From Dehalococcoidia bacterium (GTDB lineage: Bacteria; Chloroflexota; Dehalococcoidia; Bin125): a stretch of 64,000 nt of DNA. The DNA lies in contig OZ220495.1 of NCBI GenBank assembly GCA_965116225.1, positions 2,023,043-2,087,042 of the forward strand, given 5' to 3'. Positions 1 through 64,000 of this stretch are shown piece after piece (positions within the stretch are counted from its first letter, which is position 1; each line of letters starts with the position of its first letter). The notes beneath the pieces are model-generated. The model was not told where the DNA came from. It searched no databases and was given only the letters and a program-made list of their open reading frames with translations. A program made the translations under genes and the position numbers.

Positions 1-40
1 TTGTGTTTAGCATCTCAGCGTCGTCAGCGCGTTGAGGCTA

Positions 41-583
41 TCAGCCCACGCCCTCCTGACGTAGCGGGCGTTGCCAGATGCCGACATCCCAGTATTGATC
101 GAATTTGCGGCCGCACTGCTTCCAGACGCCTGACAGGCTGTAGCCGACTCGCTCCGTCATCTCGATCGATGGTTCGTTCGGCAGCGTGATCAGGGCGAAC
201 ATCTGATGCAGCCCCTCGACCCCGAGCAGTTGTCCGTACAGCGCGTACCACAGCCGCGTGCCGACGCCGCGTCCCACTTCCCCCGGCAGCAGATAGACGC
301 TGGTCGCCACGCTGCTGTCGTAAGCAGCCTTAGGATACAGCGGGCTGGAGTAGGAGTGGCCGACGATTCGCCCGTCCGTTTCGACAGCGACCATCACGCG
401 GTGTGGCCCGGTGTCCGAGTACCTGGCGAACCACTCCCTTTTCGCCTCGACGGTGTGCGGTTGCGTGTCGAACGTCGCCGGTGAGGTGAGGATGTAGTGG
501 TTGTAAAGGTCGGCGAGCTGCGGGACGTCCTGATCGACGGCGGGGCGGATCGTGATCTGGTCGGCAGTGAAGCTGGCTGACAT
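41..583 (-). CDS. GNAT N-acetyltransferase (phosphinothricin acetyltransferase/YncA-like)
   Basis: Translation IRPAVDQDVPQLADLYNHYILTSPATFD...GRGVGTRL...ITLPNEPS...GRKFDQYWDV is typical of the Pat/YncA GNAT family; start chosen at ATG 583. Confidence 0.85.
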   Translation of the reverse strand: MSASFTADQITIRPAVDQDVPQLADLYNHYILTSPATFDTQPHTVEAKREWFARYSDTGPHRVMVAVETDGRIVGHSYSSPLYPKAAYDSSVATSVYLLPGEVGRGVGTRLWYALYGQLLGVEGLHQMFALITLPNEPSIEMTERVGYSLSGVWKQCGRKFDQYWDVGIWQRPLRQEGVG

Positions 584-688
584 AACTGCGGCTGCTTCTG
601 TGCTGGCACGCTGCGCGCGGGTACAGCGGAGCGGCGGACCGGAGGAGCCGCCGTTCAAGGTAATCGAGATACAGCAGCGTAGTTGGCG

Positions 689-1591
689 CTAGCCGAACAT
701 ACGGTTGCCTTCGAGCGCTGGCCGGAAGACGCGCTCCATCTCCTCGGCGGCTCGCTCGACGCTCCACATTTCGGTGCTACTGAGGTTGCGGATGATCTCG
801 TACTGGCTGTAGAGGCCAATGTCGTAACCCATCGCGGAGATAACCTGGCCGTTGAGCCAGTCGGACGCTTCGGAAGCCATGTAGACGATCGGCACCGCGA
901 CGTTCGCCGGCGAGCGTCGCGGATCTACGATCTGCTCTGAGTCGTCCATCGGTCGTCGGCGTCGTTCCTCGGGAACCGTATCGGTCATTCGGGTCGATGC
1001 GCCCGGGCCGATGGCGTTGGCGGTGACGCCGTAGCGGCTCAGCGCGTTGGCGCAACTGTAGGTGAAGCCGACGATGCCGAGTTTGGCCGCTGCGTAGTTG
1101 GGCTGACCAGGCGCACCGTGCAGCCCGGAGCCCGAGGTGAAGTTGATCAGCCGATAGTGACCCTCGCGGTTAGCGCGCCAGTAGATCGAGGCGAACTTGG
1201 TCGTGTTGAAGGTGCCCTTCATGTGCACCGCCACAACCGCGTCCCATTCCGCTTCGGTCATGTTGAAGACCATGCGGTCGCGCAGATTGCCTGCCACGTT
1301 GACCAGTACGTCGAGGCGACCATACTCGTCCAGCGCCTGTTGGATGATGCTCTCGGCTCCGTTGTAGTCGGCGACCGAGGTGTAGTTGGCGACGGCGCTG
1401 CCGCCGGCTTCGCGGATCGCGGCGACGGTGTCGTCGGCTGGCCCGGCCTCGCCGCCGCTGCCGTCGACAGCTCCGCCGAGGTCGTTGACCACGACGCTGG
1501 CGCCATTGGCGGCGAACAGCTTGGCCACCTCAGCGCCGATGCCGCGGCCTGCGCCGGTCACAATGGCGACGCGTTGATCGAGCATTCCCAT
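689..1591 (-). CDS. Short-chain dehydrogenase/reductase
   Basis: TGAGRGIG Rossmann motif, NYAAAK catalytic YxxxK, VVVNDLG. Confidence 0.92.
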   Translation of the reverse strand: MGMLDQRVAIVTGAGRGIGAEVAKLFAANGASVVVNDLGGAVDGSGGEAGPADDTVAAIREAGGSAVANYTSVADYNGAESIIQQALDEYGRLDVLVNVAGNLRDRMVFNMTEAEWDAVVAVHMKGTFNTTKFASIYWRANREGHYRLINFTSGSGLHGAPGQPNYAAAKLGIVGFTYSCANALSRYGVTANAIGPGASTRMTDTVPEERRRRPMDDSEQIVDPRRSPANVAVPIVYMASEASDWLNGQVISAMGYDIGLYSQYEIIRNLSSTEMWSVERAAEEMERVFRPALEGNRMFG

Positions 1592-1672
1592 CGTTCAGAT
1601 TCCTTTCGCGGAACGGCCGCCTGTCAGGTTTGCTCGTACAAGCGTGCCAACCGGACAGGTGAGCGTCTGCTG

Positions 1673-2578
1673 TTAGCCGTAGAAGCCGCCGCCCGATACG
1701 GCTGGCTTGAAGAGCTCCTCAATCTGCTGCGCCGCGCCCTCGACCGACCAGCGCTCGACGCCGCGCACCTGACGGATCACGGCCGGCTTGTTGAACAGCT
1801 GTAGCTCATAGCCCGATGCGCCCACAATCTGCCCGTTGAGCCAGTCGGACTGCTCGGAGGCCAGATACACCAACGGTACCGCCACGTTCGCAGGCGAGCG
1901 CTGCGGATCTTCTTCGCTTGAATCGCCGATATCGCTACCTGCGCGTCGTCGCTCCTCGGGCACGGTGTCGGTCATGCGGGTCGAGGCGCCGGGCGAGATC
2001 GCGTTGGCGGTGGCACCGTAGCGCCCTAGTGCGTTGGCGCAGCTGTAGGTGAAGCCAACGATACCCATTTTGGCGGCCGCGTAGTTGGGTTGACCAGGTG
2101 CGCCGAAGATGCCGGAGACCGAGGAGAAATTGATCAGTCGGTAATGCCCCTTGCGCTCCGAGCGCCAGTGGATCGAGGCGAACTTGGTCAGGTTGAAATG
2201 GCCCTTGAGGTGGACGGCGATGACCGCGTCCCATTCCGCCTCGGTCATGTTGAAGACCATGCGGTCGCGCAGGATGCCGGCCGTGTTAACGACGATGTCG
2301 AGGTCGCCGAAGTGGTCCAGGGCGTCCTTGACAATGCTCTCGGCTGCGTCGTAGTCGGCCACCGATGAATAGTTGGCGACGGCTTCTCCGCCGGCATCGC
2401 GGATCGCCGCGACGACCTCGTCGGCCGGCGCCGCCGCGGCACCGCTGCCGTCGACCGCGCCGCCAAGGTCGTTGACGACCACCTTGGCACCTTCGGACGC
2501 GAATAGCTTCGCCGTCTCCGCGCCGATTCCACGCCCCGCGCCGGTCACAATCGCGACGCGACCATCAAGCATTCCCAT
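1673..2578 (-). CDS. Short-chain dehydrogenase/reductase (paralog of 689-1591)
   Basis: TGAGRGIG and NYAAAK motifs; start MGMLDGRVAIV at 2578 mirrors the neighbour's MGMLDQRVAIV. Confidence 0.92.
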   Translation of the reverse strand: MGMLDGRVAIVTGAGRGIGAETAKLFASEGAKVVVNDLGGAVDGSGAAAAPADEVVAAIRDAGGEAVANYSSVADYDAAESIVKDALDHFGDLDIVVNTAGILRDRMVFNMTEAEWDAVIAVHLKGHFNLTKFASIHWRSERKGHYRLINFSSVSGIFGAPGQPNYAAAKMGIVGFTYSCANALGRYGATANAISPGASTRMTDTVPEERRRAGSDIGDSSEEDPQRSPANVAVPLVYLASEQSDWLNGQIVGASGYELQLFNKPAVIRQVRGVERWSVEGAAQQIEELFKPAVSGGGFYG

Positions 2579-2754
2579 GTCCGGTTGTCCTCTCTGCCCA
2601 CTCGCCTGCCCATGAGCCGAGCGGGAACCATGTCGCCATGTCACAGATACGCGTAGGCTACCACTGCGCGTCGCTAGGTTCCGACGGCGAACGTGCGGTT
2701 GCCGCTGCCGAGCCGGCTGCGCCCGATCGGGTCGCATCGACCTCGTATCAGTGC

Positions 2755-3114
2755 CTAGTGCCGTGGGCCGCGACGATTCGGGTCGGGAGGCGAATCCGAG
2801 AGTTCGCGCGATGTCGGCGTTTCGCTGACCACCGGCTCGTACAGGCCGAGTTGCGGCGGTCCCTGCAGCACGCCCGCCAGCGTGCCTTGCGCATGCCCCT
2901 TGCGGAACTCCTCCGACTGCGTCCAGGCATGGAACGCGGCGGCGTCCTCCCATGCCGAGTAGGAGATGTAGTCGCCCGGTTCGGTGCCGCGCAGAAGCAT
3001 AAACTGCAGAAAGCCGGGAATCGCCTTGAGGTGGCTCTCGCGCTCTTTCCAGATCTGCTCCCATTCCGCCTCACGCTCGATGTTGACACGGAAGCGGTTC
3101 ATAGCTAGGTACAT
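2755..3114 (-). CDS. Antibiotic biosynthesis monooxygenase (ABM) family, IsdG/heme-monooxygenase-like
   Basis: AMNRF...PGF...YSAWED...W.QSEEFRKGH pattern. Confidence 0.8.
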   Translation of the reverse strand: MYLAMNRFRVNIEREAEWEQIWKERESHLKAIPGFLQFMLLRGTEPGDYISYSAWEDAAAFHAWTQSEEFRKGHAQGTLAGVLQGPPQLGLYEPVVSETPTSRELSDSPPDPNRRGPRH

Positions 3115-3228
3115 GCTTCGCCTCGCTCTGCGTATTGGACATCTGCGCGTTCCACAGTAAGGGCTTGGAACGCGCAGCGCGATTCGATCGATTCAGGTGT
3201 ATCAGGTGTACGCTTAAAGTTGATGCGA

Positions 3229-3780
3229 CTGATGCGATGCCAGCGGATACTCCTACCGACTGCTCTGGCCGTGTTGCTTGCGGCGCTGTCGATTGGCCTC
3301 AGCGCCTGTCGCCCTCAGCTCGAAGACGACATCGAGCAGTTGGAAGTCGATCTGGCGCTGGTGGAGGAAGAGTCGCAACGCGCTCAGCTATTGGCCGCGC
3401 TCGAACCGCTGGATCCACTGCGCTATCACCACCTCGATCTGATCATTCGCGAGGAACAGCGCATTCCCACCGACGCGGTGATCTGGGCGACCCGAGCCCG
3501 CGAGACGCTCGACTGGGTCGCCTGGCCGGTCGAGCTGCGCGACCACGTTGCACAGTATGAAGAATGGCTGAATTCGCTGCTGCACGCGCTCCGCAACGAT
3601 GATCCCGCGGCGGCGGATGACCCGTCGCGGATCACCCACGCGCTGGCGCATACATTCGAGGTGACGCTTGAGGCGTGGTTGAGCAATGAGTCGCTGCCGG
3701 CCGTGCCGGAGCTGGCAGGGCTGGAGCCTCCCGCGCATGACAGTGCTCCTGGCGACGGTCATGACGAGCACGAGGAATAG
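3229..3780 (+). CDS. Hypothetical lipoprotein with His/acidic C-terminal tail
   Basis: Signal peptide with LSAC lipobox; helical body; ends HDSAPGDGHDEHEE. Confidence 0.7.
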   Translation: MMRCQRILLPTALAVLLAALSIGLSACRPQLEDDIEQLEVDLALVEEESQRAQLLAALEPLDPLRYHHLDLIIREEQRIPTDAVIWATRARETLDWVAWPVELRDHVAQYEEWLNSLLHALRNDDPAAADDPSRITHALAHTFEVTLEAWLSNESLPAVPELAGLEPPAHDSAPGDGHDEHEE

Positions 3781-4438
3781 GCGAAGCCTGTTTGCGCCCC
3801 TGTTGCTGGGTCTGACAGCCTGTTGGTTTTCCATGTGCGATGTCTCCGCGCACGCCGCCTACGAATCGTCCTCGCCGGCCTTCGCCGAAGTGCTTGTCGA
3901 GTCGCCCGCCGAAATCAGTATCCGCTTCACGCAGGAGCTGTTCCGACGCGCTGGCGCCAACGCGATCAGCGTGCAGCACATTGATTCCGAGAGCGATGTC
4001 GCCACCGGCGCCCCGATCATCGACAACCAGAATCGCCGAGTGATGACTGCGGTGTTGGAACAGCAGCTTGCTCCGGGTCGTTACCTCGTCTCGTGGATCA
4101 ATCTCTCGGCCGAGGATGGCGACGAAGATTCCGGGGCGTATCCCTTCTACATCGAACGAGCCGCGAGCGCCGACGAAATCGCCGACGATCGGCAGCTTGC
4201 CACAGACTTGCTGATCACGTACCCCAAGGACGAATCGGGTGAGTCGGGCGACGATTTCGACAGCGATTCCGATGGTGTTGCGGTCGCAACCAGACCGACA
4301 GTTCCCGCAGTCGTTCGCAGCGCAACCTCGACCGATGTCGCGCTCGGTGCCGGGCCGATTGTCTTTCTGGGCGTCGGTTTGGTCGCAGCGCTCGTGCTCA
4401 TTGGCGTGCTTGGATACAGACTGGGCTCGCGGCCTTGA
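3761..4438 (+). CDS. CopC-like protein with C-terminal membrane anchor
   Basis: Signal peptide then HAAYESSSPA...ISIRFTQEL...PGRYLVSW..LSAEDG; acidic linker; C-terminal hydrophobic helix. Confidence 0.75.
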   Translation: MTSTRNRRSLFAPLLLGLTACWFSMCDVSAHAAYESSSPAFAEVLVESPAEISIRFTQELFRRAGANAISVQHIDSESDVATGAPIIDNQNRRVMTAVLEQQLAPGRYLVSWINLSAEDGDEDSGAYPFYIERAASADEIADDRQLATDLLITYPKDESGESGDDFDSDSDGVAVATRPTVPAVVRSATSTDVALGAGPIVFLGVGLVAALVLIGVLGYRLGSRP

Positions 4439-5460
4439 GCGGCGTGAGCCGATCGATCGGCGCGGTTGTCGTCGCGCTACTCCCGCTGGCGCTGATCGCG
4501 TGCGGCGATGGTGCGGTGGACATGGAGCGCCGCATCCCGGTGCCGGGCACGTTCGTCTACACGTCAGCCACCGATCTATGGATACAGGACGACGCGGGCG
4601 CTCGACTGTTGATCGCCGCTGGGCAGGACCAGCAACTCTTGCAGCCGGCAATCTCGCCCGACGGCACGCAAGTCGCCTACGTCGTCTTTCAGCCGACGCA
4701 AGCCGCAGGGACGACGATCGGTGCCGACCTCGCCGTCGCCAGGCTCGATGATCCCGAGCCGCAGATCGTCTTCGGCCACGCCGAGCACGCCGAATTCGCC
4801 TGGAATCCGCGCTGGACGCCCGATGGCGCATCGCTCATCTTCACGCGGGAATCGGCTCAGTCGGCGACATCGAGGATCAGCGTGTCTCGGCTGCATCTCT
4901 CGACCGGGGTGGTTGAGGTCTTGCGCGACGATGCGCGCGACGCCGATATCTCGCCCGACGGCGACCGACTGGTGTTCGTCAGCGGGCCTTACAGCGGCGA
5001 TCCCCATCTCGTGGTGCAGTCGTTGTCGGACGGTGCTGAGACTGAACTGGATCCGGAGCGCTCTTGGCAACTTCGGCCATTCCGTATCCCTCGCTTCAGC
5101 ACCGACGTCCGCCGCGTGCTCTTTTCCGCCGGTCAAATTTTGCCGCAGGTCTCGGCCGTTGCGCTGAGCTTGAACGGTCCCGAAGATATCTGGAGCTACG
5201 ACCTGTCCAGCGCCGAACTCCAGCAGATCGCCGCCGTCGGCGAGGACCAGCCCGACTTCACCCTCTCCAACGACGGCCGTCACGTGCTCATCCTCGGCGC
5301 CTTCGGCGTATACCTAATATCGGCATCCGCATCCGAACTCGTCTACGCCATTGCCGCCGGCGAGATCCACGGTTGGATCGACTGGCGCGGCAACATCAGC
5401 GACGATGAGTGGGCCGCGATCCGGGCGTCGATCTTCGAGACGACGGGCGCGACGCCGTGA
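4435..5460 (+). CDS. TolB-like/PD40 beta-propeller lipoprotein
   Basis: LIAC lipobox; repeated PAISPDG, PRWTPDG, DISPDG, PRFSTD, LSNDG blades; TTG start overlaps the previous stop. Confidence 0.8.
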   Translation: MSGVSRSIGAVVVALLPLALIACGDGAVDMERRIPVPGTFVYTSATDLWIQDDAGARLLIAAGQDQQLLQPAISPDGTQVAYVVFQPTQAAGTTIGADLAVARLDDPEPQIVFGHAEHAEFAWNPRWTPDGASLIFTRESAQSATSRISVSRLHLSTGVVEVLRDDARDADISPDGDRLVFVSGPYSGDPHLVVQSLSDGAETELDPERSWQLRPFRIPRFSTDVRRVLFSAGQILPQVSAVALSLNGPEDIWSYDLSSAELQQIAAVGEDQPDFTLSNDGRHVLILGAFGVYLISASASELVYAIAAGEIHGWIDWRGNISDDEWAAIRASIFETTGATP

Positions 5461-7688
5461 CGCGCCTCGGTCTGATCGTCTGCTCGCTGATGGCGATGCT
5501 GGCGGCATTGCGCCTGACGGCGCCTGACGCGCACGCGCACGCGTTGCTCGCCCGCGCCGACCCGCCGATCAACGCCTCGCTGCGCGAATCGCCGACCACG
5601 ATCACGCTGTTCATGACCGAGCAGCTACAGCGCAGCCATAGCTCGGTGCAAGTGCTCGACAGCGGCGGCGGGCGGCGAGACATTGGCGAGACCGAGTTTT
5701 CCGACGCGGTCGCGACGCAAATGAGCGTCCGCGTATTGCGGCTCGATCCGGGCGTCTACACCGTTGTTTGGCGAACGCTCTCCGAAGTGGATGGCCATAC
5801 CTGGACCGGTTCGTACGTCTTCTCGGTGCTTAACCCCGATGGCTCAGCGCCAACGGGCGGCGGATTGGACGTCGATCTGGATCGTCCAGGTCCGCCGATC
5901 GCGGTCGACTCGGCCGTCAAAGCGATCGGGCTCGGCGCGCTCGTGCTCTTCGTGGGCGCGGTGTGTATCGCGTTGCTGTTGCGACCACTTCCCATACCGG
6001 CTCTGCTTCCATTCATGTCGCTAACGGTTGTGGTTGGACTCGCGGCGACCAGCTACGAGGCGGTCGCCGGCGCGCTGCGGCTGGGGAACATTGGGTTCCT
6101 GGGCGATGTGTTGTTCGAGACGCGTAACGGACTCTGGCTGCAGCAGCGTTGGTACGCGCTGATTGCGGCGGCGCTCATCCTCGGTCTGCTCTGTATTCAA
6201 GGGGCGAAACGCCGGCGAGATGTCGCCGAGTTGGAGCGGCGCGAGCATTCCGTCGTGCTCACGTTCCTCGCAATACTAGCGATCGTCTGGCTCGCTTCGT
6301 CATCGGCGATTTCGCATGGCGCGGCGATCGGCACAGGCTGGATCTGGGGCGCGCTATTCGATGCGTTGCATCTGGCGTCGGCGGCGATCTGGATCGGAGG
6401 GCTCGCCAGTCTGTTGCTGGTGCTCCGCGCACATTCCGATTATCGGATCGAATCTGTCCGCCGGTTCTCCGTTCTCGCGGCGATCATGGTGCCAGTTCTG
6501 ATTGCGGCGGGTCTGCTCTCGGCGTTGATTCAGATTCCCGACGTCGACGGCATCGTCGAGACCGACTGGGGCTTGGCGTTCATCGTCAAGCTCGCCCTGC
6601 TGGTGTTGTTGTTCGCGACAGCCGCCGCCAACGCTATGTTCCTTCGACCACGCGACGCAGCGGCCGACGGCACCGACCACGCGTTGGCGCGCCGCTTCTT
6701 ACGAATGATGCGCGTCGAGGTCGCGCTCGCGCTCGTCGTGTTCGTCGCCTCGGCGGTGCTCACACAGCTTCCGTCTCCGGCTAGTGCGCAGCCGGAGGTT
6801 GAGCAAAAGGACAACACCGTCACCGAGACCGTCGCCCGCGGCGATGTCGTCGCTGCGCTCGAAATCTCGCCCAACCTGGTCGGCTTCAACACCTGGACTG
6901 CGACCGTCGAAGCAGACGCGAACAACCCGGTCGAAGTGATGCTGTTGCGGTTCCGCTACCAGGATCGCGACGTGGGACCGGTCACCGTGTCGATGACGCG
7001 GGTCGCGGACGATCGGTTCCAACTCGAGGGTGCCTACTTCGGGCTACCTGGCGAGTGGACGGTGGAGATGGAGATCCGTCGTGCCTCGGGTGACGACCTG
7101 ATCACCGGCGTGCGCGCTCGGGTGGAGTCCGGCTACCAGGCATCGCCGTTCGCCGCCGACCGCGGTGGCGCGCTCGCCTTGCCGCTGACCCAGATGGACT
7201 GGAACGGCGTCGGCGCGCTCTGGGCTTTCCTGTTCGGCGGGCTGGTTTGGATCAATCGGCCGCACATTCGCAGCCAATGGGGTCCGCGCGGTGGCGATGC
7301 CGCCTTTGGCGGCGGCGTGCTCGGCCTGATTGCGGCCGTCGTTTTGCTGACCGGTCTACACGTCGAGCCCGGTCGAACCCTGGCCAATCCAGTTCAGCTA
7401 AGCCAGGAATCGGTCGAACGCGGGGCGTCCCTGTTCGCGCGCAACTGCGTCGCGTGTCACGGCGAGCAGGGCGCTGGCGATGGGCCGCTAGCGGACACGT
7501 TACCAGCGCCGCCGGCTAACTTCACCGTGCATGTCCCGTTCCATCCCGACGGCGTCCTGTTCGCCTGGATTAGCGACGGCATCCGCGGTACCGGAATGCC
7601 GGCCTGGTCGCCGCAGCTGTCCGATCAGGAACGCTGGGACCTGGTCAATTTCCTGCGTGCGACCTTCGATTTGTCAGCCGCGCGGTAG
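5457..7688 (+). CDS. CopC-CopD-(YtkA/FixH-like)-cytochrome c fusion
   Basis: HALLARADPP...LSEVDGH (CopC); multi-TM with SHG, HL..AAIWIGGL, RRFS and K.AL (CopD); Ig-like segment; CVACH heme motif and GTGMPAW axial Met. GTG start overlaps the upstream TGA. Confidence 0.85.
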   Translation: MTRLGLIVCSLMAMLAALRLTAPDAHAHALLARADPPINASLRESPTTITLFMTEQLQRSHSSVQVLDSGGGRRDIGETEFSDAVATQMSVRVLRLDPGVYTVVWRTLSEVDGHTWTGSYVFSVLNPDGSAPTGGGLDVDLDRPGPPIAVDSAVKAIGLGALVLFVGAVCIALLLRPLPIPALLPFMSLTVVVGLAATSYEAVAGALRLGNIGFLGDVLFETRNGLWLQQRWYALIAAALILGLLCIQGAKRRRDVAELERREHSVVLTFLAILAIVWLASSSAISHGAAIGTGWIWGALFDALHLASAAIWIGGLASLLLVLRAHSDYRIESVRRFSVLAAIMVPVLIAAGLLSALIQIPDVDGIVETDWGLAFIVKLALLVLLFATAAANAMFLRPRDAAADGTDHALARRFLRMMRVEVALALVVFVASAVLTQLPSPASAQPEVEQKDNTVTETVARGDVVAALEISPNLVGFNTWTATVEADANNPVEVMLLRFRYQDRDVGPVTVSMTRVADDRFQLEGAYFGLPGEWTVEMEIRRASGDDLITGVRARVESGYQASPFAADRGGALALPLTQMDWNGVGALWAFLFGGLVWINRPHIRSQWGPRGGDAAFGGGVLGLIAAVVLLTGLHVEPGRTLANPVQLSQESVERGASLFARNCVACHGEQGAGDGPLADTLPAPPANFTVHVPFHPDGVLFAWISDGIRGTGMPAWSPQLSDQERWDLVNFLRATFDLSAAR

Positions 7689-7800
7689 ATATCTGCAATT
7701 AGCCCTGTGAGCAATGTGCAATAGACGCGCGATTACTGGTATGCTGAATGCAATGGAGCAGATCAGCGCTGTGCGCCACGTGAATGGCAGGACGAACCAA

Positions 7801-8835
7801 ATGGTGACCGCGATTGAGAACCCGGGTCTCAACCTTGACTGGCTGAACCTGGAGACCGACGACGAGTTCGAGATTCCAGCAGGTCGCAAGGGCGTCACGC
7901 TGCAGTCGATCAATCAGCGTATGGCTGGTGTCGACGGAGTCGACGAAGCCAACTGGCGCTCGTTCGTGCCGCGCGGGATCGAGGCTGACCCGCGCTCTAA
8001 CGCCCACGCCCGTCAGTATCGCGACAAGGGCGATGTCTGGTCCGAATCGGCAATGCTGCTCTACGAAGAGGCGCTGCAGCGCCAGTGGTCATCGGCGCGC
8101 GATATTCCTTGGGACACGATCGGCGACCAGCCGGACGACATCGAAAAGGCGATGTGCACGTTGTGTACATTCCTGACCCAGGTCGAGTTCATCGCCGGCG
8201 ATGTGCCGGGGCGATTCCTTGAGTCGGTCCACCCTGACTTCTTCGAGTCGCAGCTTTTCCTTGGTACGCAGCTGATGGATGAGGCGCGGCATCTCGACGT
8301 CTTCCGTAAGCGTGTGCTGGTCAATGGCGGCGGCATGTCGCCGGCCGGCCTCGGTGCCGTCGGCCTGCTGGCGATCGACGATTTCACCGAGATGACCGCC
8401 ATCCTGCACCTGTTCGCAGAGGGTCTGGTGCAGTCGCTGTTCCGCATGGGCGAGCTGATCGGCCAGAACGAAGCCGAAAAGCGCATGTTTCGCCTCTCCG
8501 CTCAGGACGAGTCACGGCACCTCGCCTTCGGCGTGACGCACACCAAGTACACCGTTGAGACGCAGCCTTGGCGTAAGGAAGAGCTGCACCATTACCTCGA
8601 TATCAACGAGACCGTGCAGAATACGCAGGCTGGCCTGACCACCAACCCGATCACCGGCGAAGCGCTGGCCGTGCTCGCGGGCGGCGGCATCGAGTACCTC
8701 GACGAAGGCTACAACCTTGTCATGCTGATGCGTAAGAAGCAGATCAACGAGTACTATCACCGACTCCAGGTGGTCGGACTCGGCGACCGCCTTGATCGCA
8801 TGTCGCCGGACATGCGCGAGCTGATCACGGTCTAA
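7801..8835 (+). CDS. Ferritin-like diiron-carboxylate protein, intact ligand set
   Basis: E (TQVEF), DEARH, E (FAEG), DESRH. Start uncertain; ORF is open from 7714. Confidence 0.8.
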   Translation: MVTAIENPGLNLDWLNLETDDEFEIPAGRKGVTLQSINQRMAGVDGVDEANWRSFVPRGIEADPRSNAHARQYRDKGDVWSESAMLLYEEALQRQWSSARDIPWDTIGDQPDDIEKAMCTLCTFLTQVEFIAGDVPGRFLESVHPDFFESQLFLGTQLMDEARHLDVFRKRVLVNGGGMSPAGLGAVGLLAIDDFTEMTAILHLFAEGLVQSLFRMGELIGQNEAEKRMFRLSAQDESRHLAFGVTHTKYTVETQPWRKEELHHYLDINETVQNTQAGLTTNPITGEALAVLAGGGIEYLDEGYNLVMLMRKKQINEYYHRLQVVGLGDRLDRMSPDMRELITV

Positions 8836-8901
8836 GTGGCATTCGCGCTGCGCAGCGACGTAATCGCCTGAGTCCAACACCAGCTGAGAGAAGCGAGCCA
8901 C

Positions 8902-10173
8902 ATGCCGGCATTGTCCTCCGCTCAGAAGATGCGTGCCCAAGTGCGTGGCTGGACGCCTGATCTGATCGAGCGTGCCGAGCACTCCGCCGCGTCCGGTCGA
9001 CAGATCGATAACATCCTCAACATCTCGATCGAGCCCGATCGCATCGCCAAGTGGCTTGAATTCGTGGAGACCCAGCCCGAGCATCCGTTCGCGCAGGCCC
9101 AGTTCATCATGTTCGAGGACGGCGGCGAAACCGGCCTCAAGCCTACCCCGTCCGACGACGGTATGCGGCTGAGCGATGTCGACATTGGCTCCTATGGGCA
9201 CGTGCCGGATGTCTGGAACTACCGCAACGACCTTCCGCGCGGCACGCGCCCTGTGCCCGGTATGTACATGCCCGCCGGCTACGCGATCTACGACCGCACC
9301 GAAGTCTGGGCAGATGGCGTTTCCGATCTCTACGAAGACGCGATCCGCGACCGCTGGGTCCCCGCGACCGACCTCAACTGGGAGAACCGCGAGGAACTGT
9401 CGCCGGAGGTCGAACGCGCGACCGGGCAACTCTGCGCGATCTACTCGACCTACGGCATCGCCGAACAAAAGATCATCTCCAGGTGGCTGGAGGAGATTTC
9501 CTACGGTTTCCACGAGGTCAAGCTGTTCTTGGCGACCCAAGTCTATGACGCCGGACGCAAGGTTGAGGCGCTGCGTAAGCGCGCGTTGCACGGCTCCGGC
9601 GTCATCGGCAAGGCACCGCTCTCCGACGTCTCCGAGTCCTGGTACAACGCTCTCACCTTTACCGAGATGATCGTCGCCCTCGATGTGGTTTACAAGTCCT
9701 ACGAACTGACCGCCTTCGAATGCGCGACCGATTGGTCCCGTTCGGACTTCGACCGTGATCTCTTCGCGCGTCTCGCCGAGGACAGCAAACGACATCTCGA
9801 GTACGGTCTCAAGCACCTCGAATGGTATAACCGCTATGCCGAGCGCGCCGAACTCGAGCTGCCGATCTTCCTCGCCAAGGCCGAAGGCGGTCTATCATCC
9901 GAATTAGCGCAATCGCCGCTCGAGCGCGAGGCGCTTGCAGTGCTCTACGCCGACGGCGTCGAACGCCTCGACGCAGGCGTCGAAGCGCTGCGCCAGCTGC
10001 GGGAAAAGCAGCTCCACGACTATCTGCATCGGCTGCACGAGCACGGCGTCGACCGCATCGGCGAAACGGTGGCGATCCTTGGTCTGGCGACTCAGGACCC
10101 GCTCCTTAAGGCGCTGAACCCGGAGGCGCTCGTCGAAGGTGCAGCCACAGGCACAACGGCGACCGATCTCTGA
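8902..10173 (+). CDS. Ferritin-like protein, paralog of the upstream gene with degenerate iron ligands
   Basis: Shares VW...LYE.A...W.(P/S)A.D..W and F(E/D)V.LFL.TQ..D with the upstream gene; ExxH motifs read DAGRK and DSKRH. Confidence 0.75.
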   Translation: MPALSSAQKMRAQVRGWTPDLIERAEHSAASGRQIDNILNISIEPDRIAKWLEFVETQPEHPFAQAQFIMFEDGGETGLKPTPSDDGMRLSDVDIGSYGHVPDVWNYRNDLPRGTRPVPGMYMPAGYAIYDRTEVWADGVSDLYEDAIRDRWVPATDLNWENREELSPEVERATGQLCAIYSTYGIAEQKIISRWLEEISYGFHEVKLFLATQVYDAGRKVEALRKRALHGSGVIGKAPLSDVSESWYNALTFTEMIVALDVVYKSYELTAFECATDWSRSDFDRDLFARLAEDSKRHLEYGLKHLEWYNRYAERAELELPIFLAKAEGGLSSELAQSPLEREALAVLYADGVERLDAGVEALRQLREKQLHDYLHRLHEHGVDRIGETVAILGLATQDPLLKALNPEALVEGAATGTTATDL

Positions 10174-10219
10174 CAGCGATTGACAATCTCGCGAGGCGAT
10201 TAGCGCGTATCGTTGCCTT

Positions 10220-11020
10220 GTGACATCGCGCGAAAGCGAACTCAACTACGAGATCGGCGGACCGCCTGGCGGCCGGCCTGTGCTCTTTGTGCACGGCATT
10301 CTGACCTGTCGGGCCCATTGGTTGCTGAATCTCCCCGCCTTTCACCAGGCTGGATTTCGCAGTATCGTCGTCGAGTTGTTTGGTCACGGTTCCTCGCCAT
10401 CGCCCGAGGATGCCGTCGCCTACCACCCCGACCGCTACGCCGATCGGTTTAGCGTGCTGCGCGCGCGAATCGGAGCCGAACGCTGGTTCGTCGTGGGACA
10501 ATCGCTGGGTGCCGCGCTGACGCTGCACTACGCCATGTCGCGCCCCGATGAGATGATCGCGCACGTGGTGACCAATTCGCACTCCGCCTTCGGCGACCCG
10601 GGCCGAATCGGCAATCCCGAGGCAGCGCGGGAGCGGGCGCAGGTGATGATCGACGGCGGTATCGACGCTGTCATGCGGCATCCTCTCAACCCGCGCCGAG
10701 CACGCGCCTTCAGCGCCGCCCAGCGCGCGCAGTTCGACGATGCGATGCTGCTCAGCTCCGCCGAAGGCATCGCGCGCACGATGCTCTATACCTCGCCCTA
10801 TACGTCGCTCCGGCACCGTCTGGCGGAGAATCCGGTCGATACGTTGCTTGTCGCCGGCGATCGTGAAGCGGCCTTTACGCCAGCTCGTGAATGGGTGGAA
10901 GCCAACGCCGCCAATGTTCGAGTCGAGCGTGTTTCGGCGACGCATGCTGTCAACATCAGCGCGGCCGAGGATTTCAACAGGATCGCCATAGGCTTTCTGG
11001 AGCAGCATCTGCTCGGATGA
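10220..11020 (+). CDS. Alpha/beta hydrolase
   Basis: FVHG oxyanion region, GQSLG nucleophile elbow, GDRE, THAVN catalytic His. Confidence 0.88.
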   Translation: MTSRESELNYEIGGPPGGRPVLFVHGILTCRAHWLLNLPAFHQAGFRSIVVELFGHGSSPSPEDAVAYHPDRYADRFSVLRARIGAERWFVVGQSLGAALTLHYAMSRPDEMIAHVVTNSHSAFGDPGRIGNPEAARERAQVMIDGGIDAVMRHPLNPRRARAFSAAQRAQFDDAMLLSSAEGIARTMLYTSPYTSLRHRLAENPVDTLLVAGDREAAFTPAREWVEANAANVRVERVSATHAVNISAAEDFNRIAIGFLEQHLLG

Positions 11021-12978
11021 CGGAGCGTCTGGGAGGTGGTTTGGTGGAGGAAACGATCGATATCTCCCCCCTCCTGCTCGTCAGCATCCTCGCCGTCGTT
11101 GTGCCGTTCGTCGCCTGGAGGCTTACGGGCGGGCTGGTACCGGCGGTGGTCGGCGAGGTGCTTGTCGGCATCGTCTTCGGCGAGCCGTTGCTCGGCATCA
11201 TCACGCACGAGAACGAATGGTTGAACTTCCTCGCCCTGTTCGGCTTCGCCTACCTGATGTTCCTGTCTGGGTTGGAGATCAACCTCAGCCTGCTGGGGCA
11301 GTCTCTTGGTCGACACTGGTACATCCCGCGCGTCGCACTCAGACATCCGCTGATCTCCGGCGTCGCAATACTCGTCTTGACCACCGCTTGCACGTATCTC
11401 ACGCTGGAGGGGTTGCGGGTGATCGGGCTGATCGAGTCGGTCCAGATTCCCATGCTGCTCTTCATCCTGCTCGCCACTGCTGTTGGTGTCGTCGTGCCGG
11501 TGATCAAGGATCGCCCCGATCTAGGGCGGATGTCGCAGTCGCTGTTGGTGGGTGGGTTCCTGCTCGAATTCGTGGCGATTATCGGCGTAGGGATCGTCTC
11601 AGCGCTTGAGCGGGAGGGAATCGGATGGCGGATGTTCCTGCTGCTCGCGATCCCCGCGGCGCTTGGTTTGCTGATCTGGATGTCTCGGGTTGGTCCGGAC
11701 CGTCTGCCGATCATCCCGAGAACGTTGCACGAGCTGGCTCAGACCTCGTCCCAGCTCAAGATCCGCGCCGCGCTCGCGCTGCTCGTCATATTCGTGGCGC
11801 TGTCGCAGGTGGTCGGAACCGAGCTCGTGCTGGGCGCATTCATGGCCGGCTTAGCCGTGACTGTGGTCTCCCCGAGACATGGTTCATCGCTGCGCGGCAA
11901 GCTGGACGCGCTCGGTTACGGCTTTTTCGTGCCGATCTTCTTCATTCACGCCGGCGCGACGCTCGATTTGGGTGCGGTCTTCGACTCCGTCGATTCGCTA
12001 ATCCTGGTGCCCGCCCTATTGATCGTGGCATTCATCTCGAAAATGGCGCCGTCGATCATCGCCTTGGTACCTGCCTGGGGTGCACGCTCCGGCCTCGCTG
12101 GCGGTTCGCTGCTCGGCGCGAATCTGTCGCTCGTGCTGGCCGCCGGCGCAATTGCCGCCGATCTCGGCCTGATCGATAGCGGGCTGCACGGGGCGCTCTT
12201 GCTGATGGCGTTATTGACGACAGTGTTGGCGCCACTGCTGTTTGCAGCCATCGCCGGTCGCGTACTGCCGCGCGATGATGGCCACATTCTGGTTGTCGGC
12301 GGCGGCAGTCTCACGGCAACCCTGGTCGATCGACTGATGGCGGCGGGGCGCGCGGTGATCGTACTTGATCCGGATCCCGAGTCCACTGCTCGTTGGCAGG
12401 CGCGAGGAGTTGAGGGCGTGGTCGGCGATCCGCTCGACGAGCCGTCCCTGATCAACGCCGGGCTGCCGCGGGCTGAGATCGCGGTCATCGTCGATTTCGC
12501 ACATACCGATCAGATCGCCGACTACGCTAGGTCGATGCGCGCGATGCAGCCCAATCTCAGGGTGGTGACTTGGGTCTCGGAGCCGGATCCGCAACTCGAT
12601 CAGCTCGAGATCGAGGCTTACAGCCTGTCCGACGTGACCGCGCTGGCGCTGGAGGAAGCGGTGCTGCGCCCGGCGCTACACGCCGCGCGGAACGATCCGG
12701 AATCGGGCCTAGTGGAAGTCTCGATGCTAAACATCGACCTGGATGGCCTGACGCTGAAAGAGATCGACTTTGAGGGAGAGGTTCGCGTCCTCGTCGTCAT
12801 GCGGGACGGCGATACGAATGTTGCCTCGGGCGACACGGCGGTGTACCTGCACGATCGTGTGACACTGGCTGGCGAACCGGGGGCCGTCGCCGCAATGAGC
12901 AATCGCTTCCAGCAGCGCAGCCGACACCGCTGGCTCGTCGATGTGCCGACGACGAGGAACACGTCGAGCGAGTATTAG
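11017..12978 (+). CDS. Cation:proton antiporter (CPA2) with TrkA-N/TrkA-C domains
   Basis: About 12 TM helices, MFLSGLE, GAFMAG, FFVPIFF; C-terminal VVGGG Rossmann and RCK-C region. Alternative GTG start at 11044. Confidence 0.88.
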   Translation: MTERLGGGLVEETIDISPLLLVSILAVVVPFVAWRLTGGLVPAVVGEVLVGIVFGEPLLGIITHENEWLNFLALFGFAYLMFLSGLEINLSLLGQSLGRHWYIPRVALRHPLISGVAILVLTTACTYLTLEGLRVIGLIESVQIPMLLFILLATAVGVVVPVIKDRPDLGRMSQSLLVGGFLLEFVAIIGVGIVSALEREGIGWRMFLLLAIPAALGLLIWMSRVGPDRLPIIPRTLHELAQTSSQLKIRAALALLVIFVALSQVVGTELVLGAFMAGLAVTVVSPRHGSSLRGKLDALGYGFFVPIFFIHAGATLDLGAVFDSVDSLILVPALLIVAFISKMAPSIIALVPAWGARSGLAGGSLLGANLSLVLAAGAIAADLGLIDSGLHGALLLMALLTTVLAPLLFAAIAGRVLPRDDGHILVVGGGSLTATLVDRLMAAGRAVIVLDPDPESTARWQARGVEGVVGDPLDEPSLINAGLPRAEIAVIVDFAHTDQIADYARSMRAMQPNLRVVTWVSEPDPQLDQLEIEAYSLSDVTALALEEAVLRPALHAARNDPESGLVEVSMLNIDLDGLTLKEIDFEGEVRVLVVMRDGDTNVASGDTAVYLHDRVTLAGEPGAVAAMSNRFQQRSRHRWLVDVPTTRNTSSEY

Positions 12979-13811
12979 GCTGAGCGAATTGCGCTGCGCT
13001 CGGAACCGATCCCTGCCAGATGCCCCAGATAGATCGGGACCAGGGGTAGCACACAGGGACTCACGAAACTGACGAACCCGCCGACAAACGCCAGCGCCGC
13101 CGAGCCGGCATTCAAGTTGAGCATGTCCGTTGATGAGCCGTCGGATCCGGCTACGATATCGACGCCGAAGCTGCCCAGCGCTTCGTTCAGCACGACCACG
13201 CGGTCGAGCGCGATCAGCATGCCGACGAAGACCAGCAATACACCTGACACGACCCCGATCAGTGGCATCCAGCGGTTCAGCTTGCGCAGGAACTGGGTTG
13301 AGGCGCCGAACGTCGCGCCGACCAGCAGGAACGGGATGCCGAGACCGGCCGCATAGCAGATCAGCAGAATGACAGCCTGGAAGAGCGAGGCGGAGTCGAG
13401 CGCCAGCACCAGAATACCGGCTAGGATCGGCCCTACACAGGGCGTCCAGCCGACGGAAAAGGCGACACCGACGACCAGCGAGCGTCCGTAGTCAGCGGCG
13501 GCGCGAGCACGGGACGGCGTTGCCGTCGCGGTGCCGCTCGCAGCACCCGGCCCACCCACCTGAAAGCTGCGGTACAGGAACGGAATGGTAATCACCTCGG
13601 CCAGATGCAGGCCGAGAACAACCAGCAGGGTACCGGCGACGCGTTGAAACCAGATCAGCTCGTTCTGAAACGCGGAGCCGAGCGCGCCGAGCAGCGCACC
13701 CAGCGCGACGAAGACGACGCTGAAGCCCAGCACGAACGCGGCAGCGTGGAAGAACACGGCTCGTCGAGCCGCGTTCGCTCCACCCGTTGCCGTGCCGGTT
13801 GTAACTGCCAT
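12975..13811 (-). CDS. ccdA: Cytochrome c biogenesis protein CcdA (DsbD transmembrane domain), circularly permuted
   Basis: Both redox motifs present (WTPCVGP and SFVSPCVLPLVP) but in reversed order. Confidence 0.85.
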   Translation of the reverse strand: MAVTTGTATGGANAARRAVFFHAAAFVLGFSVVFVALGALLGALGSAFQNELIWFQRVAGTLLVVLGLHLAEVITIPFLYRSFQVGGPGAASGTATATPSRARAAADYGRSLVVGVAFSVGWTPCVGPILAGILVLALDSASLFQAVILLICYAAGLGIPFLLVGATFGASTQFLRKLNRWMPLIGVVSGVLLVFVGMLIALDRVVVLNEALGSFGVDIVAGSDGSSTDMLNLNAGSAALAFVGGFVSFVSPCVLPLVPIYLGHLAGIGSERSAIRSA

Positions 13812-13845
13812 GTATTCATAGTGTACGCCACCGCGACGGCGCGGG

Positions 13846-14736
13846 TTATGAGTGCGTCTCACGCGTAATGCCCGCGTCCTCTTCGGCCGACAGCAGCGTC
13901 GCCAGTACCGACTTCGCGCCCAGCCCCCGATTCTTGGCGCGAATGAGCATATCGCTCACCGCCGAGGCGATCGGCGAAGGAATGCCCTGCTCCCGTGCCA
14001 CTTGTACGGCCAGCGAGACGTCCTTGGCCGCCCACTGCAGATAGAATGGCGCGTCGTCGAAATTGCGCTCCAATAGCGTCGGTACAGGCCGTACATAGTG
14101 CTGCGCCGATGCGACGCTCATCACCTCATATGCTCGCTGCGGGTCGAGTCCGGACGCCTCGGCGATCACCAGCGACTCGATCAGCAGCTGTCCGCTGCCG
14201 ATCGAGACCATGTTGTTGGTGATCTTAGTTAGCGCGCCCATCCCCAGCTCGCCCATGTGGAAGACGTTATTGCCGATGCAATCGAGCACATGTCGATAAG
14301 CGTCGAAGGCGGTCTGGTCGCCGCCGACCATCACGGCTAGCGTTGCATCGATGGCACCCTGCACGCCGTTCGACACGGGCGAGTCGAGGAAGATGACGCC
14401 TCGCTCCGCCGCCCGTTCGGCGAGTAGCTTTACGGTCGAGGGCAGATTGGTCGAGAGGTCGAAGCAGACCAGACCCGGTTCGGCACCGTCGAGGATGCCA
14501 TCCGCTCCGCGCAGCACGACTGTGATCTCGGGCGGGCCGGGCAGGGAGGTCAGCACCACCTCGGTCTGCGCGGCGACAGCGGCCGGCGATTCCGCCCAGC
14601 TTGCTCCCAGCTCGATCAGGTTCTCCGCGCGCGCCTCAACCAGGTCGTGGACGACCACGTTATGCCCACCCTTGATCACGTTGGCGCACATCGGATTACC
14701 GATGTTCCCGACGCCGATGAATCCCACGTCCGACAT
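13846..14736 (-). CDS. NAD(P)-dependent beta-hydroxyacid dehydrogenase (3-hydroxyisobutyrate dehydrogenase family)
   Basis: GFIGVGNIG, DSPVSNG, KITNN catalytic Lys. Confidence 0.88.
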   Translation of the reverse strand: MSDVGFIGVGNIGNPMCANVIKGGHNVVVHDLVEARAENLIELGASWAESPAAVAAQTEVVLTSLPGPPEITVVLRGADGILDGAEPGLVCFDLSTNLPSTVKLLAERAAERGVIFLDSPVSNGVQGAIDATLAVMVGGDQTAFDAYRHVLDCIGNNVFHMGELGMGALTKITNNMVSIGSGQLLIESLVIAEASGLDPQRAYEVMSVASAQHYVRPVPTLLERNFDDAPFYLQWAAKDVSLAVQVAREQGIPSPIASAVSDMLIRAKNRGLGAKSVLATLLSAEEDAGITRETHS

Positions 14737-14863
14737 CATGTTGTCCTCTCTCAGCTTCGCGACAGAGTTCGACCCGCAGGGTACTCGGATCCCCTTATCC
14801 CACGAACGTCGCCGCAGCGCTGTGGCAGTTCGTGTCGAACGCTGACAGGGCTATCCTGCCCCG

Positions 14864-16063
14864 GTGACTGAGGGAACGCCCCAATCCACAGCCGGCCCGC
14901 TGGACGGCGTCCGAGTGGTCGAACTGTCCGAGACGCCGGCTGGCGCCTACTGCGGACGCCTGCTCGCCGGCCTCGGCGCGCACGTCTCGCTGGTAGAACC
15001 GCCTCAAGGTTCGCCGCTTCGCCGACGCGGACCGTTCCGAGCCGACGTTCCCGATATCGAGGGCAGCGCGACGCATCTGCACTTGCATCGCGGCAAGCGC
15101 TCGCTGCGTCTCGATCTCACCACTGCCGCCGCCCGACGAATGTTCGGCGCGCGTCTCGCCGCTGCCGATGTGGTGGTGATCGATCTGGATCGTCGCCGGT
15201 GGAGCGATGTTGGCATCGACATCGAGCGATTCCGTCGCTGCCATGAACGGCTTCAGGTATGCGTGATTACGCCCTACGGGCTCGATGGTCCGAAATCACG
15301 CTGGCGAGGTTCCGAGCTGACGCTCTATGCGGCCGGCGGCTACCTGCGCATCGGCGGTGAACCTGACCGCGAGCCGGTCAAAGCCTGGGGAGAACAGGGA
15401 CACCTACAAGCCGGGCTGCATGCCGCGTTGGCGATTGTCTCGGCGCTGCATGCTAGCGAGGGGCAGCTGATCGACACCGCGATCTTCGAAGCGTTGGCCT
15501 TCCTGCTGGGTGGCGGCTATCAGCACGCCTGGTTCTCTGACCGCGAACCGGTTCGCAACGGTGCGCGGTTGGTGGGTTTCGGGCCGGGCCACCTCTACCC
15601 TTCGACGATCCGTCCCTGCGCCGACGGATGGGTGCATGCCCACTGCAACAATCGATACCCCGAAGTAATGGCAGTCCTCTTCGACGAGCCGCGTCTGGCG
15701 GAACCGGAGTTGCTGGCCGCGTTGATGGGACACGCCGACGAAGTCGACGCGCTAATGGCACCGACACTGATGCGCACGCCGCGTCGGGAGATCGTGCGCC
15801 GCGCGCAAGAGCTGCGCACCCCGTTTACCGAGGTACTCGCGCCATCGGAAGTGATGGCGGACGCAGACGACCACCACGCCTCGCGCGCGTTTTGGCAATC
15901 GACGCCGCATCCACGCGGAGGCGCATACCTGGCGCCCGGCCCCGCGATGCGATTCGGCGCGACCCCCTGGCTCGACGGAGTGGCACCGCGACTGGGCAAT
16001 GACAACGATCAACTTGGATTGCCTATCGAGCGGGTTCGCTGGAGGCGTGCCGGTGTCGCCTGA
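14864..16063 (+). CDS. Family III CoA-transferase (CaiB/BaiF) subunit, catalytic Asp apparently absent
   Basis: PLDGVRVVEL, GAHV..VEPP, GKRS..LDL; catalytic position reads EQGHLQAG. Confidence 0.85.
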   Translation: MTEGTPQSTAGPLDGVRVVELSETPAGAYCGRLLAGLGAHVSLVEPPQGSPLRRRGPFRADVPDIEGSATHLHLHRGKRSLRLDLTTAAARRMFGARLAAADVVVIDLDRRRWSDVGIDIERFRRCHERLQVCVITPYGLDGPKSRWRGSELTLYAAGGYLRIGGEPDREPVKAWGEQGHLQAGLHAALAIVSALHASEGQLIDTAIFEALAFLLGGGYQHAWFSDREPVRNGARLVGFGPGHLYPSTIRPCADGWVHAHCNNRYPEVMAVLFDEPRLAEPELLAALMGHADEVDALMAPTLMRTPRREIVRRAQELRTPFTEVLAPSEVMADADDHHASRAFWQSTPHPRGGAYLAPGPAMRFGATPWLDGVAPRLGNDNDQLGLPIERVRWRRAGVA

Positions 16064-17339
16064 CGCGCAGCTCGCACCCTTCCCGGTCTCGCAGCGACGC
16101 CCCCTCAGCGGGTTTCGAATCCTCGACCTGACCACCGCGGTCGCCGGTCCGGTTGCGACCCAGTTGCTGGGATCGCTAGGGGCGGATGTGATCCGGATCG
16201 AAACGCCCTGGGCGAGGCCGAGTCGCCCTGCGTCGGCGTTGCCCTATCGGGGAACAGGACCCGACGAGCCCTGGAATCGCGAGCCGCGCCTCAACGAACT
16301 CGCTCATAGCAAACGGTCGGTCGCGCTGAATCTCGCTACTGATGCAGGGCGCGAGGTGTTCCTCGATCTTGTCGAGCGGTCGGATGTCGTGATCGAGAAT
16401 TTCTCGCCGCGCGTGATGGGCAACTTCGAACTCGAATGGGACGCCCTGAGCAAGCGCAATCCGCGCCTCATATATGTCGCAATGCCGGCGTTCGGTACAT
16501 CTGGCCCCTGGCGCGACCGAATCTCCTACGGACCTGGTATCGACGCGATGAGCGGTCTGTCGTGGTTGACCGGCTACGCCGATGGCTCGCCGCTCAAGCC
16601 CGGCAACTTCTACTGTGACCAGAATGCCGGATTGCACGCGGCGCTGTCAACCGTGGCGGCGCTCCTGGCGCGCGGTAGGGTCGGAGGTCAGACCGTGGAG
16701 TTGGCCATGCTCGAAGGCGAGCTGCAACTCATCGGCGAGGCGATGGTCGGTCAGCAGCTGTGCGGCCGTGAGCCGACGCGCATCGGCAACCAACACGTAT
16801 CAGTCGCCCCGCACGGCGTCTATCCAGCCTCTCTGGTACTTGGCGACCCAGACTCTTGGATCGCGATCGCCTGCCGCGACGACGCCGAATGGGACGCGCT
16901 GCTCAGCGTCTGGCGTGACGATTCGGTTGCCTCGGACAGTCGGTTTGCGACCGCCCTCCGACGCTGGAAGCAGCGCGCCGAGCTGGACACACTTCTGGCC
17001 GACTGGACCGTTCACCAAGACCCGCTGGCATTGGCCGAGCGGTTGCAAGAGGCCGGCGTACCGGCTTCACCGGCGATGGGCGCTCGGACCCTGCTAAGAG
17101 ACGAGCAGGTGCGGGCGCGCCAGTCGGTCGGTGGACTGGAGCATCCGCGGGTTGGGCTCTCGCCTGCGCCGCAGGCCGCCTTCCGCCTGTCCGATACCCC
17201 CGCGCCGCCCCGTTGCGCCGCACCGCTGTTCGCCGTGGATACCGTCTCCGTGTTGCGGGATATTCTGGGATACACCGAGGAGCGAATCGCTGATCTGATC
17301 GCGTCCGGCACCGCCAGCGACCAACTCCGTCCACGTTAG
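16053..17339 (+). CDS. Family III CoA-transferase (CaiB/BaiF)
   Basis: PLSGFRILDLT, GADVIRIE, SKRSVALNL, ENFSP, catalytic Asp in FYCDQNAG; GTG start after GGAGG. Confidence 0.88.
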   Translation: MSPDAQLAPFPVSQRRPLSGFRILDLTTAVAGPVATQLLGSLGADVIRIETPWARPSRPASALPYRGTGPDEPWNREPRLNELAHSKRSVALNLATDAGREVFLDLVERSDVVIENFSPRVMGNFELEWDALSKRNPRLIYVAMPAFGTSGPWRDRISYGPGIDAMSGLSWLTGYADGSPLKPGNFYCDQNAGLHAALSTVAALLARGRVGGQTVELAMLEGELQLIGEAMVGQQLCGREPTRIGNQHVSVAPHGVYPASLVLGDPDSWIAIACRDDAEWDALLSVWRDDSVASDSRFATALRRWKQRAELDTLLADWTVHQDPLALAERLQEAGVPASPAMGARTLLRDEQVRARQSVGGLEHPRVGLSPAPQAAFRLSDTPAPPRCAAPLFAVDTVSVLRDILGYTEERIADLIASGTASDQLRPR

Positions 17340-17357
17340 CGACAGAATGTGAGTGCC

Positions 17358-17744
17358 ATGCCCATTCGCAAGCCGTGGGTTCAACCATCGGAGGAAGCGA
17401 TTCGCGCCGTTCCGGCCGTGGTCGGTGTTTACGAGATTGCCGACGCCAACGGCAACCTGCTCTACATCGGACAGGCTGGCGGACGCGAGCCGTTTGGTCT
17501 ACGCACCCGAATCGCGCTGCATTTCGGCGGCGACGATCCCAATCCCGTCTTGCGCGAACGGGCGGCGCAATTTCGCTGGGAAGCGAATCAGCAGTACACG
17601 ACCAAGCGGCTGGAGATGCTGATGCAATTTCAGCGCGACGAGGGTCTCGAGTGGCCGTTGGCGCATCCGGCCGGCGATTGGCGCGATATACCGCAGCTCG
17701 GTCGGCTGCGTCGCTCGCAGATCATTGGTCAATCCGCAGACTGA
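17358..17744 (+). CDS. Small GIY-YIG-like domain protein
   Basis: GVYEIAD...LLYIGQA...LRTRI..H motif. Confidence 0.7.
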   Translation: MPIRKPWVQPSEEAIRAVPAVVGVYEIADANGNLLYIGQAGGREPFGLRTRIALHFGGDDPNPVLRERAAQFRWEANQQYTTKRLEMLMQFQRDEGLEWPLAHPAGDWRDIPQLGRLRRSQIIGQSAD

Positions 17745-17772
17745 ACACGCAGATTGGACAGCCGGGGGCATC

Positions 17773-18942
17773 ATGGATGTGCTGATGAGTGAAGAGCAGC
17801 GGATGATTACGCAGGCGGTACGGCGGTTTGTGCGAGAGGAGGTGCAGCCGCTGGAACGCGAGATCGATCCCGACGCGGTCGAACTGCCGCCGGGCGAGCT
17901 TGATCGGCTCAAGGGTTTCGTCCAGCAGATGGGCCTTTACCACATCGATGTGCCCGAGGAATACGGAGGCCCCGGTCTGCCGTTGACGACGCGCGGCCTG
18001 GTCGCTGAGGAGATGTCGCAGCATCGCGCCGGCCTTTATCTGCCCTGCTACGGCGCGTTCGGCTCTGCTGGTCTCGCCCAGCTGTACGACGCTTCGGACG
18101 AGCAGAAAGAGCGTTATCTCTACCCGATGTTGCGCGGCGAGAAACGCGCCTTCTTCGGTCTGACCGAGCCGTCGGGAGGTTCTGATCCCGCCCGTGCGAT
18201 CCAGACCCGGGCTGTCAAGGACGCCGACGACTGGATCCTCAACGGTTCCAAGCTGTTCAGCTCCGGTGCCGATCGAGCCGATTTTGGGCTTGTCTTCGCC
18301 CGCACCGACCCTGACAAAGGACGTCGCGGCATCTCCGCCTTTCTGGTCGATACCGACGCACCTGGGTTCGAAGTACGGCGTGTGGTGCACACCCTGCGTT
18401 CCGCCAACTACGGTACCGAGCTCTCGTTCGACGACGTCCGTGTGCCGACCGCCAATCTCGTCGGGCGGGAGGGCGGCGGGTTCTCGCTCGCCAACAATAA
18501 TCTGACCCGTCAGCGGATTCCTTACTCTGCTACCTGCATCGGCATCGCCGTCGCCGCGCAGGAGATGGCGATTTCGTACTCGCAACAGCGAGAGACCTTT
18601 GGCGCGGCGCTAGCTTCGCGGCAGGCGATCCAGTGGATGATCGTGGACAACGAGATCGATATCCGCACCGGACGCATGATGTACCTCGCCGCCGCTGAAC
18701 GGGCGGAACAGGGCGAACCCTTCCGCTTCGAGGCGGCGATGGCGAAACTGACTTCGACGGAGGGTGCCAGCCGCGTTGTTGATCGCGCGATCCAGATTCA
18801 CGGCGGAATCGGCGTCACCAAGGATCTGCCGCTCGAACGCTGGTACCGCGAAATGCGCATCCGCCGTATCGGCGAGGGCCCCTCGGAAGTGCAGCGGATC
18901 ATCATGGCCCGCGACCTGCTGGGTCGCGGTAGCAACAGCTAG
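17773..18942 (+). CDS. Acyl-CoA dehydrogenase
   Basis: FGLTEPSGGSD, LNGSK.F, RETFG, QIHGG.G, IGEGPSEVQR. Confidence 0.93.
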   Translation: MDVLMSEEQRMITQAVRRFVREEVQPLEREIDPDAVELPPGELDRLKGFVQQMGLYHIDVPEEYGGPGLPLTTRGLVAEEMSQHRAGLYLPCYGAFGSAGLAQLYDASDEQKERYLYPMLRGEKRAFFGLTEPSGGSDPARAIQTRAVKDADDWILNGSKLFSSGADRADFGLVFARTDPDKGRRGISAFLVDTDAPGFEVRRVVHTLRSANYGTELSFDDVRVPTANLVGREGGGFSLANNNLTRQRIPYSATCIGIAVAAQEMAISYSQQRETFGAALASRQAIQWMIVDNEIDIRTGRMMYLAAAERAEQGEPFRFEAAMAKLTSTEGASRVVDRAIQIHGGIGVTKDLPLERWYREMRIRRIGEGPSEVQRIIMARDLLGRGSNS

Positions 18943-18998
18943 CCTGACATGGTTGCCATCACGATCCGGAGTTGTCCCGGAGTGCCTTGGAGTGTCCG

Positions 18999-19760
18999 AT
19001 GAGTGAGATGATCGAGGTCGCCATCGACGGACCCGTGCGAACGATCGTCCTGAACCGCCCTGAAAAGCGAAACGCCCTCAACGGCGCCATGCTGACCAAG
19101 TTGCATGCGGCGTTAGTAGACGAACCATCGCCGGAGGAGCGCGTCGCCGTGATCCGCGCACACGGCCCAGCCTTCTGCGCCGGGCTCGATCTGCGGGAGC
19201 GCGAGGAGGGATTGCCCGGCGGCGATATCTCGATCGAGCGGATGCTCGACGCGATTCAGCATTGGCCGCTCCCCGTCGTCGCGGTTGTCCAGGGCGATGC
19301 CATCGCCGGCGGCAATGAACTCGCGCTGCACTGCGATTTCGTCGTCGCCGATGTCGAGGCGAAGTTCGGTATGTCGCTGGCGCAGATCGGCTTGGCTCCG
19401 TCCTGGTTCCTGGCCAAGAAGCTGCTTGAGGTGGCGGGTCCTGTTGCAACCAAGGAGATCCTGCTGCTCGGCGACCGTATCCCTGCCTGGCGAATGCACG
19501 AGTGGGGTGTCATCGCTCGCGTCGCCAACGCCGAGGAACTGGATGAAGCGGTCGAACGGATCATCGATCGGCTCAGCAAAAACGCGCCGCTCAGCCTCCG
19601 CGCGATGAAGACGCTGATTACTCGCGAGATGGACTTCCGCGATCACATCCCGCATGAAGACGTCGACGAACTGGTCGCGGCGGCGCGCAACTCGAACGAC
19701 GCGCGGGAGGGCATCCGCGCTCTGTTCGAGCGTCGGCCGGCAGCGTTCGCAGGCGAGTGA
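18999..19760 (+). CDS. Enoyl-CoA hydratase/isomerase
   Basis: LNRPEKRNAL, FCAGLDL, AIAGGNELAL.CD. Confidence 0.92.
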   Translation: MSEMIEVAIDGPVRTIVLNRPEKRNALNGAMLTKLHAALVDEPSPEERVAVIRAHGPAFCAGLDLREREEGLPGGDISIERMLDAIQHWPLPVVAVVQGDAIAGGNELALHCDFVVADVEAKFGMSLAQIGLAPSWFLAKKLLEVAGPVATKEILLLGDRIPAWRMHEWGVIARVANAEELDEAVERIIDRLSKNAPLSLRAMKTLITREMDFRDHIPHEDVDELVAAARNSNDAREGIRALFERRPAAFAGE

Positions 19761-19894
19761 CACGACAGGCCGCGCCAGCCTGCCGCACATTTACTACTGC
19801 TACGGCAGCGCTGGATCCTCCGGTCGGCGGAAGGCGAAGCCGCCCGATTCGCCGTCGATGCCTCCGTCAACCACTTGAACGGTCGGGACGACCG

Positions 19895-20400
19895 ATTGAT
19901 TGACAATCGGCAAGAGCAGTCTGGACGCTCGCTCGCCGCTGATGGTTATGGATAAGGTCGACGCGGCGACCTGCGTCGGAACCACGAGGTTGTCGCGCAT
20001 CGCCGCCGACGCGGCGATGCGCGAGGTTGAGGAAGCCCTTTGAGAGATAGGCCGCAGCGCCGTCCTCATCGATCTGCTCCAGCGTGACGACCACCGAGCC
20101 GCGATCGGACATGGTCGATACCTCGAGCTGCACCGCCGGCCAGCCGGTGATCTCGATGTCATCGCTCAACGGGTCGCTGGCAAACGTGAGGCATCGTTTG
20201 CGCGGGCGTTGAGGTCGACCGTGTTGATACAGGTCACCACGTAGTAACTGTGACGGCTCAACGCGCTCCAGGCTGACGTCCTGGTCGACGTCGTATTGCG
20301 CATACTCGACCTGATTCGGTCGTGTGGAACTGAGCCTGCCGCCGGGCGTCAGCCAGCGCGATCGGAGCTGCGCTTCGAGTAGCGGCAGGCGAGAATGCAC
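19895..20400 (-). pseudogene. CocE/NonD-family hydrolase C-terminal remnant
   Basis: TFASDPLSDDIEITGWPAVQLEVST...EQIDEDG...YLSKGFL and, in another frame, the terminal ASRLLLPIV; no N-terminal catalytic domain. Boundaries approximate. Confidence 0.65.
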
Positions 20401-20454
20401 GAATTGCAGGGCTCTTCAGCGCCCATATCGAACGTAAGCGCTGTGAGCCAGACG

Positions 20455-21036
20455 ACACGTGTGACACGCTGGTGCAGGCCGAGATCGACGGCGCGCCTAG
20501 CAGGACATCCCCTCCTATGCCGTCCTGTTGCTCCTGGCGGGCAACGAGACGACGCGAAACGTTACCTCGGAGGGAATGGGAATGCAGGCGTTGATCGAGC
20601 ATCCCGACCAGTTCGAGTTCCTCAAGGCACAGACGCAACTGCTCAACAGCGCCGTTGAGGAGATACTGCGCTGGACCTCGCCGGTGGTGCATTTCGCCCG
20701 GACCACGACGCGGGACACTGAGATTCGCGGTGTGCCAATCTAGACCGGCGAGACGCTCGTGGTGTGGTACCCGTCCGCCAACCGCGACGCGGACGCGTTC
20801 GAGCGCGCCGACGAATTCGACATCACGCGGAACCCGAACGACCATCTCGCCTTCGGCGGCTTCGGCGAGCATTTCTGCCTGCGCGCGCCAACCTGGCGAG
20901 GCTGGAGATGCGCTCCGTCTTCTGCCACCTGTATCGAGAAGCTGGACGCCTTCGCGCTCAACGGCGAGGTCGAGCGATAACATCTAGCCTCATCGGCGGT
21001 ATCAAGCGTTTGCCGGTGAGCTATCGCTCACTGTAG
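20455..21036 (+). pseudogene. Cytochrome P450 C-terminal remnant
   Basis: LVQAEIDG, AGNETT (I helix), EEILR (ExxR), [18 protein letters not shown] heme motif; in-frame TAG at 20741 and frameshifts; 5' half missing. Confidence 0.85.
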
Positions 21037-21085
21037 GGGAGCAGGCTATATCCGGAAGAAACTGTGCTCTGGCCAATCCAAGAGA

Positions 21086-21844
21086 TCATCGGATTCGCTT
21101 TTCGCGGTTGAAGTCTGCGGGGCTCCCTTCTGGTAGATATGGCTTGGAGACGCTCAGGCGCTTTGCAGCCGCTTCGAAGTACTGGGTGTCTATTTCGAAA
21201 CCTGTGAAACGGCGCCCGAGCTGCAGTGCAGAGACCCCGGTCGAGCCTACTCCCATGAACGGATCGAGCACGTGATCGCCAGGGTTTGAAGCGATACGCA
21301 TGATGTGATCAAGGACCCGAAGCGGTTTCTGAGTTGGGTGTTTCGGATCCTTGAGACGCTCGGAACCCCCACATATCGGGGTCTCGATGAAGTTGTGCAT
21401 CTCTCGCTGGGACAAGAAATTCCAGGTGTGACCCTTGTTCCACATACATACAATCAACTCACAGCTGTTGAGGAATCCCGCACGCCGAATTTTGGGAGCA
21501 GGATTGGTCTTATGCCAGACCATAAACTGGAAGGTATCAAAAAGATGATCGAAGGCTCCATGCCATTGCCCAATGAGGTTGTAACTGCAGAAGACGAAGA
21601 TATTCCCGGTTGGTTTGAGCACACGACGAAATTCGTCCACCCATTCCTCCGGGAGAAATTCGATCGTATCCCACTCAGCCAGATCATTATTCATATCCGA
21701 CCGCCAATCGAGATGGATATTCCCAGTTGAGTACATACCTAAGTTGTACGGTGGATCCGTGAGAATGAGATCTACCGATGCGGCCGCAACGTCTCGCATT
21801 AAGATGTGACTGTCTCCTAGATGGATATTGCAGTGTCCGTTCAT
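21086..21844 (-). CDS. Amino-type (N6-A/N4-C) DNA methyltransferase, beta class
   Basis: DPPY catalytic motif precedes HPTQKP and DPFMGVGST (SAM binding); lower GC than flanks. Confidence 0.92.
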   Translation of the reverse strand: MNGHCNIHLGDSHILMRDVAAASVDLILTDPPYNLGMYSTGNIHLDWRSDMNNDLAEWDTIEFLPEEWVDEFRRVLKPTGNIFVFCSYNLIGQWHGAFDHLFDTFQFMVWHKTNPAPKIRRAGFLNSCELIVCMWNKGHTWNFLSQREMHNFIETPICGGSERLKDPKHPTQKPLRVLDHIMRIASNPGDHVLDPFMGVGSTGVSALQLGRRFTGFEIDTQYFEAAAKRLSVSKPYLPEGSPADFNREKRIR

Positions 21845-22656
21845 TTTGATGGCTCCTCGAGATAAGCAACCCTAATAGTTTCCAATGCTTTGCGAATCAT
21901 GACAGAGTGTCGCTGATATGATTCCAACACCATCTCGTACCCGTCGTTGGAGTCTGTCACGAAATTCCAGAAATCACGCCCAATCAAGAGTTCGCTGTCC
22001 GCGAAGTAGCGTCGAACCGAGGGTTGGGGCCACGGTTTGTTGTCTCCATAGCGATTGTACGCTGTTGCGAAATAGACCGTGACGGGCGTGTCGGGAGGCA
22101 AGGAGTTCACTAGAGTGATGTATCGCAGGAGAAGGTCTCGCTTCTCAATCTTCGCTTTCTTGCTGTCTAGATCACCACCGATCTTCAGCTCTATCAAATA
22201 ATGATGCTGTGATGTGCGATTTGTCAGAAGATAATCCACCTTATAGGTCCGCTGATCGCCAGCGGTGGATGGATAGGATGGGATGGCGGTGTAGTCACTA
22301 GCCTCTGGCTGCCTGATTCCTTGTTCGTATTGGTCGATCAGATCATTAATTTGTGCAGACTCTTCGGTTACGAGCGGCCCTGTGATTTCATTTGCTGAAT
22401 CAAAGGTCAGTGTCGCAAGGCTCAAGGCAAGTTTCTCGATCATGTTGCCTAGCGAACTGTCCAAGGATCGAACCAACGCAGTATAGTATTGTGTTTCGAT
22501 ACCAAGGGCTTCGATAAAGACATTATGAATTTTCCGGTTAATGATCCCATTAGGATCTTTATGCTGTCCCATGTGCTTGCCTTCCAAGGCCTGGGCGAAG
22601 TCTGAGACAGCTGCACGAACAGCCGCGTCTATAGTCCGGTTGTCTGGCACGGTCAT
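21841..22656 (-). CDS. Type II restriction endonuclease, resembles TdeIII/MjaII family
   Basis: RSLDSSLG..IEKLA, VD...IELK.GGDLD.KK (PD-(D/E)xK), YFATAYN; overlaps the MTase start by 4 bp. Family call is from recall. Confidence 0.72.
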   Translation of the reverse strand: MTVPDNRTIDAAVRAAVSDFAQALEGKHMGQHKDPNGIINRKIHNVFIEALGIETQYYTALVRSLDSSLGNMIEKLALSLATLTFDSANEITGPLVTEESAQINDLIDQYEQGIRQPEASDYTAIPSYPSTAGDQRTYKVDYLLTNRTSQHHYLIELKIGGDLDSKKAKIEKRDLLLRYITLVNSLPPDTPVTVYFATAYNRYGDNKPWPQPSVRRYFADSELLIGRDFWNFVTDSNDGYEMVLESYQRHSVMIRKALETIRVAYLEEPSK

Positions 22657-22733
22657 AAAGGTGTCCGTTCTTGAACGCAGCTGCCGTGTAGGGCTTCCAG
22701 ATTGTTCTCAAGCACGAATAGCTGTTTGTCATT

Positions 22734-23495
22734 CTACATCGTTGCGCCGCCGTCGACGGTGATCGTCTGGCCGGTGACGAAGATGTTGCGCTCGATGAGG
22801 GCGATGATGGCGTCGGCGCAGGTTTCTGGGGTGGCGACGCCGCGGAGCGGGGCGGTTTTACCCAGCCGCTTGCGACCGGCCTCGTAGGTCTCGTCGCCCA
22901 GACCGCCTCGTAACCAGCGGCCCTCGATGAAGCCGGGCGCGATGGTGTTGATGCGAATTTCAGGGCCCAGCACTCGGGCGAGCGACTTGGTGATCACGTT
23001 GACCCCCGCCTTGCTGGCGGCGTACGGGATGCACGAGCCTCCGCCGCCAGCGCCGGCGACGCTCGACACGTTGACGACCGCGCCTTCGCCCGCCTCTCGC
23101 ATATGCGGCACGGCGGCGCGGGTGCAGTTGAAGACGCCGCGCAGATTCGCGCCGATGATGTCGTCCCAAACATCGTCGGTCACGGCCTCCAGGTCATCGT
23201 GGGCGATGAAATGCGTCATGCCGGCGTTGTTGACGAGAATTTCGAGGTGCCCGTACTCGTCGACCGCGGCTTGAATCAGTTTGCGACAGTCGTCGTCGAC
23301 ACGGGTATCGGCTTGCACCGCGATTGCCGAGCCGCCGCTGGACTGAATGTTGTCGACGACGCGTCGTCCGGCCTTGGCACCGCGAAAGTAGTTGACGACG
23401 ACTGATGCTCCCAGCGAAGCGAGGAGCTTGGCGGTCGCCTCGCCGACGCCCGAGGATGAACCGGTCACGACCGCCACTTTGCCGTTGATATTCAT
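22734..23495 (-). CDS. Short-chain dehydrogenase/reductase (FabG-like)
   Basis: TGSSSGVG, NNAG, YAASK. Confidence 0.92.
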   Translation of the reverse strand: MNINGKVAVVTGSSSGVGEATAKLLASLGASVVVNYFRGAKAGRRVVDNIQSSGGSAIAVQADTRVDDDCRKLIQAAVDEYGHLEILVNNAGMTHFIAHDDLEAVTDDVWDDIIGANLRGVFNCTRAAVPHMREAGEGAVVNVSSVAGAGGGGSCIPYAASKAGVNVITKSLARVLGPEIRINTIAPGFIEGRWLRGGLGDETYEAGRKRLGKTAPLRGVATPETCADAIIALIERNIFVTGQTITVDGGATM

Positions 23496-23566
23496 AGGAT
23501 GCGCTTCCCTGGTGCGTTCTCTACTGGATCAAACACGACCCTGTACCGCGCGATGGCATACCGGTA

Positions 23567-24757
23567 CTAGTTCCCGCCGGCGGTAGCCGCGGCGAGACCT
23601 GCGGGTATGACTTCGGGAATGTCGATGTGGTAAAGCTTGGCGGCATTTTCCCAGAGGATCTTATGCTGCACGTCCTCCGGCTGGCCCGCCAGGCCGGACT
23701 CGATCGTCTCCTGCACGTTACCGTAGAGGCAGGTCGGATGCGGGAAGTCAGTCTCGAAGAGGATGTTGTCCGCGCCGATGTCGTCGATCAGCTTGCGCGG
23801 AGCGATCTTCTCAAACCAGTAGCAGGCATAGACCTGGCGGCGGAAATAGTCTGAGGGCATCATCTCGAACTCGGGCCGCGCCTTGCGTATGTCGGCGGCG
23901 AGGAAGTGGTAGTCGCAGCTTTCGAGGCAGAACGGTACCCAGCCGATGCCCGACTCGACCGAGATGAACTTCAGCTCGGGGAAACGAGGCAGCACGCCGC
24001 AAAGTAGCAGGTCGGTCATTTGCAGGCCGTTAGCCATAAACAGCACGGTTGATGTGCGCGCGTAGGTCACCTCCGGCCCGTCGACAGCGAGTCGACCCGT
24101 GAAGCCGTCGGTAAAGTCGCCCGAGCCGATGTGGAATGAGATCGGCAGCCCGGTGTCGGTCGCGATATTCCAGAGCGGGTCCCAATGCCTGTCGCCGAGG
24201 AAGGGTTGGCCGTGCGATTGCGGATCGCCGGTGAACAGGATCCCGCGCATGCCCTGTGGCACCACGCGCTCGATCTCCCTGACCGACGCGTTGATATCCC
24301 AGAAGGGGATCGAAATGTTGGCCACGAACCGCTCCGGCGCGGCGGACATCCAGTCGATCTGGAAGTCGTTCCAGGCGCGGACGCATTCGAGCATGAGCTC
24401 AGGATCGCCGAGCGAGAGGAACCACTGCGAGGCGAATCCGGCGACGTTGGGATAGAGAACCTGCGTGTAGATGCCGGTTTCGTCCATCAGCTTGAGTCGC
24501 TCGTGGACGTCGAACGACGCCGGGTACGCCCCCTCGTATGTGGGCGGCGAGCTGGGGAACTTGCCTTTCCAGCCGGCGAACGCGCCGGAAGGGGCGTTCG
24601 CGACTTTTTCGTCGCCAACGAACCAGGCGTTGGTTCCCTGATCGTCTTGCCTCACATGCGGGACGCGGTCGCCCCACTTGGAGGACACGCGCGAGGTCCA
24701 GAGATCGGACGGTTCGGTGATATGGGTGTCGGCGTCGATGAACATCTGGAACGCCAT
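23567..24757 (-). CDS. Amidohydrolase family 2 protein
   Basis: IDADTH, FHIG, ESGIGW, ETDFPH metal ligands. Confidence 0.9.
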   Translation of the reverse strand: MAFQMFIDADTHITEPSDLWTSRVSSKWGDRVPHVRQDDQGTNAWFVGDEKVANAPSGAFAGWKGKFPSSPPTYEGAYPASFDVHERLKLMDETGIYTQVLYPNVAGFASQWFLSLGDPELMLECVRAWNDFQIDWMSAAPERFVANISIPFWDINASVREIERVVPQGMRGILFTGDPQSHGQPFLGDRHWDPLWNIATDTGLPISFHIGSGDFTDGFTGRLAVDGPEVTYARTSTVLFMANGLQMTDLLLCGVLPRFPELKFISVESGIGWVPFCLESCDYHFLAADIRKARPEFEMMPSDYFRRQVYACYWFEKIAPRKLIDDIGADNILFETDFPHPTCLYGNVQETIESGLAGQPEDVQHKILWENAAKLYHIDIPEVIPAGLAAATAGGN

Positions 24758-24848
24758 GCGATCTCCTTCAGCTAGAGACGTGAGTATCCATTGCGAACAG
24801 TGTAACGGGGGACACAACGCCCCGTCGCGCCTGCGCACCAATTCCTCC

Positions 24849-24875
24849 GTCATTCCCGCACTCAGCGCAGGAATC
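24849..24875 (+). repeat. CGTC-type REP-like palindrome, copy 1
   Basis: ctccGTCATTCCCGCACTCAGCGCAGGAATC; similar copy at 31037. Confidence 0.55.
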
Positions 24876-24907
24876 AATCTCGCACGGATGGCGCGCAGCA
24901 GGACGTC

Positions 24908-26626
24908 CTACGGAATCACCGGCTCGCCCGAGACCGCCTTGATGATGTCGAAATAGCTGATCACGACGATGAACACAAGCAGCGCGGCGAATCCCGCCAT
25001 ATGCACGAGACCTTCGCGCTCGGGGCTGATCTTCTTGCCGCGACGCGCGATCTCGATCAAGACGAACATGATCCGTCCGCCATCGAGCATTGGCAGCGGC
25101 AGGATGTTGATGATCGCCAGGTTGAGCGAGATCAGCGCTGCCAACTCGATCAGCCGGGACCATCCGGCGCGGTCGACGACTTCGCCAGTCACTCTGGCGA
25201 TGCCGACCGGTCCGGATAGCTCGATCGGTTCGCCGCCGGCAATCCATGCGCGGATTCGGTTACGAACGAGGATGAGCGTATCGCGAGTCTGGGTCCAACC
25301 GGCGGCGATGGCCTCGCCGAGCGACGGGCCACGTCTCTCCACGAGCCGCGAGGCGTCGCCGACGGAAATGCCGGTCGCGCCTTGCAGCACCTCGATCCTG
25401 GTGCCGGGCGGTGGATACAAAGGATCGATGTCGAGTGCGGCGTAGACCGAGGCCATTCGTACCGATTGGTCGCGCGCGATGCTCGACATCGTGTCGCCGT
25501 CCTGGGTGACATAGGTGCTGTCTCCAGGGAAGTCAAGCTCGATGCCGTCGCGGAGTTCGTCGCTCTCGATGCCCCAACTGCCGATCACGGCGGCAGCAGA
25601 GACGCCGAGTACGTCCGCGATGTCATGCACGGAATCGCCGGCCTGCACAACATGGATCAGCGGCTCGGGCGCAAGTCGCGCGTGGACGACGGCGTCGAAG
25701 TACTGCGTCGGCTGTGTTGTGCCCGACATCAGCGATTCGCTCCCAGGTCGCTCGATCGAGAACACGAGGTCCTCGCCGAGGTTGAGCTGGATCATGCGCT
25801 GCAAATCAAGCGCGTTGCGGACCTCGGTGCCGTTGATCGCGACGATGTGGTCGCCCGCGCGAATACCCGCCTGGTGCGCTGGTGCCTGCTCGACCGTGCC
25901 GGTGACGACCGCCGGGCCGGCAGCCACGTTGTCGGGAATCAGCGCGCCTAATGCGAACAGGAAGAGTGGCAAGATCGCGTTGACGCCGGCACCGGCGCCG
26001 AGAATGGCAATCCGAGTCAGGCGCGACTTGGCGCCGAGCGAACGCGGATCGATGCCAACGGTTAGTCCGCCGACTTCGGCCTCGCCCTGATCGTTCAGGA
26101 ACTGCGAGCGCATCTCCGGCGTCGTGCTGTGGTTGCGAGGCGTCGGACGGCTCGACGCCGACTCGTCGGCATCGTCAGCAGAACTGAGCGTCAGCGACCA
26201 GCTGGTCTTGCGGCCATCGGCCTCGGTGCGGTCGTACGTGAACACCCACTCGGGTTCGCCCATCGTGCCGAGCATGCGCTCGATGAATCCATCGGGTGTC
26301 ATGACCCGCTTGCCGTTGACCTGTGTGATGCGGTCGCCGGGCGCAAAATGCTTGCTCATCTGCGAGTCCGGGTCGACGGCGGTGATCAGCAGTCCCGACG
26401 CCTCTTCGCCGGTCAATCGGACAAAGCCGCCGATCGGCAGCCAATTGAAGGAGTACAGGGTCTCGCCGAATTGCCAGCCCTTACCAATGCGCGGCGGGAG
26501 CCCGATCCCGAACTCCTCCACGCGTACCCTAGCCAGCTTGGCGGCGACGAAGTGTCCGAGTTCGTGCAGGACGACCAGTCCCAGCAGAATGCCGATGAAC
26601 GGCAGGATCGTCTCGATGAAGACCAT
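24908..26626 (-). CDS. rseP: RIP metalloprotease RseP (M50) with extra PDZ and two LysM domains
   Basis: HELGH, GGFVRL, GAGAGVN, PDZ, NILPLPMLDGG; located after dxr. Confidence 0.9.
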   Translation of the reverse strand: MVFIETILPFIGILLGLVVLHELGHFVAAKLARVRVEEFGIGLPPRIGKGWQFGETLYSFNWLPIGGFVRLTGEEASGLLITAVDPDSQMSKHFAPGDRITQVNGKRVMTPDGFIERMLGTMGEPEWVFTYDRTEADGRKTSWSLTLSSADDADESASSRPTPRNHSTTPEMRSQFLNDQGEAEVGGLTVGIDPRSLGAKSRLTRIAILGAGAGVNAILPLFLFALGALIPDNVAAGPAVVTGTVEQAPAHQAGIRAGDHIVAINGTEVRNALDLQRMIQLNLGEDLVFSIERPGSESLMSGTTQPTQYFDAVVHARLAPEPLIHVVQAGDSVHDIADVLGVSAAAVIGSWGIESDELRDGIELDFPGDSTYVTQDGDTMSSIARDQSVRMASVYAALDIDPLYPPPGTRIEVLQGATGISVGDASRLVERRGPSLGEAIAAGWTQTRDTLILVRNRIRAWIAGGEPIELSGPVGIARVTGEVVDRAGWSRLIELAALISLNLAIINILPLPMLDGGRIMFVLIEIARRGKKISPEREGLVHMAGFAALLVFIVVISYFDIIKAVSGEPVIP

Positions 26627-26743
26627 ACGGTCAGCGTAACCGCCAGCGTACGGGCGCGTTCACGCAAGCGCGCTCTCGTCAGTATCCGCTTGGTGTGTCC
26701 GCATAATGTGCCGTTCGGTGTGCGAGGCGTTCGATACGGCGCA

Positions 26744-27934
26744 TTACACCGATGCGGCGATCCGACCGGTGGTGAAGCCTCGCGCCCAGGCGTCGGCGGC
26801 GTCAATCTCGTTAATGCCGGGATCGGCGATGCCGCGGTGCGCGTCCAGCGCCTGGTCGACGTAGTCGGCGATCTCGGTGAAGCGGATGCGGCGCTCGAGG
26901 AAGGCGTCGACCGCCACCTCATCGGCCGCTGCCAGAACGGCCGGGTATGTGCCGCCCTGTCGCCCGGCCTGCTGGGCGAGCTTGAGGCAGGGATAGCGCT
27001 CGAGGTCGGGTTGGGAGAAGTTGAGTGTGCCCACGGCGGCGAGATCGAGCGGCTCGACGGTTGGCTGCAACCGCTGCGGATAGGAAAGAGCCAGCTGAAT
27101 CGGCAGCTTCATGTCGGGATAGCCAAGCTGAGCCTTGACCGAGCCGTCGCCGAATTCAACCAGCGAGTGCACGATGGACTCGGCGTGCTGGACGATGTCG
27201 ACCCGTTCGTACGGCACATCGAACAGCCATTTGGCTTCGATCGTCTCCATGCCTTTGTTCATCAGCGTGGCACTGTCGATCGTGATCTTGGCACCCATGT
27301 TCCAGGTGGGGTGATCGAGCGCCTGCTCGGGGGTCACGTCGACCAAGGCGTCGATCGGCAGATGACGGAGCGCGCCGCCCGACGCGGTAAGCAGAATGCG
27401 GCGAATCTCGTGCCCCTCCTCGCCCCAGAGGCACTGCCAGATGGCGGAGTGTTCGGAGTCGACCGGGCGGATCTGTCCGCCGCCGCGATCCACGACGTCG
27501 CGCACGAGCTGTCCGGCCATCACGACGACCTCCTTGTTGGCGAGCGCCACCGCGCCGCCTCGTTCGAGCGCGGTCAACGTCGGTTCGAGACCGGCCCGTC
27601 CGGCCGTGCCGACCACCAGCACATCGACTGCGGGGTTGGCCGCCATTTCTTCCATCGACAGCACCGAGGCACCGCAGTCGGCGGCGATCCGCGCGAGCCG
27701 CTGTTGGTCGTCCGAGGCGGCCCAGAGGTACCTGGGCGCGAATTCATCGGCTTGCGCCGCCAGCGCGTCGAGGTTATGCCCCGCTGCCAGACCGAGCAGA
27801 TTGAATCGCTCGGGCATCGCTCGCGCGACGTCGAGGGTCTGACGGCCAATGCTGCCAGTGGAACCGAGCAGTACAAGATGGATCGGAGGCGCACCGCTGA
27901 GATCCGTGCGGTCTGCGCGGTTCAGGTCGTCCAT
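26744..27934 (-). CDS. dxr: 1-deoxy-D-xylulose-5-phosphate reductoisomerase
   Basis: LLGSTGSIG, LANKE, PVDSEH, TASGG, HPTWNMGAKITIDSATLMNKG. Confidence 0.97.
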   Translation of the reverse strand: MDDLNRADRTDLSGAPPIHLVLLGSTGSIGRQTLDVARAMPERFNLLGLAAGHNLDALAAQADEFAPRYLWAASDDQQRLARIAADCGASVLSMEEMAANPAVDVLVVGTAGRAGLEPTLTALERGGAVALANKEVVVMAGQLVRDVVDRGGGQIRPVDSEHSAIWQCLWGEEGHEIRRILLTASGGALRHLPIDALVDVTPEQALDHPTWNMGAKITIDSATLMNKGMETIEAKWLFDVPYERVDIVQHAESIVHSLVEFGDGSVKAQLGYPDMKLPIQLALSYPQRLQPTVEPLDLAAVGTLNFSQPDLERYPCLKLAQQAGRQGGTYPAVLAAADEVAVDAFLERRIRFTEIADYVDQALDAHRGIADPGINEIDAADAWARGFTTGRIAASV

Positions 27935-28782
27935 TGCAAGAAGAAGAATACGACGGGCAGGCCGAAGAGCAGCGAGTCGAGCCGGTCGAGCACGCCGCCG
28001 TGTCCGGGAATCAGGTTGGAGGAGTCCTTGACATCCATGGCGCGCTTGAACAGCGACTCGGCCAAGTCGCCCAGCTGGGATGCAATCGGCAGCATGGCGG
28101 CGAGTACGAGGAGCGGCCAGAGCTGGACATCGAGATTGAGCATCTGGTCCAGCGCCAGCGTTGCGCCAACGCCGCCGAGCCAGCCGAGGACAGCCCCTTC
28201 GACCGTCTTGTTGGGCGAGACCGACGCCGCCAGCTGCCGTCTGCCGAACATTCGACCGCCGGCGTATGCTGCTGCGTCGGTCGACATCACAGCGAGCACA
28301 GCCAACAGCATCCAGTCGGTTCCCTGCTCGACGGCACGAACGAGTATGAAGGTCGCGCCGGGAATCGCGAGGTACACGACCGCGCCAAACATCGTCAGAC
28401 CGGCGCGCAGGAGCAGCGACAACCGTTCCGGGTCCGGATCGGCGATGCTCCGAACGGCGACGATCGTGGTCATCGCGGCGATACCGAGACTAGCCGCAAG
28501 GATCGGCCAGAGCATCGGGATCTCAGCCTCGGCGGATGCGACCCCGATGATCGCGCCGATGGATGCAACCGCGACGAGGACGATCGGGCTATGGCGGTTG
28601 ATCCCGGCCGCGCTCGCGATCTCGCTGAGTGCGACGACCAGGCTTAGCGCCAGTAGTGAGGCGAACAGCGGACCGCCGACCAGGATGACGGCGACGATGA
28701 TCGGCATTCCCACGGCGGCGCTCGCCAATCGGAGCGCCAGGCCGCCTGCCAGCAGGCATCGTCGCCCCGATTCAGTCGCCAT
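27922..28782 (-). CDS. cdsA: Phosphatidate cytidylyltransferase
   Basis: SPNKTVEG, GDLAES.FKR..DVKDS..LIPGHGGVLDRLDS. Confidence 0.95.
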   Translation of the reverse strand: MATESGRRCLLAGGLALRLASAAVGMPIIVAVILVGGPLFASLLALSLVVALSEIASAAGINRHSPIVLVAVASIGAIIGVASAEAEIPMLWPILAASLGIAAMTTIVAVRSIADPDPERLSLLLRAGLTMFGAVVYLAIPGATFILVRAVEQGTDWMLLAVLAVMSTDAAAYAGGRMFGRRQLAASVSPNKTVEGAVLGWLGGVGATLALDQMLNLDVQLWPLLVLAAMLPIASQLGDLAESLFKRAMDVKDSSNLIPGHGGVLDRLDSLLFGLPVVFFFLQWTT

Positions 28783-29611
28783 GGGCGGGGCGCCCGCCGA
28801 AGTTGCGAGTGCGCAACGCGTAGGCGGCGAGCGCTTCGTCGATATCGCGCTCGCCGAAGTCCGGCCAGAAGGTGTCAGAGAAGACGTACTCGGCATAGGC
28901 TGCTTGCCAGAGCAGGAAGTTGGAGACGCGCTGGTCGCCGCCGGTGCGGATGATCAGGTCGGGATCGGGCAATTCGCGCGTGTAGAGGTAGTCGGCGAGG
29001 GTGTGCTCGGAGATATCGTCGGGGTTGACGCCGTCGGCGACGATGCGGCGCACGGCGTCGACCAGCTCGGCGCGGGCACCATAGTTGAACGCCACGCAGA
29101 CGGTCATGCGGTCGTTGTCGCGCGTCAACGCGATCGCTTCGTCGATCTTGCGGCGCAAGCGATCGTCCAGCGCGTCGAGTCTGCCGATGTAGCGCAATTG
29201 GATGCCCGCCTCGTGCAGCGGTTTGACCTCGCGGTCGATGGTGGACGACAGGATGCGCATCAGCCCTCGCACCTCCGGCCGCGGCCGATTCCAGTTTTCG
29301 GTGGAGAATGCAAAGAAGGTGAGGCAGCGCACGCTGCGCTCGGCGAAGGCCTCGATGGCGGCGCGAATGTTCTCGGTGCCGGCGCGATGGCCGTCGGTCG
29401 GCCTCAGTCCTCGCTGCGCGGCCCAGCGGCCGTTACCGTCCATGATCACCGCCACATGATGCGGCACACGGCGTGAGACATGGTGGGGGACGATGGAGTG
29501 ATCCGCGACCCGCGACCCGTTCACTGCCGTCGTCGTCGGTGCGAGGTAGGCGGGTTGCTGAGTGGACGGCTGGGTGGTCGCGTCGACGCGGGAAGCTAAT
29601 GGGCTGGACAC
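28772..29611 (-). CDS. uppS: Undecaprenyl/isoprenyl diphosphate synthase
   Basis: HVAVIMDGNGRWA, FSTENW.RP, DLIIRTGG..R.SNFLLWQ. Confidence 0.96.
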   Translation of the reverse strand: MSSPLASRVDATTQPSTQQPAYLAPTTTAVNGSRVADHSIVPHHVSRRVPHHVAVIMDGNGRWAAQRGLRPTDGHRAGTENIRAAIEAFAERSVRCLTFFAFSTENWNRPRPEVRGLMRILSSTIDREVKPLHEAGIQLRYIGRLDALDDRLRRKIDEAIALTRDNDRMTVCVAFNYGARAELVDAVRRIVADGVNPDDISEHTLADYLYTRELPDPDLIIRTGGDQRVSNFLLWQAAYAEYVFSDTFWPDFGERDIDEALAAYALRTRNFGGRPAHGD

Positions 29612-29613
29612 AG

Positions 29614-30186
29614 CTAAACCTCGAGGAGCTCGCGCTCCTTTTGACTGCCCGCAGCATCAACTTTAGCGATGAATCGGCCGGTGAGCGCGTCGAGATCGGA
29701 TTCGGCGCGTCGCTCTTCGTCCTGCGAGAGATCGCCGTCGCGCTGCATGCCGCGTAGATCGTCGTGGATATGACGTCGGACATTGCGAACCGCGACGCGC
29801 GCCGACTCGGTCTTCTGGTGCACGATCTTGACCAGGTCGCGTCGGCGCTCCTCAGTCAGTTCGGGCAGCGCCAGGCGAATCAGGACACCGTCCGATTGAG
29901 GGTTAATGCCAATGTCCGACTGCTGGATCGCCTTCGTGATCGGAGCGAAGGCGTTCTTGTCCCACGGCTGGATCGCGATCAGCCGAGCCTCCGGAGTCGA
30001 TATCGTCGCCAGTTGGTTTAGCGCCATGCTGGTTCCGTAGTAATCGACGCGGAGTTGGTCGACCAGCGATGTATGGGCGCGGCCGGTGCGGACGGCTATC
30101 AAGTCTCGCTCGAGTGCGCTCAGGGCACCCTCCATCCGCGAGCTGGCGTCGTCGAATGTCAGGTCGAGGAACTCGTTCTCGGACAT
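29614..30186 (-). CDS. frr: Ribosome recycling factor
   Basis: RTGRA...VDYYG...IQPWD...ELTEERRRDLVK; operon position. Confidence 0.97.
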   Translation of the reverse strand: MSENEFLDLTFDDASSRMEGALSALERDLIAVRTGRAHTSLVDQLRVDYYGTSMALNQLATISTPEARLIAIQPWDKNAFAPITKAIQQSDIGINPQSDGVLIRLALPELTEERRRDLVKIVHQKTESARVAVRNVRRHIHDDLRGMQRDGDLSQDEERRAESDLDALTGRFIAKVDAAGSQKERELLEV

Positions 30187-30243
30187 ATCGCGCTCCGCTC
30201 GCGCTGCCCAGCTCAGGGGATCAGGACCGATCGGGTCTCAGGC

Positions 30244-31002
30244 TCAGTCTGCCAGCATGGTGGCACCCTGATCGACTCGGGTCCCGGTCCGTTTCAGATC
30301 GGGACCGTCGACCACTGTCTTCACGATAGCGTCAGCCGATTCGATGTTGAACACTACGATCGGCAGCGAATGCTCTTCGCAGAGCGCGAGCGCCGACGCA
30401 TCCATCAGCACGCCGAGATTCTGTTGGAGCGCGTCGCGGTAGTTGAGTCGCACGTAGCGTGTCGCGGATGGGTCGACGGCCGGGTCCGCCGTGTAGACGC
30501 CATCGGTACCATGCTTGCCCATCAATAATTGGTCGGTGTCCAGCTCGATGCCGCGTAGCGCGGCCGCAGTATCGGTGGTGACGTAGGGATTGCCGGTGCC
30601 GCCGACGCAGAGCACAATCCGACCTTTCTCCAGGTGGCGGATCGCGCGACGGCGGATGAATATCTCGGCGACCTGGCGCACTTGCAGGGCGGACATGGTG
30701 CGAACCTCGCCGCCGTCGGCCTCGATCGCATCTTGCAACGCCAGCCCGTTGATGACCGTCGCCAGCATGCCGGCGTAGTGCGCGGTCGCCTCGGTCATGC
30801 CGAGCTTCGCCGCGAGGCGGCCACGGAACAGGTTGCCGCCGCCGACGACCACGCCGATCTGGACGCCGCGTTTGCGGCATTCGACGATTTGGCGCGCGAT
30901 ATCGTTGAGCGCGTCCGAATCGATGCCCGAGTCGCGTTGTCCCTGCAGTGACTCGCCCGAGACCTTGAGCACGACGCGCGGAACACGATCTGTTTCATCC
31001 AC
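30244..31002 (-). CDS. pyrH: UMP kinase
   Basis: VLKVSGESL, VVGGGN.FRG, GTGNPY.TTDTAAALR. Confidence 0.97.
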   Translation of the reverse strand: MDETDRVPRVVLKVSGESLQGQRDSGIDSDALNDIARQIVECRKRGVQIGVVVGGGNLFRGRLAAKLGMTEATAHYAGMLATVINGLALQDAIEADGGEVRTMSALQVRQVAEIFIRRRAIRHLEKGRIVLCVGGTGNPYVTTDTAAALRGIELDTDQLLMGKHGTDGVYTADPAVDPSATRYVRLNYRDALQQNLGVLMDASALALCEEHSLPIVVFNIESADAIVKTVVDGPDLKRTGTRVDQGATMLAD

Positions 31003-31036
31003 GACCCGCTCTCCCTTGCTCTACCTCATCCACTCC

Positions 31037-31059
31037 GTCGTTCCCGCGCACGCAGGAAT
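31037..31059 (+). repeat. CGTC-type REP-like palindrome, copy 2
   Basis: ctccGTCGTTCCCGCGCACGCAGGAAT, followed by hairpin GGGCGTC-TAGC-GACGCCC. Confidence 0.5.
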
Positions 31060-31132
31060 TTCGCTTGGACGCCTGAGGGGGCGTCTAGCGACGCCCGGAG
31101 CAGGTCGCGCTGTCCTGCGCCCTTGGACCGAT

Positions 31133-31627
31133 CTACTCGCCCATCTCGTATCTAGTGAAGCGGGCGACTTCGATCCGCTCCCCAATCGCGGCCACGACAT
31201 CGTTGATCCGATCGGCGATCGTCTGCGAACCGTCGCGGATGAATTCCTGGTCGAGCAATGCAACGGCGTCCGTATCGGCATCGGCGTCGAGGTCGTCGGC
31301 GCTGACGGCCGGGGGGTTCATCGAGGCGATCTGCATCGCGATGTCGTGAGCGAGGTTCTTGAACTGCTCGGTCTTGGCGACGAAATCGGTCTCGCACCGG
31401 AGATCGACGAGCACGCCGATACGTCCGCCGTGGATGTAGCTGTGGATCAATCCTTGACCAGCCGTCTTGTCGGCACGTTTGGCTGCGGTGGCGACGCCCT
31501 TGGCGCGGAGCGCGAGGCGGGCCTGTTCCATGTCGCCGTCGGCCTCGGTCAGTGCTTGTCGACAATCCATGACGCCGGCTCCGGTCTCAGCGCGCAGCGC
31601 CTTAATCTGATCAATCGTGATAGGCAC
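31133..31627 (-). CDS. tsf: Elongation factor Ts (short form)
   Basis: IKALRAETGAGVMDCRQAL, ETDFVA; GTG start; follows rpsB. Confidence 0.96.
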   Translation of the reverse strand: MPITIDQIKALRAETGAGVMDCRQALTEADGDMEQARLALRAKGVATAAKRADKTAGQGLIHSYIHGGRIGVLVDLRCETDFVAKTEQFKNLAHDIAMQIASMNPPAVSADDLDADADTDAVALLDQEFIRDGSQTIADRINDVVAAIGERIEVARFTRYEMGE

Positions 31628-31740
31628 GGGAGTTGCTCCTCTGAACAATGGTTGGGTTGTTGGTTGTTCGTAAGCGGGTGTCAAGTCGGAGGTCAGATGG
31701 GTGTATCCGTCAGTGCGCAGCGACGGGTTCGACTGATCCG

Positions 31741-32463
31741 CTACGCTTCGTAGTCGTCGCTCTCGACGGCGCTCTGCCGCATCATCCCGCCTGACAATGC
31801 CGCATCGGCGATCTGCGAGGTCAGCAGCCGCACAGCGCGGATGGCGTCGTCATTGGATGGGATTGGGAAGTCGATCAGATTTGGGTCCGAGTTAGTGTCG
31901 CAGACGGCGATGATCGGTATCTTCAGCCGATGCGCCTCGGCAACCGCGATGTGTTCGCGGGGCACATCGACAATGAACAGCGCCGCGGGCGGAGCGTGCA
32001 TATCGCGCAGGCCGCGCAGGTAGCGATGCAGGCGCGTGAGCTTGTCGCGCAGCCGCAGCGCTTCCTTCTTGGGCAGCAAATCGAGCTGGCCGGCTTCTTC
32101 ACGACGCTCGAGTTCGATCATGTAGTCGACGCGCTTGCGGATTGTCTCGAAGTTGGTCAGCGTGCCGCCCAGCCAACGGGTCACGACGTAGGGCATGTTG
32201 GCGCGGTCGGCCTCGTTGCGGATCACGTCCTGAGCTTGCCGTTTGGTACCCACGAACAGGATTTGCTGCCCGTTGGCGACGCGTTCGCGGGCGAATTCGG
32301 TCGCCTCGTCGAGCCGCGTTACCGTCTGCGCCAGGTCGAGAATGTGCACCCCATTGCGTGCCCCGTAGATGAACGGGGCCATTTTCGGATTCCAGCGGCC
32401 GGTCTGATGGCCAAAGTGGACCCCGGCCTCCAGCAGGTCGCGCATTGAGATCGATGTCGTCAT
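31741..32463 (-). CDS. rpsB: 30S ribosomal protein S2
   Basis: LLEAGVHFGHQT, RWLGGTLTNF, DTNSDP, PSNDDA. Confidence 0.98.
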   Translation of the reverse strand: MTTSISMRDLLEAGVHFGHQTGRWNPKMAPFIYGARNGVHILDLAQTVTRLDEATEFARERVANGQQILFVGTKRQAQDVIRNEADRANMPYVVTRWLGGTLTNFETIRKRVDYMIELERREEAGQLDLLPKKEALRLRDKLTRLHRYLRGLRDMHAPPAALFIVDVPREHIAVAEAHRLKIPIIAVCDTNSDPNLIDFPIPSNDDAIRAVRLLTSQIADAALSGGMMRQSAVESDDYEA

Positions 32464-32621
32464 CCGACTCCTCAGGGGGCTTGCTGATTCAAGTCGCGCC
32501 CATCCTGCGGCGCATGCTGACGTATTGATGAAGTATACGCAGGCACCTGTGCTACACGCACTGAGCGGAGCTTCGTGATAGCTTACCTAGTGTTGTCCGA
32601 TCATCTTTGCGGAGGAAGCGC

Positions 32622-32939
32622 GTGCCCCGCTACCTGTACGAGTGTTTCGAGTGCGGTCATACGGTGGAGAAGCTCGAGGGCTGGAGCGCCCCGGCGCAGC
32701 AGCCGTGTACCGAGTGCAACCATCAACTGCAGCGCATCCCCAGCCCGCCGGCTATCGTGTTCAAGGGCTCTGGCTGGTACTCGACCGACAGCAGGAAGAG
32801 CAACTGGAAATCGCGCCGCGATGAAGATCGCGCAGACGCCGCCGCCGCCGAGGGCGACGACAGCCAGCCGTCGGAGTCCGCCTCGATCAATAGCACCGCC
32901 CCGGCTGAGCGGGAAGTGTCGGCTGCCGCAACCGACTGA
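32622..32939 (+). CDS. FmdB-family zinc-ribbon protein
   Basis: P.Y.YEC..CG...C..C...FKGSGWY.TD; GTG start after GGAGG. Confidence 0.88.
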   Translation: MPRYLYECFECGHTVEKLEGWSAPAQQPCTECNHQLQRIPSPPAIVFKGSGWYSTDSRKSNWKSRRDEDRADAAAAEGDDSQPSESASINSTAPAEREVSAAATD

Positions 32940-32963
32940 GCGAGCCAGCGCCCGCACCCCGCG

Positions 32964-33428
32964 ATGAAACTCGTCCTGCAGCGCGTCGCGCGCGCATCCG
33001 TCACGGTTGAGGGATCCGTCGTCAGCTCAATCTCGCGCGGACTGTTGGTCCTCGTCGGAGTCGCAGCCGGTGATACCGAGTCGCAGGCGGACTCGCTGAC
33101 GGCCAAGGTCGCCAGGCTGCGAGTCTTCGCCGACGCCGACGGCCGCATCAACAAGAGCGTGCGCGATATCGGCGGCGGCGCGCTAGTCGTGAGCCAGTTC
33201 ACCCTGCAGTCCGACGTGCGTAAAGGGCACCGCCCCAACTTCACGCCCGCCGCCGCTCCCGACGTAGCGGAACGCTTGGTCGATCGCTTCGTCGCCTCGC
33301 TACGCGCGCAGTGCGTCCCGGTTCAGACTGGCGTGTTCGGAGCGATGATGTCGGTGGAACTCGTCAACGATGGACCCTTCACCATCGTGATCGATTCGTC
33401 TGATCTGGAACGACCGCGCCGCGGCTAG
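32964..33428 (+). CDS. dtd: D-aminoacyl-tRNA deacylase
   Basis: MKLVLQRV..ASV, SQFTL, FGAMM.V.LVNDGP.T. Confidence 0.96.
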   Translation: MKLVLQRVARASVTVEGSVVSSISRGLLVLVGVAAGDTESQADSLTAKVARLRVFADADGRINKSVRDIGGGALVVSQFTLQSDVRKGHRPNFTPAAAPDVAERLVDRFVASLRAQCVPVQTGVFGAMMSVELVNDGPFTIVIDSSDLERPRRG

Positions 33429-33495
33429 CACGACGCATGTTCCCTGCTGCATAACGTTGCTAGCGCAGGCGGTCCGTTTGTCAGTCGCCGTCCAG

Positions 33496-34359
33496 TCAGT
33501 CGATATCGACATCGAGCCCGATGTCCAGCGAGGGGGCAGAGTGGGTTAGCGCGCCGAGCGAGATGAAATCGACACCGGATTTGGCGATGTCGGGAATCCG
33601 CTCGATTGTGATCCTGCCGCTCGCTTCAGTGGCGGCGTGATAGACGCGTGCGACCTCTACCGCGGGTGGGAGATCGTTGAGGGGGAAATTGTCGAGCAGG
33701 AGGGCGGACGCGCCGGCATCGAGTGCATCGCGCGCCTCGTCGAGATTGGTCACCTCGACCTCGACGCCGGTTGCGGGCCCTACATTGGCAATCGCAGCGC
33801 GCACCGCGTCGCTCAGGCTGCCGCCGGCGAGCCGCACGGCGGCAATGTGGTTGTCCTTGATTAGCACGCCGGCGGCGAGGGAATCGCGGTGATTGAGGCC
33901 GCCGCCGCAGCGGACGGCGTAACGCTCGGCCGCCCTGAGGCCGGGCGTGGTCTTGCGCGTGTCGAGGATCCTGGTCCTGGTACCGGCGGCCGCGACTGCT
34001 CGGGCGGTGAGCGTGGCGATGCCGCTGAGCCGTTGCATCCAGTTGAGCGCAGTCCGTTCGGCGCGCAGGATCGGATCGAGCTGTCCGCCGACTTCCGCGA
34101 TAGGTTGGCCGACCGAGATGCGGTCGCCGTCTGATGCCTCAGGTAGAAACCGCACATCCGAATCGAGCGCGGCGAAGGCGGCCAACGCGAAGTCTAGGCC
34201 GCAAAGCACGCCGTCGGCGCGAGCCGTAATCCGCGCGCTGCCCTGATGCCAGTCGATCCACTTGCTCAGCGATTCGGTGGTCAGATCGAGGTCGGCGCGG
34301 TCTTCCGCCAGGGATGCGTCAACCAGTCGTTGCACGCTGGCTAGGTTGATCGCCGTCAT
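33496..34359 (-). CDS. nadC: Nicotinate-nucleotide diphosphorylase
   Basis: DTRKTTPGLR, NHR, LIKDNH, EVEV, LLLDN, GALTHSA. Confidence 0.96.
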   Translation of the reverse strand: MTAINLASVQRLVDASLAEDRADLDLTTESLSKWIDWHQGSARITARADGVLCGLDFALAAFAALDSDVRFLPEASDGDRISVGQPIAEVGGQLDPILRAERTALNWMQRLSGIATLTARAVAAAGTRTRILDTRKTTPGLRAAERYAVRCGGGLNHRDSLAAGVLIKDNHIAAVRLAGGSLSDAVRAAIANVGPATGVEVEVTNLDEARDALDAGASALLLDNFPLNDLPPAVEVARVYHAATEASGRITIERIPDIAKSGVDFISLGALTHSAPSLDIGLDVDID

Positions 34360-35852
34360 TCGCACGCCAGTCGCCAGAGGCTGTGTCGTCGCCAAGCTGG
34401 GTTGGGCTCGGGGAAATCGAGCCGATGGTGCGACCCGCGTGATTCGGTTCGCTTCAGCGCCGCTTGCGCGATCAGCCTTGCAGTGAGCGTCGCCAATGGC
34501 AGTGTCGGATGCTCGGGCTGCAAAGCGGGCTCTGACCAATCGTGGAATCGTTCGAGCGCAGCGCGCAGCTGAGGTTCGCTGCGTGCAATGCCGACGCATT
34601 CATCCATCAACGATCGCAACGTCGCGAACGATGGGGCGGAGCCGTCAGGACGCCAGCGGAGCGTAGTCGCGTCGCCGCCGGGCGCGCTCGCGGCGGGGAT
34701 GCCGTTTCGGATTGCGGCAGCGACGCGAGCCGAGAACACCGCCGCCTCGAGGAGCGAGTTGGACGCGACTCGATTCGCGCCGTGGACGCCCGTCGCGGCG
34801 CACTCGCCAGCAGCGTAGAGACCGGGAATCGTAGTGCGACCGTCGAGATCCGTGTACACCCCGCCCATGTGGTAGTGCGCCGCTGGCGCGACCGGGATCG
34901 GCCCAGCGGTCATGTCGTGTCCACGATCCAGCGCACCCCGGTAGACGCCGGGAAACCGACGACGCAGATAGGCGGCGTCGCGATGCGACATATCCAACAT
35001 CACGTGGTCGCGCCCGTCGCGGCGCATCGCCTCGGTGATGGCGCGGGCGACCACGGATCGAGGGGCCAGTTCGGCATCGGGGTGGATGCGAGTCATGAAC
35101 CGATCGCCGGCTGCGTCGAGCAACATCGCGCCTTCGCCTCGCAGCGCCTCGGAGATCAGGAATGCGCCATCATCCGATACCAACGCCGTCGGGTGAAACT
35201 GCATGAACTCAACGTCGCGTACCAGCGCCCCGGCGCGAAATGCCAGCGCGACGCCGTCGCCACTAGCGTTGGCGGGATTGGTCGTCGTGCGATAGAGGGC
35301 GCCGGCACCACCCGTCGCGAGGACGACTGCATCGGCGAGCAGCGTTTCATGGCTGTCGGCGACTACGCCGACGCAGCGTCCCGCCTCGATGGCCAGCTCC
35401 GTCGCCACGACGTTCGCCCGGACGTCAACCCGCGCCTCGGCGAGACGGCGCACCAGTGTGGTCTGGATGTGTAGCCCGGTCTGGTCGCCGCCGGCGTGGA
35501 GCACGCGAGCGGTGGAGTGGGCGCCTTCCGTCGCGAGCGCCGGAGAACCGTCCGCTTCGCGGTCGAACGCGACACCCAGTCGGTGCAACCGTTCGATTGC
35601 GGCTGGTCCGTCGACGGTCAGGGTCGTCACGGCCTCGCCGACGCAGAGCCCGGCCCCGGCGCGAATCGTATCCACTGCGTGCGTCTGCGGATCATCCAGC
35701 TCGGCGACGGCGGCGGCGATACCGCCCTGAGCTCGTTGCGTGTTGGTCTGTTCCAGGTCTTGTTTGGCGATCAACGTGACATCGGCGAATTCCGATGCCA
35801 ACAACGCCGCGTTGATGCCAGCCAGTCCGCTGCCGATGGTCAGGACGCGCAT
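34356..35852 (-). CDS. nadB: L-aspartate oxidase
   Basis: IGSGLAG, AQGGIAA, EGAHS..RVLH, QFHPT, AHYHMGG, HGANR.ASNSLLE. Confidence 0.95.
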   Translation of the reverse strand: MRVLTIGSGLAGINAALLASEFADVTLIAKQDLEQTNTQRAQGGIAAAVAELDDPQTHAVDTIRAGAGLCVGEAVTTLTVDGPAAIERLHRLGVAFDREADGSPALATEGAHSTARVLHAGGDQTGLHIQTTLVRRLAEARVDVRANVVATELAIEAGRCVGVVADSHETLLADAVVLATGGAGALYRTTTNPANASGDGVALAFRAGALVRDVEFMQFHPTALVSDDGAFLISEALRGEGAMLLDAAGDRFMTRIHPDAELAPRSVVARAITEAMRRDGRDHVMLDMSHRDAAYLRRRFPGVYRGALDRGHDMTAGPIPVAPAAHYHMGGVYTDLDGRTTIPGLYAAGECAATGVHGANRVASNSLLEAAVFSARVAAAIRNGIPAASAPGGDATTLRWRPDGSAPSFATLRSLMDECVGIARSEPQLRAALERFHDWSEPALQPEHPTLPLATLTARLIAQAALKRTESRGSHHRLDFPEPNPAWRRHSLWRLACE

Positions 35853-35870
35853 CGTCTCAGGCCGGCGTGA

Positions 35871-37088
35871 TTAGGTGATCGCCAACATGCGGTCAAGCGC
35901 GACGCGCGCCCATCGGCGCGTCTCGTCGTCGACGCGGATCGGATTGACAATGCGACCCGCGCTGAGCGCCTCGGTGACCCATGCCAGGTAAGCCGGGTGA
36001 ATCCGATACATCGTCGAGCAGGGGCAAACCACAGGGTCGAGGCAGAACGCGGTCTTGCCTTCGGGCGCGACCTCTTTGTTGAGTCGATGCACGAGATTGA
36101 TCTCGGTACCGACCGCATAGACGCCGGGCGGGCCGTTGCGCACGTAGTTGATGATGAACTCGGTCGAACCATCGGCGTCGGCGGCGTCGACGACCGGCTG
36201 CGGGCACTCCGGATGCACTACGACACGCACGCCGGGATGCTCGTCTCGCGCCTGCTCGATCTGGTCGACGCGGAAGCGGATGTGGACTGAGCAGTGTCCC
36301 TGCCAGAGCAGAATCTTGCTGTCGGCGATCCGCTCGGGCGAAAGCCCGCCGAGCGGCTTACGCGGACTCCACACGGCCGTCTGCGTTAGCGGGTCGACGC
36401 CCAACCGCTTGCCGGTGTTGCGGCCCAGGTGCTGGTCGGGAAAGAACAGTATCCGGTCGCCTTGCTCGAACGCCCACTCCAGCACGGCCGCGGCATTGGA
36501 TGATGTGCAGACCGCGCCGCCGTGTTTGCCGACGAATGCCTTCAGCGAAGCCGCTGAGTTCATGTATGTAATCGGGACGACGCGCTCCGTGTCGACGACC
36601 TTGCCGAGATCGTCCCAGGCGTCGTAGATATCTTCCGGCTGAGCCATATCGGCCATCGAGCAGCCAGCGGCCAGATTGGGTAGGAGCACCGTCTGTCGCG
36701 GCGTTGTGAGAATGTCGGCGCTTTCGGCCATGAAGTGGACACCGCAGAAGACGATGAACTCGGCCTGCGAATTTTGCCCCGCCTGTTGCGCGAGCTTGAA
36801 GGAGTCGCCGCGAAAGTCAGCGAACTCGATAATGTCGTCCCGCTGGTAGTGGTGACCCAGGATCAGGATTCGCTCGCCCAGCTGAGCGCGTGCTGCTCGA
36901 ATCCGCTCGCGCAACTCATCGCCCGACAGGCGTAGATACAGCTCGGGGATCTCGGATTGCCAGGCGGCAAGGTGCGGTTCTGCGACCAGCGGGATCGTCG
37001 CAATGTCGGTCTCGCACGCCTCATCGGGCAGATTCGGCGGCAGAATCTCGGGTACGTAGCTGGACTCCACGACGACGGCTTCGATCAT
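35871..37088 (-). CDS. nadA: Quinolinate synthase
   Basis: GHHYQ, FCGV.FMAE, AGCSMAD, TYMNS, C.VH, HPEC, CPC.TM. Confidence 0.96.
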   Translation of the reverse strand: MIEAVVVESSYVPEILPPNLPDEACETDIATIPLVAEPHLAAWQSEIPELYLRLSGDELRERIRAARAQLGERILILGHHYQRDDIIEFADFRGDSFKLAQQAGQNSQAEFIVFCGVHFMAESADILTTPRQTVLLPNLAAGCSMADMAQPEDIYDAWDDLGKVVDTERVVPITYMNSAASLKAFVGKHGGAVCTSSNAAAVLEWAFEQGDRILFFPDQHLGRNTGKRLGVDPLTQTAVWSPRKPLGGLSPERIADSKILLWQGHCSVHIRFRVDQIEQARDEHPGVRVVVHPECPQPVVDAADADGSTEFIINYVRNGPPGVYAVGTEINLVHRLNKEVAPEGKTAFCLDPVVCPCSTMYRIHPAYLAWVTEALSAGRIVNPIRVDDETRRWARVALDRMLAIT

Positions 37089-37108
37089 GACCCTGCGCCC
37101 CTATCGAT

Positions 37109-37127
37109 TAGTGTCAGATTGACACTA
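37109..37127. promoter_or_regulatory. Predicted NrtR operator
   Basis: Perfect inverted repeat TAGTGTCA-GAT-TGACACTA with GT-N7-AC core, about 20 bp upstream of nadA and just downstream of nrtR. Confidence 0.8.
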
Positions 37128-37251
37128 TCTATCTCAGGCATTCTTGCAAATTAAACGCGGTCCTGTCAAGGGTTGATTAAGCGAATCGCGGATTAAGTTG
37201 CTCGCAACATAACGAGAGATCGCGCATTGCCGCGCGTCGTCAGTGAGCGAT

Positions 37252-37926
37252 TCAGGAGCGGCTGCCGAACCGATACAACTGCGCCGGGCGATGTCGACCG
37301 TCGCTGCGCCTCTCCGAGGTGGGGGTAATGAAATCGGTCGCCAGCAATCGGCGGCGGAAGTTGCGCTTGTCCAGCGGACGACCCAGGATCGCTTCGTACA
37401 CCTCCTGCAACTCGCGCATCGTGAATCGCGCAGGCAGCAGCGAATAGGCGGCGTCGGTGTACTGCAGTTTGTTGATCAGCCGTGTGCGGGCGACCTCGAT
37501 CGCCCGTTCGTTGTCGAACGCGAGCGGCGGCGTCTCGCCCAGGTTCCACCAGGCTGGGCGCCAGACGGTGCGCCGGGCCAGACGCACGCGCGACGAATCG
37601 ACGAGTGCGAACCAGGACACCGCGACGCTTCCATCTTGCGGCGACGGGTCGAGGTCGCCGAAGGTGTAGAGCTGTTCGAGGAATACGTCGGTGACTCCGG
37701 TCTCTTCGGCCAGCTTGCGGCTGGCGGCTTGCTCGAGCGATTCGCCGTGCTGTAACGCACCACCCGGGATCGCCCAACAACCCTCAGCCGGCGGGGCCGA
37801 GCGCTCAATCAGGAGCACCTGCAACGCGCCATCGACGACGGTGAAGATCACGACCAGCACCGTGACCGCGGGTCGGCGCGCGCCGGGCGGCACGGGTTCC
37901 TCGTCCGTTCGCGCCCTGGTTGTCAT
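37252..37926 (-). CDS. nrtR: NrtR transcriptional regulator (Nudix + winged helix)
   Basis: WAIPGG...ES...A.RKLAEETG Nudix box; FTMREL..VYEAILGRPLDKRNFRR wHTH; adjacent to nadABC. Confidence 0.92.
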   Translation of the reverse strand: MTTRARTDEEPVPPGARRPAVTVLVVIFTVVDGALQVLLIERSAPPAEGCWAIPGGALQHGESLEQAASRKLAEETGVTDVFLEQLYTFGDLDPSPQDGSVAVSWFALVDSSRVRLARRTVWRPAWWNLGETPPLAFDNERAIEVARTRLINKLQYTDAAYSLLPARFTMRELQEVYEAILGRPLDKRNFRRRLLATDFITPTSERRSDGRHRPAQLYRFGSRS

Positions 37927-37942
37927 GATCGCGCCTGGTCGT

Positions 37943-39301
37943 TCAAGCAGGTTGCCCCTGCAGACTCCAGGCCCCCATCCTTGTCACCGAGACCGTGAGC
38001 ATGTCGCCGGCTGCGTACTTGCCCGTCGGCGCGTCGAAATGAACTAGCTTCATCGTCCGCGTGCGGCCGGTGTGACGCTCCAGCCCGTTGATCTCGGATG
38101 GCTTGGTCGATTCGAGCAGCACGTCGACATCGGTTAGGAGATAGCGATTATTGATCTGGAAAGCGATCTCGCGTTGCAATGCTTCGACACGATGTAGTCG
38201 CTCCATCTTCACCTCGCGCGGCACGTCGTCGGGCTGGCGACGCTGCGCGTAGGTGCCGCTGCGTGGACTGTACGCTGCGACGTGGACCTTGTCGAAGCGC
38301 ATCTCCTCGAGCAGGTCGTACGTCTGTTGGAAATCGGACTCGGTTTCGCCGGGGAATCCGACGATCACGTCGGTCGAGATACTCACGTCGCGCCACAGCG
38401 ATCGTACTTTCTCGACGCGGTCGCGGAACTGCGCCACGCTGTATCCGCGCCGCATGTTGGTCAGTACATCATCGGAGCCGGCCTGCACGGGCAGCGAGAA
38501 CGCTTCGCAGACCTTCGGCAACGCCGCCATGCCTTCAAGGATGCGGTCGGTCATGTCGGGCGGATAGCTGGTCAACTGGCGGATTCGGTACAAATCGGGC
38601 AGGTCATGGATGGTGCGCATCAGGTCGGAGAGGTCGGCGTGTTCGGTTGTCCCATCGAGGGGCGGCTGGTCCTTGCCGTAGGCTTCGACCGTTTGCCCCA
38701 ACAACGTGACTTCGCGCACACCGCGCTGCGTATGCGCCGCGACCTCGCGAGCGATCTCGTCAATCGGACGCGAGCGCTCGCGTCCGCGACGCAGCGGCAC
38801 GATGCAGTAGGTGCAGAACTTGTCGCACCCCTCGATTATCGGCACAAAGGCGGTTGGCTGCGTCTCCTGCGGGAAGATCTGCGGCCAGAACTCGCCGCCG
38901 TCGTCATCCGGCTCGGGCAGACCGGGGAGATCGAGCGGGCCGACCACCTGATCGAATCGCTGCGGCTGAGCCCAGGTATCGACGAACGGGAATCGCGTCG
39001 TAAGCGGGTCGTCTCCGCGCGCCGTGTGTGGGCCGACCATGCAGCCCATCACGGCGATCCTGAGCGCGGGGTTGGCGCGCTTGAGATGCTTGAGCGATCC
39101 CAACTTGGCTTGCGCCTTGTCCTCGGCGTGCTGACGCACGGCGCAGGTGTTGAGCACGATCAGATCGGCGTCGCGGGGTTCGTCGGTCGGCTCCATACCG
39201 AGTCGCCGTAGCCCCGCCGCCAACTTGGCCGAATCGGCGCTGTTGACCTGACATCCGACCGTCCAAATGTGGTACTGCGACATTTGCGGCATCTGCGACA
39301 T
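37943..39301 (-). CDS. miaB: tRNA-2-methylthio-N6-dimethylallyladenosine synthase
   Basis: T.GCQ.N..DS, NTCAVR..AE.K, C...C.YC radical SAM motif, TRAM domain. Confidence 0.95.
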   Translation of the reverse strand: MSQMPQMSQYHIWTVGCQVNSADSAKLAAGLRRLGMEPTDEPRDADLIVLNTCAVRQHAEDKAQAKLGSLKHLKRANPALRIAVMGCMVGPHTARGDDPLTTRFPFVDTWAQPQRFDQVVGPLDLPGLPEPDDDGGEFWPQIFPQETQPTAFVPIIEGCDKFCTYCIVPLRRGRERSRPIDEIAREVAAHTQRGVREVTLLGQTVEAYGKDQPPLDGTTEHADLSDLMRTIHDLPDLYRIRQLTSYPPDMTDRILEGMAALPKVCEAFSLPVQAGSDDVLTNMRRGYSVAQFRDRVEKVRSLWRDVSISTDVIVGFPGETESDFQQTYDLLEEMRFDKVHVAAYSPRSGTYAQRRQPDDVPREVKMERLHRVEALQREIAFQINNRYLLTDVDVLLESTKPSEINGLERHTGRTRTMKLVHFDAPTGKYAAGDMLTVSVTRMGAWSLQGQPA

Positions 39302-39327
39302 CGCTCTTCAACCGGCTTTCGCTCGCG

Positions 39328-39417
39328 TGGCGGAGGGTGAGGGATTCGAACCCTCGACGGAGTTTCCCCCGAACCCGCTTAGCAGGCGGGCGCACTAGGC
39401 CACTATGCGAACCCTCC
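39328..39417 (-). tRNA. tRNA-Ser(GCT)
   Basis: 90-nt cloverleaf GGAGGGTT...CCCGC CT GCT AA GCGGG, long variable arm, GGTTCGAATCC, encoded CCA. Confidence 0.97.
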
Positions 39418-39545
39418 GGATCCAGCGTAGCAGCGGACAGGGCATATCCTGCGCTGCATGCCGGTTGCCTGCCGCCTCGCGGGTCGGGTGCGCGGGGCGC
39501 AATCATGGCGTATGCAGCGAGTCTGGACGAGTCTGAAACGGTGCG

Positions 39546-40526
39546 TTGATGATGCGAGATCGGATCGCGAGCGCCTGGATCGCCGCCAGATCGGCATTTG
39601 ATTCCGCGACGTATGCGCGCCTCGCGCCGCTGCTGTCGAACCGCTGGACGCCATTCACCGCCGCGGCGGTCACGCTCGCCGCAACGTTGGCGCTCGCGCT
39701 CTCGTTGTCGATCAGCACGAGCGTCGATTCTCGTGCCGCCTTTGTATTGCAGTCGGCCGACGGTGCCCGATTCGTCGCGGAGGTCAGCGGCGACGGGGAT
39801 TCGTGGGTCCTGCTCGGCCACATGTACCGAACCCAAAACACCAATCCGACGCATCGCGGCATCTGGGATCGGTTTGCGGCGCGGCTCGTCGATCAGGGCT
39901 ACCGCGTGCTGCGCTGGGATTTCCGCTGCCACGGCGAGTCGCCCTGCGTGTACAGCAAGAGGCAGATCGAAGATGTGCCGGAGATTTACCTCGAGTGGGA
40001 GTCGGCGATCGACTATGCGATCGAACAGGACGCGGAGCACCTCTACGGCATCGGCGTCAGCATGGGCGGGACGAGCCTGATGCAGGTCGCTGCCTACCGT
40101 AACGAGTTCACGGCCGTCAGCGCCATATCAAGTCCCAACATTTTCCCCAACAAACCGCCCAAGGACTCCGACCGATCGCGCGAGGAAGGATTCGACAAAC
40201 TCGACGGATTGAGCAACATCGCCGATATCCGGATGCCCAAGCTCTACATCGCCGGCGCACGCAATCAGTGCTCCTACTGGCAGTCGAATCGCTATTTCCA
40301 ACGCGCCGCCGAGCCAGTCCGGCTCGTCATCTACGAGACCGATCTGCACGGTACCGAGATCCTCGATGATGCGGCGATCGGCCCCGACGCGGTCGAGGAA
40401 GTGCTCGCGTTCCTTGCCGATCCCGGCGGCATCGTGGGCAAGGAGAAGCGCAATCTCGCGCCCGACGCCGATCCCGAGATCGAGTGCTGGCCGCTGGAGG
40501 AAGATGATGAAGACGAGGAGAGCTAG
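39546..40526 (+). CDS. Membrane-anchored/secreted alpha/beta hydrolase
   Basis: N-terminal hydrophobic helix, WDFR.HGES, GVSMGG, LHGT. Confidence 0.8.
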   Translation: MMMRDRIASAWIAARSAFDSATYARLAPLLSNRWTPFTAAAVTLAATLALALSLSISTSVDSRAAFVLQSADGARFVAEVSGDGDSWVLLGHMYRTQNTNPTHRGIWDRFAARLVDQGYRVLRWDFRCHGESPCVYSKRQIEDVPEIYLEWESAIDYAIEQDAEHLYGIGVSMGGTSLMQVAAYRNEFTAVSAISSPNIFPNKPPKDSDRSREEGFDKLDGLSNIADIRMPKLYIAGARNQCSYWQSNRYFQRAAEPVRLVIYETDLHGTEILDDAAIGPDAVEEVLAFLADPGGIVGKEKRNLAPDADPEIECWPLEEDDEDEES

Positions 40527-41200
40527 CAGGACGGGTAACGGTCGCAGTCGCAACGAGCGAGCGTCGGTACGGAAACGGCGTCGCGCAAGCGCAGCGGCTT
40601 CTCCATACGATGCACGGTCTCCTGATCCGTAGCCAGGCGCACCCAGAAACCGCTCGTGGTCTTGACGATTCGATAGCCTAGGCGTTCGTAGAGACGGATC
40701 GCGCCCTGGTTGATTCCGATCACATCGAGCGCGAGGCGCTGATAACCCTCGTCCCGCGCTCGTGCCTCCGCCGCTAGCATCAGCCTGGAACCGATGCTGA
40801 GTCCGCGAGCGGCCGGGCTGACCGCAATCGATTCAACCAGGAACTCTTGCCTGGCCACCGACTCGTTGAGCAGCCACAGATTGAACAGCACCCGCAGCGT
40901 CTGTACCGGAGTAAAGGTCGTCAGCAGCGTTCGCAGTCCGACCTCGTAGAACTCGCGTTGCGCGGGCGCGCAGGTACTGTAGGTGACGATGCCGAGCAGC
41001 TGTCCGTCGCGGACAACCGTGTAGCAATACTCGCGCTTGATGTCGCGCCGCAGGAGACGGCGAAAATCGTCGGCGTTGCGGAAGCCGTGGCGGAATTTGG
41101 CTGCAAACGCCTCGAAGAGGATGTCGAGCGCGGTATCGACATGTCCCTCGGGCAGGTGATCGAGGACGACGATCTCGCCGCCGGGTTCACAATCCGGCAC
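40523..41200 (-). CDS. GNAT N-acetyltransferase
   Basis: IAVSPAARGLSIGSRL, N.GAIRLYERLGY. Confidence 0.88.
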   Translation of the reverse strand: MPDCEPGGEIVVLDHLPEGHVDTALDILFEAFAAKFRHGFRNADDFRRLLRRDIKREYCYTVVRDGQLLGIVTYSTCAPAQREFYEVGLRTLLTTFTPVQTLRVLFNLWLLNESVARQEFLVESIAVSPAARGLSIGSRLMLAAEARARDEGYQRLALDVIGINQGAIRLYERLGYRIVKTTSGFWVRLATDQETVHRMEKPLRLRDAVSVPTLARCDCDRYPSC

Positions 41201-41420
41201 GGCGCTTTAGCAATCGCTGCGTAATCGGCACCATGATCAGCATGGCGATTGCGCCCACGATGATGCCGACGACGATATCAATCGTCAAGCTCAGGATGAT
41301 CATCAACACAATGCCGACCAGCGGGGCGATGAGTCCAGCCAGGGCCGCGATGCGTCCGTGTTGCCTGGGACTGGGACGGTCGTCGCTCGCAGGAGGTGCC
41401 GATTCCGGGTTATGACTCAT
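41187..41420 (-). CDS. Small two-TM membrane protein
   Basis: Two hydrophobic helices; fills the gap between sucD and the GNAT gene. Confidence 0.6.
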   Translation of the reverse strand: MSHNPESAPPASDDRPSPRQHGRIAALAGLIAPLVGIVLMIILSLTIDIVVGIIVGAIAMLIMVPITQRLLKRRAGL

Positions 41421-42336
41421 CGCGCGCACTCGGCGGCTGATACTTGCCAGCTTCCTCGAGCATGCGGCGCATGGTCGAGCCGATCTCGGCGGGACTGCGC
41501 GAGATCACGGCGCCTGCCTCCTCGAGCGCCTTGAGCTTGGCCTCGGCGGTACCGGCTTCGCCCTCGATGATCGCGCCTGCATGTCCCATGCGTCGACCCG
41601 GCGGCGCGGTCGCGCCGGCGATGAACGCGACCACCGGCTTGGTCATGCTGCGCTTGATGTAGGCGGCAGCCGCCTGCTCGGCGAGTCCCCCAATCTCTCC
41701 GATCAGGACCACCGCGTCGGTGTCGGGATCGCTCTGGAATCGGCGTAAGATCGCTTGCTGCTGCTCACCGATGATCGGATCGCCGCCGACGCCGACGCAG
41801 GTTGACTGGCCGATCCCCGCTCGCGTCAGCTGGTCGACCGCCTCGTAGACGAGCGTGCCGGAGCGAGAAACGACACCGACGTTACCGGGCATGAACACGT
41901 CGGGCGGATGAATCCCGACCCTGCAATGAGATGCGGGCTGAATGATGCCGGGGCAGTTGGGGCCGATCAGCCGACTCTTCGCGCCTTCCAACGCGGTTCG
42001 CACGCGGATCATGTCGTGCACCGGTACGCCCTCGGTGATGCAGACGATCAGCGGTACCTCGGCGGCAATGCTCTCGAGCATGGCGTCAGCCGCGCCGGGA
42101 GCGGGAACATAGATAATGCTGCAGTTGGCCTGCGTCTTTGCGACGGCGTCGGAGACAGTGGCGAAAACGGGGAACTCGTGCGCACCGTGATTGAAGGTGT
42201 CGCCGCCGCGGAATCCGGGGTGGACGCCGGCGACGACGTGCGTGCCGTAGTCGAGCGAGCGGCGGATCTGGTTTTGTCCCTCGTTGCCCAGTCCCTGAAT
42301 CAGTAGCCTGGTTCGGTCATTGAGAAGGATGCTCAT
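41410..42336 (-). CDS. sucD: Succinyl-CoA ligase alpha subunit
   Basis: ITEGVP..D, IGPNCPG, SRSGTL.YE, G.GGDP, MGHAGA phospho-His. Confidence 0.95.
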
Positions 42337-42403
42337 GCGGCGGTTCCTTGCCTCGGAGTTAGGTTCGGTTCGGCGTCGAGTATCGCGAGCGGGTGCGGCC
42401 TCG

Positions 42404-43693
42404 TCAGTTCTTGGCGCGCGAGCGGCGTCGCGGGGCCTTGGCCGCCCCGGCCGCAAGTGCGGCGGCGTCTCCCAGCTCGTCGGCTGTCTGCACCGCGATG
42501 CCCGAGTCGTGCAGCGCACGCCGCCCTTCCTCGACGTTGGAACCGTTCAAGCGCACCACAAGTGGTTGGCTGATCTTGAGCTCGCGGACGGCGTCGACCA
42601 CGCCCTCGGCGACGATATCCACGCGTGCGAGGCCGCCGAAAATGTTGATGAAGATCACCTTCACATCAGGGTCATTGACGATGATGCGTAGCGCCTCGAT
42701 CACACGATCCTTGCGGTTGACGGTGCCGATGTCGAGGAAGTTCGCCGGCTCTCCGCCGTGCAGCATCAGCGTGTCCATCGTCGCCATGGCCAGACCAGCG
42801 CCATTGACTACGCAGCCAATATTGCCGTCGAGCTTGATGTAGGAGCCAATGTTCGCCTCTTCAGCTTCAATCTCGGTCGGATTCTCCTGTGCGCGGTCGC
42901 GCCACTCCTCGTAGCCGCCGTGTCGAAAGGCGGCGTTGTCGTCCAGTCTGACCTTGGCGTCGATAGCCAGCACGCTCCCCTCGCTGGTCAGGACGAAGGG
43001 ATTGATCTCGACCAGCGACGCGTCCATATCGATGAAGATGTCATACAGGTTCGAGAACATATCTCCGGCGGCGCGTATCGCCGCTGAGGGCATCCCCAGT
43101 TGGCTGGCGAGCGAACGGCCGCGGAAGGCTGGAAATCCCTCGAGCGGACCGACCGGCAGGCGCAACACGGCGCGAGGATTGGTGCGGTTGACCTCTTCGA
43201 TCGATTGCCCGCCCTCCGCGGAAGCGATGATCAGCGGCTGTCCGCTTGCCCCGTCAACCTGGAGCGAAAAGTAATACTCGTGCGTGATCGACGTCTGCTG
43301 CTCGATCAGCACGGCCGAAATGGGGACACCATCCGAGCCGGTCTGGATGCTGACGAGCCGGCTGTTTGGATCGATCATCAGGCGGAATTCCTTGAGCGCG
43401 TCCTCGATGCCGCTCACCAGTCGCACGCCGCCGCGCCGCCGACCGACGATCTGTCCCTCGTAGCGCTCCGGGTCGGTGATCAGCCGGTTGTAGATACGCC
43501 CGGCGCGATCGCGCTTGACGACCCGCCCCTTGCCGCGACCGCCCGCGTGCGCCTGTGCCTTGACGACGACGTCGGGGCCGATCCGCTTGAGCAGGTCGCG
43601 CGCCTGTTTTTCGGTCGTGACCGCGCCGCCCTCGGGGATGGGCACGCCATGCGACCGAAAGATCTGTTTCGCCTGATATTCGTGAATGTTCAT
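42404..43693 (-). CDS. sucC: Succinyl-CoA ligase beta subunit with a 31-aa insertion
   Basis: MNIHEYQAK, VKAQ.HAGGRGK, EINP, NGAGLAMATMD, NIFGG. Confidence 0.95.
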   Translation of the reverse strand: MNIHEYQAKQIFRSHGVPIPEGGAVTTEKQARDLLKRIGPDVVVKAQAHAGGRGKGRVVKRDRAGRIYNRLITDPERYEGQIVGRRRGGVRLVSGIEDALKEFRLMIDPNSRLVSIQTGSDGVPISAVLIEQQTSITHEYYFSLQVDGASGQPLIIASAEGGQSIEEVNRTNPRAVLRLPVGPLEGFPAFRGRSLASQLGMPSAAIRAAGDMFSNLYDIFIDMDASLVEINPFVLTSEGSVLAIDAKVRLDDNAAFRHGGYEEWRDRAQENPTEIEAEEANIGSYIKLDGNIGCVVNGAGLAMATMDTLMLHGGEPANFLDIGTVNRKDRVIEALRIIVNDPDVKVIFINIFGGLARVDIVAEGVVDAVRELKISQPLVVRLNGSNVEEGRRALHDSGIAVQTADELGDAAALAAGAAKAPRRRSRAKN

Positions 43694-43832
43694 CTTCGCC
43701 AGCCGGGAATCCAGGAACGGGATGATCGCTTACCGTTGCTACCGAACATAGCCACGCCTGATCGCTTGGGCAATTGTGCGTGATACTGAAGCGATATCCG
43801 TTGCTCGCAATGGCCTGTACACCGGTATCGCG

Positions 43833-45068
43833 TTACCGCGCCCGGGCGAAGCCCGCCGGGATCATGCCGATGATCAGACCTGCCAAGCGGCGATCGTTGC
43901 TCGCCCGCATCCGACCGACGCTCTGACGTAGCACGGCTCCGAGCAACGTTCGATTGAAGAGCCAGTTGTTGAGGTCGGTGTCGGTGGGGTAATTCGCGCC
44001 GGGTTGGGCGGTAGCTGCCTCGTGATAGAAGGCGCGCAGATCGTCAGCGGCGAATTTGAGCCGCACCGGCATCAGGTGATGCCAGTCGATCTCGCCATCG
44101 GACGGTTCGGCGCCGCTGGCGAAGTCCGCCAGCAACGTCGCCAGTTCCTCAATCTGCCCGATCGAGACGCCGGAAATCCCGACGGTCGTGCGACCGCGGC
44201 GTTTGATCGACTCCGCGTGCCATGGCGCGAGCTGACGGATCTCTTCGATGAGCTGGTCCCGCAGCGCCTCTGACGCAGTGGCGGGCTCGGGCGGCGTCAG
44301 CGCGACGGCGCATGCCCACGGATCGTCGCCGCTGGTCGGCGCGTCGTGCGGATAATCGGCGAGCGTGGGTTCGGTCGCCGACTCCAGCAGCCGCAGCGAC
44401 GCGAGTAGCACGTCGCGCTGGAAGTCCGGTTGGTCCGGCGAGCCGAGTGGTCGTCCGAGCGGGAACGGTACCCAGAGCGCGCGTGGCGGTTTCATACCGG
44501 CCGTGTGTTCGCGAATTAGCGAGATGCCGGTCGTCGCTACGCGACCTTCGCTGCCGCGCTCGATGTAGTGGCTCAGCGCTCCTACGGAGCGCGTGCAGAA
44601 AGGTCAAACCGGCGTCAGGAAGGCCGCATCGACGCCGTCCTCTGCCAGCAGTCGACCGATCTCCTCGCCTGTCTGCTCCAGGCGCGTGGGGTCGGGTTGC
44701 GCGCCCATGAAGGAGTAGTGGTATCGGCTGATGCCGCCGATTACGCCCTGCTCGGCCAGCTCGCGCAGCCGCTCGATCGGGAAGACGGTGTTGGTGTCCT
44801 GCTGAAAGCCGGAGCGGTCGAAGTTGACCGACAGGTGCGACATGCGCAGATCGGCGAAGTCGATCTGGCCCGGGATCAGGCGATACTCGACCGATCCCGG
44901 ATTGAAGGGTCGGTCGTCGCGCGCGTGCAGACCGGCCGTCGTGGCGATTGCGACGGTCGTCTCCGCTAGCGGTCGCGGCCTAATCCAGTCCTGCGGCTTA
45001 ATCTCCGGCAGGGGCAGGCTGAGCAGATTACTGGCCATATCGGGGTGCATATCGCTGGTACGAACCAT
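43833..45068 (-). CDS. PrdB/GrdB-like selenoprotein, predicted UGA(Sec) readthrough at 44604-44606, about 411 aa
   Basis: ORFs 44604-45101 and 43833-44495 are in frame. Readthrough gives TPV-U-PFC-TRSVG...TTGISL.REH...KPPRALWVPFPLGRPLG, the selenoprotein B signature. Start chosen from a GGAG RBS. Confidence 0.85.
44576..44592 (-). promoter_or_regulatory. Bacterial SECIS-like hairpin
   Basis: mRNA UGA-CCUUUCUGCAC(11 nt)-GCGCUCC-GUA-GGAGCGC: perfect 7-bp stem with G in the apical loop. Confidence 0.7.
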
Positions 45069-45551
45069 CGTCGGCTCCATCCTCAGTCGCGGCATTCGCA
45101 CTCAGCCTACAGGAACATCCATTTCGCCGTCGGCAATGCCGCCTCAGAGTCCGACTGCAGCGGCGATTCAGGCCGCAATTCCTCCCTGGAAACCTCCGCC
45201 AAGTATCTCTCAACATCTCGTCCTCAACTAGCAAGATCGCCGATGATCGCGTCCTTGTTGATACCTAGCGTCGATTAGTTGTTAGTTAACTGTGGTCTTC
45301 CGCGGCGTGTTCGGAGCAGCGGTCAGCGCCGCGTCCACCATCAGACTGACGTTGCGATGATCCACGTGCTGATCATGGTTGCCGCAAGCACCGCAATCGT
45401 GATTATGCTAATCGGATTGTGCCAATAGAAGTAGAGTCCGATCGCGAGAGGGAGTGCCGACGCCGGTTCATACACGTGCATCTTGTCGGAAAATTTGTCG
45501 GGAAACACCATAACTAGAAAGTGGTATATACGAGTAGAACCCCGCTGCGAT

Positions 45552-45564
45552 CCCCCCCCCCCCC
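45552..45564 (+). repeat. Poly-C tract (13 nt)
   Basis: Read directly in the intergenic region. Confidence 0.9.
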
Positions 45565-45736
45565 TCTATTTTCATTCTGTCCTCGAACCGACATCGCAAT
45601 CGCTCCTGTCTCGACCGCGCTGAGTGCCGCTGCTCTTAGTGCACTGGCGTCCCTGTGGCCACCCCGACGGGGCGAACGTCTCTCGCGGCCGCGCGTGCTG
45701 GTAGGCTGGGCACACACCAGCGTGAGGAGCGAGGCG

Positions 45737-46078
45737 ATGCCGGAAGACACGATTGAGGTGAGTGTGCGCATGGCCGACCGCGGCGAAGTCGGTTATCGGG
45801 TGATGTCGGCATCAGTCAGCAGCCGGGAAGGCTCGCTCGCGGGCGCTCCGGTCATGTTCACGATCGTGGACGGACCCGGAACCCTGTCTTCGTCGGGCGG
45901 CCGTGAACGCACGGTCGACTCGGATGAATGGGGCATCGCCGAAGTCAACTGGTATCCCGAGCAGCACCAGCGCTCATCGCCCGATGCCGAGGCCGTCCAG
46001 ATCGTTACCATCAAAGCCGTCTGCGAGGTCGCGGCTGATGTGTCGCTGAACATCGCATCGCCGCTGTGGAAGCACTGA
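45737..46078 (+). CDS. Hypothetical protein, Ig-like beta-sandwich
   Basis: GGAG/GAGG RBS; GAPVMFTIVDGPGTLS...TVDSDEWGIAEV.W resembles Big_1-type domains; no signal peptide. Confidence 0.55.
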   Translation: MPEDTIEVSVRMADRGEVGYRVMSASVSSREGSLAGAPVMFTIVDGPGTLSSSGGRERTVDSDEWGIAEVNWYPEQHQRSSPDAEAVQIVTIKAVCEVAADVSLNIASPLWKH

Positions 46079-46164
46079 TTCGATTGACGTCGACGCCAGA
46101 GCATCAGTCGCAGCGGCGGGAACGTGAACCGGCTGAGCCGGAAATTTCGCGGTGGCTGCAGAAG

Positions 46165-46830
46165 ATGGAGCGGATTCCCCAGATCGATCCGGTCGCGCTG
46201 CTCGGATTCGCTCCGACGGCGGCGTACCTCGCGCTGGATGCGATTGTCAGCGTGCGCGCTGCGATCGCCGGCGCGGTGGTGGCCGGCGTGATCGCCTGGT
46301 TGGCGCAGCGTCGATTGCGTCCCAGTATACGGGTCGTTCGATGGCTCGGCGCGCTCAGCGCTTCGTTCATGATCGCGTTCGGCGTTGTGGGGCTGATCGA
46401 GGAGGACGGTAGTCTATTCTGGGCCAGCGACGCCGTTGACAACTTCGTGATCGGCGGCCTGTTTCTGCTCAGCGCGCTGTTTAGGCGACCAATTGTCTCG
46501 CCGGTGTTGCGTGAGCTGTTTCCGCTCATCGCCGAACGGATACCGGCGGAACATGGTGTCTGGATGAAAGTCACGATCGCCTGGGGACTCAAAATCGTGC
46601 TCAGCGGCCTGCTGCGCCTGTGGTTGCTCGATCAGCTGGACGCCAACACCTACGCCTGGATTCGGATCCCGATCGGGTGGCCGATCAACATAGCCCTTTT
46701 CGCCTGGACCTTCCACATCGTCGATCGAACCATGAAGGACATTGCGATTGCCAGGGGTCGCGAGTGGATGCAGTCTGGTTCAGACGAGGTCGGCGAAGTG
46801 GTCGCCGATGCCGAGGTCGTCGAACGCTGA
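46165..46830 (+). CDS. Integral membrane protein (VC0807/DUF3159-like)
   Basis: About 6 TM helices; F..SAL.RRP.V, ..T.AWG, R...GWP pattern. Confidence 0.65.
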   Translation: MERIPQIDPVALLGFAPTAAYLALDAIVSVRAAIAGAVVAGVIAWLAQRRLRPSIRVVRWLGALSASFMIAFGVVGLIEEDGSLFWASDAVDNFVIGGLFLLSALFRRPIVSPVLRELFPLIAERIPAEHGVWMKVTIAWGLKIVLSGLLRLWLLDQLDANTYAWIRIPIGWPINIALFAWTFHIVDRTMKDIAIARGREWMQSGSDEVGEVVADAEVVER

Positions 46831-47865
46831 ACGAAACCATTCGATCACCTCGGGGTGATAGGGAACCCCCCGCTCGACGCGGTCGATCTCCTGTTCATGC
46901 TCCTCGATGCCGGCGTAGATTACGCGTTCTTCGCCCGGCGCGGTCGGCGTCTCCCGCAGCGCTCTGAGATATTCGTCCATATGACCCTTGAACTCGTCGA
47001 CATCGGTGAACGAAGCGATGTTGAAGACGGTGAAGTGGTGGCCGACCCCATTGAAACGGAACAGCGCCGAACCGGCTCCGGCCATGATCCCGCTGAGGAT
47101 GTCGATCATCACTGCCAGCGAGTAGCCCTTGTGCGAGCCGATCTCACGGGTGCCGCCCAGCGGCAGCATCAGAAAATCGTCCGGCGTTGGTCCACTCTCC
47201 ATCATCGGCGTACCGTCGGCGCTGGCGACCCAGCCCGGCAGCAGATCTTCGCCCAGCCGCTGCGCGAGGCGAATCTTGTTGCCTGCGACCGACGACGTCG
47301 AGGCGTCGAAGATGAATGGCGGCTCCACGTTGGCGGGTGCGGCAATGCTCAGCGGATTCAGGCCGACCATCGCCTGCGCGCCGTGTGTCGGCGCGACGAG
47401 CAGGCCGCCGACAGTCATCGAGAGGCCGATCATGTCGTGTCCGAGCGCCATCTGCGCGTGGTACGCGGCTGCGCCGAAGTGTCGGCCATTGTTGCAAACC
47501 ACTGTCGCGACCCCCTGGTGGCGCGCTTTCTCGATGGCGATCGCCATCGCCTGCGGTCCGACCGTTAATCCCAGCCCCCGGTCGCAATCGATCGTCGCGG
47601 CGGCTGGAGCGTCGCGCTCAACCGCCCAGCTCGGCGTCGGGTTGATCTCGCCCGATTTGATGCCGGCGACATAGGCGCGCAGCATGTTCGAGACCCCGTG
47701 TGAGTCGATCCCGCGCAGATCGGCGTAGAGCAGCGTGTCGACGCAGCGGCGCGCATCGTCGTCGGTCATGCCGAGACTGGTGAATATCTCGTGGACGGCG
47801 CCGCGCATCGTCTCAGCGGGCACGCGAACGGCGATCTCATCGGGGACGGCGAACTGCTTCAGCAT
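46780..47865 (-). CDS. Ldh_2 family oxidoreductase (malate/L-lactate/sulfolactate dehydrogenase type 2)
   Basis: ADLRGIDSHG, NGRHFGAAAY, GLNPL, DASTS, HKGYSLA. Confidence 0.9.
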   Translation of the reverse strand: MLKQFAVPDEIAVRVPAETMRGAVHEIFTSLGMTDDDARRCVDTLLYADLRGIDSHGVSNMLRAYVAGIKSGEINPTPSWAVERDAPAAATIDCDRGLGLTVGPQAMAIAIEKARHQGVATVVCNNGRHFGAAAYHAQMALGHDMIGLSMTVGGLLVAPTHGAQAMVGLNPLSIAAPANVEPPFIFDASTSSVAGNKIRLAQRLGEDLLPGWVASADGTPMMESGPTPDDFLMLPLGGTREIGSHKGYSLAVMIDILSGIMAGAGSALFRFNGVGHHFTVFNIASFTDVDEFKGHMDEYLRALRETPTAPGEERVIYAGIEEHEQEIDRVERGVPYHPEVIEWFRSAFDDLGIGDHFADLV

Positions 47866-48088
47866 GAATCTGCTCCTTTGACGCTCCGTGAGCCTAGCTC
47901 GTAAGCAGATTACCGCCGCAGTGAGACCTGCTTGTCAGGCGATGCGTTCACGTTGCGCAGTTCACCCAGTGTTGACGATCTGCGCGGTTCGCGGCGCGCA
48001 ATTCGCCATTAGTGTCGAAGTCGAGGCAGCCGGTCGGATGGCAAGGGTCCGTCAGCCGGTCTCGACAGGACGCAAAGATCGCTACACC

Positions 48089-48352
48089 ATGATTGCTGTT
48101 CCGGATCCCAGCGCCACCGCGCCGAATTCGTTTTTGATCGAGATGGACCAGGAAGCGCACTGGCGCTACGTGGCTCGCCGTCGATGGATAGTGCAGCAGG
48201 CACAACAGCGTGAGCGTCTGCGGGGCGAGCGCGCCGCCATGGTCGACGATCGAGTCAAGCTGATCCCGAAACTGCGACCCGGTCGCGCCGTCGCCAGCTC
48301 GCTCTCGCCGGTCTACAGCATGTTCAACGACGCCTTCCTGCACCGCCGCTGA
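48089..48352 (+). CDS. Hypothetical protein
   Basis: 87-aa ORF after an AGGA element in an otherwise empty gap; no recognised motif. Confidence 0.35.
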   Translation: MIAVPDPSATAPNSFLIEMDQEAHWRYVARRRWIVQQAQQRERLRGERAAMVDDRVKLIPKLRPGRAVASSLSPVYSMFNDAFLHRR

Positions 48353-48590
48353 CCGCGCCCAACTTTCAGAAGGGGTTGAACCGATGCCGTTGATGCCCAA
48401 CGGCGGGCAATATTCGGCGCGTTGATCTCATGGCTTGGCCTTAGAATCTGTACGTCGTGCGCGGTAAGAGCGTCCGCGCCCATACCCATAGACGCCACTG
48501 CCGCCGGCCCGTTCGCGCCTGCTGATATACTGCGGTGGCGTGAGTGATTTCACACTGTTACGCGCACGATCCACACGAGAGGGGAGCGCG

Positions 48591-49031
48591 GTGGCTGAGA
48601 ACGCCAATCAGAATCAGTACGCCAAGCCCATTCCGAGTCCCGATCCGGTCTCGCAGCGCTTCTGGGACGGAGCGAAAGCGGGAAAGCTGATGCTACCCCG
48701 TTGCTCCGACTGCAACCGAGTCCACTGGTACCCGCGGGTGATCTGCCCGTTCTGCCACTCGATGTTCATCGAGTGGGTCGAGGGAACCGGTCGCGGCACG
48801 ATCCATACCTTCGCCGTACAGCACAATCGCGGCCTCGTGGCGCGCGGCTGGGGCGATGAGGTACCCTACGTCAGCGCCTACATCGACCTCGCCGAAGGCG
48901 ACCGCATGCTGACTGTGCTCAAGGGCGTCGACCCTAACGACCCGGATTCGATCGAAATCGGTACCGCCGTGCGGATCGAGTTCGAGGCAGCCTCCGAGGA
49001 CGTCCACATCCCATTCTGGCGGCCCGTCTAG
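48591..49031 (+). CDS. Zn-ribbon/OB-fold protein (DUF35)
   Basis: FWDGAKAGKL..PRC.DC...WYPR..CP.C, G.G.IHTF, PY.SA.IDLAEG. Confidence 0.9.
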   Translation: MAENANQNQYAKPIPSPDPVSQRFWDGAKAGKLMLPRCSDCNRVHWYPRVICPFCHSMFIEWVEGTGRGTIHTFAVQHNRGLVARGWGDEVPYVSAYIDLAEGDRMLTVLKGVDPNDPDSIEIGTAVRIEFEAASEDVHIPFWRPV

Positions 49032-49097
49032 TCGCCGCCGACGGACATCACTTTCTAGTACGCAGCCAAATTAGGCAGGGACACGCAGGAGCACACT

Positions 49098-50366
49098 ATG
49101 CCTGGTGAAGCATCCAAGGCCGCCGCGATCATTGGGGCCGCTGAAGCCAACGAGATCGGTTACCCGCAGACCCCGAAATCGTCGCTCACCCTTCACATCG
49201 AAGCGATCAAGAACGTCTGCGACATGACCGGTATTCCGATCGCTGCCATCGACGGCATCTTCTCGGCCGGTTGGTCGCCGCAGTTGGCCGAGTACCTCGG
49301 TTTGCATCCCAGGTACATCGACACCACCGCCGTTGGCGGCTGCTCGTTCGAGATGCACGTGCACCACGCCTTGGCCGCGATCTACGCGGGCGTGATCAAT
49401 GTGGCACTTGTCTCACACGGTGAGATGGGCTTCAGTCAGCGCTTCACCGGCGGCAAGGGCACCGGTCGCACGGTTGGCGCGCCCGACGGATGGGATCCCG
49501 CCGTTCAGCACACTTCGGCTTACGGTCTGGGTGGCGCGCCGACCGCGTACTCGCACGCGCTCAACCGCCATATGGCTCGCTACGGCACGACGCAGGAGGA
49601 TTTCGCCGAGATCGCGGTCGTGACCCGTGAATGGGCGACGCTGAACCCGCGCGCCGTCATGTATCGCAAGGCCGGCGAGGGGGAGTTGCCCCCGCTGGAG
49701 AAAGGCGAGTGGGGCGGTGGCAAGCGTGGGCATACCTTTGGCGGACCGATCAGCGTCGACACGGTGATGAACTCGCGCCCGGTCTCTTGGCCGATCAAAT
49801 TGCTCGATGTGTGCTTGGTCACCGATCACGGCGGGGCGGTGCTGATCACCGGTCCCGAGCTGGCCAAGACTTCGAAGACGCCGCCGGTCTGGATCGCTGG
49901 CGCCGGCGAGAGCATCTCGCACTGGAACATGCTCGAGATGGGCGAATTCACCAAGACTTCTGCCAGCCGCTCGGCAGCTGCGGCGTACAAGATGGCCGGC
50001 ATGGGTCCTGAAGACATGGAAATGGCTCTGATCTACGACTCGTTCACCGTCACCGCCGGGATCACCGCCGAAATGCTCGGTCTCGCGCCGCTGGGCGAGG
50101 GCTTCAGGCTCTGGAAGGATCGACACGCGGCTCCTGGCGGACGTTTGCCGATTAACACCAACGGCGGTGGCCTCAGCTTTAACCACTCGGGCATGTACGG
50201 TATGCAGTTGCTGGTGGAGGCCTACCGCCAGCTCTCCGTTACAGCTGAGGACGGCGGTTTCTCGGGCGACCATGGCAAGCAGACCAGCGCCCGCAGCTGC
50301 GTCGTCAACGGGACCGGCGGTTCGCTCTCGACCACTGGCACGCTGGTGCTCGTCTCCGACGACTAG
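49098..50366 (+). CDS. Non-canonical thiolase (SCP2/Ltp2-like)
   Basis: AAIIGAAE, TDHGGA, IYDSF, P.NTNGGGLSFNH; lacks the C-terminal catalytic CxGGG; follows DUF35. Confidence 0.88.
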   Translation: MPGEASKAAAIIGAAEANEIGYPQTPKSSLTLHIEAIKNVCDMTGIPIAAIDGIFSAGWSPQLAEYLGLHPRYIDTTAVGGCSFEMHVHHALAAIYAGVINVALVSHGEMGFSQRFTGGKGTGRTVGAPDGWDPAVQHTSAYGLGGAPTAYSHALNRHMARYGTTQEDFAEIAVVTREWATLNPRAVMYRKAGEGELPPLEKGEWGGGKRGHTFGGPISVDTVMNSRPVSWPIKLLDVCLVTDHGGAVLITGPELAKTSKTPPVWIAGAGESISHWNMLEMGEFTKTSASRSAAAAYKMAGMGPEDMEMALIYDSFTVTAGITAEMLGLAPLGEGFRLWKDRHAAPGGRLPINTNGGGLSFNHSGMYGMQLLVEAYRQLSVTAEDGGFSGDHGKQTSARSCVVNGTGGSLSTTGTLVLVSDD

Positions 50367-50432
50367 CATCCGGAACAAGGCCGAGCAGCCGAAACCGTCC
50401 GCCCATACAGCATCACCGCCTGGAAGCGCCCA

Positions 50433-50843
50433 ATGTCCAATTCAACCACAGAGCATGAAACGCAGACCAAGCAGGGGCTCACGTTTGCATGGGGAATCGC
50501 CATGATTGCCATGCTCGGCATTGTTTCGGCGTTTGCCTATGGACATGTGGGCGGCGAGTTTGCGGTCAACCAGATCGATGCGCTCGCTGCCGGATCGATC
50601 AACGCGATTGGGGTGATCGCCATCGGCGGCGTCAACGCCATCGGCGTGGTCGCGCTGGGGATGGTGAATGCCGTCGGCGTTGTCTCTATTGGCGGCATCA
50701 ACAGCATCGGGCTATTCTCCATTGGCGGCTACAACAGCACGGGCATCGTGGTGATCGGCGGCGTCAACTGCTGGAGCATTGGTCCGCGTGTTTTGGCTGC
50801 GACGATCTATGAGTGGTCGCCGCGGATTCACTCCGGCAACTGA
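50433..50843 (+). CDS. Membrane protein with 11-residue Gly-rich tandem repeats
   Basis: One N-terminal TM, then five 33-bp/11-aa repeats of type (I/V)NAIGV(I/V)AIGG. Confidence 0.7.
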   Translation: MSNSTTEHETQTKQGLTFAWGIAMIAMLGIVSAFAYGHVGGEFAVNQIDALAAGSINAIGVIAIGGVNAIGVVALGMVNAVGVVSIGGINSIGLFSIGGYNSTGIVVIGGVNCWSIGPRVLAATIYEWSPRIHSGN

Positions 50844-50902
50844 GCGGATCACAGCTGTGTGTTGGCCCGATCCGTCGCATGCTGTGTTACCCTGATCCCA
50901 TA

Positions 50903-50996
50903 GTCAAGCCGGGGTGGTCCGACCGTCGGATGACGGGTAAGGGCCTGAGAACACACCCGCCGAACCTGATCCGGATAATGCCGGCGCAGGGAGCGA
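50903..50996 (+). ncRNA. TPP riboswitch
   Basis: GGGGTG...CTGAGA..ACCC..GAACCTGATCCGGATAATGCCGGCGCAGGGAG matches the THI-box consensus, directly upstream of thiD. Confidence 0.95.
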
Positions 50997-51056
50997 GCGT
51001 AGTCGACTCCATGCCCGCCCGACAGACGCACGACCGCATCTGAGCGGAGGTATAGC

Positions 51057-51860
51057 GTGCGGGTCGTTCTCTCGATCGCCGGATCCGATTCCTCAGCTGG
51101 AGCAGGCATCCAGGCCGATTTAAAGTCGATTGCTGCAAACGGCGCATACGCTGCGACCGTGATCACAGCCGTGACCGCGCAGAACACCGTCGGCGTCCAG
51201 GGTGCTTGGCCGCTGTCGCTCGACGCCGTCCACGCGCAGATCACCTCCATCTTCGACGATCTCGACATCGCCGCGGTCAAGACCGGGATGCTCGGCGGTT
51301 CCGACATGATCGAGCTGGTAGCCGATCAACTCGCCTCTCGCCGCCCACCGCTCGTGGTGATCGACCCGGTCATGATCTCCAAGACCGGCTTCGCCCTCCT
51401 GGCGGAGGACGCAGCGCGTGCGCTCAAACATCGGCTGCTGCCGTTGGCGACCGTGATCACGCCCAATGTGCACGAGGCGGAAGTGCTGACCGGACTCGCG
51501 ATTCGCAGCATCGAAGACGCCCAACGGGCAGGCGAACTCCTGGTCGAGGCCGGGGCGTCGGCCTCGCTGGTTAAGGGCGGCCATCTGGAGGCTGCGCCGG
51601 CGACCGATGTGCTCGTAACCCCCGGTGCGGTTGAGCGCTACGAAGGTGAATGGATCGACCAGCGCCACACGCATGGAACCGGCTGCACCTACGCCTCGGC
51701 GATCGCCGCCAAACTCGCGCTCGGCGAGGACCTACGCGACGCCGTCGGTAATGCCAAGCGCTACGTAGCTGAAGCGATTCGCGGCGGGCTCAATGTTGGC
51801 AGCGGCATCGGACCAACCGATCATTTCTGGATGACCCGGCGGATGAATCGTCATGACTGA
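51057..51860 (+). CDS. thiD: HMP/HMP-P kinase
   Basis: IAGSDSSAGAGIQADLK, KTGML, DPVM, TPN..EA, HTHGTGC. Confidence 0.96.
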   Translation: MRVVLSIAGSDSSAGAGIQADLKSIAANGAYAATVITAVTAQNTVGVQGAWPLSLDAVHAQITSIFDDLDIAAVKTGMLGGSDMIELVADQLASRRPPLVVIDPVMISKTGFALLAEDAARALKHRLLPLATVITPNVHEAEVLTGLAIRSIEDAQRAGELLVEAGASASLVKGGHLEAAPATDVLVTPGAVERYEGEWIDQRHTHGTGCTYASAIAAKLALGEDLRDAVGNAKRYVAEAIRGGLNVGSGIGPTDHFWMTRRMNRHD

Positions 51861-52503
51861 ACCCACCAAGCCAATCGGTCGACTACACGTGATCACCGAC
51901 GAAACGCTGCAATCGCGCTTCACCCACGCCGAACTTGCCGCGGCCGCAGCGGTGGGCGGCGCGAACACCATTCAGTACCGTGAGAAGCGTCCGCTTTCGA
52001 CCAGGGAGATGATCCGCGTCGCCGCATCGATGAATCTCGCCTGCCGCGAGTTCAACGCCGCCATGCTGATCGACGATCGCGTCGATATCGCTGCTGCTGT
52101 CGGTGCAAGCGCCGTCCACCTTGGCCGAGAGGACCTACCGCCCGACGTGGCCCGACAGATCCTGGGCCCGGATGCGCTCATTGGCGGTACCGCCAACTCG
52201 GTGGAGGAAGCGGTTGAGGTCGCCAAACAACCGGTCGATTATCTTGGTGCCGGGCCCGTTTTCGGCACGAGATCTAAAGGGGACCGCGCCGCGCCAATGC
52301 TCGGGATCGATCGGTTCGCCGAAATTTGCGCCGCGGTCGACGTTCCTGTGATCGGGATAGGCGGCATCAGCGTCGATCGCGTCGCCGACGTCCTGGCCGT
52401 CGGTGCCTTTGGCGTCGCGGTGCTCTCCGCCGTCGTTTGTCAGGAAGACCCGCGGGCGGCCTGCAGGACGTTCGCGGATGAGATCAAACGGGTACTCGGA
52501 TGA
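51853..52503 (+). CDS. thiE: Thiamine-phosphate synthase
   Basis: IQYREK, IDDRVDIA, VHLG..D, DYLGAGPVF.T.SK, IGGI. Confidence 0.93.
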   Translation: MTEPTKPIGRLHVITDETLQSRFTHAELAAAAAVGGANTIQYREKRPLSTREMIRVAASMNLACREFNAAMLIDDRVDIAAAVGASAVHLGREDLPPDVARQILGPDALIGGTANSVEEAVEVAKQPVDYLGAGPVFGTRSKGDRAAPMLGIDRFAEICAAVDVPVIGIGGISVDRVADVLAVGAFGVAVLSAVVCQEDPRAACRTFADEIKRVLG

Positions 52504-53660
52504 CCGAGCATGCGCCTGAGATCGCGATCATCGGCGGCGGCATCATCGGCCTGTCCTGCGCCTTCGATCTCGCGCGACGGGGAAGATCGGTTACCGTGCT
52601 CGAAAGTCGCGAGACCGGATTCGGCGCGTCGACGGTCGCTGCCGGGATGCTGACGCCGTCGTTCGAGGCGGAACTGACGCCTGCGGGGTTGGTAGAGTTG
52701 CAACTCGACAGCCTGCGTCGGTATCCGCAGTTCGTGGCAGACATCGAGGCTGCGAGCGGACGCGCCTGCGGATACCGAAACGAAGGGACGCTGTGGGTCT
52801 CGCGACACCACGACGACGAGTTCGAACTCGATCACATCCGCCAGATCCAGGAAGACCGTGGCTTGCCCGCTCGGCGATTGACGGGGCGAGAATTGCGCCG
52901 GATCGAACCCTACGTCTCCCCGCGCGCCATCGGCGGGTTGCTGGTGGCGTCCGATCATCAGGTCGACACACGTAAGCTAGTCGCCGCGCTGTGCGCCGCC
53001 TGCGATGCAGTCGGCGTGCAGGTGCTGACGCGCACCGCCGTGCGATCGGTCGAGCGCGCATCCGGATCGCTGGAGCTGACTCTGGAACGCCCGAACGGCG
53101 CATCCACGCTGCGCGTCGATCAGGCCTTGCTGGCCGCGGGCGTGTGGCTGGAGGATAGTCTGCTCACGCCGCTGCCGAAGATCGGCATGCGCCCGATCAA
53201 AGGACAGCTGATTCACCTACAGGGGCAACCGCTGACGGATCATGTGCTGCGCAATAACGATATCTATCTGGTACCGCGCGCGGACGGGAGGCTGCTGATC
53301 GGCGCTACCGAGGAAGAGCAGGGCTTCGATACGATCCCGACCGCCGGCGGCGCGCTCGATCTGCTCCGCTTCGCGTTCGAGGTGCTGCCAGGCGTCTTAG
53401 ACCTCAACCTCACCGAGATCGATGTCGGACTGCGACCCACCCTCCGCGATCATCTGCCGGTGTTGGGTCCGACCACGACAGATGGCATTTTCATAGCGTC
53501 TGGGCACTATCGCGGCGGCATCCTGCTCGCCCCCGTCACGGCGTACTGGATGGCTGAGATCATGACGAATGGTCGGGTGCCGGGTAAGCTTGAGCCGTTC
53601 AGCTTCGAGCGCTTTCTTTCGCAACCAGCGCGGTCACCGCAGCAGGAGGTGGCTGGATGA
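52500..53660 (+). CDS. thiO: Glycine oxidase
   Basis: IIGGGIIG, AS.VAAGML.P, P.KGQ, GLRP, GHYRGGILLAP; in thi operon. Confidence 0.88.
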   Translation: MTEHAPEIAIIGGGIIGLSCAFDLARRGRSVTVLESRETGFGASTVAAGMLTPSFEAELTPAGLVELQLDSLRRYPQFVADIEAASGRACGYRNEGTLWVSRHHDDEFELDHIRQIQEDRGLPARRLTGRELRRIEPYVSPRAIGGLLVASDHQVDTRKLVAALCAACDAVGVQVLTRTAVRSVERASGSLELTLERPNGASTLRVDQALLAAGVWLEDSLLTPLPKIGMRPIKGQLIHLQGQPLTDHVLRNNDIYLVPRADGRLLIGATEEEQGFDTIPTAGGALDLLRFAFEVLPGVLDLNLTEIDVGLRPTLRDHLPVLGPTTTDGIFIASGHYRGGILLAPVTAYWMAEIMTNGRVPGKLEPFSFERFLSQPARSPQQEVAG

Positions 53661-54835
53661 CCGATCCGCAACGACGCTGGGACGTCGCCGTCGTGGGAGC
53701 GGGCGTCATCGGCCTGTCTTGCGCCTTCGAACTGGCCCGCCGGGGCCGTATTGTCGTCGTGCTCGAACGCGACCAGCCGGGGCGACACGCCAGCCGTGTT
53801 GCTGCTGGTCTGCTCGGCACCGCTGCGCTGCCGCTTGGCGAGCAGGATGACATCTATCCGTTTAAACTTGACAGTCTACGCCGCTACGCCGCGTTCGTCA
53901 CCAACATCCAGTCGATGAGCGGCATGGACGCGGGCTACCGAAGCGACGGCACGCTCTGGCTCGCGCGCGACGCAGACGAAGACGCGCTCCTCGATCAGCT
54001 CTATGCCGAACGCGAGGCGCGCGGTCTGCGGTCACGACGTGTTACCGCATCAACGGCGCGGGCGATGGAACCCAATCTCGTTTCCGAGATCGTTAGCGGC
54101 CTGCTCGTCGACGACGATGTGCAGGTCGATCCTCGTCAACTGCTCCCTGCGCTCGCCCGAGCTGCAGAGTTGTCCGGTGTACAGATCGTTGCTGGTCGGG
54201 GCGTGTCGGGCGGGAGCTACGACGAGTCAGCAGATCGATGGATACTACGGCAAGGGGTGGAAGTCCTGGTCCAGGCGCGTCATGTTGTAGTCACGGCGGG
54301 TCCGTGGTGCGACAAGATCACGAGCGAAGCGCGGGAGCCGCTCGCTCCGAGCGGCGTCGGACCGGTCAAGGGACAGCTGTTGCGATTTAGAGCTCCACGC
54401 CTGATTGACCGTTGTGTCCGTACGACGAGCGTCGATCTCGCCCAGCGCGTCAACGGCGAGTTGATCGTCGCCTCAACCAAGGAGCCGGACGCCGGCTGGG
54501 ATCTGACACCGACTGACGAGGCTCGCCAGCAGTTGCTGGCTCTCGGGTATCGCGTGCTGCCCGGGTTGAGGGACGCTCAGCTGGATGAGCACAGCGTCGG
54601 TCTCCGGCCGGCGCTTGCCGATCATCTGCCAATCATCGGTCCAGCTGGGCGGTCGGGGTTGTGGCTCGCGACCGGCCACTACCGACATGGCATCCTGCTC
54701 GCGCCGGCGACGGCGCACTGGCTCGCCGAAGCCATGGAACACAGCGAAGTCGACCCACTCATCGTGCCTTACGGGTTCGATCGACGCGGATCGAGATCGC
54801 ACAGCTTGATCAGTAGCCTGGAGGCGGCCACATGA
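53657..54835 (+). CDS. Second glycine oxidase ThiO-like FAD oxidoreductase
   Basis: VVGAGVIG, AS.VAAGLL, PVKGQ, GLRP, GHYRHGILLAP. Confidence 0.8.
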   Translation: MTDPQRRWDVAVVGAGVIGLSCAFELARRGRIVVVLERDQPGRHASRVAAGLLGTAALPLGEQDDIYPFKLDSLRRYAAFVTNIQSMSGMDAGYRSDGTLWLARDADEDALLDQLYAEREARGLRSRRVTASTARAMEPNLVSEIVSGLLVDDDVQVDPRQLLPALARAAELSGVQIVAGRGVSGGSYDESADRWILRQGVEVLVQARHVVVTAGPWCDKITSEAREPLAPSGVGPVKGQLLRFRAPRLIDRCVRTTSVDLAQRVNGELIVASTKEPDAGWDLTPTDEARQQLLALGYRVLPGLRDAQLDEHSVGLRPALADHLPIIGPAGRSGLWLATGHYRHGILLAPATAHWLAEAMEHSEVDPLIVPYGFDRRGSRSHSLISSLEAAT

Positions 54836-55056
54836 CGCAGCCCCGCGCGCCTTTACGGGTGTCCCTGAACGGAGAGGTCGTCAAGCTCAACAACGACTTG
54901 CTGCCTGACGTACTCTGCGAGCTCGGGTACGACCCTGATCAACCGGGCATCGCCGTCGCGATCAACATGTCCGTCGCGCCTCGTAGCGAATGGCCGACGA
55001 CGAGCATCGCCGAGGGCGACCGAATCGAGATCGTCGGCGCGAAGCAGGGCGGGTAG
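54832..55056 (+). CDS. thiS: Sulfur carrier protein ThiS
   Basis: LNGE...AVAIN...GDRIEIV...C-terminal GG. Confidence 0.95.
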   Translation: MTQPRAPLRVSLNGEVVKLNNDLLPDVLCELGYDPDQPGIAVAINMSVAPRSEWPTTSIAEGDRIEIVGAKQGG

Positions 55057-55893
<837 letters not shown>

Positions 55894-55966
55894 ACGTCAA
55901 GCAACGTGGCGTCTGAAGCGTTTGAGGTGTAACGCCTGTTCAGAGAAAGCTGAGAAGGAGTGTACC

Positions 55967-56605
55967 GTGTCTGACTCGCCCCTGTCGCAGCGCCTCTGGG
56001 ATGCAAACTGTGATCTTGCCAAGGCCTGCCTTGAACACCCGTTCGTCGTTGGCCTGGCCGATGGCACGTTGTCGGAATCCCGGTACAGGCTGTTCGCCCA
56101 GCAGGACCACTTTTATCTCGACGCCTACGCTCGTTCATACGCTTGGGGTGCAGTTCGAGCTCGGGACTGGAGCACGCGTCGTCAGTTCGGCTCGCTGCTC
56201 TCGGGCATCCTGACCGAGGGCACGCTGCACGAACAGACCGCCCCCGAGCTGGGCGTTTCACTCGAGGTTGTGCGCCCGCTGCCGGCGGCGCGCGAATATA
56301 CCGATTTCCTGCTTGCCACGGCCTCGATGGGTACCATCGGCGAGCACCTCGCCGCGATGGCGCCGTGCGCCAAGTTGTACGGCTGGCTCGGCGCGAGGTT
56401 GGCCGATCGACCCCACGACCAGCGATACGGATTCTGGATCAACATGTACTCGGGGCAGTCCTATCTGGAGAAGGTCGAGATGATCATGGACATGCTTGAC
56501 GAGCATGGCGATGCCTCGGACTCGGAGACGATCAAATTCCGCACGGCTATGGAGCTTGAGTACAAATTCTTCGACTCGGCCTGGACGAACGGCGCATCCC
56601 AGTGA
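55967..56605 (+). CDS. tenA: TenA aminopyrimidine aminohydrolase (thiaminase II)
   Basis: HPFV..L.DGTL, QD..YL, M.PC..LY catalytic Cys, WI..Y, LE..F. Confidence 0.9.
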   Translation: MSDSPLSQRLWDANCDLAKACLEHPFVVGLADGTLSESRYRLFAQQDHFYLDAYARSYAWGAVRARDWSTRRQFGSLLSGILTEGTLHEQTAPELGVSLEVVRPLPAAREYTDFLLATASMGTIGEHLAAMAPCAKLYGWLGARLADRPHDQRYGFWINMYSGQSYLEKVEMIMDMLDEHGDASDSETIKFRTAMELEYKFFDSAWTNGASQ

Positions 56606-57648
56606 CGCTCCGCTCCAGGTTGTTCGCGGCGGTTCTGGGGTCGGCGCTATTGCTCGTCTCCCTCGTCGTACTCGGTTGCGGCGAGGATGAGCCGCAACGG
56701 ATCGAGGATGAACCGCAACGGATCCGTGTGCAGCTCGACTGGACTCCGAATACCAACCACATCGGTCTGTACGTCGCAATGGCGCTGGGTTGGTACGAAG
56801 ACGAAGGGATCGATATCGAGATATTGCCACATAGCGGCGCGAACGGCGATCTGTTGGTCGCCGAAGGGGTCGCCGACGTCGCGTTCTCATTCCCCACGGT
56901 CGTGCCATTCTCGCGAGCGCAGGGTCTAGACGTGGTGAGCATCGCTGCGGTGCTGCAGAAAAGCCCGACGGAAATCGCCGCCCTCAAAGATGGGCCGATC
57001 CGGCGGCTGCGCGACATGGACGGTCAGCTCTACGCCGGCTGGGGGTTGCCATACGAGCAATCGCAGTGGCGCACCGTCATCCAGGCCGACGGCGGCCAGG
57101 GAACCGCCAAACTGGTCGTGCTCGATACGGGCGCATACGACGCGTTGCTGGCGGGTCGGGTGCAAGCTGTTGAGATCTTTGCGACCTGGGAAGGGATCGA
57201 TTGGGATCGTCAAGGGATCAGGTACCGCACCTGGCGACACGCCGATTTCGGCGTACCAGATCGCCCAGCGGTGCTGCTAGTCACGTCCGGCGAGGCGTTG
57301 GACGAGCGGGAGGACGCGCTGATCCGGTTCCTGCGCGCCACGCTGCGCGGATACGAGTTCGCTGTCGAAGACCCTGACGAGGCCGGCCGGTTGTTGATTG
57401 AGACTGCGGGCGAAGATGCTTTTCCAGACTCGGAGCTGGTGTACGAATCGGCGCGCCTGTTGGCGGACGAATACTACCTGTCAGCTGATGGACGTTGGGG
57501 TACTCAGACGCTCGCCCAGTGGTCGTCGTATCCCGGATGGCTGTACCAGCACGGGTTGCTGACCGACGAGAACGGCGATCCGCTGGCAGTGGAACCGGAC
57601 TGGTCCGCACACTTCAATACCGAGATCATCGAGGCGGCGCGAGAGTAG
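56602..57648 (+). CDS. NMT1/THI5-like ABC substrate-binding lipoprotein (ThiY-like)
   Basis: VLGC lipobox, LDWTPNTNH.G.YVA. Confidence 0.88.
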   Translation: MTLRSRLFAAVLGSALLLVSLVVLGCGEDEPQRIEDEPQRIRVQLDWTPNTNHIGLYVAMALGWYEDEGIDIEILPHSGANGDLLVAEGVADVAFSFPTVVPFSRAQGLDVVSIAAVLQKSPTEIAALKDGPIRRLRDMDGQLYAGWGLPYEQSQWRTVIQADGGQGTAKLVVLDTGAYDALLAGRVQAVEIFATWEGIDWDRQGIRYRTWRHADFGVPDRPAVLLVTSGEALDEREDALIRFLRATLRGYEFAVEDPDEAGRLLIETAGEDAFPDSELVYESARLLADEYYLSADGRWGTQTLAQWSSYPGWLYQHGLLTDENGDPLAVEPDWSAHFNTEIIEAARE

Positions 57649-57658
57649 CGACGCTGCG

Positions 57659-58426
57659 ATGATGCAGGTGGAGAACGTCGATAAGCGGTACGGCTTAGGC
57701 GAGAGCGCTGTGCACGCCCTGACCGATGTCTCGTTGTCCGTCGCCGATGGCGAGTTCGTCGCGCTGGTCGGGCCGTCCGGTTGCGGGAAGACGACGCTGC
57801 TCAATCTGATCGCGGGTCTCGACGAGGCTGACGCCGGCCGAGTCGTGATCGATGGCGAAACGCCGAGCGCGCAGGCGCGGCTGTTGCGATTCGGATACAT
57901 GCCGCAACAGGACACGCTGTTTCCTTGGCGCACGACGCTAGAGAACGTCTCGCTCGGACTCGAAGTACAGGGGCTCACCCGCCGAGAAGCGCACGCACGC
58001 GCCGCGGATCTGTTTCCGCAGTTCGGTCTCGGCGGCTTCGAACAGCGACGCCCGCACGAACTATCGGGCGGAATGCGGCAACGGGCCAGTTTCCTGCGCA
58101 CCTACCTGCTTGGTCGCCCGTTCCTGCTCCTGGACGAACCGTTCGGGGCACTCGACGCGATCACGCGCGGACAGCTCCAGGCATGGCTGGCCAAGACCTG
58201 GAATCGGATCGGCGGTTCCGCGCTCCTGGTCACGCACGATCCGCACGAAGCGGTCGCGCTGAGCGATCGTGTCTATGTGATGTCGCCGCGGCCAGGTCGG
58301 ATTATCAACGCGCTGGACGTGGAGCTGCCGCGACCTAGAACGGCTCGTGCCGCGGAGACCGAGGCTGCCTACCGACTGATCGACGTCCTGCGGCAAGAGA
58401 CAGCATCGAGCGAGGCGTCGTCGTGA
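57659..58426 (+). CDS. ABC transporter ATP-binding protein (ThiZ-like)
   Basis: GPSGCGKT, LSGGMRQR, LLLDEPF, VTHD. Confidence 0.92.
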   Translation: MMQVENVDKRYGLGESAVHALTDVSLSVADGEFVALVGPSGCGKTTLLNLIAGLDEADAGRVVIDGETPSAQARLLRFGYMPQQDTLFPWRTTLENVSLGLEVQGLTRREAHARAADLFPQFGLGGFEQRRPHELSGGMRQRASFLRTYLLGRPFLLLDEPFGALDAITRGQLQAWLAKTWNRIGGSALLVTHDPHEAVALSDRVYVMSPRPGRIINALDVELPRPRTARAAETEAAYRLIDVLRQETASSEASS

Positions 58427-59205
58427 CCCAGCGCCCCCTGCGGCGGGATCTGCTGATCAGCGTTGCCGCGCCGTCGCTGCTCGTGCTGATGGTGCTCGTC
58501 GGCTGGCAGACATACGTGTGGCTCTCAGACATCCGACCGCAGGTGCTGCCCGGCCCGATCCGAATTATCCGCGAGAGCGTCGAATCGGCGGACGCGATCT
58601 GGAGCCACTCGCTGGTGACCATGTCCGAGGTTGCGGCTGGGTTTGGGATCAGCATCGCCTGCGCGCTGGCGCTGGGGCTGTTGCTGGATGTCTCGACGCC
58701 GGTCCGACGCGCGTTGTATCCGATTATCGTCGCCTCGCAGACCGTGCCGATACCCGTGATCGCGCCGCTCATGATCGTCTGGTTCGGCTTCGGCGCGACG
58801 CCGAAAATCATCGTGATCGGGCTCTTCACCTTTGTCCCGATTGTGCTGGGCTTTGCCGCCGGACTGGCCGCCACCGAGCGCGTGCCGATTGACCTGATGC
58901 GCACGTTCGGCGCGTCGCGCTGGCAGATCTATCGCTACGTCAAGATTCCTGCGGCGCTACCGGATCTGTTCACCGGCCTGCGCATCGCCGCGATCTATGC
59001 AGTGCTCGGCGCGATCTTCGGCGAGCTTGCGGGCGCCACTGACGGCCTGGGCATCTTCCTCGAGCAGTCGCGACTCTCATTTCGCACCGATCTCGTCTTT
59101 GGCGCCATCTTCGTGGTCGCGCTGATGAGTTACGTGCTCTTCCTGTCCGTCGTGCTGATCGAGCGGCGGGTTATCCCCTGGCATTTCCAGAGGCGCGAGA
59201 CATGA
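58423..59205 (+). CDS. ABC transporter permease (ThiX-like)
   Basis: SQT.P...IAPL...WFGFG, EAA-loop-like FGASRWQIY..VK.PAALP. Confidence 0.9.
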   Translation: MTQRPLRRDLLISVAAPSLLVLMVLVGWQTYVWLSDIRPQVLPGPIRIIRESVESADAIWSHSLVTMSEVAAGFGISIACALALGLLLDVSTPVRRALYPIIVASQTVPIPVIAPLMIVWFGFGATPKIIVIGLFTFVPIVLGFAAGLAATERVPIDLMRTFGASRWQIYRYVKIPAALPDLFTGLRIAAIYAVLGAIFGELAGATDGLGIFLEQSRLSFRTDLVFGAIFVVALMSYVLFLSVVLIERRVIPWHFQRRET

Positions 59206-59804
59206 TCCTCCACCGGCTGATGCTGATCGCCGATCAACAGGGAACAGCCGGTCGACCACTGCCCGACGTGATCGTGCGCGCCGCTCACGGCGTTGGCGGT
59301 CGACTCATGGTGCAGTTTCGGGGGCGTGAGATGCGCGATGTTGAGTTGATCGCCGTCATTCGGGCGGTGCAGCGACGGATGCCGCCGCTGACCACGTTGA
59401 TCGTCAACAATCGCCCCGATATTGCGCAGGCGCTGCATATCGGACTTCATCTGCCAGCTGCTATAGGTCCGCCCGCGCACCGCGCGCCGCTGTTAGGTCG
59501 GTCGGCGCACAACGGGGATGAGGCGCGGCATGCGCTCGCCGACGCCGTCGACTATGCGATCATCGGCACGATATTCGAGACTGCATCGCATCCGGGACGA
59601 GCGGGCGCTGGATTGACGCACCTGAGCGAGATGCGTGATCTGCTCGGCGACACGCCGAGTTACGCCATCGGCGGCATCGACACGGACAACGCGCCGCTCG
59701 CTATTGAGGCCGGTGCCTGGGGCGTCGCGTCGCGCAGCGCCATCCTCAGCGCCGATGATCCCGCTGAAGCCGCCAGGCGGCTGCATAGTAGCCTGATCAT
59801 ATGA
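59202..59804 (+). CDS. ThiE-like TIM-barrel protein (TenI thiazole tautomerase or second ThiE)
   Basis: VQFR, LIVN.RPDIA, GLHL, GRSAH, IFET.SHPG, AIGGI; SxH and SHPG are TenI-like. Confidence 0.7.
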   Translation: MILHRLMLIADQQGTAGRPLPDVIVRAAHGVGGRLMVQFRGREMRDVELIAVIRAVQRRMPPLTTLIVNNRPDIAQALHIGLHLPAAIGPPAHRAPLLGRSAHNGDEARHALADAVDYAIIGTIFETASHPGRAGAGLTHLSEMRDLLGDTPSYAIGGIDTDNAPLAIEAGAWGVASRSAILSADDPAEAARRLHSSLII

Positions 59805-59952
59805 CCGCCCACGCGCCAGCACGCCCGACACGACCGTTGCGGCATATAATCGAGGGTGACGCGCCGTCCCGGTTCCGCTCAGTCAGCCGCGCCCGCGCCA
59901 TGCTCAGCAACGGGCGTCACGCGCTCGAACCGTTAGCCGACGACCTGCGGGC

Positions 59953-62764
59953 GTGCTGCAGGACCCGGCGGATGTCCTGATCGACCGTCCATCGCGGCTG
60001 CTCTACGCCACCGACGCTTCGCTGTACGAGATGGAGCCGGTTGCGGTCGTGTTCCCCCGAACGCAGGCGGACGCCGCCGCCGCGGTGGATGTTGCGCGAT
60101 CGCACGGTGTGCCGTTGCTGCCGCGCGGCAGCGGTACGAGCTTGGCCGGGCAGGGCGTCAACCACGCGGTGGTGCTCGACTTCACCCGGCACATGCATGC
60201 GGTGTTGGATATCGATCCTGATCGTCGACTCGCCCGAGTACAGCCCGGCCTCGTGCTCTCGGAGTTGAACAAGACGGCCCGACGTTACGGGTTGCACTAT
60301 CCCATCGATCCCTCGACCGCGAACCGCACCACGATCGGAGGCGGGATCGGTAACAACTCCTGCGGCACGCATAGCGGGCTGTACGGTAAGACGGTCGATG
60401 TAGTCGAGTCGATGGACGTGATCCTGTCCGATGGCGAGGCGCTGAGCTTCGAGCACGTCGATGTGCGCCAGCTGAGCGCCCTCGCCGACGCTGGCGCTCG
60501 CGAGGGCCGTCTCTACTGAGACCTGCGCGAGCTTGCCGAGCGATCGCGCGACGAGATCGTCGCCCGTTTCCCCGATATCCCCCGTCGCGTTTCCGGCTAC
60601 AACCTCGACGCACTGCTTGATCCGGATAGCGTCAATCTCTCGCAGATGGTGGTGGGCTCCGAAGGCATGCTCGCCGCATTGCCAGCTCGGCGCGGTATTC
60701 TAGCGGCGCATTTCCACACGCTGATCGAGGCGGCCGAGGCGACCGTCGTCGCCAACGTGCACAGCCCGGCCACGATCGAGCTCGTCGACGACATCATCAT
60801 CGAGCGCTGCCGTTCCAGTGTGGGCTATGCGCCGCTGGCGAGCTTCGTCGTCGGGGATCCGGTGCCGTCCTGCTGATCGAGTGTTTCGCCGATTCCGACG
60901 CTACGCTCAGAGATCAGTCGAGAACGATTGGGGCTGATCTACAGTCTCGCGGTCTGGGCTACGCCCATGTCGCGGAGACAGAACTGGCCGCGCAGGCGCA
61001 AATGTGGCAGATGCGACAGGCTGGGCTGGGCCTGCTGATGTCGATGCGCGGCGACCCAAAGCCGGCCGCGTTCGTCGAGGATACCGCAGTGCCTCCCGAG
61101 CGCCTGCCCAAGTTCGTCGCCCGCTTCGACGCCGCTGTTCGAGCCAAAGGACTGCGCGCCGGTTACTATGGTCACGCAGCGGCTGGCTGCCTGCATATCC
61201 GACCGGTGGTCAACGTGAAGGACGCCGTCGGCCTGGAACAGACCGAGGCACTCGCCAGCGAGATCGCCGACCTTGTCGTGGACGGCGGATCGCTCTCGGG
61301 CGAGCATGGCGACGGTATTGTGCGCGGCGCGTTCATGGAGAGGATGTTCGGCCCGCGTCTTGTCGACGTCTTTCGAGAGGCCAAGCAGATATTCGACCCC
61401 GACGGCCTGCTCAATCCCGGCAAGATTATCGACATGCCGCCGTTCCGCGACAATCTGCGGCTGAGCCCGGAGACGGCCAACGCCGAACCGGTCGGCTGGC
61501 TCGACTTCAGTGCTGAGGGCGGGATCGCCCGCGCGGCCGAGATGTGCAACGGTCAGGGTACCTGTCGCAAGCTCGACGGCGCGATGTGCCCCTCGTTCAG
61601 GTCACCCAGGACGAAGAGCATTCGACGCGCGGGCGAGCCAACCTGCTGCCCCAGATCCTCAATGGCGCGATGCCGTTGGAGGAGTTGTCGGGCGATCGGC
61701 TGCGCGACGCCCTCGACCTGTGCGTCGAGTGCAAGGCCTGTAAAGCCGAATGTCCGTCCGGTGTCGACCTGGCCAAGATCAAGCATGAAGTGTTGGCCCA
61801 TCGCCATCAGTCACATCGGATCTCGTTGCGCGATCGCGCCTTCGCGCAGATTACGTCGTTGCTCAAGCTCGGCTCACTGGCACCTGGAACGGCCAACGTG
61901 CTCGCCGCGTCGGCACCGACGCGCAGGCTCCTCTCTCTGGCCGGCGTGCACCCCGCGCGTCCCCTGCCGAGACTCGCCCGACGGCGCTTTGATCGGTGGT
62001 TCCAGGACCGAACCGCGCCGCCGTCGAGCCGTGGCGATGTCGCGCTCTTCGACGACACCTTCACCAACTTTGTCCATCCCGAAGTCGGTATCGTCGCCAC
62101 ATAGATCATCGAGGCGCTGGGCTACCGGGTGCTGCGCGTGGCGCATCGTCGCTGTTGCGGTAGGCCGGCGATCTCAAAGGGATTCCTCGATCATGCGCGG
62201 TTGATGGCGCAGGCGAACGTCGACGCGCTGCGCGATCACGCGGTTGCCGGTACGTCCATCGCCGGCGTCGAGTCGTCCTGCCTTTTGACGTTGCGCGACG
62301 AGTATCCACTGCTGCTGCGGAATGCGGCGGCGCGAGCCAGGCGCTCCTGTTCGACGAGTGGCTCGCGCGCGAGCTGGAGCGGGACGACGTCACCGAGATA
62401 TTCGTCGGCGACCACGGCCAATTGCTGCTGCATACGCACTGCCATCAGAAGGCGCTCGCGGGACTCCAGCCGATGCTGACGGTCCTGAGACGGGCCGGTT
62501 ACGAACCGCGCGCGATTGAAAGCGGCTGCTGCGGGATGGCGGGCTCGTTCGGTCGAAGTCGAGCACTACGAGATGTCGCGGCAGATGGGCGAGCTACGTC
62601 TGTTCCCCGTGATCCGCGCCGAGCGGGATGTTCCCGTCGCCGTGACCGGCGTCTCCTGCCGACAGCAGATCGGTCATCACACGGATGCGCGGCCGCGACA
62701 CGTGGTCGAGTACCTGGCCGACGCGCTGAGCGAGCACCGCGCGGATCGCACGCCGATCGGGTGA
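59953..62764 (+). pseudogene. FAD-binding oxidoreductase / 4Fe-4S fusion (GlcD-GlcF/YdiJ-like), decayed
   Basis: YATDAS.Y, PRGSGTSLAGQ, GSEG, SGEHGDG, C.G.G.C, MCPSF, C.ECK.CK.ECP, HTHCHQ, GCCGMAG; stops at 60517 (TGA) and 62101 (TAG), several frameshifts and a small deletion. Confidence 0.9.
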
Positions 62765-62779
62765 CGTGAACGAACTCGT

Positions 62780-62855
62780 TGGTGCCGAGGGGCAGAATCG
62801 AACTGCCGACACCACGATTTTCAGTCGTGTGCTCTACCAACTGAGCTACCTCGGC
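62780..62855 (-). tRNA. tRNA-Phe(GAA)
   Basis: 76-nt GCCGAGGTAGCTCAGTTGGTAGAGCACACGA CT GAA AA TCGTG...GTTCGATTC...CCA. Confidence 0.97.
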
Positions 62856-62938
62856 GCGATAGCTGACCTAGCATATACCCTGCTACCGCGTTGCGCCCGA
62901 CTGTCTTATTCTACGTTCTTGCGCGTTCGCCGTACCGC

Positions 62939-63634
62939 TTAGGCCCCGCGCATACCCTGCACGGTCGGCATCACCACGAGGCGAACGTCCTCAAACACAT
63001 GCTCGATCGTCCCGCGCGCGTCGACCACGTCCCAGCCGTAGCGCTCGGCCATCTCCGACATCTCGCGCAGCTGCTCGCGCTGATGCTGCATGAAGCCGTC
63101 ATAGATGCTGCGGTCGTGCAAATAGTCGCCGCCTGATTCCCAGAAATCGAAGCCGCGCTCCAGTACGCGGAGCACCAGGTCTTCGGCGTCGATGTCGAGG
63201 TACACCACCTGGTCGGGAATCAGCGCGAATCCGTAAATCTGCTCCAACCACTCGCGCGGCGCACCGCGCGCAATCGCCCGCGCCATCAGCGAGAAGATGT
63301 AACGGTCGGCCAGCACGACCATTCCCGCCTGCAGCGCGGGCAGCATAATCCGCTCGAAGCGATCCCAGAAATCGGTGGCGTAGAACAGGTTCAGCGTGAT
63401 CGGATCTAACGTGTGACCTGCTTTGGCCTGATCGATACCAGGACCGACGAGCGGTGAACGCCGCAGTCCGCTGTCGACCACACCCCAACCGCTGGCTTCG
63501 AGGTAGTCTTTGAGGATCGAGATCATCGTCGAGCGACCGACGCCGTCGGTACCCTCGATCACAATCAGGCGGCCCGGCAGCCAGTCCTGCTCAATGCCCG
63601 GCGGCGGTTCGCCATAGAACCTGACCTCAGTCAC
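62939..63634 (-). CDS. Thymidylate-kinase-like P-loop kinase (P-loop GVGRST)
   Basis: LIVIEGTDGVGRST, LFYATDF.DR, LADRY.F; GTG start overlaps the upstream stop. Confidence 0.85.
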   Translation of the reverse strand: MTEVRFYGEPPPGIEQDWLPGRLIVIEGTDGVGRSTMISILKDYLEASGWGVVDSGLRRSPLVGPGIDQAKAGHTLDPITLNLFYATDFWDRFERIMLPALQAGMVVLADRYIFSLMARAIARGAPREWLEQIYGFALIPDQVVYLDIDAEDLVLRVLERGFDFWESGGDYLHDRSIYDGFMQHQREQLREMSEMAERYGWDVVDARGTIEHVFEDVRLVVMPTVQGMRGA

Positions 63635-64000
63635 GAGCGGCCTCCGGCGGCCGGTGCCGCGAACCCGATCTGCAGGTGCGTCGGCACTGTGGAAAGCTCT
63701 CGTCGCGGCAAGTCCTCGATCAGCGGCTGCACCAGCGCCCGCACCAGCTTCTGCTGATTGAGCAGCGAATCGGATGCGTCGATTCGGGTGATTTCGTACT
63801 CCTTGCACAGCACGTCGTATTCGTCCAGGATGCGCCCCTGGAATAGGCGGAACGACTCGGTCAGATCATCGGAAAGTCCGAGGTCCATGCCTGCCTCGTA
63901 GAACTTGATCTCGGCCCGGGCCGCGGCGATGCGGCGAATCGACTCATCTAGCGACACGTGGAAGTAGAGCGCCAGATTCGGTGGCGGCGCAAATGCGTAC
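63631..64000 (-). CDS. Second thymidylate-kinase-like protein (5' part outside window)
   Basis: YAFAPPPNLALYFHV..DES..RI...KFYEAGMD; frame is open to the window edge. Confidence 0.7.
   Translation of the reverse strand, partial: YAFAPPPNLALYFHVSLDESIRRIAAARAEIKFYEAGMDLGLSDDLTESFRLFQGRILDEYDVLCKEYEITRIDASDSLLNQQKLVRALVQPLIEDLPRRELSTVPTHLQIGFAAPAAGGRS

Follow-up and report, generated by a model that had tools for sequence, protein, structure and literature searches.

A conserved pair of R2-like subunits, one with and one without a dimetal site, points to an undescribed dimetal oxidase family in Dehalococcoidia

Dimetal-carboxylate enzymes carry out very hard oxidations, as in methane monooxygenase, ribonucleotide reductase (RNR), desaturases and N-oxygenases, and each new branch of the group has brought new chemistry, VlmB and R2lox being examples. 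R2lox holds a Mn/Fe or Fe/Fe site and, to our knowledge, its physiological function is still orphan. R2lox, VlmB and RNR R2 are homodimers. Another arrangement, in which a metal-binding catalytic protomer is joined to a structural, ligand-less paralog, is found in yeast Rnr2/Rnr4, in PaaA/PaaC and in MmoX/MmoY. In the biosynthesis of valanimycin, VlmB turns a hydrazine into an azoxy group (PMC11705231), and haloarchaeal R2lox genes cluster with those for ferredoxin and sterol-carrier proteins (PMC9314684).

Here we describe two adjacent genes on the + strand of a 64,000-nucleotide stretch of the genome of a Dehalococcoidia bacterium (hereafter the window). Gene A, or alpha (7801..8835), encodes a 344-aa subunit that has an R2-like ferritin fold and whose dimetal-carboxylate site is complete. 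Its reading frame opens at 7714; the ATG at 7801 is the start in the homolog alignment, and an AGGA 8 nt 5' of it supports this choice. The first carboxylate ligand, E129 (8185..8187), lies in the helix TQVEFIAGD and is invariant in the alpha clade. The alignment of homologs places the first ExxH motif at D160-E161-A-R-H164 (8278..8292), followed by the invariant third carboxylate ligand E207 (8419..8421) and the equally invariant second ExxH motif, D236-E237-S-R-H240 (8506..8520). Across 16 homologs, down to 54% identity, this E/ExxH/E/ExxH site shows no variation. Four residues past H164 is F168 (8302-8304), at the position of the radical Tyr of RNR R2, where Phe is nearly invariant over the whole superfamily. 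Gene A is under strong purifying selection (dN/dS 0.012-0.03 against close orthologs), its AF2 model is of moderate confidence only (pLDDT 69.7), and no transmembrane segments were found in protein A or B.

Gene B, or beta (8902..10173), encodes a 423-aa paralog of A (BLASTP, 29% identity over 284 residues, E 1e-35) with an R2-like fold and without the dimetal site. It has about 55 additional N-terminal residues, which make a small helical domain in its AF2 model (pLDDT 90.4). When B is set against A in gapless register, five of the six ligands are gone. G185 stands for E129, with an invariant E188-Q-K190 one helical turn on (9454..9471); the first motif has become D216-A-G-R-K220 (9547..9561), with Glu replaced by Ala and His by Lys; K265, within Y264-K265-S-Y-E268 (9691..9705), stands for E207; and in the alignment of B homologs the second motif is D294-S-K-R-H298 (9781..9795), with Ser for Glu and H298 as the sole ligand left. 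Among 15 B homologs, down to 47% identity, the replacements A217, K220, K265 and S295 do not vary, and just one homolog departs from Gly at position 185, with Ala there. Gene B, too, is under strong purifying selection (dN/dS 0.05-0.09 against close orthologs). Because E188, D216, E268, D294 and H298 stay invariant at the old metal site, together with K220 and K265, B may bind a ligand there rather than being purely structural. A sequence-only reading of the locus had described A as carrying the full E / DEARH / E / DESRH set and B as a homolog with both ExxH motifs broken (DAGRK, DSKRH) and no sign of decay. The set, its six ligands invariant, and the homology are borne out, and the selection and model confidence for B agree with an intact protein; the breakage was real but understated, both lone Glu ligands being lost as well.

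No Pfam family matched A or B at E<=1, among them PF00268, PF05138 (PaaA/PaaC), PF02332 and the Ferritin, Rubrerythrin and Dps families. Membership of AurF (PF11583) was rejected on the same ground, with another gene of the genome (C1:2564671-2565501), which scores 46.9 bits where the cut-off is 29.6, as a positive control. The NCBIfam scan returned nothing for B and, for A, a sole match, to R2lox (NF006198-NF006202), whose 31.5 bits fall far short of the cut-off of 194. With the AF2 model of A, Foldseek placed VlmB best and R2lox second, with RNR R2 also among the matches, and the model of B matched R2, R2lox and R2c at TMt ~0.6; chains of sMMO, ToMO and phenol hydroxylase came at rank 30 or lower for the pair (TM 0.28-0.49). 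Judged from these models, the fold of A and B is that of the R2/R2lox/VlmB branch of the ferritin superfamily. The AibH/SfbO 'amidohydrolase-related' Mn/Fe oxygenases are folded differently and have no bearing on A and B. The pair has the R2 fold in common with the yeast Rnr2/Rnr4 heterodimer, but with no Pfam matches and bacterial multicomponent-type monooxygenases (BMM) far down the Foldseek lists it lies outside the Rnr2/Rnr4, PaaA/PaaC and MmoX/MmoY families. The likeness to MmoX/MmoY and PaaA/PaaC that the sequence-only reading had drawn is therefore right as to the catalytic/structural split and wrong as to the fold. Pfam, NCBIfam, solved structures and the literature yielded no family or paper matching either protein. 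Clustered at 50% identity, the family falls into about 1,000 groups.

VlmB and the Kitasatospora 'protein 60' (PDB 8WVR, 6D9F) have the ferritin-fold diiron site in common with A, and VlmB and A share the motifs TQ.(M/V)DEARH..VFR and DE.RH. VlmB/6D9F was also the top match of A in the sequence-profile search, at E 9e-6 with only 39 + 42 residues aligned, and Foldseek gave E 1.4e-3, TM 0.49-0.53 and 18-20% identity. Such short aligned stretches and modest structural agreement indicate, at the level of sequence and model comparison, that A is a distant relative of VlmB and no demonstrable member of the VlmB-like azoxy synthases. VlmB has no degenerate partner subunit, whereas A has an obligate beta paralog and a further protein, gamma (see below), that accompanies the pair. 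VlmB is also encoded in a natural-product cluster with VlmO, while no natural-product biosynthetic cluster is apparent around either alpha/beta pair of this genome. With R2lox, A shares the R2-type fold and the six-ligand site with Glu first, a feature absent from B, as well as Phe at the R2 Tyr position. R2lox is further marked by a Tyr-Val ether cross-link and a bound fatty-acid ligand; its alignment with A is partial (E 4e-4) and too weak to locate the corresponding residues in A. Both sites of the R2lox homodimer are intact, in contrast to a pair in which B is degenerate, and A and B have long N-terminal extensions that R2lox lacks.

In the superfamily tree, the full-ligand alpha clade is sister to the beta clade (support 100/96 and 100/99), and all 37 beta-clade representatives, taken at 50% identity, are degenerate; ExxH is never kept among B homologs. 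The split, as read from this tree, arose once and is old, because a liganded clade is sister to a wholly degenerate one. Alpha is followed by beta in 76/82 loci; of the remaining six, five are truncated by contig ends or show overlapping ORF calls, which leaves L071 as the one possible exception. The same order is seen in five independent lineages, and at the loci examined every beta has an alpha beside it. The two proteins diverge in parallel (correlation of their distance matrices, r = 0.965; Mantel 0 of 999), and duplication has copied the pair as a unit, each beta co-diverging with its own alpha. This genome holds a second alpha/beta pair, and most relatives hold three. The pair is present in 60/65 genomes of the order and in about 30% of sampled Dehalococcoidia genomes, including sponge symbionts, and the family is patchy in the phylum sample (5/301 genomes).

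A and B are separated by a 66-nt spacer (8836..8901, + strand) containing a 12-nt palindrome, CGCTGCGCAGCG (8846-8857). A promoter and terminator scan gave no signal exceeding shuffled background, and because the spacer holds no promoter- or terminator-like site, co-transcription of A and B is likely. A CopC / beta-propeller / CopC-CopD-cytochrome c cluster lies directly upstream of the pair on the same strand. This copper-gene synteny is confined to close relatives (>=88% identity); the copper genes are absent beside the second pair and at the ~70%-identity loci examined, including Tepidiforma. All-vs-all ORF clustering of the 82 loci likewise found no shared neighbours beyond close relatives. 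With synteny so confined, three candidate clues to function were set aside as no evidence for it: the CopC/CopD-cytochrome c cluster, the alpha/beta-hydrolase and the CoA-transferases.

Distant relatives adjoin genes for acyl-CoA dehydrogenases, a thiolase plus DUF35, a CoA ligase, luciferase-like monooxygenases and a Fer4 ferredoxin, and some have a dedicated 2[4Fe-4S] ferredoxin. At the relative's locus L092 a diiron gene is accompanied by a Fer4 ferredoxin gene and one for a protein of 148 aa, an arrangement that the haloarchaeal R2lox clusters resemble. From these distant homologs the substrate is probably hydrophobic or CoA-linked, a guess as to class since the window's own neighbourhood is unconserved beyond close relatives.

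The operons of BMM encode a reductase, a ferredoxin and/or a small effector protein, and the absence of a reductase, ferredoxin or coupling protein from this locus had been remarked on from the sequence. That absence holds for the window, but a candidate third component, gamma, is encoded elsewhere in the genome, about 520 kb upstream (141 aa, G000:C1:1503104-1503526). Gamma is unlinked to the pair here, whereas sister lineages have it in the operon. At least 30 genomes encode it ~20-115 nt after beta, on the same strand, and it directly follows the diiron gene or genes at L092, L094, L095, L099 and L110. Among 401 Dehalococcoidia genomes, counted irrespective of kinship, 117 have both the pair and gamma, 5 the pair only, 5 gamma only and 274 neither. 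Within the order gamma is present in 59/65 genomes, the five pair-less genomes being five of the six that lack it, and in the phylum sample it occurs in exactly the three genomes with a pair. Pfam and NCBIfam scans of gamma gave nothing usable, and its fold is unrecognisable by sequence. In a PDB profile search a Thermus SCP2 came up no better than E 1.5-1.9, an hhalign comparison with one bona fide SCP2 domain gave a negative result, and PF02036 has no match in this genome. Comparison of gamma with the N-terminal domain of B found no relation.

We consider it probable that A, as catalytic subunit, and B, as non-catalytic subunit, belong to a soluble and as yet uncharacterised R2-like dimetal-carboxylate oxidase or oxygenase that gamma completes. 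In our model, two metals (Fe/Fe or Mn/Fe) would be held in the four-helix bundle of alpha by E129, E161, H164, E207, E237 and H240, and reduced alpha would activate O2 and oxidise the substrate. Beta, an ancient duplicate of alpha, would stand in for the second protomer that the ancestral R2-type dimer had, with Lys220, Lys265, Ala217, Ser295 and Gly185 presumably filling what was once its metal site. Gamma would most likely serve as an effector or substrate-presenting subunit, and electrons, if needed, could come from the cell's general ferredoxin pool. The alpha/beta diiron enzyme proposed by the sequence-only reading is supported. The three outcomes that it had set against itself, namely that both proteins map to a characterised family, that B homologs normally retain ExxH, or that the two genes are not co-conserved and do not interact, were all examined and none was seen: VlmB is distant and R2lox below cut-off, ligand loss is universal in the beta clade, and A and B are conserved, diverge and are duplicated together.

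The constant adjacency, joint duplication and co-divergence of the two genes argue for a physical partnership of the Rnr2/Rnr4 or PaaA/PaaC kind. It could be, instead, that A alone is an R2lox-like homodimeric oxidase and that B, merely co-regulated, has a separate, metal-independent role in ligand binding, sensing or as a chaperone through its remodelled polar pocket. The closest folds do belong to homodimers, full-ligand singletons without beta exist (L092, L095, L108), and the seven invariant residues at the former metal site of B could form a new pocket. We nonetheless find this unlikely, as it sits poorly with a beta clade that always adjoins an alpha and with pairs that were duplicated as units, each beta following its own alpha. 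Highly improbable, in our view, is iron storage or detoxification by a ferritin-, Dps- or rubrerythrin-like pair, perhaps tied to the copper genes. Membership of the ferritin-like superfamily and the position directly after the copper cluster would fit such a role, but A and B have no match to the corresponding Pfam families, their Foldseek matches are R2, R2lox, VlmB and ADO rather than cage-forming ferritins, and the copper synteny is absent at the second pair and at the ~70%-identity loci examined, including Tepidiforma.

The prominence of RNR R2 and Chlamydia R2c among the top Foldseek matches also raises the idea that the pair is a divergent small subunit of RNR, in which one protomer of a class Ic-like heterodimer is inactive, in the manner of Rnr2/Rnr4. 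As in R2c, the first ligand of A is Glu, and a Phe (F168) occupies the place of the radical Tyr of class Ia/Ib. However, the single PF02867 gene of the genome, and thus its sole RNR catalytic subunit, is a class II NrdJ (NF005122, 1376.7 bits against 859), and no class I catalytic subunit (NrdA/NrdE) was found in this genome. Class II NrdJ is B12-dependent and needs no R2. Ribonuc_red_sm (PF00268) has no match anywhere in the genome, and the patchy distribution of the family in the phylum is unlike that of an essential RNR. Since the only RNR of this genome is a B12-dependent class II enzyme, we regard an RNR role of the pair as effectively excluded.

Returning to the oxidase or oxygenase formed by A and B with gamma, it is tempting to speculate, though only tentatively and with doubt, that the three proteins represent an unrecognised three-component class of Mn/Fe or diiron oxygenases, widespread in aerobic Dehalococcoidia, with two or three paralogous pairs in a genome served by one gamma, acting on CoA-activated or lipid-like substrates with electrons from general ferredoxins, in which the Lys/Asp/Glu/His pocket of beta is a second ligand or effector site. 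What we probably have before us is an undescribed dimetal oxidase family, in which one old clade combines a fixed catalytic/structural split with a small third protein that closely tracks it. The finding of gamma points to three proteins to co-express, and with a cultured carrier, Tepidiforma flava YIM 72310, whose pair lies within NZ_CP115149.1:1526723-1547742, the enzyme is directly testable. That sponge-associated Dehalococcoidia keep it in their streamlined genomes, in two copies here and in three in most relatives, implies an important aerobic function.

Gene A (7801-8835, + strand) encodes a 344-residue protein from an ATG at 7801, preceded 8 nt upstream by AGGA; the frame is open from 7714, yet the homologs all begin at the 7801 position. 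Gene B (8902-10173, + strand; 423 residues) follows after a spacer of 66 nt, a scan of which for promoter- or terminator-like sites found none. A 12-nt perfect palindrome, CGCTGCGCAGCG, is located in this spacer at 8846-8857. These ORF calls coincide exactly with the two genes proposed by the sequence-only reading, and the proteins are clear paralogs, matching by BLASTP at 29% identity over 284 residues (E 1e-35). Hydrophobic segments were sought in both proteins and found in neither.

Protein A, the alpha subunit, has the full set of dimetal ligands that had been claimed for it, E129, DEARH (160-164), E207 and DESRH (236-240), unchanged in 16 of 16 homologs down to 54% identity. The helix bearing E129 also contains a C119-T-L-C122 motif (8155-8166) that does not vary among Chloroflexota alpha subunits; across the superfamily conservation is wide for C119 and lower for C122, and the motif may have a redox or channel-lining role. 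Both ExxH motifs of B, the beta subunit, are broken (DAGRK, 216-220; DSKRH, 294-298), as had been seen, and the loss is larger still. In gapless register with A, the single Glu ligands are replaced too (E129 by G185 and E207 by K265), so that B lacks five of the six ligands and retains only H298. Across 15 B homologs, with identities as low as 47%, the replacements A217, K220, K265 and S295 do not vary; all of these homologs have Gly at position 185 except one, which has Ala. E188, one helical turn past the lost first ligand, is invariant. Neither gene is decaying: measured against about 40 close orthologs, A has a dN/dS of 0.012-0.03 and B one of 0.05-0.09, and the AF2 model of B, already thought to be full length and intact, is confident (pLDDT 90.4).

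The suspicion that neither protein belongs to a recognised family was well founded. A Pfam scan of A and B gave no match at E<=1, and the sole NCBIfam match is of A to R2lox, below threshold (31.5 bits against a cut-off of 194). Against PDB sequences, the A profile matched the VlmB homolog 6D9F/8WVR (E 9e-6), in two short stretches around the ExxH motifs only, and R2lox second (E 4e-4); B matched none. For the AF2 model of A (pLDDT 69.7) the matches are VlmB (6D9F; E about 1e-3, TM about 0.5), then R2lox, RNR R2 and ADO; for that of B they are RNR R2, R2lox and Chlamydia R2c (E 2e-4 and weaker, TMt about 0.6). By these model matches, both proteins are members of the R2-like branch of the ferritin superfamily, outside the MmoX and PaaA branches. 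Public homologs are labelled 'hypothetical' or 'ferritin-like domain-containing protein' and have no Pfam domain, and a full-text literature search found no description of the family.

Several features of A recall class Ic R2, namely an R2-like fold, a Glu as the first metal ligand and, where RNR has its radical Tyr, F168. An RNR role for the pair is ruled out, because the only catalytic RNR subunit of the window's genome is a class II NrdJ (NF005122, 1376.7 bits) and a search of that genome for a PF00268 gene found none. Membership of A and B in AurF is also ruled out, with a protein encoded elsewhere in the genome (G000:C1:2564671-2565501, - strand) passing the AurF model as positive control. 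This separate AurF-family diiron protein (275 residues; PF11583, 46.9 bits) has a full E/DEARH/E/DEVRH set and a genomic context unrelated to the pair.

An exhaustive profile search returned about 1,000 representatives at 50% identity, 505 of them at E<=1e-10. In a maximum-likelihood tree of 94 full-length superfamily members, the full-ligand alpha clade containing A is sister (100/96) to the beta clade containing B (100/99; 37 representatives). Every beta-clade representative has a degenerate site, with varied patterns of replacement, and fully liganded singletons fall outside both clades; the catalytic/structural split is thus ancient, with a single origin. The sequence-only reading had likened this split to MmoX/MmoY and PaaA/PaaC; the split itself is borne out by the tree, but the fold is instead R2/R2lox/VlmB-like by the model matches.

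That reading had also proposed checking whether ligand loss is general among B homologs, as the beta clade demonstrates, and whether the two genes are conserved together. Beta follows alpha in 76 of 82 loci; of the other six, five are truncated by a contig end or affected by overlapping ORF calls, and L071 is a possible exception. Another five independent lineages have the same order. Over 74 loci, the distance matrices of alpha and beta are correlated (r = 0.965; Mantel 0 of 999), with beta evolving about 1.4 times faster. The window's genome has a second pair (C1:501124-503488, - strand; locus L011:8544-11064), whose A2 is 74% identical to A and B2 55% to B, and lacks the third pair present in most relatives of the order (e.g. 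L105:2972-5147). Pairs 1 and 2 sort apart in both subunits, and thus each pair duplicates and diverges as a unit. Of the genomes surveyed, a pair is carried by 60 of 65 in the order and 122 of 401 in the class and, in an even sample of the phylum, by only 5 of 301.

The window holds no reductase or ferredoxin linked to A and B, as previously noted, but the claim that a coupling protein is lacking must be tempered, as a likely third subunit, gamma, is encoded off the locus. Distant singleton A-like genes are followed by a gene for a protein of about 150 residues at four loci (L092, L093, L094 and L095), the first two of which additionally carry a 2[4Fe-4S] ferredoxin, and a 145-residue member of this protein family also follows one distant alpha-beta pair (L099). 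The family has the motifs FPSxEWF, HTLN and FYRxNQ, and no match in Pfam, NCBIfam or PDB. Its single copy in the window's genome (G000:C1:1503104-1503526, + strand; 141 residues; FPSVEWF...HTLN...FYRFNQ) adjoins thyX, about 520 kb upstream of the start of the window, and shares 43% identity with the L099 protein (E 7e-41). Gamma matched a Thermus SCP2 only at E 1.5-1.9, and an hhalign comparison with one SCP2 domain was negative.

Across Dehalococcoidia, gamma is present or absent in step with the alpha/beta pair. Within the order, gamma occurs in 59 of 65 genomes; all five pair-less genomes also lack gamma, and the sixth without it is a 220-contig MAG. In the phylum sample, the genomes with gamma are exactly the three that have a pair. 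Raw counts for the class sample of 401 genomes, which ignore kinship, are 117 with both, 5 with the pair only, 5 with gamma only and 274 with neither; the pair-only genomes are all fragmented MAGs, and three of the gamma-only genomes are of one genus whose alpha/beta are near the E-value threshold used. In at least 30 genomes of the class's other families (e.g. G516, G444, G365 and G699), gamma follows beta on the same strand at a distance of about 20-115 nt, an arrangement that is an operon. In one relative (G195, contig C17; L110:5132-9848) the operon extends to five genes, with alpha, beta and gamma followed by those for an SCPx-type thiolase (Thiolase_C_1) and for a DUF35 protein (zf-ChsH2 + OB_ChsH2_C) that has a four-Cys zinc ribbon. 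In the window's subclade gamma is unlinked, since none of 80 Chloroflexota loci has it in flanks of up to ±10 kb, and it is kept as a single copy beside two or three pairs. Operonic linkage in some lineages and strict co-occurrence where unlinked, in counts that ignore kinship, are strong evidence that gamma is part of the alpha/beta system.

Directly adjoining A upstream (3686-7688, + strand) are genes for CopC, a PD40 beta-propeller and a 759-residue CopC-CopD-cytochrome c fusion; downstream of B are an alpha/beta-hydrolase, a Na+/H+ antiporter with TrkA domains, CcdA, a HIBADH-like dehydrogenase and two family III CoA-transferases. These neighbours are common only to close relatives (at least 88% identity), and therefore give no reliable word on function. 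They are missing around the second pair, flanked by RecF, a DAG kinase(-like) gene and a TrkA K+ channel, and from the examined loci at about 70% identity, Tepidiforma included. Two separate lineages encode a MoxR-type AAA_5 ATPase within a few kb of the diiron pair (L011:1349-5059 and L110:2155-3555); in the window's genome (L011) the gene after it is for a VWA-domain protein. In other systems, metal cofactors are inserted by MoxR/VWA pairs; the proximity here could be coincidence.

We consider it most likely that alpha would bind an Fe/Fe or Mn/Fe cofactor and activate O2, that beta would stand in for the second protomer of an ancestral R2-type dimer, with Lys and small residues filling its metal site, and that gamma would be a subunit that acts as an effector or presents the substrate. 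The general ferredoxin pool would supply the electrons. ADO and acyl-ACP desaturases draw on such a pool, and some relatives carry a dedicated ferredoxin; the electron source, presented earlier as a puzzle, is an ordinary one for this superfamily. Hydrophobic or CoA-activated substrates are only hinted at by the gene neighbours of distant relatives, which include acyl-CoA dehydrogenases (three loci), a thiolase/DUF35 pair, a CoA ligase and an enoyl-CoA hydratase, as well as luciferase-like monooxygenases and a P450 with a Rieske protein. This setting parallels haloarchaeal R2lox/ferredoxin/sterol-carrier clusters, which have been linked to alkane degradation (PMC9314684). The analyses establish homology, fold class, ligand pattern, selection, adjacency and co-evolution for A and B, and the co-occurrence of gamma; complex formation, O2 chemistry, the metals, what gamma does and the substrate are inferred. 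The original observation on A and B is confirmed in stronger form than it was stated, and their reading as an undescribed alpha/beta diiron enzyme is supported. The superfamily and the architectural logic are already known, and within them the pair represents a family that is uncharacterised relative to public knowledge.

Follow-up and report, generated by a model that had tools for sequence, protein, structure and literature searches.

Can a six-helix redox transporter of the CcdA family be encoded with its first transmembrane helix (TM1) at the end of the chain, and would such a protein be functional? This question is raised by an open reading frame in a window of 64,000 nucleotides, i.e., the whole stretch of DNA analysed, from the genome of a Dehalococcoidia bacterium, which is represented by a single contig of 2.6 Mb and is 97% complete. 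The CcdA family carries conserved motifs on TMD 1 and TMD 4 of a two-fold repeat of three TMDs (PMC10319644). An earlier note had proposed that the reading frame at 12975–13811 on the reverse strand encodes a natural permutation of CcdA. The analyses described here suggest that the product of the gene is very probably a functional thiol-disulfide (reductant) transporter of the CcdA type with a circularly permuted chain, which would work by the mechanism outlined below and would have arisen by duplication.

Gene model and order of the transmembrane segments

The reading frame runs without interruption from an ATG at 13811 to the stop codon at 12975–12977 and comprises 278 codons plus stop. The preceding gene ends at 13846, 34 nt ahead of the ATG, and at the other end a convergent antiporter gene extends into the stop codon, leaving no space for a TM1 upstream, as had been argued before, or for added helices downstream. 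The encoded protein is a DsbD_TM/CcdA homologue with the order TM2-TM3-TM4-TM5-TM6-linker-TM1. Pfam DsbD_TM (PF02683) matches with 58.2 bits (cut-off 27.1), residues 11–200 corresponding to profile positions 36–214, and the C-terminal 46 aa, searched alone, match profile positions 7–43 (E 6.5e-5). The N-terminal 230 aa and these 46 aa thus match distinct, non-overlapping parts of the CcdA profile, and when the 46 aa are placed ahead of the rest of the chain, a single colinear match results (profile 8–214). A phmmer comparison with the Thermus thermophilus CcdA (PDB 5VKV; E 5e-17) yields three pieces in permuted order, i.e., query residues 238–268, 15–70 and 112–209 align with chain residues 5–35, 35–90 and 114–207, respectively. 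Furthermore, in a tblastn search of the genome with ten CcdA queries, canonical or permuted, this locus was the sole match, and the seven canonical queries gave HSPs in swapped order here. Pfam, 5VKV and the canonical queries, each split into two or three permuted pieces, all agree with the permutation that the earlier note had read from the locus.

All six helices are represented, as supported by hydropathy, the helices of an AlphaFold2 (AF2) model and the presence of each of three segment HMMs exactly once. The new N-terminus (residues 1–19; 13755–13811) is predicted to be cytoplasmic from the charge count and contains the invariant R16 and R17. It is followed by the equivalents of TM2 (residues 20–45; 13677–13754; AF2 helix 9–45) and TM3 (residues 57–78; 13578–13643; AF2 helices and 5VKV alignment) and by the cytoplasmic TM3-TM4 loop (residues 79–111; 13479–13577), which is Arg-rich, variable and of low pLDDT. 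TM4 (13395–13478) carries the motif GWTPCVGP with the putative redox residue C125 at 13437–13439, the position assigned to it before. The equivalents of TM5 (residues 146–170; 13302–13376) and TM6 (residues 182–202; 13206–13268) are placed by the AF2 helices and the 5VKV alignment, and TM6 is followed by a tail LDRxxVLN that corresponds to the ending of canonical CcdA. After the linker (residues 203–237; 13101–13205) comes the displaced TM1 (13020–13100), in which the motif SPCVLPLVP contains the second putative redox residue, C253, at 13053–13055, again matching the earlier placement; the chain closes with a tail predicted to be cytoplasmic from the translation and charge count (residues 265–278; 12978–13019). 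Both cysteine motifs of the family are thus present, PCxGP as TPCVGP and PCxxP as SPCVLP.

The comparison with canonical CcdA (5VKV; PF02683; the proteins of B. subtilis and R. capsulatus) shows that all six helices are homologous and carry the same motifs, and that size and predicted helix content correspond. The best structural match of the AF2 model is likewise CcdA, and the role as reductant transporter would be the same. The differences are the order TM2-3-4-5-6-1 instead of TM1 to TM6, the cut in the TM1-TM2 loop, the additional linker between TM6 and TM1, predicted to lie outside, and termini that the charge bias places inside rather than outside. As judged from the sequence, the deviation is one of chain connectivity only and leaves the homology unaffected. 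The superfamily core and the cysteine pair are also shared with the DsbD beta domain and with thioredoxin-CcdA fusions, and the NCBIfam DsbD model matches residues 14–206. However, DsbD has eight helices, and its periplasmic alpha and gamma domains are absent here; the full-length DsbD model NF001419 reaches 37.9 bits, far under its cut-off of 330, reflecting a match to the core only. In annotation, permuted CcdA proteins appear with a truncated domain when profile-based tools are used. One relative with the same order is annotated as a TauE/SafE sulfite exporter.

Topology and the linker between TM6 and TM1

The charge distribution supports a predicted topology with both termini inside and the TM6-TM1 linker outside: the mean number of Lys and Arg residues is 11.9 in the predicted cytoplasmic segments and 1.1 in the outside segments. 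It had been considered feasible before to join TM6 and TM1 on the outer face, and the positive-inside count favors this placement. R16 and R17 are the counterpart of the canonical TM1-TM2 loop, in which the canonical protein P0130 shows ...ERRETVTH.... A reading of this N-terminal RR as Tat signal was rejected, because the same basic residues are present in the TM1-TM2 loop of canonical CcdA.

The permuted chain would result from a cut in the cytoplasmic TM1-TM2 loop, with an acidic linker of roughly 35 residues on the outer face joining the old C-terminus behind TM6 to the old N-terminus in front of TM1. The earlier note had described a polar linker of about 25 aa at this place; the linker is indeed present, but with the boundaries used here (residues 203–237) it is about 35 aa long. 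Among the permuted forms the linker is poorly conserved, measures 16–39 aa (median 26 aa) and contains on average 4.1 Asp and Glu versus 0.9 Lys and Arg residues. The canonical tails, i.e., a C-tail of 11 aa and an N-tail of 9 aa, together approximately equal the median permuted linker. The linker is thus long enough, but not longer than needed, to be compatible with a join of the two old ends on the same face of the membrane.

Such a linker, long, flexible and predicted with low confidence (pLDDT below 50 at residues 216–232), might also allow the tethered TM1 to complete a neighboring protomer, resulting in a domain-swapped dimer or oligomer instead of a six-helix monomer, and the monomer model with its pLDDT of only 70 leaves some room for this arrangement. 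It is nevertheless very unlikely: the agreement of the linker length with the sum of the canonical tails suits an intramolecular join, no positive sign of a dimer was found, and the AF2 monomer, a model of only moderate confidence (pLDDT 70, pTM 0.66), shows the expected helices and has a monomeric CcdA as best structural match. This top Foldseek match is 5VKV (probability 1.00; TM 0.45/0.54; E 0.046), in a comparison that depends on sequence order. The six helices of the permuted protein are expected to pack within one chain as in canonical CcdA, and C253 in TM1 and C125 in TM4 would form the redox pair.

Conservation, a second permuted order and evolutionary origin

The permuted ccdA is conserved and under purifying selection. 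The same order, termed type A, was found in related genomes, where it had been suggested to look for it, and occurs in more than 100 protein clusters (55–93% identity) from independent Chloroflexota assemblies, covering Dehalococcoidia, Anaerolineae and other Chloroflexota, several of them on multi-megabase contigs; the best 120 homologues (55–100% identity) all show the same segment order. An alignment of 32 sequences shows no variation in either cysteine motif, nor in S251, P252, C253, L255, P256, P259 and Y261 of the displaced TM1. In comparison with the close relatives L003–L010, the displaced TM1 carries 12–20 synonymous and 1–3 non-synonymous codon changes and TM4 15–20 synonymous and 0–1 non-synonymous changes.

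These observations bear directly on the suspicion that the gene is a misassembly, a misannotation or a decaying pseudogene, with a misjoined or relic TM1 at the C-terminus of a non-functional protein. A hint in this direction is that the gene caller preferred another start (GTG at 13862, yielding 295 aa). However, the recurrence of the order in independent assemblies, the intact frame, the invariant cysteine motifs and the large excess of synonymous over non-synonymous changes in both TM1 and TM4 in effect refute this suspicion, and the gene is moreover the sole ccdA of its genome, in which System II requires a CcdA.

Type A is not confined to Chloroflexota, as it was also found in the alphaproteobacterial L085. 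Moreover, a second order, TM4-5-6-1-2-3 (type B), is present in P0122, P0125, P0127 and P0265. Type B shares with the protein described here the TM6-linker-TM1 junction and the prediction that both termini are inside; unlike it, type B is cut in the TM3-TM4 loop (the counterpart of residues 79–111), so that whole three-helix repeats are swapped. In a gene tree obtained by a quick search on 209 alignment columns, monophyly is rejected by AU tests both for types A and B together (p 4e-5) and for type A alone (p 1e-5), and starred branches pair permuted with canonical proteins, i.e., P0122_B with P0130, P0213_A with a Rhodospirillales CcdA, and an insert-bearing type A clade with the insert-bearing canonical P0149. 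The permuted order appears to have arisen more than once within the CcdA family. It is quite improbable that, instead, all permuted CcdAs go back to one ancient permutation, inherited vertically and passed on horizontally, and that the polyphyly is noise in the tree. The shortness of the alignment, the core identities between the classes, which all amount to about 50–58%, and the identical TM6-TM1 junction of types A and B would fit such a single event, but the AU rejections and the starred branches uniting permuted with canonical forms stand against it.

Natural circular permutations are also represented by saposin/swaposin, DNA methyltransferases and the domain order of transhydrogenases, and are usually put down to a duplication and fusion, after which the ends are lost. 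In those cases the proteins are soluble or whole domains are moved, whereas here single helices are reordered within a compact polytopic membrane domain. To our knowledge, natural circular permutations at the sequence level inside one such domain are very rare. In the literature searched, a description of a permuted CcdA/DsbD order was not found, although an earlier one may exist elsewhere; a survey of the LysE superfamily does not mention permutation. The junction reads as the canonical C-terminus (LDxxTxxN..F) followed by the canonical N-terminus. The most likely origin would be a head-to-tail duplication of ccdA and fusion of the copies, with subsequent loss of both ends. An extant 12-TM tandem ccdA-ccdA intermediate was not found: none of the 380 sequences analysed contains any segment HMM twice, and when the protein was doubled (542 aa) and used as query for candidates of about 300–950 aa, segments were duplicated in none of the matches, of which the longer ones were thioredoxin-CcdA fusions or insert-bearing proteins.

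Genome setting and proposed redox role

The permuted ccdA is the sole DsbD-family gene of the genome; tblastn and segment HMMs applied to the six-frame translated whole genome revealed no further CcdA piece, neither a separate TM1 nor a second canonical ccdA. ResB and CcsA are encoded in the same genome, as are c-type cytochromes and two thioredoxin-like proteins with a membrane anchor and a WCGPC motif, and a cytochrome c domain is encoded within the window. That this genome depends on CcdA and has it in the permuted form alone argues for the rearranged chain being fully functional. We propose that cytoplasmic thioredoxin would reduce the C125/C253 pair, which, once exposed outside, would reduce membrane-anchored thioredoxin-like proteins of the TlpA/ResA type. 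With the help of these proteins, the CXXCH motif of apocytochrome c may stay in its reduced state for the System II haem lyase (ResB/CcsA). An elevator mechanism, carried over by analogy from canonical CcdA, may apply to the permuted protein as well.

The main task of the permuted transporter could also be a different one, i.e., serving extracytoplasmic thioredoxin-like proteins, peroxiredoxins, methionine sulfoxide reductases or a SoxV-like partner in sulfur oxidation, rather than primarily cytochrome c maturation. For canonical CcdA, more than one client is known, and SoxV is the CcdA paralogue of sulfur-oxidation clusters. In this genome, the permuted ccdA is unlinked to resB and ccsA, these and the thioredoxin-like genes being 100 kb or more away, and an operon link to a thioredoxin-like partner is absent here and in the close relatives L003–L010. 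Furthermore, the type A gene of L085 belongs to a sox-like cluster and has SoxB-like, DsrE-like and thioredoxin-like neighbors, suggesting that the permuted order also occurs in a SoxV-type functional setting; the permuted ccdA of the window has no sox neighbors. However, System II and c-type cytochromes are present, and since no second DsbD-family protein is encoded, the cytochrome c route has no other reductant importer, making a different main task unlikely, if less so than the other alternatives considered here. For the preferred role in cytochrome c maturation, a TlpA-like gene directly downstream of the type A gene in L014 and L026 is also of interest.

In all permuted forms the breaks were seen in cytoplasmic loops only (TM1|TM2 or TM3|TM4), so that all permuted products would have both termini inside. 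Tentatively, the CcdA scaffold may be unusually prone to permutation, with repeated independent changes in Dehalococcoidia, Anaerolineae and Alphaproteobacteria. The permutation may even be adaptive, as the protein would start as an N-in signal anchor, translocation of the N-tail would be avoided and the broken, proline-rich and catalytic TM1 would enter an already formed scaffold as the last helix. If this were true, although we consider it rather doubtful, helix order would be a tunable parameter in the biogenesis of a small elevator-type transporter. The permuted forms also suggest cut-and-rejoin sites in CcdA or DsbD that could be used in engineering for structural work. For the family, the coexistence of canonical, TM1-last and half-swapped forms of one six-helix redox transporter in related organisms represents a natural experiment, which bears on how the folding of membrane proteins is constrained by the order of the helices, the translocation of the N-tail and the connectivity of the loops, and also on the elevator movement proposed for the helices that carry the cysteines.

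Gene borders and helix order of the permuted CcdA

The ccdA ORF on the minus strand extends from an ATG at 13811 to a stop codon at 12975-12977 and encodes 278 aa. It begins 34 nt after the end (13846) of a gene for an NAD-binding 3-hydroxyisobutyrate-dehydrogenase-like protein, and its stop is overlapped by a convergent CPA2-type antiporter gene (10891-12978, plus strand). The gene caller's version of 295 aa, starting at GTG 13862, overlaps the upstream gene and is unsupported by the homologues, which all start with MA(V/I)xT.

It was proposed in the earlier note that this protein is a circularly permuted CcdA with TM1 displaced to the C-terminal end, and three lines of evidence confirm this order, i.e., TM2-3-4-5-6-linker-TM1 (type A). 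Firstly, positions 36-214 of the Pfam profile DsbD_TM align with residues 11-200 (58.2 bits; cut-off 27.1), and the C-terminal 46 residues searched alone match profile positions 7-43 (E 6.5e-5); if these last 46 residues are put first, both matches fuse into one colinear match covering profile positions 8-214. Secondly, in the solved Thermus thermophilus CcdA (5VKV) chain residues 5-35 (TM1) correspond to residues 238-268, 35-90 (TM2-3) to 15-70 and 114-207 (TM4-6) to 112-209. Thirdly, a tblastn search of the entire genome with seven canonical CcdA proteins gave two to three HSPs for each query, all at the ccdA locus, where the first ~30 residues of the query align downstream of the remainder. 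The redox cysteines lie as described before, C125 in GWTPCVGP (13437-13439, minus strand) and C253 in SPCVLPLVP (13053-13055, minus strand). No description of a permuted CcdA or DsbD was found in the papers searched.

Conservation and spread of permuted orders

The same order recurs in relatives. The best 120 database matches (55-100% identity, mostly ~279 aa) originate from many independent assemblies, several of them on multi-megabase contigs, and segment HMMs for TM2-3, TM4-6 and TM1 revealed the type A order in every full-length member. It is also present in 15 of the best 80 genome loci (L003-L014, L026, L056 and the partial L061), the titles of which are all Dehalococcoidia, Anaerolineae or Chloroflexota; among these 80, loci with the canonical order belong to many phyla. 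Both cysteine motifs are invariant in an alignment of 32 sequences. Moreover, compared with eight relatives of 79-91% protein identity, the 30 codons surrounding the displaced TM1 show 12-20 synonymous versus 1-3 non-synonymous differences, indicating at the codon level that the moved helix is translated and under purifying selection; the TM4 codons show the same excess of synonymous differences. An assembly artefact or a relic is ruled out by the independent assemblies, the invariant motifs and the synonymous excess in TM1 and TM4. The type A homologue P0110 (377 aa) carries a ~100-aa Arg/Pro-rich C-terminal extension, which looks like a read-through or out-of-frame continuation and no real domain.

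Among 1.84 billion representative proteins, a profile search detected 11,589 homologues. Among their 148 best representative clusters, the window's own left out, 117 are canonical, 21 type A, 4 type B and 6 partial. In type B (TM4-5-6-linker-1-2-3; P0122, P0125, P0127 and P0265, the latter being MBI52067.1 of a Chloroflexi bacterium) the halves are swapped by a cut in the TM3-TM4 loop, and some of these proteins are encoded on contigs of 2.0-2.5 Mb. Of 401 evenly sampled Chloroflexota genomes, at least 13 have type A matches that are colinear over the full length, and some of these have two to three copies; the other matching genomes have mostly canonical-type partial matches. Two genomes of one Chloroflexota family (f28; G274 and G043) encode two to three type A paralogues each and one of them also a canonical copy, showing that both forms are able to coexist. 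Furthermore, one genome in a sample of 301 from the class to which a Rhodospirillales MAG belongs, the alphaproteobacterial G552, encodes a type A protein (L085:1495-2298, minus strand) next to a SoxB-like 5'-nucleotidase-family gene, a DsrE-like gene and a Thioredoxin_2 gene, resembling a SoxV/SoxW setting. Public annotation names the permuted proteins CcdA with one exception, the type A protein P0299 (Caldilineaceae), labeled by NCBI as 'sulfite exporter TauE/SafE family protein', likely because the permutation weakens the profile match.

Origin of the permutation

In a tree of re-linearised segments the permuted forms are scattered among canonical forms, and several strongly supported pairings consist of one of each. 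The four type B proteins each group with different canonical relatives. One clade, which bears a ~100-aa insert with several extra hydrophobic helices between TM3 and TM4, includes type A members (L014:5476-6513, L026:5968-7014, L061, P0135 and P0141), which form one of these strongly supported pairings with canonical P0149, as well as canonical P0396 and P0323, showing that the order changed inside an already modified lineage. Monophyly is rejected by AU tests for types A and B together (p 4e-5) and for type A alone (p 1e-5). The helix order appears to have changed repeatedly in the CcdA family. The junction consists of the canonical C-terminus (LDxxTxxNxxF) followed by the canonical N-terminus, and its median length of 26 aa roughly equals that of the two canonical tails added together (11 + 9). 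Sequence and length of the junction fit a head-to-tail duplication and fusion as origin; we only infer this route, as the homologues searched include no extant tandem intermediate.

Predicted topology and probable role in the organism

Family-wide, the predicted cytoplasmic segments (N-tail, TM3-4 loop, TM5-6 loop and C-tail) contain on average 11.9 K+R versus 1.1 in the predicted outside segments, and the TM6-TM1 linker is acidic (4.1 D+E versus 0.9 K+R). This charge pattern agrees with cytoplasmic termini and an extracytoplasmic linker, as would result from retained canonical helix orientations. AlphaFold2 (32 sequences) returned an all-helical model of moderate confidence (pLDDT 70, pTM 0.66; low in N-tail, TM3-4 loop and linker). 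Its best PDB match by Foldseek is 5VKV (probability 1.00, TM 0.45/0.54); the weak E of 0.046 is what a comparison that depends on chain order should give for a permuted protein. The protein would probably adopt a canonical-like fold.

The genome, a single contig of 2.6 Mb (97% complete), contains the permuted ccdA as its only DsbD-family sequence and encodes ResB/CcsB and CcsA, parts of the System II cytochrome c synthase. A CopC-CopD-cytochrome c fusion of 759 aa (5409-7688, plus strand; Pfam CopC, CopD, Cytochrome_CBB3/Cytochrom_C), 5 kb from ccdA, confirms this organism as a producer of c-type cytochromes. No resB, ccsA, cytochrome c or thioredoxin-like gene is adjacent to ccdA. A TlpA-like gene lies directly downstream of type A ccdA in the more distant loci L014 and L026 and within 6 kb in 38 of 64 canonical loci. 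Two proteins of the same genome with the motif FWASWCGPC are candidate extracytoplasmic acceptors, one at C1:1917665-1918048 (minus strand), with a second, degenerate thioredoxin-like repeat, and one at C1:2099528-2099896 (minus strand), ~12.5 kb past the window end; like TlpA/ResA, both combine an N-terminal membrane anchor with a WCGPC thioredoxin motif. Elsewhere in this genome, a peroxiredoxin-like ORF (C1:50279-50650, minus strand) has an in-frame TGA at the active-site residue position (...LAFTGG*TNE...) and may, by its sequence, encode a selenoprotein.

CcdA is built from a two-fold three-helix repeat with cysteines on TM1 and TM4, and an elevator-type exposure of the cysteine pair to either side was proposed (PMC10319644; bioRxiv 10.1101/2022.09.07.506916). 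By analogy, the permuted protein would do the same job as canonical CcdA. Taken as a whole, the reading of this conserved, selected and sole-copy protein as a circularly permuted CcdA with the canonical role, in which redox function, fold and duplication-fusion origin are the inferred parts, is highly probable.
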